Shown one piece after another: positions 1 through 41,413 of a stretch of 41,413 bases of DNA (position 1 is its first letter; each line of letters opens with the position of its first letter). The notes beneath the pieces are model-generated. The model saw nothing but the letters and a program-made list of their open reading frames with translations, was not told the DNA's origin and did no database searches. This DNA is from a virus. Its lineage: Duplodnaviria > Caudoviricetes. Where the stretch lies: IMG/VR virus record IMGVR_UViG_3300048598_000565, positions 1 through 41,413 of that record. One strand, given 5' to 3'. A program made the position numbers and the translations under genes.

Positions 1-1188
1 TTATTGATGGGCCTTACGTTTTTGCCGCGCCGGGGCCGATTCCCCTGATTTTCCCCGGGGCAGAGCTATGCGTTCGGGCGTCGGCAGCAGATCGGCGCGC
101 ATTGCCTCCTCGCTGACGCCGGTGTGGCGATAGCGGTCGGCCGAGCGCGGGTCTTTCCAGCGCGCAGTCCGCGTCAGTCCGAAAGTGTCGAGCTGGCCGT
201 AGCGGTGCATCCAAGTGCCGTAGGTGTGGCAGAAGATGTGAAAGCCGCCCTGGCGGCGCGGGAAGCTCAGTCCTGCGCGCTTCATCGCGTCGGACAGCAT
301 CTTGCGCAGCTTGCCGCCGGCGCAGTAGCGAAACAGCCGAGCCTCGTTGCCGCGATCGAGGAACGGCAGTCCGGCGCCGGCGCGCGGCCGGCCCGCGACG
401 CCATTCGGCATCGGCGTCTTGCCGTCGCTGCGCGGCCGCACAGGCCGCGGCGGCATCGCGCGCAACGCCTCGACCAGCGGCGTGGTGAGATACACCGACC
501 GGGCTTCGTTGTTCTTGGTTTTTGGCAGGTAGATCGAGCAGGCGTCGAGATCGATGTCGCCGAGCTTGATCGCCAGCGCCTCGCTGATGCGCATGCCGCT
601 GTAGCAGAGCAGCCGGCAGAGCAATCCGAATTCCGGCTCGACGTTGTCGGCCGCTGCGAACAGCCGGAAGGCCTGCTCCGGCTTGAGCCAACTCGTCGAC
701 TTGCTGCCGCGCCAGCCCTTGGGGCGCTTGATCGCGGTGTCGATGCCGGCCCGTTTGAGGATCGCGGAGACCGGCGTGTAGATTTGCCGGTTGCGGGTCT
801 GCGGTGTGGCGTCTGGATAGAGCGCGTCGGCGGCGCTGTCGATCAGGATCTGATCGATCTCGGCGAGCTTGCGGTTGTAAAGCGCGTGCGGGCCGCGCAG
901 CTCGATGATGGGGCCGATGTATTTAGGCTCGCCGCCGGCCTTGAGATAGGCCAGCGCGGCGTCGGCGAAGGTCGGCTCTAGCGGCTCGACGGCTGGCCCG
1001 ATCTGGCCCGCGGCTGCATCGGGATAATCTCCGCGCTCGATGGCGTCGCGGATATCCTTGAGGACGCCTTGGGCTTTGCGCTTGTCAGGAGTGCCCGTAG
1101 TTCGCTCAACGTAGATTCCGCGGTGGGTGCCGCGGACGTGCCAGTTTGGCGTCTTGCCGGGCGTGGGCGGCCGGAGCTTAAGGGGCAT
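1..1188 (-). CDS. int: Tyrosine recombinase / phage integrase
   Basis: SGMRISE (catalytic R), PKTKN (K), HIFCH (HxxR-box variant), RWKD and RYRH (Y nucleophile); N-terminal arm-binding-like segment WHVRGTHRGIYVERTTGT. Confidence 0.92.
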   Translation of the reverse strand: MPLKLRPPTPGKTPNWHVRGTHRGIYVERTTGTPDKRKAQGVLKDIRDAIERGDYPDAAAGQIGPAVEPLEPTFADAALAYLKAGGEPKYIGPIIELRGPHALYNRKLAEIDQILIDSAADALYPDATPQTRNRQIYTPVSAILKRAGIDTAIKRPKGWRGSKSTSWLKPEQAFRLFAAADNVEPEFGLLCRLLCYSGMRISEALAIKLGDIDLDACSIYLPKTKNNEARSVYLTTPLVEALRAMPPRPVRPRSDGKTPMPNGVAGRPRAGAGLPFLDRGNEARLFRYCAGGKLRKMLSDAMKRAGLSFPRRQGGFHIFCHTYGTWMHRYGQLDTFGLTRTARWKDPRSADRYRHTGVSEEAMRADLLPTPERIALPRGKSGESAPARQKRKAHQ

Positions 1189-1379
1189 CGGATGGCGTCC
1201 TCGATCGCGGCGATGTCCGCGTCCGAGAACAGTTTACGGCGGCCAAGCGTCCGGTGGAAGGGCATCCGCGCGGCCTTTTCCAGCGCCGCGAGCCGGTCCT
1301 GGAACGTGCGGCGGCTCACGCGGAAATGGGCTGCGGCCTCATCGACTGTGAGTAGCGGGGAAAGATCAACTTTGTTCAT
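978..1379 (-). CDS. Excisionase-like helix-turn-helix protein
   Basis: LLTVDEAAAHFRVSRRT...GRRKLFSDADI matches the HTH_17/Xis pattern; directly upstream of and overlapping int. Confidence 0.75.
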   Translation of the reverse strand: MNKVDLSPLLTVDEAAAHFRVSRRTFQDRLAALEKAARMPFHRTLGRRKLFSDADIAAIEDAIRCPLSSGRPRPARRQTGTSAAPTAESTLSELRALLTSAKPKASSRISATPSSAEIIPMQPRARSGQPSSR

Positions 1380-1382
1380 TTC

Positions 1383-1850
1383 CTACCACCCCAGCTTTCG
1401 TTGCCGCTCAGCGACCAGCGAAGCGAAATAGGCGTCCTTCTCGGCCTTGGATTGACGAGCAGCCGTTACACGCTTTTGGAAATTTTCCTCCTTCGCCTTT
1501 TTCAGTGCGGCTGGCGTGGTTTTCTCAAGAAATTCTATCGCGCGCGCGAAACCATTGTATCGGAGCTGGTCAATAAAGGCGATGACGCGATAATCTTGGT
1601 GGAACAACTCGCGGGCAACACGAGATTCCGCCAATAGTTCGTGGAGCTTTTGCTCCAAAGATCGATCGCCAGGCATCGCAACAAGCAACCTGATGTCCGA
1701 CGCGTATGTTTGCATCGCCTTCATGCGGCGATCTAGGTTTGTCGTCACGCCGATCTTAACGTTCTTCCCAATGCGGACGAAATAGACAACGGATTGCGGC
1801 ACATCTGCCGCAACATCAGCTTGGGTCACGCGGGCCGCCGTCCTGCTCAT
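1383..1850 (-). CDS. GIY-YIG (T5orf172-like) domain protein
   Basis: VYFVRIGKNVKIGVTTNLDRRMKAMQT...LEQKLHELL...ELF pattern. Confidence 0.8.
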   Translation of the reverse strand: MSRTAARVTQADVAADVPQSVVYFVRIGKNVKIGVTTNLDRRMKAMQTYASDIRLLVAMPGDRSLEQKLHELLAESRVARELFHQDYRVIAFIDQLRYNGFARAIEFLEKTTPAALKKAKEENFQKRVTAARQSKAEKDAYFASLVAERQRKLGW

Positions 1851-2023
1851 GGCGCCTCCGGGGTGGTGGGCTTCCAGCCTAGCGCTTTGGCAAGGGCAAG
1901 TGTTTCTGCCGCCTTGATGGCAAAGAAGAGTGCATGGACTTCATCGCCGCGATCACGCGCAACAAGCGCAGATTCGGCCAGCTTGACAGACAGTTCTCCG
2001 ATTGATGCAGCGGAGTTTGCCAT
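1847..2023 (-). CDS. Small hypothetical protein (58 aa, MANSAASIGELSVKL...)
   Basis: Read from sequence; start/stop codons overlap both neighbouring genes (TGATG, ATGA). Confidence 0.6.
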   Translation of the reverse strand: MANSAASIGELSVKLAESALVARDRGDEVHALFFAIKAAETLALAKALGWKPTTPEAP

Positions 2024-2346
2024 CACTCACTCTTCGTCTTCAGCGGCTGAGGAAGCTGCATAACGGCATCAGGAGATCGAAACGGATCGCTGTCGTCATC
2101 TGGGTTTACCCAGACATCTCCGTTAAATGCCGTGATCCCGAATTCGCCAATCAGGTCTGGTTCTTTCGACTTCCAGAATCCGAGAACCTCGCCCTCCAGC
2201 GAATACATATCGTCACCACGACGCCACATCGCGGCAAGCGCGGCTTCGATGACGGCGCGCATCTGATCGGCTGATGAGTCGTAGTCGCGCCAAAATTTCG
2301 GTGCCTGCTTCAGCGCAGCCTCAATCATCTCGTCAGTCACTTGCAT
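2023..2346 (-). CDS. Hypothetical phage early protein
   Basis: MQVTDEMIEAALK... start preceded by AGGAG; packed operon. Confidence 0.6.
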   Translation of the reverse strand: MQVTDEMIEAALKQAPKFWRDYDSSADQMRAVIEAALAAMWRRGDDMYSLEGEVLGFWKSKEPDLIGEFGITAFNGDVWVNPDDDSDPFRSPDAVMQLPQPLKTKSE

Positions 2347-2632
2347 TGGAGGGCTCCTGTGAGGCTGCGACCATGGCGGTATAGATCGGAGATGTTTCGA
2401 AGGAACAGCCATAGCGGCCGTACATGACTTGATCGCCGGCTTCGATCATCGCAGGCGTAGGAACGGTCGGCACCACGACGAATCCCTCTGCCTTGAGATA
2501 CGCTTCGTATGCGGTGATGACGGCGGCTGCTACTCGGCGTCGAGCTTCCGGATTGTTTTCGTCCGAAATGTCGCGGGTAATTATCTGCGGCAGGATAGCC
2601 CTTGCCCCGGCCTCTAGTGCTCGCTGGTTCAT
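2333..2632 (-). CDS. Hypothetical phage early protein
   Basis: GFVVVPTVPTPAMIEAG...IYTAMVAA motif typical of lambdoid early accessory ORFs; ATGA coupling. Confidence 0.65.
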   Translation of the reverse strand: MNQRALEAGARAILPQIITRDISDENNPEARRRVAAAVITAYEAYLKAEGFVVVPTVPTPAMIEAGDQVMYGRYGCSFETSPIYTAMVAASQEPSNASD

Positions 2633-2865
2633 GGGTGGACGGCCTCGACCTTACGATCCTGTATCTTCCAATCGCTATCTCGCGGTGCTTGCGACCTGAT
2701 TTTGGTCATTGCAGCGTTTATGTTCTTCTGCTTTTCGTTAAGCTGGTTTAGCAGTGCTGTTTCGTTACGGCGAGCCTCGCCGGTAACGTTACAAGCATTC
2801 ATATACGCGGCTTCAATCTCCTTCGCCTCGTCGAACAGCTTCTTGATCTCGTCGTAGTCTGCCAT
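2629..2865 (-). CDS. Hypothetical coiled-coil protein
   Basis: MADYDEIKKLFDEAKE... with GAGG upstream; coupled to the next gene. Confidence 0.6.
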   Translation of the reverse strand: MADYDEIKKLFDEAKEIEAAYMNACNVTGEARRNETALLNQLNEKQKNINAAMTKIRSQAPRDSDWKIQDRKVEAVHP

Positions 2866-2869
2866 GGGA

Positions 2870-3520
2870 TTACTTCCTCTCTGCGCTGCTATCGGAGCCA
2901 TGCTGTGCGACGAAGGCGCGGGCGGCGTGTCGGAACGCCGTTACGGTGCGGTCGTGCTTATCAGCCGTCTTGTCGTGGCCGTGGTATTCGGCCATGGCTT
3001 GGCTATATGCGGCGTTCGTCGCGGCTTCTCCTTGCTGGATGACGGTGACCGCCTCGGCCAACGCGCGCTCTGCCTGCTCGGCCCGTTTTTGAGCAGCGGT
3101 CAGATCGCTGATGCAGTCATGCCAGCCTGATTTCAGCCTCTCGATCTCCGCGTCCTTCGCTTCGAGCGCCGTTGCGGCTTCTTGAAAGATGTTACTGCCG
3201 ACAATGCGCTGCTGGGAATGTTCATGCGCATGACGCAACCGTTCGATCAGATCATCACTCACGGCCGGCCCCCTCCTGCTCTGCGAGCGCCCGGCGGCCG
3301 GCGTATCGGCATCACGACATTCTGCCGAGATACCGCTCGTCTCATCGTCCAGCGCCATCTTGAGCGTGGAAATCTCCTTGTCCTTCGCGGCGAGCGAGGC
3401 GGCTTGCTGCTCGATCATGGCGCGCAACCGCTTGACCTCTGCAACTAGCCCGCTGACTGTTTCGATGGTTACCGGCAAGACGCCATCGGGACGGTCGATC
3501 TCGTTAACAATCTCTGTCAT
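2870..3520 (-). CDS. Hypothetical coiled-coil mosaic protein (start uncertain; internal GTG with strong RBS near 3262)
   Basis: Repeated AKDKEI/AKDAEIERLK coiled-coil motifs; SDDLIERLR segment preceded by AGGAGG. Confidence 0.5.
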   Translation of the reverse strand: MTEIVNEIDRPDGVLPVTIETVSGLVAEVKRLRAMIEQQAASLAAKDKEISTLKMALDDETSGISAECRDADTPAAGRSQSRRGPAVSDDLIERLRHAHEHSQQRIVGSNIFQEAATALEAKDAEIERLKSGWHDCISDLTAAQKRAEQAERALAEAVTVIQQGEAATNAAYSQAMAEYHGHDKTADKHDRTVTAFRHAARAFVAQHGSDSSAERK

Positions 3521-3667
3521 AGTCCTGCCATTTCTGCTGTTCGGTCGGCTGTCCGTCGTCATCAAAGTCGGCTTGGCAAAGCAGCCCGCCGCAGATCGAA
3601 CAACGCTCAACATCAAGCATCGTCGGGTCGTCCTCGATGCGGTCACACTCGGCGCAATACATGGCTG

Positions 3668-3925
3668 CTATTCCCCTTCGCGTTGCAGGGCGGATCGCCC
3701 GGCGATTGGCCCGTCAAGCTTGAACCCGTTTTCCGATAGCCAGCGCCTGGATTCGTCGAGTTTTACGCGCGACCAAACGCGACGAGTTGCGAGTCTCGCC
3801 TTGTGCAGTCCGGCGAGTGCGATTTGACGGCTGTCTGGAATAAAGCCACTCGCGGCGCCGCTCTTTAAAGCGGCGTCTACGTCGAGGGTATCAAGTATAC
3901 GGTATTGTTCTTTGCTCAGCTTCAT
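3668..3925 (-). CDS. Hypothetical protein
   Basis: 85-aa ORF, ATGA overlap with upstream gene, GGAGG RBS. Confidence 0.6.
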   Translation of the reverse strand: MKLSKEQYRILDTLDVDAALKSGAASGFIPDSRQIALAGLHKARLATRRVWSRVKLDESRRWLSENGFKLDGPIAGRSALQREGE

Positions 3926-4722
3926 TCCGCACCTCCCGCGCGGATCGCAGCGGTGATGGCCTGGCGCGGGGTCTCCCCCGTTGCGATAACGCGATCATGA
4001 GGCTTTGCCATATGGTGCTGGACAACTTCCCACGCTACATCGTCATCGCCGCCGCCGGTTGGGATATCAACACAACGAAGGGTCCAGCACTCATGTTCTA
4101 TAATATCGAGTAGATCAGGCTTCGCAGATCGTTTCAGGTTGTCGGCGCGGATCGCGGCGGCGATGTCGTCGCATTCAGATTCAAGCGTGCTGCTGCTGTA
4201 TTCTGTAAGGCCACGTTCCCTAGCCCACTTGACGGAGAACTCATCCACAATTCGCGCACACTTCTCCCGCTCGTTCGCCATGATCGCGGCTTCGTCGGGA
4301 TGCCCCGCCGTCACCAGCCCGGATGCGAGGATGGCGGTAGCCTTCGCGGTAGCCGCAGCGCGTTTAGCCGGCTGATTAATCTTGATGTAATGACGCTCGC
4401 TCGGGGTTAGATCATCCATCAAATTCGGGTCGTTAAATGCGTCAGGATCGATGATCCGCGCGATCCCCTCCACCACGTCCTGCGGCGGGGCGGCGAGAGC
4501 TGCGCGAGCATTCTGCATCGCCTCATCCAGTTCATAGACGGCTCCGCAGTTCGTTTTCGGCAATGTTGCTCCTAGGCGGCTGGGATGCCGCTCTTTGTAT
4601 GGTTCATCGCGGCCTTCGCCATTCCATCCGGTGACAAGTTCCCTAACACCTTTCAGCGCCTTGGCGTTCACCAGCGCTTCCAGCGCCTCTCGGATGCTCG
4701 GGGCGGTCATGGGCGAGTTCAT
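3922..4722 (-). CDS. Hypothetical mosaic early protein
   Basis: ARAALAAPP, EREKCARIVD, DIAAAIRA motifs typical of phage early patchwork ORFs; ATGA coupling. Confidence 0.6.
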   Translation of the reverse strand: MNSPMTAPSIREALEALVNAKALKGVRELVTGWNGEGRDEPYKERHPSRLGATLPKTNCGAVYELDEAMQNARAALAAPPQDVVEGIARIIDPDAFNDPNLMDDLTPSERHYIKINQPAKRAAATAKATAILASGLVTAGHPDEAAIMANEREKCARIVDEFSVKWARERGLTEYSSSTLESECDDIAAAIRADNLKRSAKPDLLDIIEHECWTLRCVDIPTGGGDDDVAWEVVQHHMAKPHDRVIATGETPRQAITAAIRAGGAE

Positions 4723-5243
4723 TCTGCGGCCTCCGGTAGCGTGAATTTCCCTTGCCACGTCCGCCATGCCTTGGTGACGGCACCCGTGCCTGGAAAAAGA
4801 TCATGCAATTCATCGTCTGGCCGAGCGCCAAGCAATTCGAACGCCCAATGACATACGGCTTCCGGCTTTGCTCCGGTTAGTCCGCGCTTGAGCGTGATGC
4901 TTGCCTGAATCCAGTCGCGATTGACCTGACGTTTCGACACAACGGGCTTGCGCGCGGCCTTGATTACGACGGGCTCCCACGCGTAGGCGACGGACACGTT
5001 GCGTTTAAAAGCCGCAAAGCCTTTCACCCATGAACACCAGCGAGCATCCGTCTTGACCACGAAAGGCGCGAGCGTCGCGATGCTGGTAGACGTGGCAGAG
5101 GCGTGCAGCACCCAGCCATCGAACTCTGATTCAAGGCGTTCGATTAGCGCAGCGTGATCTATCTCCCCGGCGTAATCGGGATGATTGCGGTAAAGGTGCG
5201 CGCATCCAACATAGGGCGGATCGGCGTAAGCAAGCTTCATCAC
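4719..5243 (-). CDS. Small putative DNA amino-methyltransferase
   Basis: N-terminal YADPPY catalytic motif and C-terminal DLFPGTG SAM-binding motif; GAGGAGG RBS. Confidence 0.75.
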   Translation of the reverse strand: MMKLAYADPPYVGCAHLYRNHPDYAGEIDHAALIERLESEFDGWVLHASATSTSIATLAPFVVKTDARWCSWVKGFAAFKRNVSVAYAWEPVVIKAARKPVVSKRQVNRDWIQASITLKRGLTGAKPEAVCHWAFELLGARPDDELHDLFPGTGAVTKAWRTWQGKFTLPEAAE

Positions 5244-5250
5244 CGCCTCC

Positions 5251-5997
5251 TCACGTCGAAGCGGGAGAGGATGGCGGCGGCAGATGCCGATCTACTTCCT
5301 CGCACCACTGTTTGTAGTCACGGTTCGATGGACACATGCCGCGCACGAACGATCGGCGCTGCTCGTACATTTCTTCCGGCGTCATGATGTGGTTGCGGGC
5401 GCGCTCGACCAAGGCGAGCAACTGCGGGTCTGTCGGTCCGCAACCAAGCGGCAAGGCAGATTCGGCCGTCACCGCTTCCGGCGCGGACAGCGGGTCTGAC
5501 GGGCCGTCTGCGGCGTCCACACATTGCTCGCATGTGCAGATAGCAGGAGCGCCGCCGTCAGATTTCGTTGCGCTCGCCGCGAGCGCTATGCTGAACCTCG
5601 CCCGAATATCTACCGGCGTGTAATCGCTGCGATCCGGCATGTCGTCGATGACTTCATCAATGAAAGACCGCAGCGCGCCTTCGCTGGTGGGTGCGGGGTG
5701 GGTGGTGCCACGGGCTGGATTCGAACCAGCTACCGACTGCTTACAAAACAGTTGCTCCGCCTGATGAGCTTCCGTGGCGTATTTGGTGTCCCCGGCAGGA
5801 TTCGAACCTGCATAATCTCCCGAGTTTAAGTCGGTTGCCTGTACCAATTCGGCTACGAGGACGCTATCGGTACTCACGGCCGGGCTTGAACCAGCATCTT
5901 TCCTGTTATGAGCAGGCGGCTCTACCAATTGAGCTACGTGAGAACAGTCGCCTTCTGCGAAATCGATCCATTCTGCCGGCGAGTGCTCGGGAAGCAT
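5251..5997 (-). CDS. Hypothetical ORF whose 5' part contains three tRNAs; only the 3' part looks conventionally protein-like
   Basis: Open for 248 codons and ends 8 nt before the next gene; true start unclear. Confidence 0.4.
   Translation of the reverse strand: MLPEHSPAEWIDFAEGDCSHVAQLVEPPAHNRKDAGSSPAVSTDSVLVAELVQATDLNSGDYAGSNPAGDTKYATEAHQAEQLFCKQSVAGSNPARGTTHPAPTSEGALRSFIDEVIDDMPDRSDYTPVDIRARFSIALAASATKSDGGAPAICTCEQCVDAADGPSDPLSAPEAVTAESALPLGCGPTDPQLLALVERARNHIMTPEEMYEQRRSFVRGMCPSNRDYKQWCEEVDRHLPPPSSPAST
5703..5778 (-). tRNA. tRNA-Thr(TGT)
   Basis: GCCACGG/CCGTGGC acceptor stem, ACTGT-TTTGTAA-GCAGT anticodon arm, GCTGG-TTCGAAT-CCAGC T arm, encoded CCA; A rather than T at position 8. Confidence 0.8.
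5784..5862 (-). tRNA. tRNA-Leu(TAA) with short variable region
   Basis: GTCCTCG/CGGGGAC acceptor, TAGCCGAATTGGTACAGGC D arm, CCGA-CTTAAAC-TCGG anticodon arm, GCAGG-TTCGAAT-CCTGC T arm, CCA end. Confidence 0.8.
5868..5943 (-). tRNA. tRNA with CAT anticodon (Met or Ile2), possibly degenerate
   Basis: TAGCTCAATTGGTAGAGC D arm, CCTG-CTCATAA-CAGG anticodon arm, GCTGG-TTCAAGC-CCGGC T arm; T1:T72 mismatch and ACCG end. Confidence 0.72.
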
Positions 5998-6024
5998 TGG
6001 CCCGCAATCCCTTGCTATTCAGAT
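5941..6024 (+). pseudogene. 84-bp internal fragment of a C5 DNA cytosine methyltransferase gene, inverted relative to the operon
   Basis: Translates to RTVAFCEIDPFCRRVLGKHWPAIPCYSD, the segment that follows motif I in phage C5-MTases; no FxGxGG upstream and no PCQ downstream. Confidence 0.7.
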
Positions 6025-6113
6025 CGCGCCAGCATTGGTGATGACCGCCGCAAACATGATGATCGCGATCACCACGACGGCCTCGGCGGCAAGCGCAGCG
6101 GAGAACGGGCCGG

Positions 6114-6326
6114 TCATGCTGCGCTCCCGTGTTCGGGGTCGTGGTCACCGACCTGAACGACGGGGCGCTCTGCGATGGTCGGTATGCCGAATGCGTTGCA
6201 GGTCTCCACGATGCGCTCGCGGAGCTGGCCTTCAAGCTCGTTGCCGAGCAGGCCAGACGCGGCGATTGCTTCCGCCGTGCCGATGAATTTGCTGACTGCG
6301 TACAGCTTGCGCATGTCGGAGGTCAT
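6114..6326 (-). CDS. Hypothetical protein
   Basis: 70-aa ORF, ATGA coupling, GGAGG RBS. Confidence 0.6.
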   Translation of the reverse strand: MTSDMRKLYAVSKFIGTAEAIAASGLLGNELEGQLRERIVETCNAFGIPTIAERPVVQVGDHDPEHGSAA

Positions 6327-6556
6327 GCGATCCTCCAGCAGCGATATTCGCCTTTGATCGGATCGACGCAGCGGACGGAATACTTCCGGTTATTGCGAAC
6401 ACCGAACATTTTCGCGGCGTTCCGCACCTTACTCACGTCACTGCCGGGAATAGCGAAAGAATCTCCTACCTCCATCTCATCAAGTGGATATTTGAGACAA
6501 CGGCCATGAGACTTTGGCATCGCTACGCCATGCTCGATTTTGTATCGCTCCTCCAT
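6323..6556 (-). CDS. Small putative DNA-binding protein
   Basis: YKIEHGVAMP...KYPLDEMEVGDSFAIP...YRCWRIA, a recurrent phage family pattern. Confidence 0.7.
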   Translation of the reverse strand: MEERYKIEHGVAMPKSHGRCLKYPLDEMEVGDSFAIPGSDVSKVRNAAKMFGVRNNRKYSVRCVDPIKGEYRCWRIA

Positions 6557-6873
6557 CACGCCGCCCTCCGGAAGGACTGCGCGGCCTGCATCGAGACGTG
6601 CAGCTCGACGAACTCGTACTGCCAATTGCGGAGCGGCTCGCCCTGACGGGCCCATAGCGTCATGACCTCGCGGGCGATGTCCTCGGTCACGTCCCGGCAG
6701 ATGCCTTCGGCCGGGTTGAACTCGATGACCTGGGTTAGGCCCTCGTACTGACCGTCCGCGATGTCCTTGATGACCGTGGCCCGGTCCAGATCGGACAGCT
6801 TCCGTTCCGGCAGGTAGGCGCCGTCCTTATGGGCGACGACCACGAGGTAGCTCATGTGGTCCTGAATCTGCAT
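6556..6873 (-). CDS. Hypothetical protein
   Basis: 105-aa ORF in packed operon, GGAG RBS. Confidence 0.65.
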   Translation of the reverse strand: MQIQDHMSYLVVVAHKDGAYLPERKLSDLDRATVIKDIADGQYEGLTQVIEFNPAEGICRDVTEDIAREVMTLWARQGEPLRNWQYEFVELHVSMQAAQSFRRAA

Positions 6874-6879
6874 GGCGGG

Positions 6880-7980
6880 TTACTCCACTTCAACCGGCTC
6901 GCCATCGGCGGTGAGTGTGTAAAACGTGTCGGCCTTGATGCCGCGATCACCGACCTTCGCGGCAAAGATGTGCTTGATGGCCCACCCATTGTCAGGATCG
7001 CGATAGACCAAGACGATGGCGCCGGTTTGGGCGGCTTTGGCTCGGCCCTCGACACCGCTGGCGATTGCAATGGAGTGCTTGCCTTCAACGGTCGCGGCGC
7101 TCTGGTCGCCAGTGTTGGTCGCGGCGCTCTGGTCGCCGGTGTTGGTCGCGACGCTCTGGTCGCCGGTGTTGGTCGCGACGCTCCAATAGCCAGTGTTGGT
7201 CGCGGCGCTCTGGTCGCCAGTGTTGGTCGCGGCGCTCTGGTAGCCGGTGTTGGTCGCGACGCTCCGGGGGCCGGTGTTGGTCGCGGCGCTCTGGGGGCCG
7301 GTGTTGGTCGCGACGCTCCGGGGGCCGGTGTTGGTCGCGGCGCTCTGGGGGCCGGTGTTGGTCGCGGCGCTCTGGGGGCCGGTGTTGGTCGCGACGCTCT
7401 GGTCGCCGGTGTTGGTCGCGACGCTCTGGGGGCCAGTGTTGGTCGCGACGCTCCAATAGCCAGTGTTGGTCGCGGCGCTCTGGTCGCCAGTGTTGGTCGC
7501 GGCGCTCTGGGGGCCGGTGTTGGTCGCGACGCTCTGGTAGCCGGTGTTGGTCGCGACGCTCTGGGGGCCGGTGTTGGTCGCGACGCTCCGGGGGCCGGTG
7601 TTGGCTTCCATCTTCGTCGATACCACCTTGGACATCAGGTATTCGACGCCGCGAGAAATGAACTCAGGCAGGCTCAGTTCAGCCTTGATGATGATGGATG
7701 CCGACGCGACCTTGCTGTCTCCGTTGTGGCGCGACAGATCGCCGGACTGCTCAACGATGGCAAAGCGGGACGTGCCGGGGGGATAATAAGTCCACACGTC
7801 GAACGGGTTTTCGCAGGCATGAAAACCGTTTTCACAGGCCCTGATGGCGCCTTCGACCGTGTAGGTCTGACCAACCTCGAACTTATAGTTCCGGCAGGAC
7901 AGGGTATGATCAAACCCCTTGAACGAGGTGATGGCCTCCGTGGCCTGCAGCTCGGTCTTGGCTGATTCCTTGCGCGGCAT
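6880..7980 (-). CDS. First PL gene: DUF7666-like protein with 19 tandem 9-aa repeats
   Basis: N-terminal FKGFD..L.CRNYKFEVGQTY...CENGFHACENPFDVWTYY; repeats NTGxxS[AV]AT; C-terminal GIKADTFYTL. Confidence 0.85.
   Translation of the reverse strand: MPRKESAKTELQATEAITSFKGFDHTLSCRNYKFEVGQTYTVEGAIRACENGFHACENPFDVWTYYPPGTSRFAIVEQSGDLSRHNGDSKVASASIIIKAELSLPEFISRGVEYLMSKVVSTKMEANTGPRSVATNTGPQSVATNTGYQSVATNTGPQSAATNTGDQSAATNTGYWSVATNTGPQSVATNTGDQSVATNTGPQSAATNTGPQSAATNTGPRSVATNTGPQSAATNTGPRSVATNTGYQSAATNTGDQSAATNTGYWSVATNTGDQSVATNTGDQSAATNTGDQSAATVEGKHSIAIASGVEGRAKAAQTGAIVLVYRDPDNGWAIKHIFAAKVGDRGIKADTFYTLTADGEPVEVE
7090..7602 (-). repeat. 19 x 27-bp coding tandem repeat
   Basis: Unit encodes NTG-XX-S[AV]AT; XX = PR,PQ,YQ,PQ,DQ,YW,PQ,DQ,PQ,PQ,PR,PQ,PR,YQ,DQ,YW,DQ,DQ,DQ. 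Confidence 0.95.
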
Positions 7981-8009
7981 TGGTGGCTCCCCGATCTGCT
8001 GATGGGGAG

Positions 8010-8090
8010 ACTATGCATTATGCATAAACACCTGTCAATGCGTTTTGCATAGTTATTTTTGAGGGGTGCCGAATTCTATGCAAATAGCAT
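8010..8090 (-). promoter_or_regulatory. PL promoter with three OL operators
   Basis: Minus-strand TTGACA (8038-8033)-17 bp-CATAGT (8015-8010); ATGC-N5-GCAT palindromes at 8013-8025, 8038-8050, 8078-8090. Confidence 0.85.
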
Positions 8091-8218
8091 AGTTAGCCTT
8101 ATCTTATGGTGTCCCGCGTGCCAGACGGGCGAGGGTGGCCTAAGACCTTCGGCTACCTTTACCGATAGTAGTGCTGGCGCTTAGCTCAACTGCCCAATGC
8201 AGGGCAGGGAGGCCAATC

Positions 8219-8464
8219 ATGCTGAAAGTGATTTTAACGGCGGCCGGCGTGGTCATGCTGGCGACCGCTGCGCAGGCTCAATATTACGGAACCGGCTCGA
8301 ACTCCAACAGCCATTATCGGTCAGGCTATACGACGCAGAGCGGCACCTACGTGGCGCCGTCCTATGCGACCAATCCGAATCGCACTCAGACCGACAACTA
8401 CGGCACGCGCGGCAACTACAATCCGCACAATGGCACATTTGGGTCGCGAGGCGCGCGGTACTGA
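8219..8464 (+). CDS. Small secreted protein (moron)
   Basis: Signal peptide ending AQA; SGYTTQSGTYVAPSYATNPN..QTDNYGTRGNYNP motif; GGGAGG RBS. Confidence 0.75.
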   Translation: MLKVILTAAGVVMLATAAQAQYYGTGSNSNSHYRSGYTTQSGTYVAPSYATNPNRTQTDNYGTRGNYNPHNGTFGSRGARY

Positions 8465-8517
8465 ACTAGGCCCGACCGAGACTCCAAAAACGCGCGCGCA
8501 AATTTGGATAAATCAAT

Positions 8518-8540
8518 AAACCCCGCTCCGGCGGGGTTTT
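8518..8540. terminator. Bidirectional intrinsic terminator
   Basis: AAACCCCGC-TCCG-GCGGGGTTTT between convergent genes. Confidence 0.85.
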
Positions 8541-8566
8541 CTATTTGGTGGCGCCGGTGTGGATCA

Positions 8567-8851
8567 TTAATTCGCAGCCGTACATAAATAGCGGCTTGCC
8601 GGGTATTTCTTCATATATAGGCTTGCTACTTCCTCGCAGAATTCTCGATCATCCGCAAATCCGAATATAAGAGAAACCTTTTCAAGATCACCGAGCAAAT
8701 TGTGCTTCACCAGCCAATAATCGCGCGACGATCCCATTTGATTGTATTTGATGAACGTCGCTAACCGGAAGGTCTGACTGTCCAGGCTGTTACTACAACC
8801 AACAAGTAGTAAGATTACTATGGCAATAGCCGTTCCTTTGCTTTTCACCAT
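8567..8851 (-). CDS. Putative lipoprotein downstream of the repressor (superinfection-exclusion candidate)
   Basis: MVKSKGTAIAIVILLLVGC lipobox; AT-richer than flanks; same strand as and directly downstream of cI. Confidence 0.7.
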   Translation of the reverse strand: MVKSKGTAIAIVILLLVGCSNSLDSQTFRLATFIKYNQMGSSRDYWLVKHNLLGDLEKVSLIFGFADDREFCEEVASLYMKKYPASRYLCTAAN

Positions 8852-8940
8852 TTTGCTCCATATCCGGAGGTGTTCATGGTCGCAGCCGGCATGGCGCCTC
8901 ATTTTTTACTAGCAAAGCCGCTGCTAAAATCGTCAGCCCA

Positions 8941-9681
8941 TCATTTTGTGATCGCTATTTTCTTTGCGATGCGACGCTGCACGGCCCTCCCGAGTTGCTT
9001 CCATTCTCCAGCCCTGACGACAAGCTGCACTTTGGCAACCCACTCCAGCTTTACATTGCGAATAACTGGAGCATTGTAGCTTTCGAGATCGTAGTGCCTT
9101 GCGCGGCTGCCTTGAAGAATGCGCTTCAAGTATCGCTTGCCGTCGTGGGTCCTAACAGCTGCCTCCCAGCCAATGATCTCGGCTGGATTGGTTCCTTCTC
9201 GCCAGCACAAAACAACATCACCAGCGTCATAGCGTGGCCACATGCTATCGCCCTCAATTTCGAAGGCGAGGGCGGATTCTGGTACCGGAAACGGTATTTC
9301 GATTTCGAATAGTCCCTCTGGAGGGACCTGCTCGGCATCAGGAAAAATCTCGGCGCCGGCGCCGATTCGACCGGCTACCTTTACCTTATGCGTTTCCTCA
9401 ACGTCATGATGCCTCTCAAAACTGGCAGCAACGTCCTCTGACCGCAAATCGGATAGAACTGGCCGCCGTTCCATGGCGCCACGTCCGGTCAAAAGCCATT
9501 CAAGCGAAACACCAAAGCGCCGCGCATACTGTTCAGCCCGACCCTTGAAGCCACGCGAACCATTCTCGTGGCCCATATAGGTGGGCTCCTTAACGTCAAG
9601 CGCCTCCGCGGCTGCGGCGGCGGTTTCAAAACCGGCGTGTTTCCTAGCCTTTATGAGGCGATCTGATTCCGGGGTTCCCAT
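8941..9681 (-). CDS. cI: CI-like repressor (XRE HTH plus S24 autopeptidase)
   Basis: HTH RLIKARKHAGF...PTYMGHENGSRG; IGAG cleavage site; GDSMWP (Ser) and YLKR (Lys). Confidence 0.92.
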   Translation of the reverse strand: MGTPESDRLIKARKHAGFETAAAAAEALDVKEPTYMGHENGSRGFKGRAEQYARRFGVSLEWLLTGRGAMERRPVLSDLRSEDVAASFERHHDVEETHKVKVAGRIGAGAEIFPDAEQVPPEGLFEIEIPFPVPESALAFEIEGDSMWPRYDAGDVVLCWREGTNPAEIIGWEAAVRTHDGKRYLKRILQGSRARHYDLESYNAPVIRNVKLEWVAKVQLVVRAGEWKQLGRAVQRRIAKKIAITK

Positions 9682-9683
9682 AA

Positions 9684-9746
9684 ATGCATAATGCATAATC
9701 AGGTTATGCAAAAGGCATTGACGGCATGCTATGCATTATGCATAGT
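9684..9746 (+). promoter_or_regulatory. PR promoter with three OR operators
   Basis: TTGACG (9718-9723)-17 bp-CATAGT (9741-9746); ATGC-N5-GCAT at 9684-9696, 9706-9718, 9731-9743. Confidence 0.85.
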
Positions 9747-9752
9747 GGAGGC

Positions 9753-9950
9753 ATGGTTACGTCAGATGATATTCGACGCGCGCGCCAATTGAGGAAAGAA
9801 AGCCAGTTGGCTTTCGCCGCGCATTTCGGCGTGGATCAAAGCACCATTCATCGCTGGGAGACCATTGGCGTTCCCGACGGAATTGTAGCGGTCGGCATCG
9901 AGAAAGTACTGAGCGAGTTGGTTCGAGTCACCCCCGAGGCCGCGTCATGA
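9753..9950 (+). CDS. cro: Cro-like HTH protein
   Basis: IRRARQLRKESQLAFAAHFGVDQSTIHRWE HTH, divergent from cI. Confidence 0.85.
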   Translation: MVTSDDIRRARQLRKESQLAFAAHFGVDQSTIHRWETIGVPDGIVAVGIEKVLSELVRVTPEAAS

Positions 9951-10537
9951 CGGCGGGGGTGGCAACAGTTCAGGTCCGGCCGATCAACGCCCATGCCTTC
10001 GAGCGTGAGGCGAACGAACATTACGTTGAGCCGGCCTGGTGCAGCGCACGCCTGTTCGGGGAAGAACAGTTCGAGGGGAAAATTTGGGACCCGTGCTGCG
10101 GGTTCGGCACCATCGTCAAGGAAGCGCTGAAATTTGGCCATGTCGCCTATGGCTCCGATCTGGTGAACCGCGGCTGGGACAGCACACGAACTCCACTCGA
10201 CTTCCTGACCGTGCACGGCGAGAACCACGACAACATCGTATGCAATCCGCCATTCAATATCGCGGGACGGTTCGCGGCTCATGCGTTGAGCATAGCAACG
10301 CGAAAGGTCGCACTGATCTTCCCAACCGCGCGCCTTAACGCTGCGCACTGGCTGCGCGACAAGCCGCTCAAGACAATCTGGCTCTTGACGCCGCGCCCCT
10401 CGATGCCGCCCGGTCACGTCATCACATCCGGCGGCAAGGTCGGCGGCGGCAAGATGGATTTCTGCTGGTTGGTATTCGATCACGAGCATTCCGGCGCGCC
10501 TGAGATGAAGTGGCTTCGACGCGGAGGTCAGACATGA
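9947..10537 (+). CDS. Putative DNA adenine methyltransferase
   Basis: IWDPCCGFG SAM-binding and CNPPF catalytic motifs. Confidence 0.8.
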   Translation: MTAGVATVQVRPINAHAFEREANEHYVEPAWCSARLFGEEQFEGKIWDPCCGFGTIVKEALKFGHVAYGSDLVNRGWDSTRTPLDFLTVHGENHDNIVCNPPFNIAGRFAAHALSIATRKVALIFPTARLNAAHWLRDKPLKTIWLLTPRPSMPPGHVITSGGKVGGGKMDFCWLVFDHEHSGAPEMKWLRRGGQT

Positions 10538-10788
10538 CCGCGCTCGACCAACAGCGGGGGCATCTGTCGGCCGAGCGCGGCTCCATGCGCGGGGCAGGGC
10601 GCATGTATCCCGTCATCATGATCCGCGGCGTCTATCGCTCCGGCGTATCGCGCGGCTGCAATTGGTGTTGTCTCCCGAAAGCTCCCGAAACGTCGTCACG
10701 ATATCGTCTCCGTCGAGCTGTTCGCGCAGCCCGGCAAGCAATCGTGCTGTCACTCGCTGATTGGCGTCAGCGAGAAGTTCGAAACTGA
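10534..10788 (+). CDS. Hypothetical basic protein
   Basis: ATGA coupling with GGAGG RBS; no recognisable motif. Confidence 0.4.
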   Translation: MTALDQQRGHLSAERGSMRGAGRMYPVIMIRGVYRSGVSRGCNWCCLPKAPETSSRYRLRRAVRAARQAIVLSLADWRQREVRN

Positions 10789-10841
10789 GTTCGTCGTCGT
10801 CTCTCTCCATGGTCGCTACTGAACACCATGGAGAGTCCGAA

Positions 10842-11216
10842 ATGCCGGAAAAGAAGGCCGGAATGAGTACAGCGGTTGATTGGAGAAGCGAGATTGAAGT
10901 GATTGCCGGCCCGTTTGCCGGGAATCGGAAGGGTTGGCTGTCGCGCGCTGCTCGAAAGGCCGGCGCGTCATACCGGCAGTTCAAATCTCTCTACTACGGA
11001 GAGACGAGCAACCCTCGCCACGATCTTGCTTGCCGCGTTCTGACTGCTGCCCAGCAAGCGAGAATCGATGAGGCAAGGCGCGATGCGCTCACAGTTGCGG
11101 AAATTTATCGTCGGCATGCTGAGGCGCTTACCGCAAGCGACCCGGATTTCCATCGGCCATCGATTGATGCGCTCGTCGAGGCTGCGCGCATTATTAGCGG
11201 TCGAGATAGCGCCTGA
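10842..11216 (+). CDS. Putative CII-like regulatory protein
   Basis: Position after cro; WLSRAARKAGASYRQFKSLYYGE HTH-like segment; GGAG RBS. Confidence 0.55.
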   Translation: MPEKKAGMSTAVDWRSEIEVIAGPFAGNRKGWLSRAARKAGASYRQFKSLYYGETSNPRHDLACRVLTAAQQARIDEARRDALTVAEIYRRHAEALTASDPDFHRPSIDALVEAARIISGRDSA

Positions 11217-11237
11217 GATCGTGGGAGGAGGAGCGCA

Positions 11238-11696
11238 ATGAACAGCTATCTCGCCACGCTCCATCAAGCGCACCTTGAGCGTGTCGCCCGGCTCAACCGA
11301 ATGCCGCCAACGAGGCGCGTGGAGAAAATAGCGCCTGCTCCGCGTTCAACGCCGGAGCCGGAGGCCAAAGAATACAAGCCGTGGTTTCGAATCATCGGAG
11401 CGGGAGCCCCGACGATAAAGGATATCCAAGTGGTCACGGCTGAGTTCTTCGGCATCGCGGAAAGCGAGATGCGCTCGCAGAGGCGGGACATGCCTATCGC
11501 GCGCATCAGGCAAGTCGCGATGTATCTCGCCAAGACGATGACGGCGAAGTCGATGCCCGAGATCGGGCGCCGTTTCGGCGGTCGCGACCACACGACGGCC
11601 CTACACGCTGTGCGCCGGATCGCGTCATTGTTGGAGACGGACCGTGAGCTGGCCGACGAAGTGGCCGAGATCAAATTCCGATTGGAGTGCCTGTAA
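11238..11696 (+). CDS. Protein with DnaA C-terminal DNA-binding domain (domain IV)
   Basis: RQVAMYLAKTMTAKSMPEIGRRFGGRDHTTALHAVRRI signature; no AAA+ domain. Confidence 0.88.
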   Translation: MNSYLATLHQAHLERVARLNRMPPTRRVEKIAPAPRSTPEPEAKEYKPWFRIIGAGAPTIKDIQVVTAEFFGIAESEMRSQRRDMPIARIRQVAMYLAKTMTAKSMPEIGRRFGGRDHTTALHAVRRIASLLETDRELADEVAEIKFRLECL

Positions 11697-11845
11697 TGCA
11701 GCTCCACGAGAAGATCGCGCGCGCCCGCAAGTCCTATAGAGCCACCAAGCCGCGATCCACGCGCCGATCCGAGATTCATCGCGATCTCGTCTGGCTGATG
11801 GTCAAGCAGTTGAAGCGCGAGAACCGCCGGGAGCGCCGCCGATGA
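11696..11845 (+). CDS. Small basic hypothetical protein (49 aa, MQLHEKIARARKSY...)
   Basis: Read from sequence; TAATG and ATGA overlaps with both neighbours. Confidence 0.6.
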   Translation: MQLHEKIARARKSYRATKPRSTRRSEIHRDLVWLMVKQLKRENRRERRR

Positions 11846-12243
11846 AGCGCCCGGAACAGCAGATGCAGCGGCAGGTCTTCGCGCATATCCGTGCCCGATC
11901 GTATCCGGGAGTATTTGCGTTCCACGTCGCCAACGGCGTGAACAGCTCGGCGCGGATCGGCGGCATCATGAAGTCCATGGGGCTCGTCGCAGGCGTTCCT
12001 GACATCTGCATCATTCATCGCGCCACGTCGCATTTCCTCGAATTGAAGGTGGGCCGCAACAAGCCGACCCAGCGGCAGAAGGACGTGATGGACATGCTGC
12101 AACTGGCTGGAGCCCGCGTCGCGGTCGCCTATTCGTTGGATGAAGCTCTCTACACCTTGGAGTGCTGGGGAATCCTCAAGCGCGACCATGCGGCGCGCAA
12201 CACCATTCTTGAAGATCGACAGGAGACGCAGCAATGCGCATGA
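11842..12243 (+). CDS. VRR-NUC domain nuclease
   Basis: FHVANG...GLVAGVPDI...FLELKVGRNKPTQRQK PD-(D/E)XK pattern. Confidence 0.85.
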   Translation: MKRPEQQMQRQVFAHIRARSYPGVFAFHVANGVNSSARIGGIMKSMGLVAGVPDICIIHRATSHFLELKVGRNKPTQRQKDVMDMLQLAGARVAVAYSLDEALYTLECWGILKRDHAARNTILEDRQETQQCA

Positions 12244-12473
12244 ACTTGGAAGATTGGGATAGCAAGGTTCGTCCGCATTTGAATTACATCCGGGCCGGTG
12301 CCGAAATGGCCGCGCGTCATGCGCGCGCATTGCCGCTGCGGCCAGATTTCCAGTCGATGGCTGAAATCGGCCTCGCGGAAACCAAGGCGGTTCTTGTCGC
12401 GGCGCTGGCCGAGATAGAGGCAGCAGAACGAGCGTATGCCGCAACTCCGATGGAGACGGCCCGTGCAGCTTGA
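12234..12473 (+). CDS. Hypothetical protein
   Basis: 79-aa ORF in packed operon, AGGAG RBS. Confidence 0.6.
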   Translation: MRMNLEDWDSKVRPHLNYIRAGAEMAARHARALPLRPDFQSMAEIGLAETKAVLVAALAEIEAAERAYAATPMETARAA

Positions 12474-12960
12474 CCCGCTCCAAGTTCAGCAGCAGATCTC
12501 CAACCTTCTTCTGCAGTATCCCGAATTGCAGGAAGACGCTGTTCTGCGCGCTGACATGATCGAGGCCGAGACGGATGCCAACGAGCTTCTGACGGAGATC
12601 GTGCGGCGAATTGAGGATGCCAAGGCGCTGCGCGACGGTACCAAAGACCGGCTCGACGATCTGAAAATCCGCAAAGATCGGTTCAGCCGTCGTATCGATG
12701 CGCTTCGCGAACTGGCTTTTAAGATCATGGACGCCGCCAATCTACGCGCGGTCGAGCTTCCGGAAGCAACGCTGAGCATCCGTAAAGGCCAACTACAGAT
12801 CGTTGGTGAGCCAGACTTAGCGCGTCTGCCGTACAATCTCATCAAGATCATTCGCGAGCCGGACAAGGACGCGATCAAGGAAGCGCTTCAAAGCGGGAAG
12901 CCTGTCCCAGGCTGCGAGCTTGGCAACGGACAGCCATCGATTTCAATCAGGATCAAATAG
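12463..12960 (+). CDS. Gp157-like coiled-coil protein
   Basis: VELPEATLSIRKG...EPDKDAIKEALQSGKPVPGCEL pattern. Confidence 0.8.
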   Translation: MQLDPLQVQQQISNLLLQYPELQEDAVLRADMIEAETDANELLTEIVRRIEDAKALRDGTKDRLDDLKIRKDRFSRRIDALRELAFKIMDAANLRAVELPEATLSIRKGQLQIVGEPDLARLPYNLIKIIREPDKDAIKEALQSGKPVPGCELGNGQPSISIRIK

Positions 12961-12971
12961 GGAGATCATCC

Positions 12972-13589
12972 ATGTACTTGCCTGCACCGACAGAATCCAG
13001 CTTCACGCCGGTCCCCGCTGGTACTCATCTCGGCATCTGCTTTCGCGTCATCGATCTCGGCACGCAGCAGACGACATTCAATGGCGATACCAAGACCGCC
13101 CACAAGGTGCTCATCAGTTGGGAAATCCCCGATGAGGTCATGAACGACGGCCGCCCGTTCATGATTTCGCAGAGCTACACCTGGTCGATGCACGAGAAAG
13201 CGACGCTCCGGAAGTCGCTGGAGGCCTGGCGTGGTGTTGCCTTTATCGATCGCGATTTCGGGCCCGGCGGTTTCGATATCAAGAACATCATCGGCAAGGC
13301 CTGCACGCTGAGCGTTGTGCACACTGCAAAGAACGGATCGGTCTATGCCAACGTGGCGTCGATCGGGAAGGTAATGAAGGGAATTTCGATTCCCGAGTTG
13401 ACCAATCCGACCGCCTATCTCTGGCTTCATCCCGACCGCTGGGATGCCTCTGTCTTCGCCGGTCTGTCTGCGAACTTGCAGGCCAAAATCATGGCGAGTC
13501 CTGAGTACATCGAAATGATGAACCAGCGGGATGGCTCCACGTCGGCTGCGAAAGAAAGCCATGACGACATGGAGGATATTCCGTTCTGA
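12972..13589 (+). CDS. Putative ssDNA-binding/replication protein (NGO0469-like)
   Basis: PAGTHLGICFRVIDLGTQ...SMHEKATLRKSLEAWRG; acidic DDMEDIPF C-terminal tail. Confidence 0.75.
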   Translation: MYLPAPTESSFTPVPAGTHLGICFRVIDLGTQQTTFNGDTKTAHKVLISWEIPDEVMNDGRPFMISQSYTWSMHEKATLRKSLEAWRGVAFIDRDFGPGGFDIKNIIGKACTLSVVHTAKNGSVYANVASIGKVMKGISIPELTNPTAYLWLHPDRWDASVFAGLSANLQAKIMASPEYIEMMNQRDGSTSAAKESHDDMEDIPF

Positions 13590-14026
13590 TGGCCAGAATT
13601 CTTGCGCAGAAACACCTGAATTCGTTGCGCCCGGTGGATGACGCCGGACACGACGCGCTGCGTAAGGTTGGCAACGGCGAAATCGTGGAAATCGAGTTCA
13701 AGAAGAAGCGGAATGTCAAATTCCATCGCCTGTTTTGGGCTCTGATGTCCATCGTTCATGAGAACATGGATCATGACCGCTATCCGACCGTAGAAGACCT
13801 TGTTTCGGCGGTGAAGATCGCGTCCGGTCTCCGGACGCGTATCGAGCTCCCGAACGGCGAAGTCGGGTTTATTCCGGGCAGTATTGCATTCCACAAAATG
13901 GATGAGACGGAATTCAGCGCGTTCTACAGCCGGGTATGCGACCTGATCTGCAAGCACTTCCTGCCCGGTGTCAACAATGACTCCCTTCGGGAGGAAGTGG
14001 AAATCATGTGCGGGGTGAGGATATGA
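13589..14026 (+). CDS. DUF1367/NinB-like protein
   Basis: RNVKFHRLFWAL...PGSIAFHKMDETEFSAFY. Confidence 0.75.
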   Translation: MARILAQKHLNSLRPVDDAGHDALRKVGNGEIVEIEFKKKRNVKFHRLFWALMSIVHENMDHDRYPTVEDLVSAVKIASGLRTRIELPNGEVGFIPGSIAFHKMDETEFSAFYSRVCDLICKHFLPGVNNDSLREEVEIMCGVRI

Positions 14027-14358
14027 GACGCCGCGAATTCCCGAAGTCAGTCATGCGCGATGCTGCGGCGCGGGCCAACGGCCGATGCGAGAACCCGAGC
14101 TGTGGCGCACGGCTGTCGTTTGGAGACTTCCATTACGACCACGTCATTCCCGATGCGCTGGGAGGCGAGCCGACCTTGGATAACTGTCAGGTGCTTTGCC
14201 GAGCCTGCCACAAGGAAAAGACCGGCAAGACGGACATTCCCCGCATTGCCAAGACAAAACGCATCAGCGACCGCGAGAAGGGCATTCAGAGGCCGCGGGC
14301 CATCACCCGCTGGCGACGGTTCAACGGTTCAATTGTAGAAGCAGGGAGGCAGAGGTGA
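14023..14358 (+). CDS. HNH endonuclease
   Basis: CENPSC...YDHVIP..LGG...DNCQVLCRACHKEKT. Confidence 0.88.
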   Translation: MRRREFPKSVMRDAAARANGRCENPSCGARLSFGDFHYDHVIPDALGGEPTLDNCQVLCRACHKEKTGKTDIPRIAKTKRISDREKGIQRPRAITRWRRFNGSIVEAGRQR

Positions 14359-14609
14359 GTGAGATCGGAATCGGTCACAACGTCGCCAAAGAGCAGATCA
14401 AGTCCATCATCGAGCGCGTCGAGAAGCTTGAGGAGGACAAGAAAGCCATCAGCGACGACATCAAGGACGTCTATGCCGAGGCCAAGGGAAATGGCCTGGA
14501 CGTCAAGGCGCTGCGCACCATCGTTCGGATGCGCCGGCAGGATGCAGACGAGCGTGCCGAACAGGAGGCGATCCTGGAAACCTATCTGCACGCCATGGGG
14601 ATGGTATGA
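14355..14609 (+). CDS. GapR/DUF2312 family nucleoid-associated protein
   Basis: QIKSIIERVEKLEEDKKAISDDIKDVYAEAKGNGLDVKALRTIVRMR...EQEAILETYLHAMGM. Confidence 0.9.
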   Translation: MSEIGIGHNVAKEQIKSIIERVEKLEEDKKAISDDIKDVYAEAKGNGLDVKALRTIVRMRRQDADERAEQEAILETYLHAMGMV

Positions 14610-15733
14610 GCCGCTGGTTTCGCCTCTACGACGACACGATAAACGATCCGAAGATTCTTAAGCTGCCGGAAGTGCTCCGCTGGTATTGGATCGCACTGCT
14701 TTGCGTTGCGTCAAAGTGCGGCGGAAACCTACCGCCTCTTGATGACATCGCGATCCAACTTCGTGTTACGCAGGCCAAAGCCACAGAGGTCCTCGCATCA
14801 CTCGTAAAGGCCGGCCTGCTGGACAGGACTGAAACGGGATTTGTTCCTCACAACTGGCATGGCCGGCAGTATAAGTCGTCCGAAGACAAGCCGACCAAGG
14901 GTAAAGACAGTTATGTCTATTTCGTCGGCACTTCATGGGGATCGATGATAAAGATCGGCTTTTCAAAGAATCCGTGGGCGCGCCTAGTCAACATCCAAAC
15001 TTCTCACCATGAGAAAGTAGAAATTCTCGCTGCGTTTAGATGTAAATCTCACTCTGAAGTGGCACTCCACGACCTTTTAAAACCATACCGTAGGCAAGGC
15101 GAATGGTTCGATCTTCCGGCATCAGTGTCTGATGCAGCGAAGCGCTACGCTAATGATAGGAAAACCTACGAGGAGTTGGTAGTTGAGGTTACTACACTAC
15201 TACGTAGTGCTACAACAGAAACAGAAACAGAAACAGAAACAGAAACAGAAGCAGAAGCAGAAACAGATTCCGAAGCTATCGCTTCGGGTGCTGACGCACC
15301 GCGGAAGACCGCTGCAAGTCGGTTTGGCGAGTTCTGGGCGGCCTATCCACGCCGAGATGGTCCAAACCCGCGGAAGCCGGCAGAGCAACGCTTCGCATCG
15401 CTCGTCAAATCAGGCGTAGACCCTGGCATGATGATCGAGGCGGCGAAGAAACTGGCCGTGGATGAGGCGGCGCGTGGCAATGTCGGGACGCGGTTTATCC
15501 CGCAGGCCGTAACTTGGCTCAACCAGCAGCGCTGGGCCGATCATTCGGCCGTAGTTGAGCAGCAACAGCAGGCAGCGGCGGCTAGCCTCGCATCGAAAAT
15601 CCACGTCAAGGCCGACACACCGCAATGGCGGGCTTGGGCCGCATTTCTTGGCGAACCGCCGCCCCAGGACCGCAATTTTGGTTGGTACTTTGACAGCGAA
15701 TGGCCGCCTGACCACATGCGAGCGGCAGGCTAA
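14606..15733 (+). CDS. Phage replication initiator with inserted GIY-YIG/T5orf172-like domain
   Basis: MSRWFRLYDD..NDPK N-terminus; FWAAYPRR and FIPQAVTWLNQQRW C-terminal motifs; internal YVYFV...KIGFSKNPWARL...GEWF. Confidence 0.8.
   Translation: MSRWFRLYDDTINDPKILKLPEVLRWYWIALLCVASKCGGNLPPLDDIAIQLRVTQAKATEVLASLVKAGLLDRTETGFVPHNWHGRQYKSSEDKPTKGKDSYVYFVGTSWGSMIKIGFSKNPWARLVNIQTSHHEKVEILAAFRCKSHSEVALHDLLKPYRRQGEWFDLPASVSDAAKRYANDRKTYEELVVEVTTLLRSATTETETETETETEAEAETDSEAIASGADAPRKTAASRFGEFWAAYPRRDGPNPRKPAEQRFASLVKSGVDPGMMIEAAKKLAVDEAARGNVGTRFIPQAVTWLNQQRWADHSAVVEQQQQAAAASLASKIHVKADTPQWRAWAAFLGEPPPQDRNFGWYFDSEWPPDHMRAAG
15215..15262 (+). repeat. (ACAGAA)6(GCAGAA)2 coding microsatellite
   Basis: Encodes TETETETETETEAEAE linker. 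Confidence 0.9.
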
Positions 15734-15745
15734 CGGGGTAGGAAA

Positions 15746-16312
15746 ATGGGAATGGCGAAGCGAAAAACCTCAAAGCCGGTGACGGTCGAACATCGCAGCT
15801 TGCCGACGCGAGAGCGGATGGCAAGGGCAGATGGCAACTTTGAAATTGGCGGCGATGATCGGAGCGGCAAGGTAATCAGGATCATGGATGCGCCGCTGGA
15901 CCGCATGCGTAGCCGGCGCATGATTGGTCCGAAGGAATACGAGGCTCTGAACAAGTATCGGATCCACTGGTGGCACGCGGGCATGTCTGGACATCTTCGC
16001 AGCCCGGAGCTGGATCGAATATTTACTGATCCGCTCGCCGCTTCCGGCATGGCCTCAACAGAGCGCCAGGCTCATCACCGTTCTCAATTTCGGAAGGCAA
16101 GGGCACTATTCGCCACGCCCGACAACATCGCCAGCGAATCGACAGAGAACCACAAGATGCTGATCGTTCTGGACAATGTGCTGCTGAGTGAGCAGTCGTT
16201 GGAGATTGCCGGCTATGCGGTTGGCTGCAAGTCACGTTTCCGGGCGCGCGAGCGATCCAAGGACTTGCTTTGCAAGGCTGCGGACATCCTCGCGAATTAT
16301 TGGAAGCTTTGA
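15746..16312 (+). CDS. Putative late-gene regulator (Q-like position)
   Basis: Last early gene before the non-coding late leader; C-terminal SLEIAGYAVG HTH-like segment. Confidence 0.55.
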   Translation: MGMAKRKTSKPVTVEHRSLPTRERMARADGNFEIGGDDRSGKVIRIMDAPLDRMRSRRMIGPKEYEALNKYRIHWWHAGMSGHLRSPELDRIFTDPLAASGMASTERQAHHRSQFRKARALFATPDNIASESTENHKMLIVLDNVLLSEQSLEIAGYAVGCKSRFRARERSKDLLCKAADILANYWKL

Positions 16313-16726
16313 ACGTGGCAGTTGACATGGGGCCATGAAACTGCGAATCTTGGCACAATCGAAAGATTTGCGCCTCGCCGGGACAGCACCTAGCGAGGCG
16401 TTTCCATTTTCACCGTTAGCAGTCGTGCGCCGGAACACCCCGAAGCAATAGCAATATTGCAGGCGAGTCGTCGCAATCACGGGCCGGGAGGCTGCAACCA
16501 ATTCTCGCGGCGGCAAGGACGATATTCGTCCGCAACGCTCAATGCCATGTGGTGAAGTAGGCACCGGCCGGTACGATCCCGCCAATGAGCGAAATGCGGG
16601 CAACGTCAGAATCCGGCCCGCGAGGATGCCAATCAGCTCGTCTAGGTGACGGGTTTTTACGAAGTGTTTTGCCTAACGCCCGTCCCGGACCGCCGCGGCG
16701 GGCGTTTCGCGTTGTGGGGATGGAAA

Positions 16727-17017
16727 ATGAACCGCGCGATTCTTTTCTCGGTCCTTGCATTGCTATCTGGCTATAGCCCGACCTTTGCCGAAGATGCCGA
16801 TCCGTTCGCGCCAGGTGGAGATTATCCGATCGTTCTCCATTTCGCTGCTGCCCCCATGGCTGGAAGCGGTGAGGTTCATCCAGCAATCACGCTGAAGAAT
16901 GGCGCATTCTGCGATCTGATGAGTATCATTTGTTTAGGAATGGCCGAACGGGACTATGGGCCCGGCGTTTATGAGGCGCGCGACAAAGTAATTAAGCAGT
17001 TGATAGATGGTCGATGA
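16727..17017 (+). CDS. Small putative secreted protein
   Basis: MNRAILFSVLALLSGYSPTFA signal-peptide-like N-terminus. Confidence 0.5.
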   Translation: MNRAILFSVLALLSGYSPTFAEDADPFAPGGDYPIVLHFAAAPMAGSGEVHPAITLKNGAFCDLMSIICLGMAERDYGPGVYEARDKVIKQLIDGR

Positions 17018-17020
17018 TTG

Positions 17021-17494
17021 ATGGCCGATCGAGGGCGACCCTCAACTTTCACCCAGGAAATAGCCGACGCGATATGCGAGCGGATCGCGGATGGGGAAAG
17101 CCTACGCTCAATCTGCGGGGACGATGGATTTCCCACGAAATCGACCGTGTTCAAGTGGTTGAACGATTTTCCGGGCTTTTCGGACCAATACGCGCGCGCG
17201 AGGGAAGCTCAGGCTGACAGCCTGTTCGATGAAATCATCACGATCGCTGATACGCCGCTAATCGGTGAAAAGGTCAAGGTTCTTCCGGATGGCAAGGAAG
17301 AAACTACACGCGGCGACATGATCGAACATCGGCGCTTGCAGGTCGATGCTCGCAAATGGATGGCCGGGAAACTTAGGCCGAAGAAGTACGGCGAGAAGGT
17401 GACGCAGGAGCACACGGGCGATCCTGAAAAGCCGGTGCGCGTTATCCAGCGGATTGAACGTGTCATCTCAGACCCTGCAAATCCCGACAGCTAG
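17021..17494 (+). CDS. terS: Terminase small subunit
   Basis: GRPSTFTQEIADAICERIADGESLRSIC...RLQVDARKWMAGKLRPKKYG. Confidence 0.9.
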   Translation: MADRGRPSTFTQEIADAICERIADGESLRSICGDDGFPTKSTVFKWLNDFPGFSDQYARAREAQADSLFDEIITIADTPLIGEKVKVLPDGKEETTRGDMIEHRRLQVDARKWMAGKLRPKKYGEKVTQEHTGDPEKPVRVIQRIERVISDPANPDS

Positions 17495-18758
17495 GGTTTT
17501 CAAGCCACTTCTCAGCCCGGCTCGGTACAAGGGGGCATTCGGCGGTCGCGGCTCTGGCAAGTCGCATTTCTTCGCTGATTTGCTGATTGAGGACAGTCTC
17601 TACAATCGTGGGCTTCGTTCGGTTTGTATCCGAGAGGTGCAGAAAAGCCTGAAGGACTCGGCCAAGCGTCTGATCGAGGACAAGCTGCAGGAACACGATC
17701 TTGGCGAGGCGGAAGGCTTCAAGGTTTTTCGCGAGGTGATCGAGACGCCAGGCGATGGCGTGGTGATCTTCCAAGGCATGCAGGATCACACCGCAGAATC
17801 GATCAAGTCGCTGGAAGGGTTCAAGCGAGCTTGGGTCGAGGAAGCGCAGACGCTGAGCGTTCGTTCGCTTTCGTTGCTCAGGCCGACGATCCGGGCGGAA
17901 GATTCAGAGCTGTGGTTTTCATGGAACCCTCGTCGGAAAACCGATCCAGTTGATGCGATGTTGCGAGGTGATGCTTTGCCGACCGGTGCCGCTGTCGTTC
18001 AGGCAAACTGGTCGGATAATCCTTGGTTTCCTGCGGTGCTCAACCAAGAGCGTAAGGATTGCTTGCGCGATAACCCGGATCAATACGCGCACATTTGGGA
18101 GGGTGGGTATGCGACCGTGATAGACGGTGCATATTTCGCGAAGTGCTTGGCTGAGGCGCGAGAGAAGGGCCGGATCGGCAACGTCGCAGCCGATCCTCTG
18201 ATGGCATATCGGTCATTCTTCGATATTGGCGGAACGGGCGCTAAAGCGGATGCGGTGGCAATCTGGATCGCGCAGTTTGTCGGGCGTGAAATTCGTGTTC
18301 TGGATTTTTACGAGGCAGTCGGACAGCCTCTAGCAACCCATGTGAACTGGCTGCGGAGCAATGGTTACGGCAGCGCGCAGATTGTCCTGCCGCATGACGG
18401 GACGACGCACGACAGGGTTTACGACGTGTCTTACGAGAGCGCGCTGAGAGCCGCCGGCTTCGATGTCACGGTTATTCCGAACCAAGGTAAGGGCGCGGCC
18501 GCAATGCGTATCGAGGCGGCGCGGCGCCTGTTCCCGTCGATCTGGTTCAACAAGGACACAACCACGGGCGGGCTTGATGCGTTGGGCTGGTATCACGAGC
18601 GCAAGGACGAGGCCCGTAACATCGGCCTTGGTCCGGAGCACGACTGGTCGAGCCATGCGGCGGATGCGTTCGGCCTGATGTGTGTCGCGTATGAAGCTCC
18701 GGAGGAACGAAAGAAATTTGTAATGCCGCGTGTTGGCGGTGGCTGGATGGGTGCCTGA
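17454..18758 (+). CDS. terL: Terminase large subunit
   Basis: Walker A GGRGSGKS, Walker B AWVEEA, SWNP, nuclease motifs FFDIGG and SHAADA. Confidence 0.95.
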   Translation: MNVSSQTLQIPTARVFKPLLSPARYKGAFGGRGSGKSHFFADLLIEDSLYNRGLRSVCIREVQKSLKDSAKRLIEDKLQEHDLGEAEGFKVFREVIETPGDGVVIFQGMQDHTAESIKSLEGFKRAWVEEAQTLSVRSLSLLRPTIRAEDSELWFSWNPRRKTDPVDAMLRGDALPTGAAVVQANWSDNPWFPAVLNQERKDCLRDNPDQYAHIWEGGYATVIDGAYFAKCLAEAREKGRIGNVAADPLMAYRSFFDIGGTGAKADAVAIWIAQFVGREIRVLDFYEAVGQPLATHVNWLRSNGYGSAQIVLPHDGTTHDRVYDVSYESALRAAGFDVTVIPNQGKGAAAMRIEAARRLFPSIWFNKDTTTGGLDALGWYHERKDEARNIGLGPEHDWSSHAADAFGLMCVAYEAPEERKKFVMPRVGGGWMGA

Positions 18759-18761
18759 CGG

Positions 18762-20900
18762 ATGGCTACTGATGCCAAGGCCGACGACAAGGTTATTGAG
18801 CAGGCGCGCGAACGGTACGATCGCGGCTGGCAGCGCGAACGGCGGAACCAGGCCGAAGCCTATTACGACCTGAAGTTTCGCCGCGGCCATACGGAAGATC
18901 AGTGGGACCCGGAAGCGCTGAGGGTCCGCAAGGATCGACCGACGCTGACGATCAACGAGATTCCGGCCTTTATTCGTCAGGTGACCGGGGATCAGCGGCA
19001 GTCTCGCCCGGCCATCAAGGTCATTCCGGTTGACAACGGTGCCGACGTTGAGACCGCGAAGGTTCTGACCGATCTTTGCCGGTATATCGAAAATCGCTCA
19101 TACGCCCGGAGCGTCTACACGACAGCCGCTGACAGTCAGGTCGCTTGCGGTATCGGGCACTGGCAGGTCGGGACCGAATACGCCAGTTCATCGACGTTCA
19201 ATCAGGAAATCAGAATCTCGGGCATCGAGGATGGTGTTGCGGTTGTGTGGGACCCGGATTCGGTGCTGCCGACTCGTGAAGATGCGATGTGGTGCTTCGT
19301 CCCTGTCGACGTATCGCGTGCCGCCTTCAAGGAGCGCTGGCCCGATAAGTTGCCGACTGACTTTTCATTTACCGGAACCATGTCTGAATCGTTCAGCACA
19401 TGGAGCGGAGATGATTTTATCCGGGTTGCCCAGTATTGGGTGAAAGAACCGATCGAGCGCACGCTTGCATTGCGTGCTGACGGCTCCATCGATGATTTGA
19501 CCGATACGCTTGGTGAGATCGACTCGGAGCAACTCAAACTTGCCTTGGAGTGGTATGAAGCGAACGGTGCGCGGATCGAGAAAAGGGATAGCTTCAAGGT
19601 CTGCCGCTATCTGATCACGCAATCAGACGTTCTGGAACGAGCCGAATGGCCCGGAATGCACATTCCAATTGTGCCGGTTGTTGGCGAGGAGGTCAGGATA
19701 GGCCGTGAGGTCTATCGGCACGGTATTGTCAGATATGCGCGCGATCCCCAGCGGATGCTGAACTACTATGCGAGTGCAGACGCCGAGGTCGTGGCGTTGC
19801 AGCCGAAGGCCCCGTATATCGCGACGATCAAGCAGGTTCAAAACCACATGGACCTGTGGGGTTCGGCAAATACCGACAACCTTCCTGTCCTGATCTATGA
19901 TGCAGACCCGCAGGCGCCGGGTAAGCCTGAGCGCGTAGCGCCGCCGCAGGGAAGCGCGGCCATCCAGGCCGGCCGGCTGCAGGCCTATCAGGACATGAAA
20001 AGCGTGATTGGCATCTATGATGCCGGGCTTGGCGCGAGGTCAAATGAAACATCTGGTGTTGCGATTGCCGCTCGTGACCGACAGAGCGACACCGGAACAT
20101 TCGTCTATCACGACAACTTGGCGTTGGCCGTGCAGCGCACCGGGCAAATCATTGTCGATCTGATACCCCACATCTATGACACCGAGCGCGTCATTCGCAT
20201 TATGGGCGAGGACGGCAAGCTTAGCGCCATCGAGATCAACAAGCCCGTGATTGAGGGTGGCATTGAGAAAGTCATGAATGACCTGACGATCGGGTCGTAT
20301 GACGTTGTCGTCGAGATGGGCCCGAACTACGCCACGAAGCGTCAGGAAGCCCGTGACAGCATGAACGAGTTTATCCGGGCGTTTCCACCCGCTGCTGGCG
20401 TTATCGGTGACCTGATAGCAAAGGCGCAAGATTGGCCGAACGCGCAGGAAATCGGGGAGCGGCTGGAAGAAATCCTGCCGCCTCCGATCAAGGCCAAGCT
20501 GCAGCAGGAGCGGAGAGAGACTCAGCAGGCGTCCGGGCAGAGCCCGCAACCTGATCCGGAGCAGCAAGCTGTAGCTCAGCAGCAGGCGGAAGCCGCGCAG
20601 ATGCGGCAGGCCGAGATCGCGGCGACTATGGCCAAGCTTCAGGCCGAAGTTCAGGAAAGCCAAGCGAAGGCGCGAGCTGCCGAGGCCAATGCCGAAAGGG
20701 CGGAAACAGAGCTGCAGATCAAGCTGGCTGAGCTGCACGGAAAGCGTATGGGCTACGTCCATCAGGACGAGCGCCATCGTTTCGAGATTGCCAAGGAAAT
20801 TGACGACCACAACGCCGGCCATGTGCGCGAACAGCAGCGCCACGACGCCGCGCTTGAGAGGATGAATCGGCCGGTCGAGGAGCAGGCCGCGGTTCAATAG
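18762..20900 (+). CDS. P22-like portal protein
   Basis: 712 aa after terL; RPTLTINEI..FIRQVTG, IPIVPVVG, GIVRYARDPQRMLNY, NETSGVAI; long C-terminal coiled coil. Confidence 0.92.
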   Translation: MATDAKADDKVIEQARERYDRGWQRERRNQAEAYYDLKFRRGHTEDQWDPEALRVRKDRPTLTINEIPAFIRQVTGDQRQSRPAIKVIPVDNGADVETAKVLTDLCRYIENRSYARSVYTTAADSQVACGIGHWQVGTEYASSSTFNQEIRISGIEDGVAVVWDPDSVLPTREDAMWCFVPVDVSRAAFKERWPDKLPTDFSFTGTMSESFSTWSGDDFIRVAQYWVKEPIERTLALRADGSIDDLTDTLGEIDSEQLKLALEWYEANGARIEKRDSFKVCRYLITQSDVLERAEWPGMHIPIVPVVGEEVRIGREVYRHGIVRYARDPQRMLNYYASADAEVVALQPKAPYIATIKQVQNHMDLWGSANTDNLPVLIYDADPQAPGKPERVAPPQGSAAIQAGRLQAYQDMKSVIGIYDAGLGARSNETSGVAIAARDRQSDTGTFVYHDNLALAVQRTGQIIVDLIPHIYDTERVIRIMGEDGKLSAIEINKPVIEGGIEKVMNDLTIGSYDVVVEMGPNYATKRQEARDSMNEFIRAFPPAAGVIGDLIAKAQDWPNAQEIGERLEEILPPPIKAKLQQERRETQQASGQSPQPDPEQQAVAQQQAEAAQMRQAEIAATMAKLQAEVQESQAKARAAEANAERAETELQIKLAELHGKRMGYVHQDERHRFEIAKEIDDHNAGHVREQQRHDAALERMNRPVEEQAAVQ

Positions 20901-20945
20901 GACCATGTGATGGCCGGCGCCTGACGCGCCTGTCGCTGTGGGTGC

Positions 20946-20972
20946 AAGCCGTCCGAGAGGGCGGCTTTTTTC
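20946..20972 (+). terminator. Intrinsic terminator-like hairpin after the portal gene
   Basis: AAGCCGTCC-GAGA-GGGCGGCTT followed by a T run. Confidence 0.7.
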
Positions 20973-20983
20973 ATGGGTGAACA

Positions 20984-21817
20984 ATGAGCGACGAAACCAA
21001 CGAGCAGGCGAATGCGCCGGCTGAAGGTGAAGTGCAGACCAATGATGAGGCTCAGGCCGAACAGGCCAAGGGCCAAGAGGCTGAGCAGGACGAAACTGCT
21101 AAGCCTGAAGGCGACAGCGACGACGAGCAAGGCGGTGGTGACCAGGACCGGCCGAAACGGCTGTCCGGCGCCCAGCGTCTCAAGCGCCGGAACGAATTTC
21201 TCCTGAATGAGCTTGCTCAACGCGATCGCGAGCTTGAGGAATTTCGGCGGCAAACCTCACGGAATGCGGTCGAAGATCAGGAAAAGCCGCCGAAGGTTGA
21301 AGACTTTGGCGACGACCCTATCAAGTTCCTAGCGGCGCAGGCGGCTTATGAGGCTCGCCAGGCGATCAGGGATGAGTTCAAGCGGAAGGAAACCGCGGAA
21401 CAACACAGTAGGCGAGGCGAGCTGCAGCGCGAGAAGCAGATCGCCCATCTGGAGCGCGTTGAAGACGCGCGCAGCACGATTACTGACTTCGATGAGGTCA
21501 TGGCCGAGATGCGCGGCGTCAATGTCCGCGACGACGTGATTGACGAGATCATGTCCTCGGACAAGAGCGCTCTCATTGCATACCACCTCGCGAAGAATCC
21601 CGAAAAGCTGCGGGAATTGAACGCCATGAGCGGACGAGAGCTGGCCCGGGAAATCGGCCGGCTGGAAGGCTCTGTGCGTATGCCGGCAGCAAAGAAACAG
21701 ACCAACACTCCACCCCCTCTCTCCAAGGTGACAGGCGGTGCGGCGCAGTCGTTCGACGCCAAGGCGGCGTCGATGGACGACTACATCGCGAAGCGCCAGT
21801 CCGGATGGGAAGGCTAG
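20984..21817 (+). CDS. Scaffolding protein
   Basis: Acidic helical protein between portal and coat; IAYHLAKNPEK, SMDDYIAKR C-terminus. Confidence 0.8.
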   Translation: MSDETNEQANAPAEGEVQTNDEAQAEQAKGQEAEQDETAKPEGDSDDEQGGGDQDRPKRLSGAQRLKRRNEFLLNELAQRDRELEEFRRQTSRNAVEDQEKPPKVEDFGDDPIKFLAAQAAYEARQAIRDEFKRKETAEQHSRRGELQREKQIAHLERVEDARSTITDFDEVMAEMRGVNVRDDVIDEIMSSDKSALIAYHLAKNPEKLRELNAMSGRELAREIGRLEGSVRMPAAKKQTNTPPPLSKVTGGAAQSFDAKAASMDDYIAKRQSGWEG

Positions 21818-21902
21818 GAGCTTCCATCAATCAGGTTCGCCCGTCGTGACGACGCGCAGCCCAGCGCGGCCGCAGTGATGCGCCCGCCAGAAGGACATGA
21901 AC

Positions 21903-23159
21903 ATGGCTACCAATACCACTCTTACGGCTGACATCATCGCCAAAGAGGCGCTGATGCATCTCGACAACGAATTGGTGTTCGCGAAACGCGTATATCGCGG
22001 ATACGAGAACGAGTTCTCCAAGAAGGTGAACGGATACGAAGTTGGCGAAACGATCTCGATCCGGCGCCCGACCGATTTCACGGTTCGCACCAACGCGGTC
22101 ATGGCGACCCAGGACGTGACCGAAGGCAAGGTCGCTCTGACGGTCGACCAGCGTCGCGGCGTTGACTTCGAGTTCACCTCTCAGGACCTCACCCTGAAGA
22201 TCAGTGAGCTCGGAGAGCGGGTGATCAAGCCCGCCATGATCCAACTCGCCAACTCGGTTGATACCTACCTGTCGGGCCTGTACGCCAGCGTCCCGAATTG
22301 GGTCGGAACGTCGACCAAGAAAATCGGCTCGTATGCCGATTTTGCGAAGGCGCCGGAACGCATGGACGAGATGGCGGTTCCGCAGGACACCCGGTCAGCG
22401 GTGCTGTCGCCGGCCGATCACTGGGCGCTGCTCGGCTCTCAGACCGAGTTGTACATCCAGGACGCGGCCAAGGGTGCCTATCGCAAGGGCTCGTTGGGTG
22501 AAATCGGCGGCGTGAACACGTTCATGTCGCAGAACATCCTGACCCACACGGCCGGAACGCGCACCAACGCGGCTATCGACCAGGCGCTTACCAGCGCGAC
22601 GACCGCCTACACATCGGTCAAGGATACGATGAAGCAGACCATCCACATGGATGGCCTCGGCACCAACAAGACGATCAAGAAGGGCGACGTGTTCACCATT
22701 GCCGACGTTTACGCGGTCAATCCAGTGACCAAAGCGCCGCTGCCATTCCTGAAGCAGTTCGTGGTCACGGCCGACGCCAATTCGGACGCGGTGACAACTG
22801 GTGACGCCGATATCGAGGTGTACCCGGCACTGATCTGGTCGGGGGCGTTCCAGAACGTCGCGGTTACGGCCGGCGTTACCGACCTGAATGACAAGACCGT
22901 AACGTGGCAGTCGGCGGCCGGCGCTCAGGATCGCCAGAACCTGGTGTTCCACAAGAACGCCTTTGCGCTGGTGATGGTGCCGTTGGTGTCGCCGCCCGGT
23001 GCCGTCGACGTGGGCCGCCAGTCTTACAAGGGCACGTCGGTTCGCGTCATCCCGGTCTATGACGGTACCAACGACGTGTCGAAGTGGCGTCTCGACATCC
23101 TGTTCGGCGGCAAAGCCATCGATCCGCGGCTCGCAACCCGCGTGAATGGCTCGGCATGA
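21903..23159 (+). CDS. P22-like major capsid protein
   Basis: GETISIRRP, VIKPAMIQLANSVD, NLVFHKNAFAL, WRLDILFG. Confidence 0.92.
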   Translation: MATNTTLTADIIAKEALMHLDNELVFAKRVYRGYENEFSKKVNGYEVGETISIRRPTDFTVRTNAVMATQDVTEGKVALTVDQRRGVDFEFTSQDLTLKISELGERVIKPAMIQLANSVDTYLSGLYASVPNWVGTSTKKIGSYADFAKAPERMDEMAVPQDTRSAVLSPADHWALLGSQTELYIQDAAKGAYRKGSLGEIGGVNTFMSQNILTHTAGTRTNAAIDQALTSATTAYTSVKDTMKQTIHMDGLGTNKTIKKGDVFTIADVYAVNPVTKAPLPFLKQFVVTADANSDAVTTGDADIEVYPALIWSGAFQNVAVTAGVTDLNDKTVTWQSAAGAQDRQNLVFHKNAFALVMVPLVSPPGAVDVGRQSYKGTSVRVIPVYDGTNDVSKWRLDILFGGKAIDPRLATRVNGSA

Positions 23160-23554
23160 CGACCAAGACCCGGCGAGAGCTTGTTTATCAGGCTCTCGTC
23201 AATCTCGGCATTCTGGCTATCGGTCAGTCGGCGTCTGACGAGGACGTGTCGAAAATGGACGCCCTCGTCGACCCTGTTTGCGAGAAACTGACCGGTCTTG
23301 GCATCTACTACGTCCAAGATCAGGGCTCGATCGGCCCTAAGGGAGGGGATATCGATTCAGCCGCGTTCCTTCCGATCGCGGATTATCTCGCTAATGCCGC
23401 CGCTGCTGCTTTCAACCTAGCCGCAGATACCAAGCTCGCGGTTCTTGCTCAAATCGCTGAGCAGGATCTGCGGACGATCTCCCGACAGCCACAGGTGAGG
23501 CGAACCCTGCGGATTGATGGCGGGATTCCGACCGGGCGACGTGGTCGATGGTAA
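23156..23554 (+). CDS. Head-tail adaptor (P22 gp4-like position)
   Basis: Directly after coat; ELVYQALVNLGILAIGQ N-terminus. Confidence 0.6.
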   Translation: MTTKTRRELVYQALVNLGILAIGQSASDEDVSKMDALVDPVCEKLTGLGIYYVQDQGSIGPKGGDIDSAAFLPIADYLANAAAAAFNLAADTKLAVLAQIAEQDLRTISRQPQVRRTLRIDGGIPTGRRGRW

Positions 23555-24972
23555 AACGATCCATCCCGTTTCCGACATCGACAGCGCCGGGCGCGAAGCC
23601 GCAAGAATCCGGCGGTGTGCTTGAGAACGGATACCCTGAGGCGCTAGGCGATCAGGCGCCGAACAAGTCGGTTATTCGTCGCGTCCCAGGCCTGCGCAAT
23701 TTTGGCACGACCGACTACACAGGATATCGCGGGTCGATTCTGGTCAACGATGTGTTGTATGTGGCCTTTGATGGACGGCTCGTAAAGCTGTCCGGCTCCG
23801 GTGGCGCGGCAACCGATATCGGTGGCCTATTCGGAACGAAGCGCGGCTTCATGGCCGCGAACAACGCCACGACGCCCGATAAGGTTTTTGTAGACCCGGA
23901 TGGCAACATCGCCACCTTTACGCCAACGTCGGTGACGAACGGGTATCCCGATCCAGACCTACCGTCCGTGAATTCGGTCGATCAGCTTGACGGATACCTG
24001 ATCTTCACCACGGCTGACGGCCGCGCGTTCGCGACGGACCTTAATTCGACGGCCGTCAACTCGCTTTCATTCGGCAAAGCAGAGGCAAAGCCGGATGGGC
24101 TTCTGCGTGGCGTCGCCTGGGGTGGCCGTATGCTGCTCTTCGGCGGCACCACAACAGAGATATGGACGGATGCCGGGACGACACCGTTCCCGCTGGCACG
24201 GAACACCGTTATTCCGATCGGGTTGGCGGGTCCGTATTGCGTCTCCGGTCACGAGGATGGATTCGGCCGGCCACCGATCTTTGTCGGCAACGACAATACC
24301 GTCCGTCAGCTCAACGGATACGAGCCCGAGAAGATTTCGCCTCCCGATCTTGACGGCCTGATCGAAAAGGTTGCTGACAAAACGTTGCTGGAGGCAACGT
24401 CATATATCGCTCGTGGTCACGCATTCTGGCAATTGTCGAGCCCTGATTGGACGTGGGTCTACGACCTGAACAATCAGACGTGGCATCAGCGTAAGAGCTA
24501 CTTGCAAAAGCGATCTCGCGTTGCCGGCGCGATCTATGCATACAGCAAGTGGTTGACCGGCGACGCTCTCAGCGGCGATATCCAAGAGATCACGTCGAGC
24601 GCGCATGACGAGGTCGGGCAACCGCTCCGACTTCGCATCGAAAGCGGGCCGGTGATGAACTTCCCGAGCGGGGAAACGGTCGGTCGCGCCGATTTCTACT
24701 TCACGACAGGTGTAGGAGAGGCGCTCGGCCCTGATCCCTATGCCACGGACCCGGATGTCGGAATCTCGTGGTCGGATGACGGCGGCCAGACATGGAGCAA
24801 TCCTGTTCTGCGAAAGCTCGGCAGGCAATCCGAGGCGCAAGCGTTGGTATCGCTGGTTGCGTGCACGGGCCGAACCTCGTGGCAGGGTCGAAAGTGGCGG
24901 CTTGATATTTCTGCCCCCGTCTATGCCGGGTTCATGTTTGCGACGCAAAGCACTGACCCGAGGGCGATATGA
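23548..24972 (+). CDS. DNA stabilisation / tail hub protein (P22 gp10-like)
   Basis: 474 aa; AEAKPDG, TWVYDL....WHQR, ISWSDDGGQTWSN motifs. Confidence 0.85.
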   Translation: MVKRSIPFPTSTAPGAKPQESGGVLENGYPEALGDQAPNKSVIRRVPGLRNFGTTDYTGYRGSILVNDVLYVAFDGRLVKLSGSGGAATDIGGLFGTKRGFMAANNATTPDKVFVDPDGNIATFTPTSVTNGYPDPDLPSVNSVDQLDGYLIFTTADGRAFATDLNSTAVNSLSFGKAEAKPDGLLRGVAWGGRMLLFGGTTTEIWTDAGTTPFPLARNTVIPIGLAGPYCVSGHEDGFGRPPIFVGNDNTVRQLNGYEPEKISPPDLDGLIEKVADKTLLEATSYIARGHAFWQLSSPDWTWVYDLNNQTWHQRKSYLQKRSRVAGAIYAYSKWLTGDALSGDIQEITSSAHDEVGQPLRLRIESGPVMNFPSGETVGRADFYFTTGVGEALGPDPYATDPDVGISWSDDGGQTWSNPVLRKLGRQSEAQALVSLVACTGRTSWQGRKWRLDISAPVYAGFMFATQSTDPRAI

Positions 24973-25163
24973 AACGTCTCATTCCGCCGATCGATGTTCC
25001 TCCAATCGATTTGAGAACGGGTCGATGGACGGCCGATTGGTACGACTACATCAAGGGACTGAAGTTGACCGACCTTGCCGATGTGTCGCCCGTGGCGCCT
25101 GCCGATGGCCAGGTCATGATCTGGAACGCAGCGCAAAATCGCTGGGTGCCCGGCTCCAACTGA
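24969..25163 (+). CDS. Small virion protein (gp26-like position)
   Basis: PIDLRTGRWTADWYDY; LTDLADV..PADGQVMIWN tail-associated motif. Confidence 0.55.
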   Translation: MKRLIPPIDVPPIDLRTGRWTADWYDYIKGLKLTDLADVSPVAPADGQVMIWNAAQNRWVPGSN

Positions 25164-25175
25164 TAGGCATCTCGA

Positions 25176-25856
25176 ATGGGCATTTTCGACATCTTTTCGA
25201 CTAAGCCGGCCGAGGACGCCGCGGCGGCAAAGATCGCCGGCCTCCGTGCCGGACAGTCGGCCGCCACGTCGGCGCTGGATACGGGCCTGACGAATGCAAA
25301 TGCGCTCTATGACAGGGCGCTTAGCCCATTCACTACGCTCTCCAGCAAGTTTGGGGCGGGACAGGATGCCTACAACGACGCGACCGGCGTCAATGGGGAT
25401 GAAGGTCTTGCGAGGGCGCGTCAGGTCTTTACTTCGCTGCCTGGATATCAAGAGGGCATCAATATGGCGGTCAACCTCAACGACCGTCAGGCCGCGTCGC
25501 GCGGCATGCTGGCCAGCGGGAATACGATTGCCGACACGACCAAGCTTGCCACGGACTACGCCAGCCAGAAGTATGGCGATTATCTCACGGCGCTTGCGCC
25601 AAATCTTGGCGGGGCAACGAGTGCAGCGACCGGACAGGCCGGCGTGCTTACCGGTCAGGCCGCAAATGAAAGCGGCGTGGCGTCGCAGAAGGCCGGATAC
25701 GGCTGGAACGCCGAAACCGGCGTCGGCAACGCAAATGCGGATGCCGAGCTTGCAAAATATAGCGCGTCGTCGAATTTCTGGAATGCGCTCATGGGCGGTG
25801 CGAACCTCGCCCTGAAAGCGTCCGGTATCGGCGGCTTTGCTCCGGGCGGGAAGTGA
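25176..25856 (+). CDS. DNA ejection protein (gp7-like)
   Basis: Ala/Gly-rich; LPGYQ...AASRGMLASGNT motif. Confidence 0.75.
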   Translation: MGIFDIFSTKPAEDAAAAKIAGLRAGQSAATSALDTGLTNANALYDRALSPFTTLSSKFGAGQDAYNDATGVNGDEGLARARQVFTSLPGYQEGINMAVNLNDRQAASRGMLASGNTIADTTKLATDYASQKYGDYLTALAPNLGGATSAATGQAGVLTGQAANESGVASQKAGYGWNAETGVGNANADAELAKYSASSNFWNALMGGANLALKASGIGGFAPGGK

Positions 25857-25859
25857 GAC

Positions 25860-26828
25860 ATGGCAAACGGCATCATCACGGGCCCGCCGCAGGTCGACTT
25901 CTACAAGATGCTCGGCGGCTTGGGCGACACGCTGCAGGCCAATCAGAAGCTGCAACGACAGCAGCAGGCGATTGATGGCATTGTTGGCCCTGATGGGAAG
26001 GTTGATTTCTCGAAAGCTATTCTTGGGCAGTTAAAGGCAGGAGAAATCAACGGTGCCGTCGCCCTCGCAAATCTGGCGAGAGCGAACTCGCAAGACGATT
26101 GGAATCGTACTTATCAAGGTGGAATGCTCGACTTAGCCCGCTCAAGGGAGAAGCGAGAGGCGAGCGACGAGCCGGCACCGGTAAAAACTGTTCGCGCGGC
26201 CGGAATCGATCCGACATCGCCTGAAGGTCGGAAGGCGTTGTTTCCGAAGACGGACACGCCAATTTCAGCGACCGACAAGAAAGCAATTTTTGAGGCAGAA
26301 GACGCAAATCTTCCCGTACAGTCGACGATTGACACGTTGAACCGCGCGGCAGAATTGGCCCCTAAAGCATTCTCCGGTTACACAGCGGGCACGCTTGGCA
26401 CAGTCGGGACAAACCTTCCGGCGTCTCTTGTTTCGAAACTGGGAATCGATCCAGAGCGGGCCAAAGCGACAGTTGAGCTCAACCAGCTTCTCAGCAGTGA
26501 AGCAATCAAGAACATGGCGCAGACTTTGAAGGGAGCGACGACAGATACTGAAATGGCGCGGTTCACAACGATCTTGGCTGACCCGAACGCCCCTCCTGAA
26601 CTTAAGCTGCGCACAATAGATCGGATGAAGACGCTCGCACAGCGGCAGTTTGAGTTGAACAATGCAAGGATTAAGGACCTAAGGGGCGGGACGTACTTCA
26701 AAGAAAAGCCAGAACAAGCTGTAGCAACGCAGGCATCATCGTCGGCATTTCGAGACGGGCAGCGTGCAACCAATGCAGCGGGTGAAGTGATCGAGTTCAG
26801 AAACGGACAGTGGGTTCCACTGAAATGA
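25860..26828 (+). CDS. DNA ejection protein (gp20-like position)
   Basis: Second of three helical genes after the tail hub; LKGATTDTE motif. Confidence 0.65.
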   Translation: MANGIITGPPQVDFYKMLGGLGDTLQANQKLQRQQQAIDGIVGPDGKVDFSKAILGQLKAGEINGAVALANLARANSQDDWNRTYQGGMLDLARSREKREASDEPAPVKTVRAAGIDPTSPEGRKALFPKTDTPISATDKKAIFEAEDANLPVQSTIDTLNRAAELAPKAFSGYTAGTLGTVGTNLPASLVSKLGIDPERAKATVELNQLLSSEAIKNMAQTLKGATTDTEMARFTTILADPNAPPELKLRTIDRMKTLAQRQFELNNARIKDLRGGTYFKEKPEQAVATQASSSAFRDGQRATNAAGEVIEFRNGQWVPLK

Positions 26829-28597
26829 GCACGGTTAAGGTGGACGGTCCTGTTTACATTCCGCGGGATGAAGTCAGATCGAGCCCTAGCATTTGGGGCG
26901 ACCGCGAAGCGACGGAGTCCGGATTGTACGAGCCAACCAAGGCGATGTTGCCAGCCGGATTCAAGTTGATCGAAGACAAGGCGCCCAAGCGACAAACTTC
27001 ATCGTTGCCGGAAGGGTTCAAGCTTATCGAGGATCCTGCAGCAGAGGCGAAGCGGACACTTGCTGCCCGGCTGAATGCGGGTGAAAGGGGAGATCAAGAG
27101 ACCGAGCGGGTCGCATCATTCTTGCCGGATTACGCCAGGCTTCCAGCGCATCTGAAGGCTGAAGTCGATCGGATCGAGGAAGCCCGTGGCAAAAGTGCGT
27201 TTACCGATGCTTCGGCCAGCACAATACGTGGCATTCCGTTTGGCGACGAGATCATGTCGCGCCTCGGTTCTCCTATCCGCGCTGCGGTCGATTGGTCCAA
27301 AGGAAAGGGCTTCGATCTTGGGCGCGCGTATGAGGAAGGCCAAGCCCTGGAATCCGAGTTGCAACGTCGGCGCGATGAGCGGTCTCCGGTAGCATCCACG
27401 GTTGGAGCGATCGCTGGTGGAATGATCCCGGCTGGCGAGGCCGCAAAAGCCGGGTTCTCCCTGATGCAGGGAGCGCGGCCGACCATCGCAAGCATGGCGG
27501 GCAGGGCCGGCGCCGAGGGTGCCGCATGGGGTGCGCTGTACGGGGCAGGCGAGGGAGAGGGAGAAGACCGCCTTAAGAATGCTGCATATGGCGCAGCTAC
27601 GGGTGGCGCAGCAGGAGCGGCCATCGGCGGTCTTGGCCGTATCGGTGCTGGCGGCCGAGTGACGAAGACGACCGTTGACGACTTGCGGGAGATGGGGAGG
27701 GCTGCTTACCAGCGCGCGGATGATGCCGGCGTAGCGTTCACGCCGCAGGCGATGCGCAAGCTCTACGACAACATCGTCACGGATTTTACCGAGTTCGGAT
27801 TTCTGCCAAAAAACCAGCCGGGCGCGGCTGAGGCGTTGAACGAGATCAGGCGCCAGATCGACGGCAATATCTCGCTGAAGGGTCTCGATACGCTGCGCAA
27901 AGCGGCGGGGAATTCCTACGTCGCTGGCAACAAGTCGAATAACGAACTTGTCGGCAAGATCATACGCCGCATCGATGAAGCCGTTGCCTCGCCTGGCGCG
28001 GGCGACGTTTTGATGGGAGACGCACAGGCGGGAGCCTCTGCGTTACGGGAAGCGCGCGACTATTGGGGACGTGCCGCCAAGCTGGACACGCTCGAAAAGC
28101 TTCTTGAGCGAGCCGGGATGAACGCGGCGTCGAGCGGTACTGGCGGCAACGTCGAAAATGCCACGCGGCAGCAGCTCAAGAGGATATTGACGAGCGAGAA
28201 GGCGAAGCGCGGCTTCACCGCGGATGAGGAAAAGGCCCTTAAGGAAGCGGTCCTTGGGACTATCACGCAGAGCTTCTTGCGACAGGTTGGCCGGGCAGCC
28301 CCGGGCACCGGCGGGTTGTCGAATATGCTGTGGTCGGGTGCGATCGGAGCGGCTGGCTTTGGGTCGGGTGGCGCTGGTGCAGTTCCGGTCGTCGCGGCAG
28401 GCGCTGGCGCAATGGTGGCGCGCAGAGCATCGGAAGCCATGTCGCGAGCTAAAGTCGAGCGGCTGGCGGACCTGATTGTGTCTGGCGGGACGTTCTCGAA
28501 ACTGCCTCAAGCCCGCGTGTCGAACATCAGACAGGCGATCATCGATTCACTGACGCGCGGGTCCGCAGAGATGCTTCCGACGTACATAAGCCAGTAG
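26825..28597 (+). CDS. DNA ejection protein (gp16-like position)
   Basis: Large Gly/Ala-rich helical protein; repeated LPxGFKLIED; GAAWGALYGAGEG. Confidence 0.65.
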   Translation: MSTVKVDGPVYIPRDEVRSSPSIWGDREATESGLYEPTKAMLPAGFKLIEDKAPKRQTSSLPEGFKLIEDPAAEAKRTLAARLNAGERGDQETERVASFLPDYARLPAHLKAEVDRIEEARGKSAFTDASASTIRGIPFGDEIMSRLGSPIRAAVDWSKGKGFDLGRAYEEGQALESELQRRRDERSPVASTVGAIAGGMIPAGEAAKAGFSLMQGARPTIASMAGRAGAEGAAWGALYGAGEGEGEDRLKNAAYGAATGGAAGAAIGGLGRIGAGGRVTKTTVDDLREMGRAAYQRADDAGVAFTPQAMRKLYDNIVTDFTEFGFLPKNQPGAAEALNEIRRQIDGNISLKGLDTLRKAAGNSYVAGNKSNNELVGKIIRRIDEAVASPGAGDVLMGDAQAGASALREARDYWGRAAKLDTLEKLLERAGMNAASSGTGGNVENATRQQLKRILTSEKAKRGFTADEEKALKEAVLGTITQSFLRQVGRAAPGTGGLSNMLWSGAIGAAGFGSGGAGAVPVVAAGAGAMVARRASEAMSRAKVERLADLIVSGGTFSKLPQARVSNIRQAIIDSLTRGSAEMLPTYISQ

Positions 28598-28994
28598 TGG
28601 TGCAAATCACGTCTAGCGCCCGTTCGGCAAAACTATCAGTGATCGGCTTAACGACCGGCTTAAATACCGGGATGGCTACGAAAAGCAGAAATATTGCGAA
28701 CGCGAACTGCACGAACCACGGAACCGCGTTCGGCCCGAAGATTGGCTGGCGAGTACCAGGAACGGGAAGCTGCTCTTCGGGGGAATAGACCTGCGCGTGT
28801 CGGGCTTCTTCCAGTCCATGCGCTGTCTTTGACGGGCCGTAAGCGATCCGCCAGAAGCACATGAAGCTGATGCCGCCGAGCAGAGCGACGGACATGAAAT
28901 GGGCTTCACGCCCGCTCTGGAAAAGCTCGGATAGCGCGGCGCCTGCCCCGATGGCGCTGAGAACACCGATGGTGGCGAGGACCTTTGTCAGCAA
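28539..28994 (-). CDS. Membrane protein moron (about 3 hydrophobic segments)
   Basis: Hydrophobic stretches; convergent with the last ejection gene, the position of P22 sieA; start uncertain. Confidence 0.55.
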   Translation of the reverse strand: MLTKVLATIGVLSAIGAGAALSELFQSGREAHFMSVALLGGISFMCFWRIAYGPSKTAHGLEEARHAQVYSPEEQLPVPGTRQPIFGPNAVPWFVQFAFAIFLLFVAIPVFKPVVKPITDSFAERALDVICTTTGLCTSEASLRTRASVNR

Positions 28995-29123
28995 GGATCG
29001 TGTCCATTCTTCATTCGATGGAGTTCTTCGGCCTGCGCGTTTATGGCGCGGCGGAGTTCTGGAGGTCGTGTCGCTCTAATGGGTGATGGTCAGGCAATGC
29101 GGTGCTCAGCGCGTTGAGAGAGG

Positions 29124-30032
29124 TCAATCATTATCGCTTGTTGGTCGACTTACAACCATAGTTGTGCGACTAAAGTGCTCAACCAAAGCAACTAATTTTG
29201 TGTCCGGAACTGGACCGTCGCGATGGTCGATAGTGCGCAAGCCGAAAATGCGGTGGGAGCCATATTTGTTCGCACTATGGAAGGTAACCTTCTTCAAGCA
29301 AGGCCAGTATCGAGCAACGTGAGTATAGTCGAGGTATCCATGTTCTGGAATTGCCCCGCGCGGTGCAAGCTTTTCGCGGTATGAGTTGGTGTAGATAGCG
29401 CCAGAAACGATGTCGGCAATTTGCAGACCCGCGGTAAGTCCAGAATCGGCAAACATCGGTGCTTCAACGATACGTTTGAGCTGCTTCCCTTCCTCATTTC
29501 CAAATACAAAGCTCAAATAGCTAGTTGCTACAGTGTAATCGAGACCGGCCCCTTTCCTGGTATGGGCCATACGGGAATCAAGGATGAGAACGCCAGATGC
29601 ATTAGCCTCGCGAAGGAAAACATCGTAGCGCTCGGCAATAATCTGCAGTCCCTTCGTATATAAAGAGACTCTTGGCATCGGTTGCATTACGCTCTTTAGG
29701 AACGTCACGCCAATAATCTTGCCGCCAAAACTTTCGATCAGATCAAAAACCTTGTAGCAAAAAACCTTATTGCGCTCTGAGGCCGCGTTCCTTGGGGCAA
29801 AGAGATCGGTCCCTTTGATTTCCCAAACACTGTCGATTTTCTTGGATTGATCGATCTCGGACTTAAAAAATTGACGTTTGAGATAGAGATATGCGCGGTC
29901 GTACTCGCGCCATTTCTCGAACGGAAGAATAACGCCGCCCAAGGAAAAAATAGGTGTCTGTCCAACACCAACAGGAATTGTGTGGGGATTGGTGTTCCCT
30001 GTTTCGTCTAGATAGAGCGCCCACTGGACCAC
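29124..30032 (-). CDS. DUF3800 family protein (RNase H-like fold)
   Basis: N-terminal LYLDETG, central LILD, C-terminal DS...GLQIADIVSG; lower GC than flanks. Confidence 0.85.
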   Translation of the reverse strand: MVQWALYLDETGNTNPHTIPVGVGQTPIFSLGGVILPFEKWREYDRAYLYLKRQFFKSEIDQSKKIDSVWEIKGTDLFAPRNAASERNKVFCYKVFDLIESFGGKIIGVTFLKSVMQPMPRVSLYTKGLQIIAERYDVFLREANASGVLILDSRMAHTRKGAGLDYTVATSYLSFVFGNEEGKQLKRIVEAPMFADSGLTAGLQIADIVSGAIYTNSYREKLAPRGAIPEHGYLDYTHVARYWPCLKKVTFHSANKYGSHRIFGLRTIDHRDGPVPDTKLVALVEHFSRTTMVVSRPTSDND

Positions 30033-30046
30033 GGATACCGCCCTCT

Positions 30047-30142
30047 AAAGCACAGACGGCCCTCCGGTGAGGGAGAGCCGCCTTGATCGCCCACCATGAT
30101 CTTAATGATCAAACCGTCCTATCGGCCGGTAGGGTGAGCAAC
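30047..30142 (-). ncRNA. Structured RNA upstream of the DUF3800 gene (three-way junction plus terminator-like hairpin)
   Basis: P1 UUGCUCACC/GGUGGGCGA, P2 ACCGGCC-GAUA-GGACGGU, P3 UGAUC-AUUAA-GAUCA, then AGGCGGCUCUCC-CUCACC-GGAGGGCCGUCU-GUGCUUU. Confidence 0.7.
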
Positions 30143-30146
30143 AGAG

Positions 30147-30175
30147 AATCTAGTTCCGCCCGTTGCTGGGGTCAA
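30147..30175 (-). promoter_or_regulatory. Sigma70-type promoter for the ncRNA-DUF3800 unit
   Basis: TTGACC (30175-30170)-17 bp-TAGATT (30152-30147); predicted start at the 5' end of P1. Confidence 0.7.
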
Positions 30176-30337
30176 TGAGACAATAGACCCTCGCTGTTAA
30201 CGTTTCATAACAAAGGCGGTTCGAGGCACCACCTCTTAGTTTGTGTCAACGGCAATGGCACAAATGAGGTTCCTGGCCTTTTGTCGCGGCACATGGTGTC
30301 AAAGTAACCATCATCCTATGAGTGTTGTGTCACTTAT

Positions 30338-30571
30338 CTAAGCACCCGTTTTCTTTGAAGAAATCGGCAAAATGCCCATGTGCGTCAGCCAGTCGCGGAG
30401 CGCGTAGCGGATGGCTTCCGGGCGGGTAGGAACAGGGTCCTGATCCTCGCGCCACGTATCCAGCGCGGAAAGCTCGGGGTTATGGAGGCGGACGCCAACT
30501 AGCGTGCCTTTGCCAGTGGGCTTGGGGCCGCGTTTCTTCTTCTGTGTTAACACGGTTGTTGACTTCGCCAT
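30338..30571 (-). CDS. Ribbon-helix-helix (Arc/Mnt/CopG-like) regulator
   Basis: KKRGPKPTGKGTLVGVRLHNPELSALDTWR......TRPEAIRYAL. Confidence 0.75.
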   Translation of the reverse strand: MAKSTTVLTQKKKRGPKPTGKGTLVGVRLHNPELSALDTWREDQDPVPTRPEAIRYALRDWLTHMGILPISSKKTGA

Positions 30572-30653
30572 GAAACCTTGATAACACAAAAAGCAGGCCG
30601 GAAGGAAGCGCCAACTTCCTAACCGGCCCTAACCGCCACCACGGAGGTGACCC

Positions 30654-31238
30654 ATGGCGAAGGCTGCCGAAACCCATACCATCGAATCCTTGCCCACCCA
30701 AGGATTCGACAACCCGACATCCACGACGCGAAGAAGCTTTCTCGCTGCGGCTGCTGCGGGCGGCATTGCCGCTGCGGCGAGCCCGGCAGTCCCGGCTGAG
30801 GCAAGTGTGAATAGCGGTCCTAGCCCCGAGCTTGTCGAGCTGGGAGACAAACTGTTGAAGGCTCACGAAGCCTTCATTGAGGCGGACAACAAGCTCTTTG
30901 ACGCTTTTGAATTCATGCGGGAGTGGGATCGGGCCAATTCCGAGCCTTGCGCGCTCGATGCGGATGGAGACGTTGGACAGCGGCATCGGGATTGGATGGA
31001 GGCCCGCAAGGCCGCGCTAAAATCTTGCGACAAGCTCGCTCTGCATCGGCAACGTGACGCGGCCATTCAAGAGCACCGGGATTTCGTGAACGAGGTCGTC
31101 GACTTCCAAGCCAAGACGATCCATGACCTGATCCTGAAAGCTGAGCTTGCAATCGAGGCAGACACAGACGCTTGTCACATCGCCTCATCGGTCGCTGAGG
31201 ACCTCCTTGAGATGGCGGCGGCTAAGGTCATCGCCTGA
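30654..31238 (+). CDS. Hypothetical protein with twin-arginine-like segment
   Basis: TTRRSFLAAAAAGGIAAA; GGAGG RBS; divergent from the RHH gene. Confidence 0.7.
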   Translation: MAKAAETHTIESLPTQGFDNPTSTTRRSFLAAAAAGGIAAAASPAVPAEASVNSGPSPELVELGDKLLKAHEAFIEADNKLFDAFEFMREWDRANSEPCALDADGDVGQRHRDWMEARKAALKSCDKLALHRQRDAAIQEHRDFVNEVVDFQAKTIHDLILKAELAIEADTDACHIASSVAEDLLEMAAAKVIA

Positions 31239-31376
31239 ACTTCTGAACATCTGAGCTTCCGCCTCTGGCAGGGCGGATCAAGGCGCGAAACTTTGGAGCT
31301 TCATTGGCCCCGGTTTCGTGAATACGAACCCTTGCGCCTAGGGCCTGCCAGGGCCGGGCGCCAATGGAGACTGGAA

Positions 31377-31964
31377 ATGTTGGAAAAGGTCGGAATTGAA
31401 GTCCCGAAACTGAACCTCGCCACGGTCGAAGTTCTTTTGATCGGGGATAGCCCGCTCATCGTCCATGCATGGTCGAACAAAGCCAAGGAAATGATGCTGG
31501 CGAAGCAGATGAAGAAGGCCAAGCAGGCCAAGGAAGCAAAGGACCCGGAGCGCGACTATCAGGAGTCGCTTTATCCGGTGATTGACGGATCGCACACGTT
31601 CCCGGCGGTCGGGTTCAAGGCGGCGATGGTGTCGGCCTGCCGGTTCGTCGAAAACATGAAGATGACGAGCGCGCGAGGCGCATTCCACATCCTCGGGGAA
31701 TACATCAAAATTCAGGGCGAGCCCTCGCGTCGTGAAGACATGGTGCGTGTCGGCATGGGAACGGCCGACATTCGCTATCGTGCCGAGTTCAAGACGTGGA
31801 AAGCGCTTCTCACTATCTCGTACAATCAGAGCGCCATCAGCGCGGAACAGATCATCAACCTTCTGAACGTCGCCGGATTTGGCGTCGGCGTCGGGGAATG
31901 GCGTCCCGAACGTGATGGTTCCTACGGCCGTTTTCACGTCGCAACCGAGAAGGAGGCGGCGTGA
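31377..31964 (+). CDS. Solo RAMP / Cas7-like protein (195 aa)
   Basis: N-terminal strand VLLIGDSPLIVH, FPAVGFKAAMVSA helix, C-terminal glycine-rich loop AGFGVGVGEWRPERDGSYGRFHV; GGAG RBS. Confidence 0.75.
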   Translation: MLEKVGIEVPKLNLATVEVLLIGDSPLIVHAWSNKAKEMMLAKQMKKAKQAKEAKDPERDYQESLYPVIDGSHTFPAVGFKAAMVSACRFVENMKMTSARGAFHILGEYIKIQGEPSRREDMVRVGMGTADIRYRAEFKTWKALLTISYNQSAISAEQIINLLNVAGFGVGVGEWRPERDGSYGRFHVATEKEAA

Positions 31965-32470
31965 TGCAGATCACCAAATACGAGTTTAAGGACGGCTGTC
32001 GTCTTCAATCCGGCGCGAAGCTCGATTCCGCTAACGAGGTCGGCCAGCACCTTGAGCGGCTTCGCGAGAAGTTCAAGGGCGAGCTTACGCCAGAGGATGT
32101 TGTGGCGGATGCCGAGAACCACAACTCGCCGCTTCACTCGTTCTTTGAATGGGACGATTCGGAAGCGGCGCAGCAGTGGCGATTGCAACAGGCGCGCGGA
32201 TTGATCCGTTCGGTTGTCGCGATCGTCATCAATCAGGACGAGCCGGTAAAGCGGGTGCAGGCGTTCGTGCATGTACCGGAGCCGGGCGCCCCGCACTATC
32301 GCGCGACCGATCATGCCATGTCGCAGGAAAGGACGCGCGAGCTGGTCTTGCGTCAGGCCTGGAAGGAATTTCAGGCGTGGCGTAAGCGATATGAGCACTT
32401 GGAGGAGTTGGCTGATTTCTTCTCGCGAGCGGATCGTGAGTTGAAGCGTATTCCGCAGATGCATGACTAG
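31961..32470 (+). CDS. Conserved phage protein coupled to the RAMP gene
   Basis: GTGA overlap with GGAGG RBS; LTPEDVVADAENHNSPLHSFFEWDDSEAAQQWRLQQARGLIRSV motif. Confidence 0.8.
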   Translation: MMQITKYEFKDGCRLQSGAKLDSANEVGQHLERLREKFKGELTPEDVVADAENHNSPLHSFFEWDDSEAAQQWRLQQARGLIRSVVAIVINQDEPVKRVQAFVHVPEPGAPHYRATDHAMSQERTRELVLRQAWKEFQAWRKRYEHLEELADFFSRADRELKRIPQMHD

Positions 32471-32729
32471 GCAGGCATGGTAGGGCTGTGCATGGCATGG
32501 CTAGGCGCGGTCCGGCATGGCAGGCAAGGCAAGTTCTGGCGTGGCTTGTCGCGGCAAGGCTAGTTGTGGCCAGGCATGGCAGGCAAGGCGAGGCGAGGCG
32601 CGGAATGGCGGAGCAAGGCTAGTCGGGGCATGGCCGGCGGGGCTAGGCGACGCAAGTCATGTCGAGGAATGGCACGGCAGTCGAGGTTAGGCTAGGCGCG
32701 GCGCGTTGTGTCGTGTCAAGGTAAGACTA
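32470..32729 (+). ncRNA. Non-coding (GGY-NN)n pentamer array in five units; candidate guide-RNA array
   Basis: 48 pentamers (32 GGY, 10 GTY, 6 other triplets), each with a variable dinucleotide; units open with GGCA/GGCC at 32470, 32519, 32578, 32632, 32676. Confidence 0.8.
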
Positions 32730-32731
32730 GG

Positions 32732-32762
32732 AAGGGGTCACTTCGGTGGCCCCTTTTCTTTT
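32732..32762 (+). terminator. Intrinsic terminator closing the RAMP-partner-array unit
   Basis: AAGGGGTCAC-TTCG-GTGGCCCCTT-TTCTTTT. Confidence 0.88.
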
Positions 32763-32775
32763 GAGGAAACACGAA

Positions 32776-33804
32776 ATGCTGAAACGTTTCAGCCTCGCGC
32801 TTGCGGGGCTTTTTGCATTTGTGGGCATGGCAGGCGCGGCCGGAACGCTTCCCGGCTTCTCGCTTGCGACGCAGTTCGACAATCGCGGCGAGCTGGCGCG
32901 CGGGTGCAAGCTCTACATTATACAGGCTGGTACGGTCTCGACGCCGCAGGACTCGTTTCAGGACAGTGACCTGTCCATCAAGAACCCGAACCCGCTGAGC
33001 TGCGACGCAGGCGGAAGGCTCCCGCAGTTCTTTCTGGCGGATGGTCAGATCAAGGTCCGCCTGGTCGATAATGTCGGTGTCCAGATTTTTTCGCAGGATA
33101 ACCTGCTGGTGGTCGGGCCGTCATCTGGCGGTGGCGGTGGCGGTGGCGGCGTCGATCCAACTACGGTGTTCCAGACCGGGGACGTGCTTTGGTCCGAAAC
33201 AGCCGGTCCTCGTGTAGGATGGGTGCGGGACAACGGCCGCACGATCGGTAGCGCGTCGAGCGGGGCAACGGAGCGCGCCAATGCTGATGTCGAAGCGCTG
33301 TTCGGCTGGCTCTGGCAGAACTGCGACGATACCAAGTGCCCCGTTGCCGGCGGCCGCGGCGTATCGTCTTCGGCGGATTGGGCCGCCAACAAAACGATCG
33401 CGACGCCTGATAAGCGTGGCTACATCATTGGCGGCCTCGACGACATGGGCAACAGCGCGGCCGGACGGTTCGCGGGCGTGCCCGTGGTTTCGGGAAGCGT
33501 TACGACGGCCGGCAGCGTGATCGGTGAGGCGCTGCATACTTTGGCCACGGATGAGATTCCGGCGCACACTCACGCCAACACGCTTACCGATCCGGGGCAC
33601 GTGCACGTCTACAATAGATATTCACAGTTGGTTTCTCTTGGAACAACGGTGACTGGATCGGGGAGTTTTTGGCTGGGCGTTGGCGACGCGGCGACCGACA
33701 CCAGAACGACCGGAATTACGATCACCAACGCATCGACCGGTGGAGGTGGCGCGCACAACAACGTGCAGAAAACCGTACTCGGCACCTTCTATAGGAAGCT
33801 CTGA
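32776..33804 (+). CDS. Tail fibre/collar-like protein with signal-peptide-like N-terminus
   Basis: GWVRDNGRTIG...LFGWLW...PDKRG collar-like motifs; HTLATDEIPAHTH, GGGGAHNNVQ; GAGG RBS. Confidence 0.75.
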   Translation: MLKRFSLALAGLFAFVGMAGAAGTLPGFSLATQFDNRGELARGCKLYIIQAGTVSTPQDSFQDSDLSIKNPNPLSCDAGGRLPQFFLADGQIKVRLVDNVGVQIFSQDNLLVVGPSSGGGGGGGGVDPTTVFQTGDVLWSETAGPRVGWVRDNGRTIGSASSGATERANADVEALFGWLWQNCDDTKCPVAGGRGVSSSADWAANKTIATPDKRGYIIGGLDDMGNSAAGRFAGVPVVSGSVTTAGSVIGEALHTLATDEIPAHTHANTLTDPGHVHVYNRYSQLVSLGTTVTGSGSFWLGVGDAATDTRTTGITITNASTGGGGAHNNVQKTVLGTFYRKL

Positions 33805-33807
33805 GCC

Positions 33808-34146
33808 ATGGCGATCACGCTCACGTCGTCTGCGACGAACAACGCGGACTGGAAAACTCAGTTCGAGTTCAGGGACGCGGAGAGTGACGACCTGATCGAC
33901 TTTACCGGGGCGACAATTGAAGTTGAGGTCAAAGACTTCGACAGGTGCAAGCGGATCGAGGCGACCACGGAAAACGGCAAAATCACTGTCAATTCTGCTG
34001 GTTTTGAGCTGTCGGTTCCGGCTTCCGAAATGCTGAAACTTTGTCCCGGCACCTATCTGATTGGTGGCGCTTATCGGCTCAACGGTGAAACGATCTCACT
34101 GTTCACCGGAACGCTCGCGGTGATTGATGGAGTCGCGCGGATATGA
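33808..34146 (+). CDS. Tail-associated hypothetical protein
   Basis: IDFTGATIEVEV, LCPGTY, LFTGTLAVIDG beta-rich pattern; packed in late operon. Confidence 0.6.
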   Translation: MAITLTSSATNNADWKTQFEFRDAESDDLIDFTGATIEVEVKDFDRCKRIEATTENGKITVNSAGFELSVPASEMLKLCPGTYLIGGAYRLNGETISLFTGTLAVIDGVARI

Positions 34147-34700
34147 CGATCCCCGTCATAAAGATTAAGGTTCTTCCAAAACCAACGATCCGCGGGAAGA
34201 TGGATGTTCGGTTTCCGGCAAGCGTATCAGGCGAGATTTTCATTCAGGTTGGCAAGCAGGCCGGTCATTATACGATCTTCCCTGATTATCGGCCGCTCGC
34301 GCAAATCTTCACCTTCGACCCGGCGCAGCAGTTCATTGCGGTTCAGGACGCGACGGGAGAGTGGGGTCGCGTCTCCATCGCTGGCGCGCTGTCAAATCCA
34401 TCTGTCTCGGTGCGGGTCGTGACCGAAGCAGGCGATATCGCGGTTGGCCCGAATGTCCAGTTGCTTGTGATGAACAGGGCTGCCGATGAAAGCCCGAGCA
34501 ATATCATACTCCCCGATTCATCGACCAAGTTCGGCCGGGTCAAGATCGTGGATTTCAAGGGCAATGCAGGGACGTTCCCGCATACGATCAAGACGCAAGG
34601 GAACGATGAATTCCAGGGTGGCCTGACCGAATGGCAGCTTGACGGCGACGGCGCGAGTGTCGCACTCGATCCGATTCCGGGCGTCGGATACGCGGTCTAG
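34143..34700 (+). CDS. Tail-associated hypothetical protein
   Basis: IILPDS...VKIVDFKGNAGTFPHTI motif typical of tail-fibre domains. Confidence 0.6.
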   Translation: MTIPVIKIKVLPKPTIRGKMDVRFPASVSGEIFIQVGKQAGHYTIFPDYRPLAQIFTFDPAQQFIAVQDATGEWGRVSIAGALSNPSVSVRVVTEAGDIAVGPNVQLLVMNRAADESPSNIILPDSSTKFGRVKIVDFKGNAGTFPHTIKTQGNDEFQGGLTEWQLDGDGASVALDPIPGVGYAV

Positions 34701-34716
34701 ATCAAGGAAAATCTGA

Positions 34717-36474
34717 ATGTTGAAGCGACTGCTTGTCGCTGCGCTGGCGCTTGTGCCAGTGCAGGCGGTTCATGCGCAGACTTCCGGCGCGGTTACGAAC
34801 CATGCGTTCGTCATCGGAAAGGGAGCGGGTACGACGGGTTATACGTCTCTGCTCTGCGGATCGGCGCAACTTGCGGTTGGTCAGGCCGCGGCTGATCCGA
34901 TCTGCCGAACGCTGTCGGGTGATGTCACGCTTGACGCGGCCGGCGTTACGACGATCGGGGCTGACAAGGTCACCAACTCGATGCTGGCCGGTTCTATCGC
35001 GGCCTCGAAGCTGATCGGAACCGATATCGCCACGGTCGGCACGATCACGTCAGGCACGTGGAACGGTACGACGATTGCCGTGGCCAACGGCGGGACGGGG
35101 GCCACGAATGCTTCCGGCGCCCGCACGAATCTCGGCCTCGCCATTGGATCCAATGTGCAGGCATGGGACGCAGACCTTGATTGCTATGCCGCGCTGACCG
35201 GCACCGGAATTGTCAGGCGGACCGGCAGCGGCACATGTTCCGCGGGGACGGCCGTCGCGAATTCCGAACTTGCGACGATGGCGAGCGGTACGTTCAAGGG
35301 AAACGTGTCTGGCAGCAGCGCCACACCTTCCGACCTCACTGCTTCGCAGGTCTTGGACGCGATCGGCTCGACGCGGGGGTCGATCCTGTATCGCGGGGCG
35401 TCTGGCTGGTCTCTGCTTGCACCCGGCGCGTCGGGTTACGCCCTGACGTCGAACGGCAGCGGTGCCGATCCATCGTATCAGGATATTGGTGGTGGAGGCG
35501 GCGGCCTGTCCGATACGGATCGTCGCAATGTGCTGCTGGACCGTGTCTATCAATCGAAACTGATGGGCGCGTCACGTCGTGTGATTGATGTTTTTGCAGA
35601 TGGGTTCAAGGCGGTTGATGGCATCGACTCGGGGTCGTCCTCAAATTATGTGGCCGATACGATCGGCGGCTATGTCATACCCAGCGCATCGGCGGGAACG
35701 GCGATTTCTGACGGAGCCGGAACGGCCATCGGCAACATGACATCTAGCGGCGGGCTGTCGGCTGCATTTTCAGGGTCGAATGGCAAACTTTACGCTAATT
35801 CATCGACGACGAGTGTGGGCGGCGCGCCTGGATATATTGGGAAGAATTTCACAGGCTCACCAAAGGCAATTCATTCCGCAACGGTTTATGCCACCACTGA
35901 TCTCGGATTCGACGGCACAGCCGGCGCGACGACAATCACGTGGACTCTTTATGGCAGCCAGACCGCTCCATCAACTTGGACTGATGGCACCATTCTCGGG
36001 ACAACCGGAGCGTTCGCTGATGCGACCGGAATCAGCAAGACCATCGCGTCGAACGATAAAACGACAAAGTGGAACTATGTCTGGTTCTACGGGACGACGA
36101 CAGAGTCTGGCGGTGCTGGTGAGATAGCTATTGCTCGTGCTTATTTTCTCCCGCCGTCTTATGCGGACATGACGCTTGTTTCTTCATCTCAGGTTACGGA
36201 TACGTCAAAATCATCGGCGCGCGTCCTCATTGAGTTTGGCAACGGCGCAAGCCCATCGCTCAATACAGATATCACCGTTGATGTGACATGCGATGGCGGC
36301 GCTAACTGGTCGGCTGCAACGCTCTCTGCGGTAACCGCGCATAGCCAAGGCAGTCGATCGGTGGCCGAAACTGCGGATACGGCCTGCACGTCTGGAACGT
36401 CGTTCGCCTATCGCATCAAGACGTTCAACAACGTCGCCCTGCCGATCTACGGCACAAGCATTTCGGTGTTCTAA
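34717..36474 (+). CDS. Tail fibre / receptor-binding protein with signal-peptide-like N-terminus
   Basis: IAVANGGTGATNASGARTNLGL, TRGSILYRGASGW fibre motifs; Gly/Ser/Thr-rich. Confidence 0.75.
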   Translation: MLKRLLVAALALVPVQAVHAQTSGAVTNHAFVIGKGAGTTGYTSLLCGSAQLAVGQAAADPICRTLSGDVTLDAAGVTTIGADKVTNSMLAGSIAASKLIGTDIATVGTITSGTWNGTTIAVANGGTGATNASGARTNLGLAIGSNVQAWDADLDCYAALTGTGIVRRTGSGTCSAGTAVANSELATMASGTFKGNVSGSSATPSDLTASQVLDAIGSTRGSILYRGASGWSLLAPGASGYALTSNGSGADPSYQDIGGGGGGLSDTDRRNVLLDRVYQSKLMGASRRVIDVFADGFKAVDGIDSGSSSNYVADTIGGYVIPSASAGTAISDGAGTAIGNMTSSGGLSAAFSGSNGKLYANSSTTSVGGAPGYIGKNFTGSPKAIHSATVYATTDLGFDGTAGATTITWTLYGSQTAPSTWTDGTILGTTGAFADATGISKTIASNDKTTKWNYVWFYGTTTESGGAGEIAIARAYFLPPSYADMTLVSSSQVTDTSKSSARVLIEFGNGASPSLNTDITVDVTCDGGANWSAATLSAVTAHSQGSRSVAETADTACTSGTSFAYRIKTFNNVALPIYGTSISVF

Positions 36475-36851
36475 TGGCTGTCGATCACTTCTTCGGTGTG
36501 CTTCGCCCAACCAATAAGGGCGTGTGGATCATCCAGAATGACTCTGACCATGCTCCGCAAGGCCTGAGTACAAGTGTCACATTCTTGTCCGGCTCTGGCG
36601 GTCGAACTTACAACGGTTTATTTATTGCTTTCACGAGCGGCGCCTACGTGAAGGCTGGTTCGATCCAGATCACGCCTGACGACGATTTTGCCATTGCTGG
36701 CATTAGCGCGGCATCCGGTCTCGGACTGACCGGAGCTGGCATAACAGTGCTCTACAAGGGGCAGTGGATCGACCCGACAAAGATTTATCAGTACGCTCCG
36801 AATCTTGGGGGTGGTGGGAATTTCTGGATTAACGGGACGATGGTGACGTGA
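36474..36851 (+). CDS. Hypothetical protein coupled to the tail fibre
   Basis: TAATG overlap; beta-rich 125 aa. Confidence 0.6.
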   Translation: MAVDHFFGVLRPTNKGVWIIQNDSDHAPQGLSTSVTFLSGSGGRTYNGLFIAFTSGAYVKAGSIQITPDDDFAIAGISAASGLGLTGAGITVLYKGQWIDPTKIYQYAPNLGGGGNFWINGTMVT

Positions 36852-37064
36852 TCACCAGCCATCGCGTGATATGTGATCGCTTTCTTCTTCGACCGTAGCT
36901 GGCCTGTATTCCCATTTTTTGTCGCGCCAGCGACGCATGACAAGCGCATCGCATGTGCGATGTGGGTGCCATTCTGCACGCCCGCGTCTCATGAGATATA
37001 GACCGCGCCCAAAAAGGACGATTAGACCTAGCGACGCCGCAAGCGTGACGAACCACATGGTCAT
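36852..37064 (-). CDS. Small membrane-anchored hypothetical protein
   Basis: N-terminal hydrophobic helix; LVMRRWRDKKWEYRPAT. Confidence 0.55.
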   Translation of the reverse strand: MTMWFVTLAASLGLIVLFGRGLYLMRRGRAEWHPHRTCDALVMRRWRDKKWEYRPATVEEESDHISRDGW

Positions 37065-37489
37065 TGCCCAAGCCTCAAAGCCCGACTGGTGTCGGGAGTT
37101 TGATCATCAGCGACTTGGGAAGCTGACCCCACTGCTTTGCTCGATACCGACCTGACATCGGCATCGTTTCTAGGAGCTTATCCGTGGGACTCCCGACGCA
37201 AGTAAGGGGTCGGGCCTCCCAAGTCACCTTTGCTGCGCGTCCAGTGATCAAGCCGTCCGCGCGCCTAAGACCATGCCAACGCCGATTGGCCCGGTCAAGT
37301 TTCCTAACGAGTCCGAGGTGTTTTACATGCTCCCCTGCCGCCCCCGCAGCCGAGCGCAACGCCGGCTGCAGCCTAGCGCGATGCGCTGACCGATCTGGTT
37401 AGGCGGCTGACGGCTCGGTTCATGCAAGCAGAATACACGATCTAGACCGCCATAGCATTCGACTTTTGGCGCTTTCACGGAGTTTGGAC

Positions 37490-38020
37490 ATGCCTAACGC
37501 TGCGTCCGCGGCGCGAACCGCGCTGCCTGCAAAGATGAGTCCGGCCGGCCTTGATCTGGTCAAGGCTTTCGAGAGCTGCATGGCAGCGATCAAGAGCCGG
37601 CCGGGCTATTTCAAGCCCTATCGTGACAGCGCCGGTGTCCTGACGATCGGCTGGGGCCATACCAACCATCACTTGCCGCGCTTCGACGGGAATTCTGTCT
37701 GGTCTCAGGTAGAATGCGATGCCGCATTGGCCGGCGACATGGGGACGTTTGAGCGCTGGGTACAGGAGAGGGCAAAGGTGCCGCTCGCCCAGCACGAGTT
37801 TGACGCCCTGGTGTCGTGGTCGTTCAACACGGGCGGTCCGGCAAGCGCAGCGCTCTGGAAGAAGCTCAACGCCGGCAACAAGACTGCGGTGCCGGCCGAA
37901 CTCGCGAAATGGAATAGGGCGGGCGGCAAGGTACTGGCCGGCCTCGTCCGCCGTCGCAAGGCCGAAGGGCTGATGTTCTCCGGCAAGGTGACCGAAGCGC
38001 TTAAACTGGCGCGACAGTGA
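37490..38020 (+). CDS. Endolysin, GH24 lysozyme
   Basis: FES...PYRDSAGVLTIGWGHT, FDALVSWSFNTG, GLVRRRKAE. Confidence 0.92.
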   Translation: MPNAASAARTALPAKMSPAGLDLVKAFESCMAAIKSRPGYFKPYRDSAGVLTIGWGHTNHHLPRFDGNSVWSQVECDAALAGDMGTFERWVQERAKVPLAQHEFDALVSWSFNTGGPASAALWKKLNAGNKTAVPAELAKWNRAGGKVLAGLVRRRKAEGLMFSGKVTEALKLARQ

Positions 38021-38143
38021 TGGAAACCCTCCTGTTTAACGCCGTCATCATCTGGATGCTGATCGGGCCATTCGTCGCGATCGGCATCTGTCTCTATCTG
38101 CACTGATCCGCGCGCAGCGGCTTCTGCGCAAATCCTCACATCC

Positions 38144-38329
38144 ATGGAGATGACTATGACCTGGGATTCTGTCCAGCAGGTACTTCGCATCCTGCTCAAT
38201 GCTGGTGGCGGCCTTCTCGTCGGCAAGGGCTATCTGACCGAGGACATGCTGACCACGCTCGTCGGCGCGCTGCTCTCGCTCGGCTCGGTCGGCTGGTGGT
38301 TCATTTGGGACCGTAACCGCACGGCCTGA
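38144..38329 (+). CDS. Putative holin
   Basis: 61 aa, two hydrophobic segments, several closely spaced Met starts, follows the endolysin. Confidence 0.7.
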   Translation: MEMTMTWDSVQQVLRILLNAGGGLLVGKGYLTEDMLTTLVGALLSLGSVGWWFIWDRNRTA

Positions 38330-38331
38330 TC

Positions 38332-38571
38332 GTGACCGCCGCCACCATAATCGGGCTCGTCTCGGCGCTGCTATCCATCGCGAAGCTGATCGCGGAATAC
38401 GCGGTCAGCAAGAAATGGATGGACGCCGGGACGGCCGCAGTCGTCGCGAAGGGGCTACAGGATGCGAACGATGCCATTGCGCGGGCCAATGCGGCCCGTG
38501 AGCTTGTCCGGGCTGATCTTGCTCGCGACCCTGACAGCATCCTGTCAGACGACGGGTTCAGGCGGGACTAG
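38332..38571 (+). CDS. Putative inner-membrane spanin (Rz-like)
   Basis: N-terminal TM segment plus helical region ending DDGFRRD; overlaps a lipoprotein ORF. Confidence 0.65.
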   Translation: MTAATIIGLVSALLSIAKLIAEYAVSKKWMDAGTAAVVAKGLQDANDAIARANAARELVRADLARDPDSILSDDGFRRD

Positions 38572-38698
38572 CGCCCTGGTTGCCTGCCAGTCGTTCAAGC
38601 CGGTGTATTGGTCCAAGGCCGATACGCCGGCAACCGTCGCGCAGATCAAGGAACACAATGCGGCCGGCAAGGCTATCTGCGGGTGGGGCGCGAAATGA
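38489..38698 (+). CDS. Putative outer-membrane spanin (Rz1-like lipoprotein)
   Basis: LILLATLTASC lipobox, overlapping the Rz-like gene in another frame. Confidence 0.7.
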   Translation: MRPVSLSGLILLATLTASCQTTGSGGTSALVACQSFKPVYWSKADTPATVAQIKEHNAAGKAICGWGAK

Positions 38699-38994
38699 CA
38701 ATCGATTGGACCATTTCGTTCGGCTCGCTGTTGCAGGTCGGCTCTATCCTGATCGGCGGTCTGCTTGTGCTCGTCACCATGCGCAACACGGTGACCGGAT
38801 TGCAGCGCGATGTGGCCTCGATCCAGGTCGAGATCAAGAAAATGGGCGACATCCTGACCAAAATGGCGGTCGCTGAAACGCGCCTCGATAACACGGACAC
38901 CCGGCTTACCAACGCCGAGCGCGACATTCGCGAACTTCGTCACGGGCAAGGCTTCATCCGCGGCGGCGCCGGCATCGACCGCGAATACACCTGA
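38695..38994 (+). CDS. Membrane-anchored coiled-coil protein of the lysis region
   Basis: MTIDWTISFGSLLQ..TM..coiled coil; ATGA coupling. Confidence 0.65.
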   Translation: MTIDWTISFGSLLQVGSILIGGLLVLVTMRNTVTGLQRDVASIQVEIKKMGDILTKMAVAETRLDNTDTRLTNAERDIRELRHGQGFIRGGAGIDREYT

Positions 38995-39018
38995 TCCCCA
39001 CCATCTGAAAGGACTATC

Positions 39019-39570
39019 ATGCTCCGAGCCGTATTTCTCGGCGCGCTGGCGCTTGCCTGCGCGTTTGCCTATTCGCTGCTGTTTTCGATTCCGAGCTGGT
39101 CGGCCGGGCTGCATCCGGACTGCAACGTCACGATGCCATGCGCGGTGCCGTCTACCGCCGTCAGCAAGCGGGACAGGGCGCGCATCGCACGCGCCGACCG
39201 CTATCGCAACGTCGAATTCGGCTCGCCCATGTATCCGCCGGAGACGGCGCGGTCGTTTCTCGATCGAGGGGCGCAAATCCTGCCTCATCCGCCCGGTTGC
39301 CCGCGCCGGGCCTTCTGCGGCTGCGGGGCGGCCGTAGAGGTGTTCGGCCGGCCGATCCGTTCTCTTTGGCTCGCCTCCAACTGGCTGCGCTTCCCGCGGG
39401 CTGCGCCGGCTCCTGGGATGGTCGCTGCGAGGCGAGGTCATGTCTTCGTGATCCGCCAAGTTCTCGGCGGCGGGCAGGTGCTGGCCTATGACGCCAACAG
39501 CGGTCACGGATTCACCAAACTGCATGTGAGGAGTTTGGCTGGCTTTACCGTAGTCAACCCAAATGGTTAA
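39019..39570 (+). CDS. Secreted protein with CHAP/NlpC-like Cys-His arrangement
   Basis: Signal peptide; FCGCGA...WLASNW...PAPGMVAARRGHVF...DANSG. Confidence 0.6.
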   Translation: MLRAVFLGALALACAFAYSLLFSIPSWSAGLHPDCNVTMPCAVPSTAVSKRDRARIARADRYRNVEFGSPMYPPETARSFLDRGAQILPHPPGCPRRAFCGCGAAVEVFGRPIRSLWLASNWLRFPRAAPAPGMVAARRGHVFVIRQVLGGGQVLAYDANSGHGFTKLHVRSLAGFTVVNPNG

Positions 39571-40229
39571 GCAACGTGCGTCCAACGCTTCCCGAGCTTG
39601 ATAAGGGAAACAGTCGATTGATCGCATCCAAACTCATCGGCAATTTGGCCCTGCGTCTTTTTGTTTTCTACCAGCGCTAGACGGATCGCTCTGACCTTAG
39701 AATCATCGAGCTTTGAAAATCCGTTGAAAGTTCCTTTTGGCGGCTTCCTGCGTCCCTTTTTGTCTCTGTCGCGCATATTGTCGATATGCGTTCCGACAAA
39801 CAAGTGATCTGGATTGACGCAGCACGGATTATCGCAGTGGTGGCAAACTTCGTAACCGGAAGGGATTTTCTCGGAGGTTGATAATTCGAACATTACACGG
39901 TGAGCCTTTCGGCTCTCTCCATCTACGGAGATTGTACCGTAGCCATCTTCTTTGCTGAGCCCGCCGAGCCACAACCAGCAGCCTGAGTTAGGCTCGGGAA
40001 TGTACTTGTCCTCCAATCGCTTCATGAGGCCCGCTCGGCGCAAGTCTTCCGACATGCAGCCGCAAGACTTGCTGCGTTTCGCGTTGCCAATTTCATAGAC
40101 TTTTTCGCTACCGCAATCGCATCGGCAGACCCAACGAACCGCGCCGTTTTTTCCGCGGTCCTCATGAGGTTGGACAACAAGCAGCTTACCAAAGCGAAGC
40201 CCGGACCGATCAATAAAAGTAGTTGCCAT
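39567..40229 (-). CDS. HNH homing-endonuclease-like protein
   Basis: WVCRCDCG, CWLWLG...YG, VCHHCDNPCCVNPDHLFVGTHIDN, C-terminal HTH. Confidence 0.88.
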   Translation of the reverse strand: MATTFIDRSGLRFGKLLVVQPHEDRGKNGAVRWVCRCDCGSEKVYEIGNAKRSKSCGCMSEDLRRAGLMKRLEDKYIPEPNSGCWLWLGGLSKEDGYGTISVDGESRKAHRVMFELSTSEKIPSGYEVCHHCDNPCCVNPDHLFVGTHIDNMRDRDKKGRRKPPKGTFNGFSKLDDSKVRAIRLALVENKKTQGQIADEFGCDQSTVSLIKLGKRWTHVA

Positions 40230-40431
40230 CCTCAACGTTTAACATGGAGGGAGTCTTGAGAAAAGATTTTCCGAGTTATCAGACCCGGCTGCATGTGAGG
40301 TCGCTTGCCGGCTTCGTCGTCGTCGATCCGCGAGGCGGCGTGTCGTGATCCCCGCGCGCGGCTGGATCGTGGTGGCGATCTGGATGGCCGGGCTGATGTA
40401 CTTAGCTCTCTAGCTCCCGCGGCAGGCCGGG

Positions 40432-40623
40432 TTACGCCTGCACCTCCCTGGACTTGGCCCGCCCGGCGCGATGCCGAGCGGGCCTTTCTGTGCTTTGGAT
40501 TTCCGACAATTCAAGCAGCGCCATTTGAATGATGTACACAAGCACCTTCGACTCGGTGCGTTTGGCGTAATCTAGGCATTGTTTCAGCCTGAGTGCGCAC
40601 GTCTCAAGGTCGTCGATGGACAT
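40432..40623 (-). CDS. Hypothetical protein
   Basis: GGAGG RBS before MSIDDLE; LVYIIQMALLE motif. Confidence 0.5.
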   Translation of the reverse strand: MSIDDLETCALRLKQCLDYAKRTESKVLVYIIQMALLELSEIQSTERPARHRAGRAKSREVQA

Positions 40624-40707
40624 TGTCGCCTCCAACCCGTGACCGCCAATTCTGGTCGCTAGGCGAACAATTGTGCAACTAGGGCAACGGTATTCTGGTC
40701 GGAAACT

Positions 40708-41187
40708 TTAGTTTAAGGACGTTTCGCGTGTTGGTCGCGGCGCGTCTTTGAGCGTCCATCCGCGCCACTGGCTGACCTGACGTCGCCGCTTGCCGGCGAG
40801 CCATGCTGCGACCTGACGCATGCCGGCATAGGCATTGCGCCAAGGATGGGGCGCAAACAGATCGGCATGCCGCTCGCACCAGAGCCGCAGGTTGCGGACG
40901 TGATGCTCGGCGCCATCAGGCGCGATCACCGTCCAATGTTTGGCGTTGATATTTGTCTCAAAGGGACCGGCGATGGGGCTGCGTTTGGCCGCCGGCGTGC
41001 CTATGGTGAGATTGCCGGTCCGCGCTGCGGCATCGCGCGCGAGGCTCGTGTCTGACCAGATGTTGCGCTTGCCGATGTGCTTGCGACTGCGATGGGCCGA
41101 CGAGCAGGCCTTGGAGCACGTCACTGTCTTGTCTGATGGCGACGCGCGAAAAATGGCGTTGCAAACGGCACACCGCCGCTCAGCCAA
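40708..41187 (-). CDS. Hypothetical Zn-finger-containing protein
   Basis: CAVC...TCSKAC; APDG...VRNLRLWC...WRGW. Confidence 0.6.
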   Translation of the reverse strand: MAERRCAVCNAIFRASPSDKTVTCSKACSSAHRSRKHIGKRNIWSDTSLARDAAARTGNLTIGTPAAKRSPIAGPFETNINAKHWTVIAPDGAEHHVRNLRLWCERHADLFAPHPWRNAYAGMRQVAAWLAGKRRRQVSQWRGWTLKDAPRPTRETSLN

Positions 41188-41413
41188 GGCTCTCGTCCTG
41201 CATCAAGCCCATTGCGCTGCGGGCGCGATCCGGGTGGTCCGTCTCGAGGCGCGCGCCCAGCCCGTCGCGGAGCGCGCGGAAGGTCGCGCCATCGAGGATA
41301 TCGCTGCTGTTGCGATAGCAGAGCACGCCCTGGCCGTATCGGGAGCGGGCGTCATGGACGGTCCACCGCAGCGCGCGTGGCGGCTCGCCCGGAATGTGCA
41401 GGATGTAGGGCAT
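41180..41413 (-). CDS. Hypothetical protein
   Basis: 77-aa ORF overlapping the start of the next gene. Confidence 0.5.
   Translation of the reverse strand: MPYILHIPGEPPRALRWTVHDARSRYGQGVLCYRNSSDILDGATFRALRDGLGARLETDHPDRARSAMGLMQDESLG

Follow-up and report, generated by a model that had tools for sequence, protein, structure and literature searches.

VIPR is a CRISPR-related gene silencer in which the protein Vipr is associated with guides made of GGY triplets and NN dinucleotides, and these guides read two DNA bases and skip the third (bioRxiv 10.64898/2026.04.26.720920). In the available part of the structural work on SUSP1, one protomer was found per pentamer, with an R-loop triplex on double-stranded DNA, and assembly of the filament seems to proceed from a structured tail at the 3' end of the guide (10.64898/2026.04.26.720927). 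The guides of type II VIPR are discrete RNAs of about 100 nt, and the published SUSP1 guides mostly match satellites (10.64898/2026.04.26.720920). As far as the accessible portions of the reports go, VIPR was shown in published assays to silence competitors (10.64898/2026.04.26.720920; 10.64898/2026.10.15.759431). Another layout, the staggered array, is presented in the legend of fig. S18 (10.64898/2026.04.26.720920), the available part of which describes individual processed vrRNAs from positions that overlap by 1 nt. Small-RNA sequencing in the same report confirmed the ribozyme and single-guide layouts, the staggered layout being absent from this confirmation. For the staggered layout its text reports neither targets nor RNA data, and no turnover of units; such loci or targets may be listed in its tables and Data S1-S4. 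The related preprints consulted named no targets of staggered arrays in their text either, and the available portion of report 760802 makes no mention of such arrays.

The window considered here, that is, the whole stretch of DNA analysed, comprises the 41,413 nucleotides of IMG/VR record IMGVR_UViG_3300048598_000565. It represents a temperate P22-like phage with an integrase, a CI-like repressor, a terminase, a portal, a PF11651 coat, and ejection and tail genes. No cas gene was found among 56 window ORFs scanned against PHROGs. A sample of 301 genomes of the class of G001 contained no close relative of the integrase, and one of 401 contained none of the coat gene. A repetitive tract at 32470-32729 was parsed anew, and the 5 units, the 48 pentamers and all the NN lists of the preliminary description were reproduced in full. 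The lengths of the units (49, 59, 54, 44 and 54 nt), their lead-ins (GGCA four times, GGCC once) and the count of G[GT]Y triplets (42/48) also agreed with that account; the six remaining triplets are TGC, GGA, AGC, CGC, GGA and GAC. Four internal 4-nt steps split the array into its five units (Table 1), neighbouring guides being offset by 1 nt. The 1-nt overlap named in the available part of the fig. S18 legend amounts to such a 4-nt step, so the array corresponds to a staggered vrRNA array. Judged by its sequence, it is thus a VIPR array of a kind and layout already published and, taken alone, ordinary for VIPR.

Table 1. Features of the array, its cassette and the homologous coat-gene site, in window positions.
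Feature	Position	Strand	Description
Own coat site (homologue of the predicted unit 2 target)	21966..21998	+	15/22 only
Optional cassette	30643..32767	+	ORF 30654-31238, vipr, vap, array, terminator; missing from co-occurring siblings
vipr	31377..31964	+	195 aa, RAMP (Cas7-like); predicted to polymerise on guides
Candidate vap	31964..32470	+	168 aa; winged-helix-like N-terminal part and helical hairpin
Unit 1	32470..32518	+	GGCA + 9 pentamers; target search empty
Unit 2	32519..32577	+	GGCA + 11 pentamers; predicted target, sibling coat codons 24-34, 18/22
Unit 3	32578..32631	+	GGCA + 10 pentamers; target search empty
Unit 4	32632..32675	+	GGCC + 8 pentamers; HTH gene of sibling L235 as a weak target candidate (14/16)
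Unit 5	32676..32729	+	GGCA + 10 pentamers; target search empty
Terminator-like hairpin closing the array	32731..32762	+	11-bp stem, UUCG loop, U run; seen in sequence

Pairs of G[GT]Y triplets at a lag of 5 nt occur 36 times in the array, against a mean of 3.5 and a maximum of 11 in 5,000 dinucleotide-preserving shuffles. The second-best 260-nt stretch of the window scored 9, which leaves the array as the sole such tract there. Three contigs assembled separately in one sludge study (X1-X3) showed 0 differences across the array, and judging by them there is no sign of an assembly artefact; since that study is possibly the source study, they are not independent support for the occurrence of the array. 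No coverage of the array was found in runs X5-X8 or in the one RNA run listed. The junction had been proposed to read GGCAT-GGCA-GGC. GGCA followed by G is indeed conserved in relatives, and the longer motif proved particular to this array, AT standing before 23% of 199 junctions. The closing hairpin is present in the MFE and centroid folds alike, and the consensus terminator scanner made no call on it. It is the single terminator of the array: the units abut directly, with no tail, hairpin or ribozyme between them, and the structured 3' tail of about 40 nt that each type II guide carries was not found. No Rfam family reached threshold in 30000-33000, and no CRISPR repeat family was detected there. 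A folding z of -3.1 for the array was set aside as evidence of guide structure because the folded stretch included the terminator.

The array follows vipr and the candidate vap. The product of vipr corresponds to the description of Vipr as a stand-alone RAMP with an RRM core, a thumb and a glycine-rich loop. It was matched to SUSP1 Vipr (PDB 36pp) with E 2.8e-5 as a single sequence and 1.9e-7 as a profile, the match being limited to about 65 C-terminal residues of the 195-aa protein. The predicted model (pLDDT 85.7) was matched by chains of Csm3/Cas7 type with a best E of 5.5e-6. In the available part of the structural report, GGY is contacted in SUSP1 Vipr by R138, D177, W178 and R179 (10.64898/2026.04.26.720927). 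These align with R135, E174, W175 and R176 of the window protein, G-loop and thumb residues that are invariant across 57 Vipr homologues. The start of the candidate vap overlaps the stop of vipr, and its stop overlaps the first GGCA of the array. The encoded protein (phrog_15946; model pLDDT 89.8) has 598 homologues, the named sources of which are Xanthobacter, Labrys and Mesorhizobium. A coupled conserved gene is present, with a weak likeness to winged-helix chains (VIA Z <= 5.7) and zero Foldseek matches for its model at E<=0.001. Pfam gave no match for Vipr or the vap protein, and the Atlas search returned only unnamed viral clusters. The non-coding tract with its fixed GGY and variable NN, in a viral or proviral context without CRISPR array or cas operon, corresponds to VIPR, and the direct repeats with contiguous spacers and the cas genes of CRISPR-Cas were not found in the window.

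In contigs from 4/4 runs of one study, position 30642 is joined to 32768 with 8 other letters between, which implies that siblings without the cassette co-occur. The cassette contains no nuclease gene. In the sibling L235, its region is occupied by an antirepressor (PF03374) and a DUF4258/HTH pair. Several further elements were observed around it. The cassette ORF 30654-31238 encodes 194 aa with a twin-arginine-signal-like N-terminus (Pfam matches sub-threshold). Upstream of the cassette, in the interval 30338-30640, the small divergent ORF 30338-30571 (-) resembles by eye a small DNA-binding repressor; it had no Pfam or PHROG match, and hence none pointing to control of Arc/Mnt type. From the 3' end of this ORF, 59 bp recur in L235. 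A DUF3800 gene (29124-30032, -; E 2.6e-13) lies in an AT-richer-looking accessory slot, in which L235 carries a DUF4258/HTH toxin-antitoxin-like pair. Elsewhere in the window, a 27-bp coding repeat is present 19 times at 7090-7604 within ORF 6880-7980, and (AACAGA) x 9 is found at 15214-15267 within the replication initiator gene.

Arrays are carried by 46/53 vipr-homologue loci, 44 of them with the GGCA junction. In 53 distinct related arrays, 234 of the 240 phase shifts measure 4 nt and 200 of the 240 read GGCA, and the number of pentamers per internal unit peaks at 8-11. The preliminary description had predicted fixed triplets and divergent NN in relatives, and the triplet entropy was 1.79 of 6 bits as against 3.91 of 4 bits for mid-unit NN. 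The gain and loss of whole units that it had also foreseen was observed as well: exactly one GGCA-bounded unit of BobaPhett is missing from ByChance, and the Donkeykong array holds two whole units beyond Brocalys. The comparison with related phages thus did not refute that description. In addition, slippage-like events were found, namely the loss of one pentamer in Saal with the phase kept and short duplicated units in relatives.

Cultured actinophages with vipr and staggered arrays (L048-L053, L194-L198) are the Mycobacterium phages Brocalys, Donkeykong, Mattes, Saal, Quico, ByChance and BobaPhett and the Gordonia phages UmaThurman, Pipp, Ecliptus and ODay; phage records matching Vipr number 34. 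Several actinophage arrays are annotated as a hypothetical CDS or overrun by an extended gene start. One 11-pentamer unit (L048 2685-2743; L051, L053, L194-L197) recurs almost without change in each of the seven parsed mycobacteriophage arrays, and this near constancy suggests a persistent target; its 30 matches in IMG/VR, the best at 20/22, were not convincing. Other arrangements were also seen. In L004 a distinct short array lies on the other strand (-, near 5316), L005 and L031 (5171-6115) have very long arrays of about 16-21 units, and L037 has three arrays with repeated sequence at their flanks. For the full-length vipr homologues of L041, L043, L011, L029 and L045, no GGY array was parsed within the fetched flanks, and these loci may rely on a different repeat or on an array farther away.

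The skip-1 code was examined in these relatives by scanning 31 actinophage units on both strands against 658 kb, which comprised the complete or almost complete genomes of six other phages and seven flanking loci. For four of the 31 units the score exceeded that of each of 40 shuffles, and this held for skip 1 alone. Two matches are perfect, that of Pipp unit 4 in Utz gene 40 (20/20) and that of ODay unit 3 in the tape measure gene of Birdsong (18/18), where ODay unit 1 (18/20) and Ecliptus unit 4 (15/18) also match. All four units skip codon position 3, the wobble base, and at offsets 0-4 none of the matches (0/4) extends beyond the junction into the following unit. At the homologous sites, the tape measure gene of ODay itself reaches 13/18 and 15/20; the best self match of the Pipp unit is 13/20. 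The other 27/31 units, all 14 mycobacteriophage units among them, had no target in the scanned 658 kb, and no skip-1 excess over controls was found for 172 related units on P22-like loci or 209 on vipr loci. Since units are tied to natural targets, the unit boundaries are fixed. The earlier suggestion that units are separate guides is supported by whole-unit turnover, by single-unit matches that end at a junction and by conserved triplets beside near-random NN. An attempt by eye to tie variant triplets to the skipped base in three matched units gave no consistent link. The ODay cassette (L198/L242 2344-3609) lies directly upstream of its own tape measure gene; the two ODay guides match that of the sibling Birdsong at L232 7096-7122 and 10648-10677, and amino-acid changes are present at the unit-3 site in the ODay allele.

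The matches between sibling actinophages suggested close kin, and 80 coat-gene loci were therefore examined for the units of the window. Unit 2 matches the sibling coat gene in codon frame, with its first 7 NN perfect (14/14) and its four mismatches all within the last four pentamers. A score of 18 was obtained with 11/79 loci overall and, among the 11 closest loci listed, with 8; the ceiling among 120 coat homologues was 19/22. On 14 loci, shuffled versions of unit 2 reached 18 in 10/1,500 cases for order and 5/1,500 for bases (p 0.003-0.007), which over five units becomes a p of about 0.02-0.03. The own coat gene was compared with the consensus of 12 close siblings at codon positions 1-2, the start codon being excluded. 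It carries 15 private differences, 3 of which fall within the 11/419 codons of the unit 2 site (binomial p 0.006). These three changes, Asn to Glu, a first-position synonymous Leu and Gln to Arg, each lower the match.

The match of unit 4 is in frame and not significant (shuffle p 0.065). Units 1, 3 and 5 had no target on coat-gene loci and gave 0/48 each in related virus records (<=3 mismatches). Exact gapped scans of IMG/VR returned 0 matches for unit 2 at 20 bases and, for units 3, 2 and 5 at 16 bases, 98, 16 and 9 matches, none of them full-length. The best IMG/VR match, 21/22, lies in L152, which is AT-rich; codon position 2 is skipped there, and the match was attributed to chance. In addition, 17 matches of unit 2 in a metagenome scan (best 20/22, all at GC 0.29-0.49) were rejected. 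The best self matches of units 1-5 under skip 1 are 13/18, 15/22, 15/20, 12/16 and 15/20, and no unit has a self-target of at least 80% in the window. Of the five units, one has a candidate non-self skip-1 target at 18/22 with supporting self-divergence, one has a weak candidate and three have none.

The five-unit staggered array, with vipr and the candidate vap, very probably gives five guide RNAs that are predicted to silence genes of close kin, the coat gene being the likely target of unit 2. Following the available part of the SUSP1 structures, each GGY would be held by one Vipr protomer and NN presented, such that a pentamer would read two DNA bases and skip the third, normally the wobble base. 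The array presumably forms the 3' end of the vipr-vap transcript, as no promoter-like site lies between and a terminator comes after. Because the GGCA step is 4 nt long, it interrupts the register of 5 nt; a filament should not be able to run through, and every unit would be its own 16-22-base address. Most likely, the exposed junction would then be cut or trimmed to yield tail-less guides of about 44-59 nt. Binding probably blocks transcription, since there is no nuclease gene in the cassette. Sibling coat genes would be repressed during co-infection or induction, and the phage would escape its own unit 2 via the read-position changes in its coat gene. Against this explanation count the empty target searches for three of the five window units, the non-significant match of unit 4, the incomplete match of unit 2, the 27 actinophage units that matched nothing, the missing skip-1 excess among the 172 and 209 related units and the restriction of the SUSP1 Vipr match to about 65 C-terminal residues. 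So does the structured 3' tail of the SUSP1 filament, as described in the accessible part of that work, which the window units lack.

The same missing tail can be read in another way. With neither hairpin nor ribozyme between the units, no Rfam family at threshold and no nuclease gene in the cassette, the array of this VIPR system could be one uncut RNA, a multi-address guide in which the GGCA steps would be hinges between successive Vipr filaments. Target matches ending at junctions fit equally with this, and the published sequencing, which confirmed ribozyme and single-guide layouts only, is also in its favour. We nevertheless consider an uncut RNA rather unlikely, as type II guides are discrete RNAs and the fig. 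S18 legend, in its available part, names individual processed vrRNAs, on a basis that is not stated there.

Another doubt concerns unit 2, since 18/22 is an incomplete match with a modest p value once five units are counted, the scans left out the host and its resident elements, and published SUSP1 guides are mostly directed against satellites. The units might thus be guides and unit 2 really target a satellite, an unrelated prophage or a host gene, the coat match being due to chance. This seems improbable to us, though to be taken seriously, because the match is codon-aligned with a perfect 14/14 run, a separate excess of private read-position changes was found in the own coat exactly there, and ODay versus Birdsong shows a like pattern. 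Finally, the slippage-like events of Saal and of the short duplicated units are what a decayed microsatellite, or a DNA-level protein-binding array with no RNA role, might leave behind. Such an origin is scarcely credible in view of the near-maximal NN entropy beside fixed triplets and of the strict linkage to vipr, and it is contradicted by the 20/20 and 18/18 skip-1 matches to other phages.

With guide RNAs retained as the preferred reading, what is added here to a known class is that natural targets could be assigned to single units of staggered arrays, including two perfect matches in cultured Gordonia phages. More tentatively, and as something possible rather than probable, staggered VIPR arrays may be kin-exclusion cassettes in which a register slip of one base suffices to define tail-less guides, whole units are swapped at GGCA, essential virion genes of the nearest kin (coat, tape measure) are the targets and the own allele is recoded at the read positions. 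If so, the cassette would form a pair of a killer and a resistant allele that drives local divergence of structural genes. The release of tail-less guides, the entry of new guides and the use of VIPR against own kin can now be tested. With its five addresses packed into 260 nt, the array would moreover be a highly compact format for multiplex guides.

Among known systems, the closest is the published staggered VIPR (720920, fig. S18), which shares with the window a prophage operon of two genes, vipr and (in the window, as a candidate) vap, GGY/NN pentamers and back-to-back, tail-less guides offset by 1 nt; within the available part of that source, no difference in architecture was found. As far as the accessible descriptions of type II VIPR go (coliphage SUSP1, P. 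fulva prophage), it has in common with the window a homologous Vipr in which the thumb and G-loop residues are conserved; its DNA-binding-type accessory protein, its 1-nt-skip code in which the wobble base is skipped, and its targets in competing elements have candidate or predicted counterparts in the window. In contrast, type II guides form individual RNAs of about 100 nt that all carry a structured tail at the 3' end, whereas the window units abut via GGCA before a single terminator. Unlike type II, according to the same descriptions, the window array contains about 15% GTY triplets (7+ of 48), and it is predicted to target a virion gene of closely related phages instead of a satellite or a lysis-lysogeny regulator. 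The Cas7/Csm3 backbone of class 1 CRISPR resembles Vipr in its RAMP fold and in forming an oligomer on a guide RNA, but the window has neither a repeat-spacer array nor a cas gene, and its code is non-contiguous. As for its position, the cassette region lies in what we take to be the counterpart of the P22 immI/ant slot, an optional module that is flanked by the genes for ejection proteins and tail and includes a small divergent gene. In the sibling L235 an antirepressor sits in this region, whereas the payload in the window would be an RNA-guided silencer.
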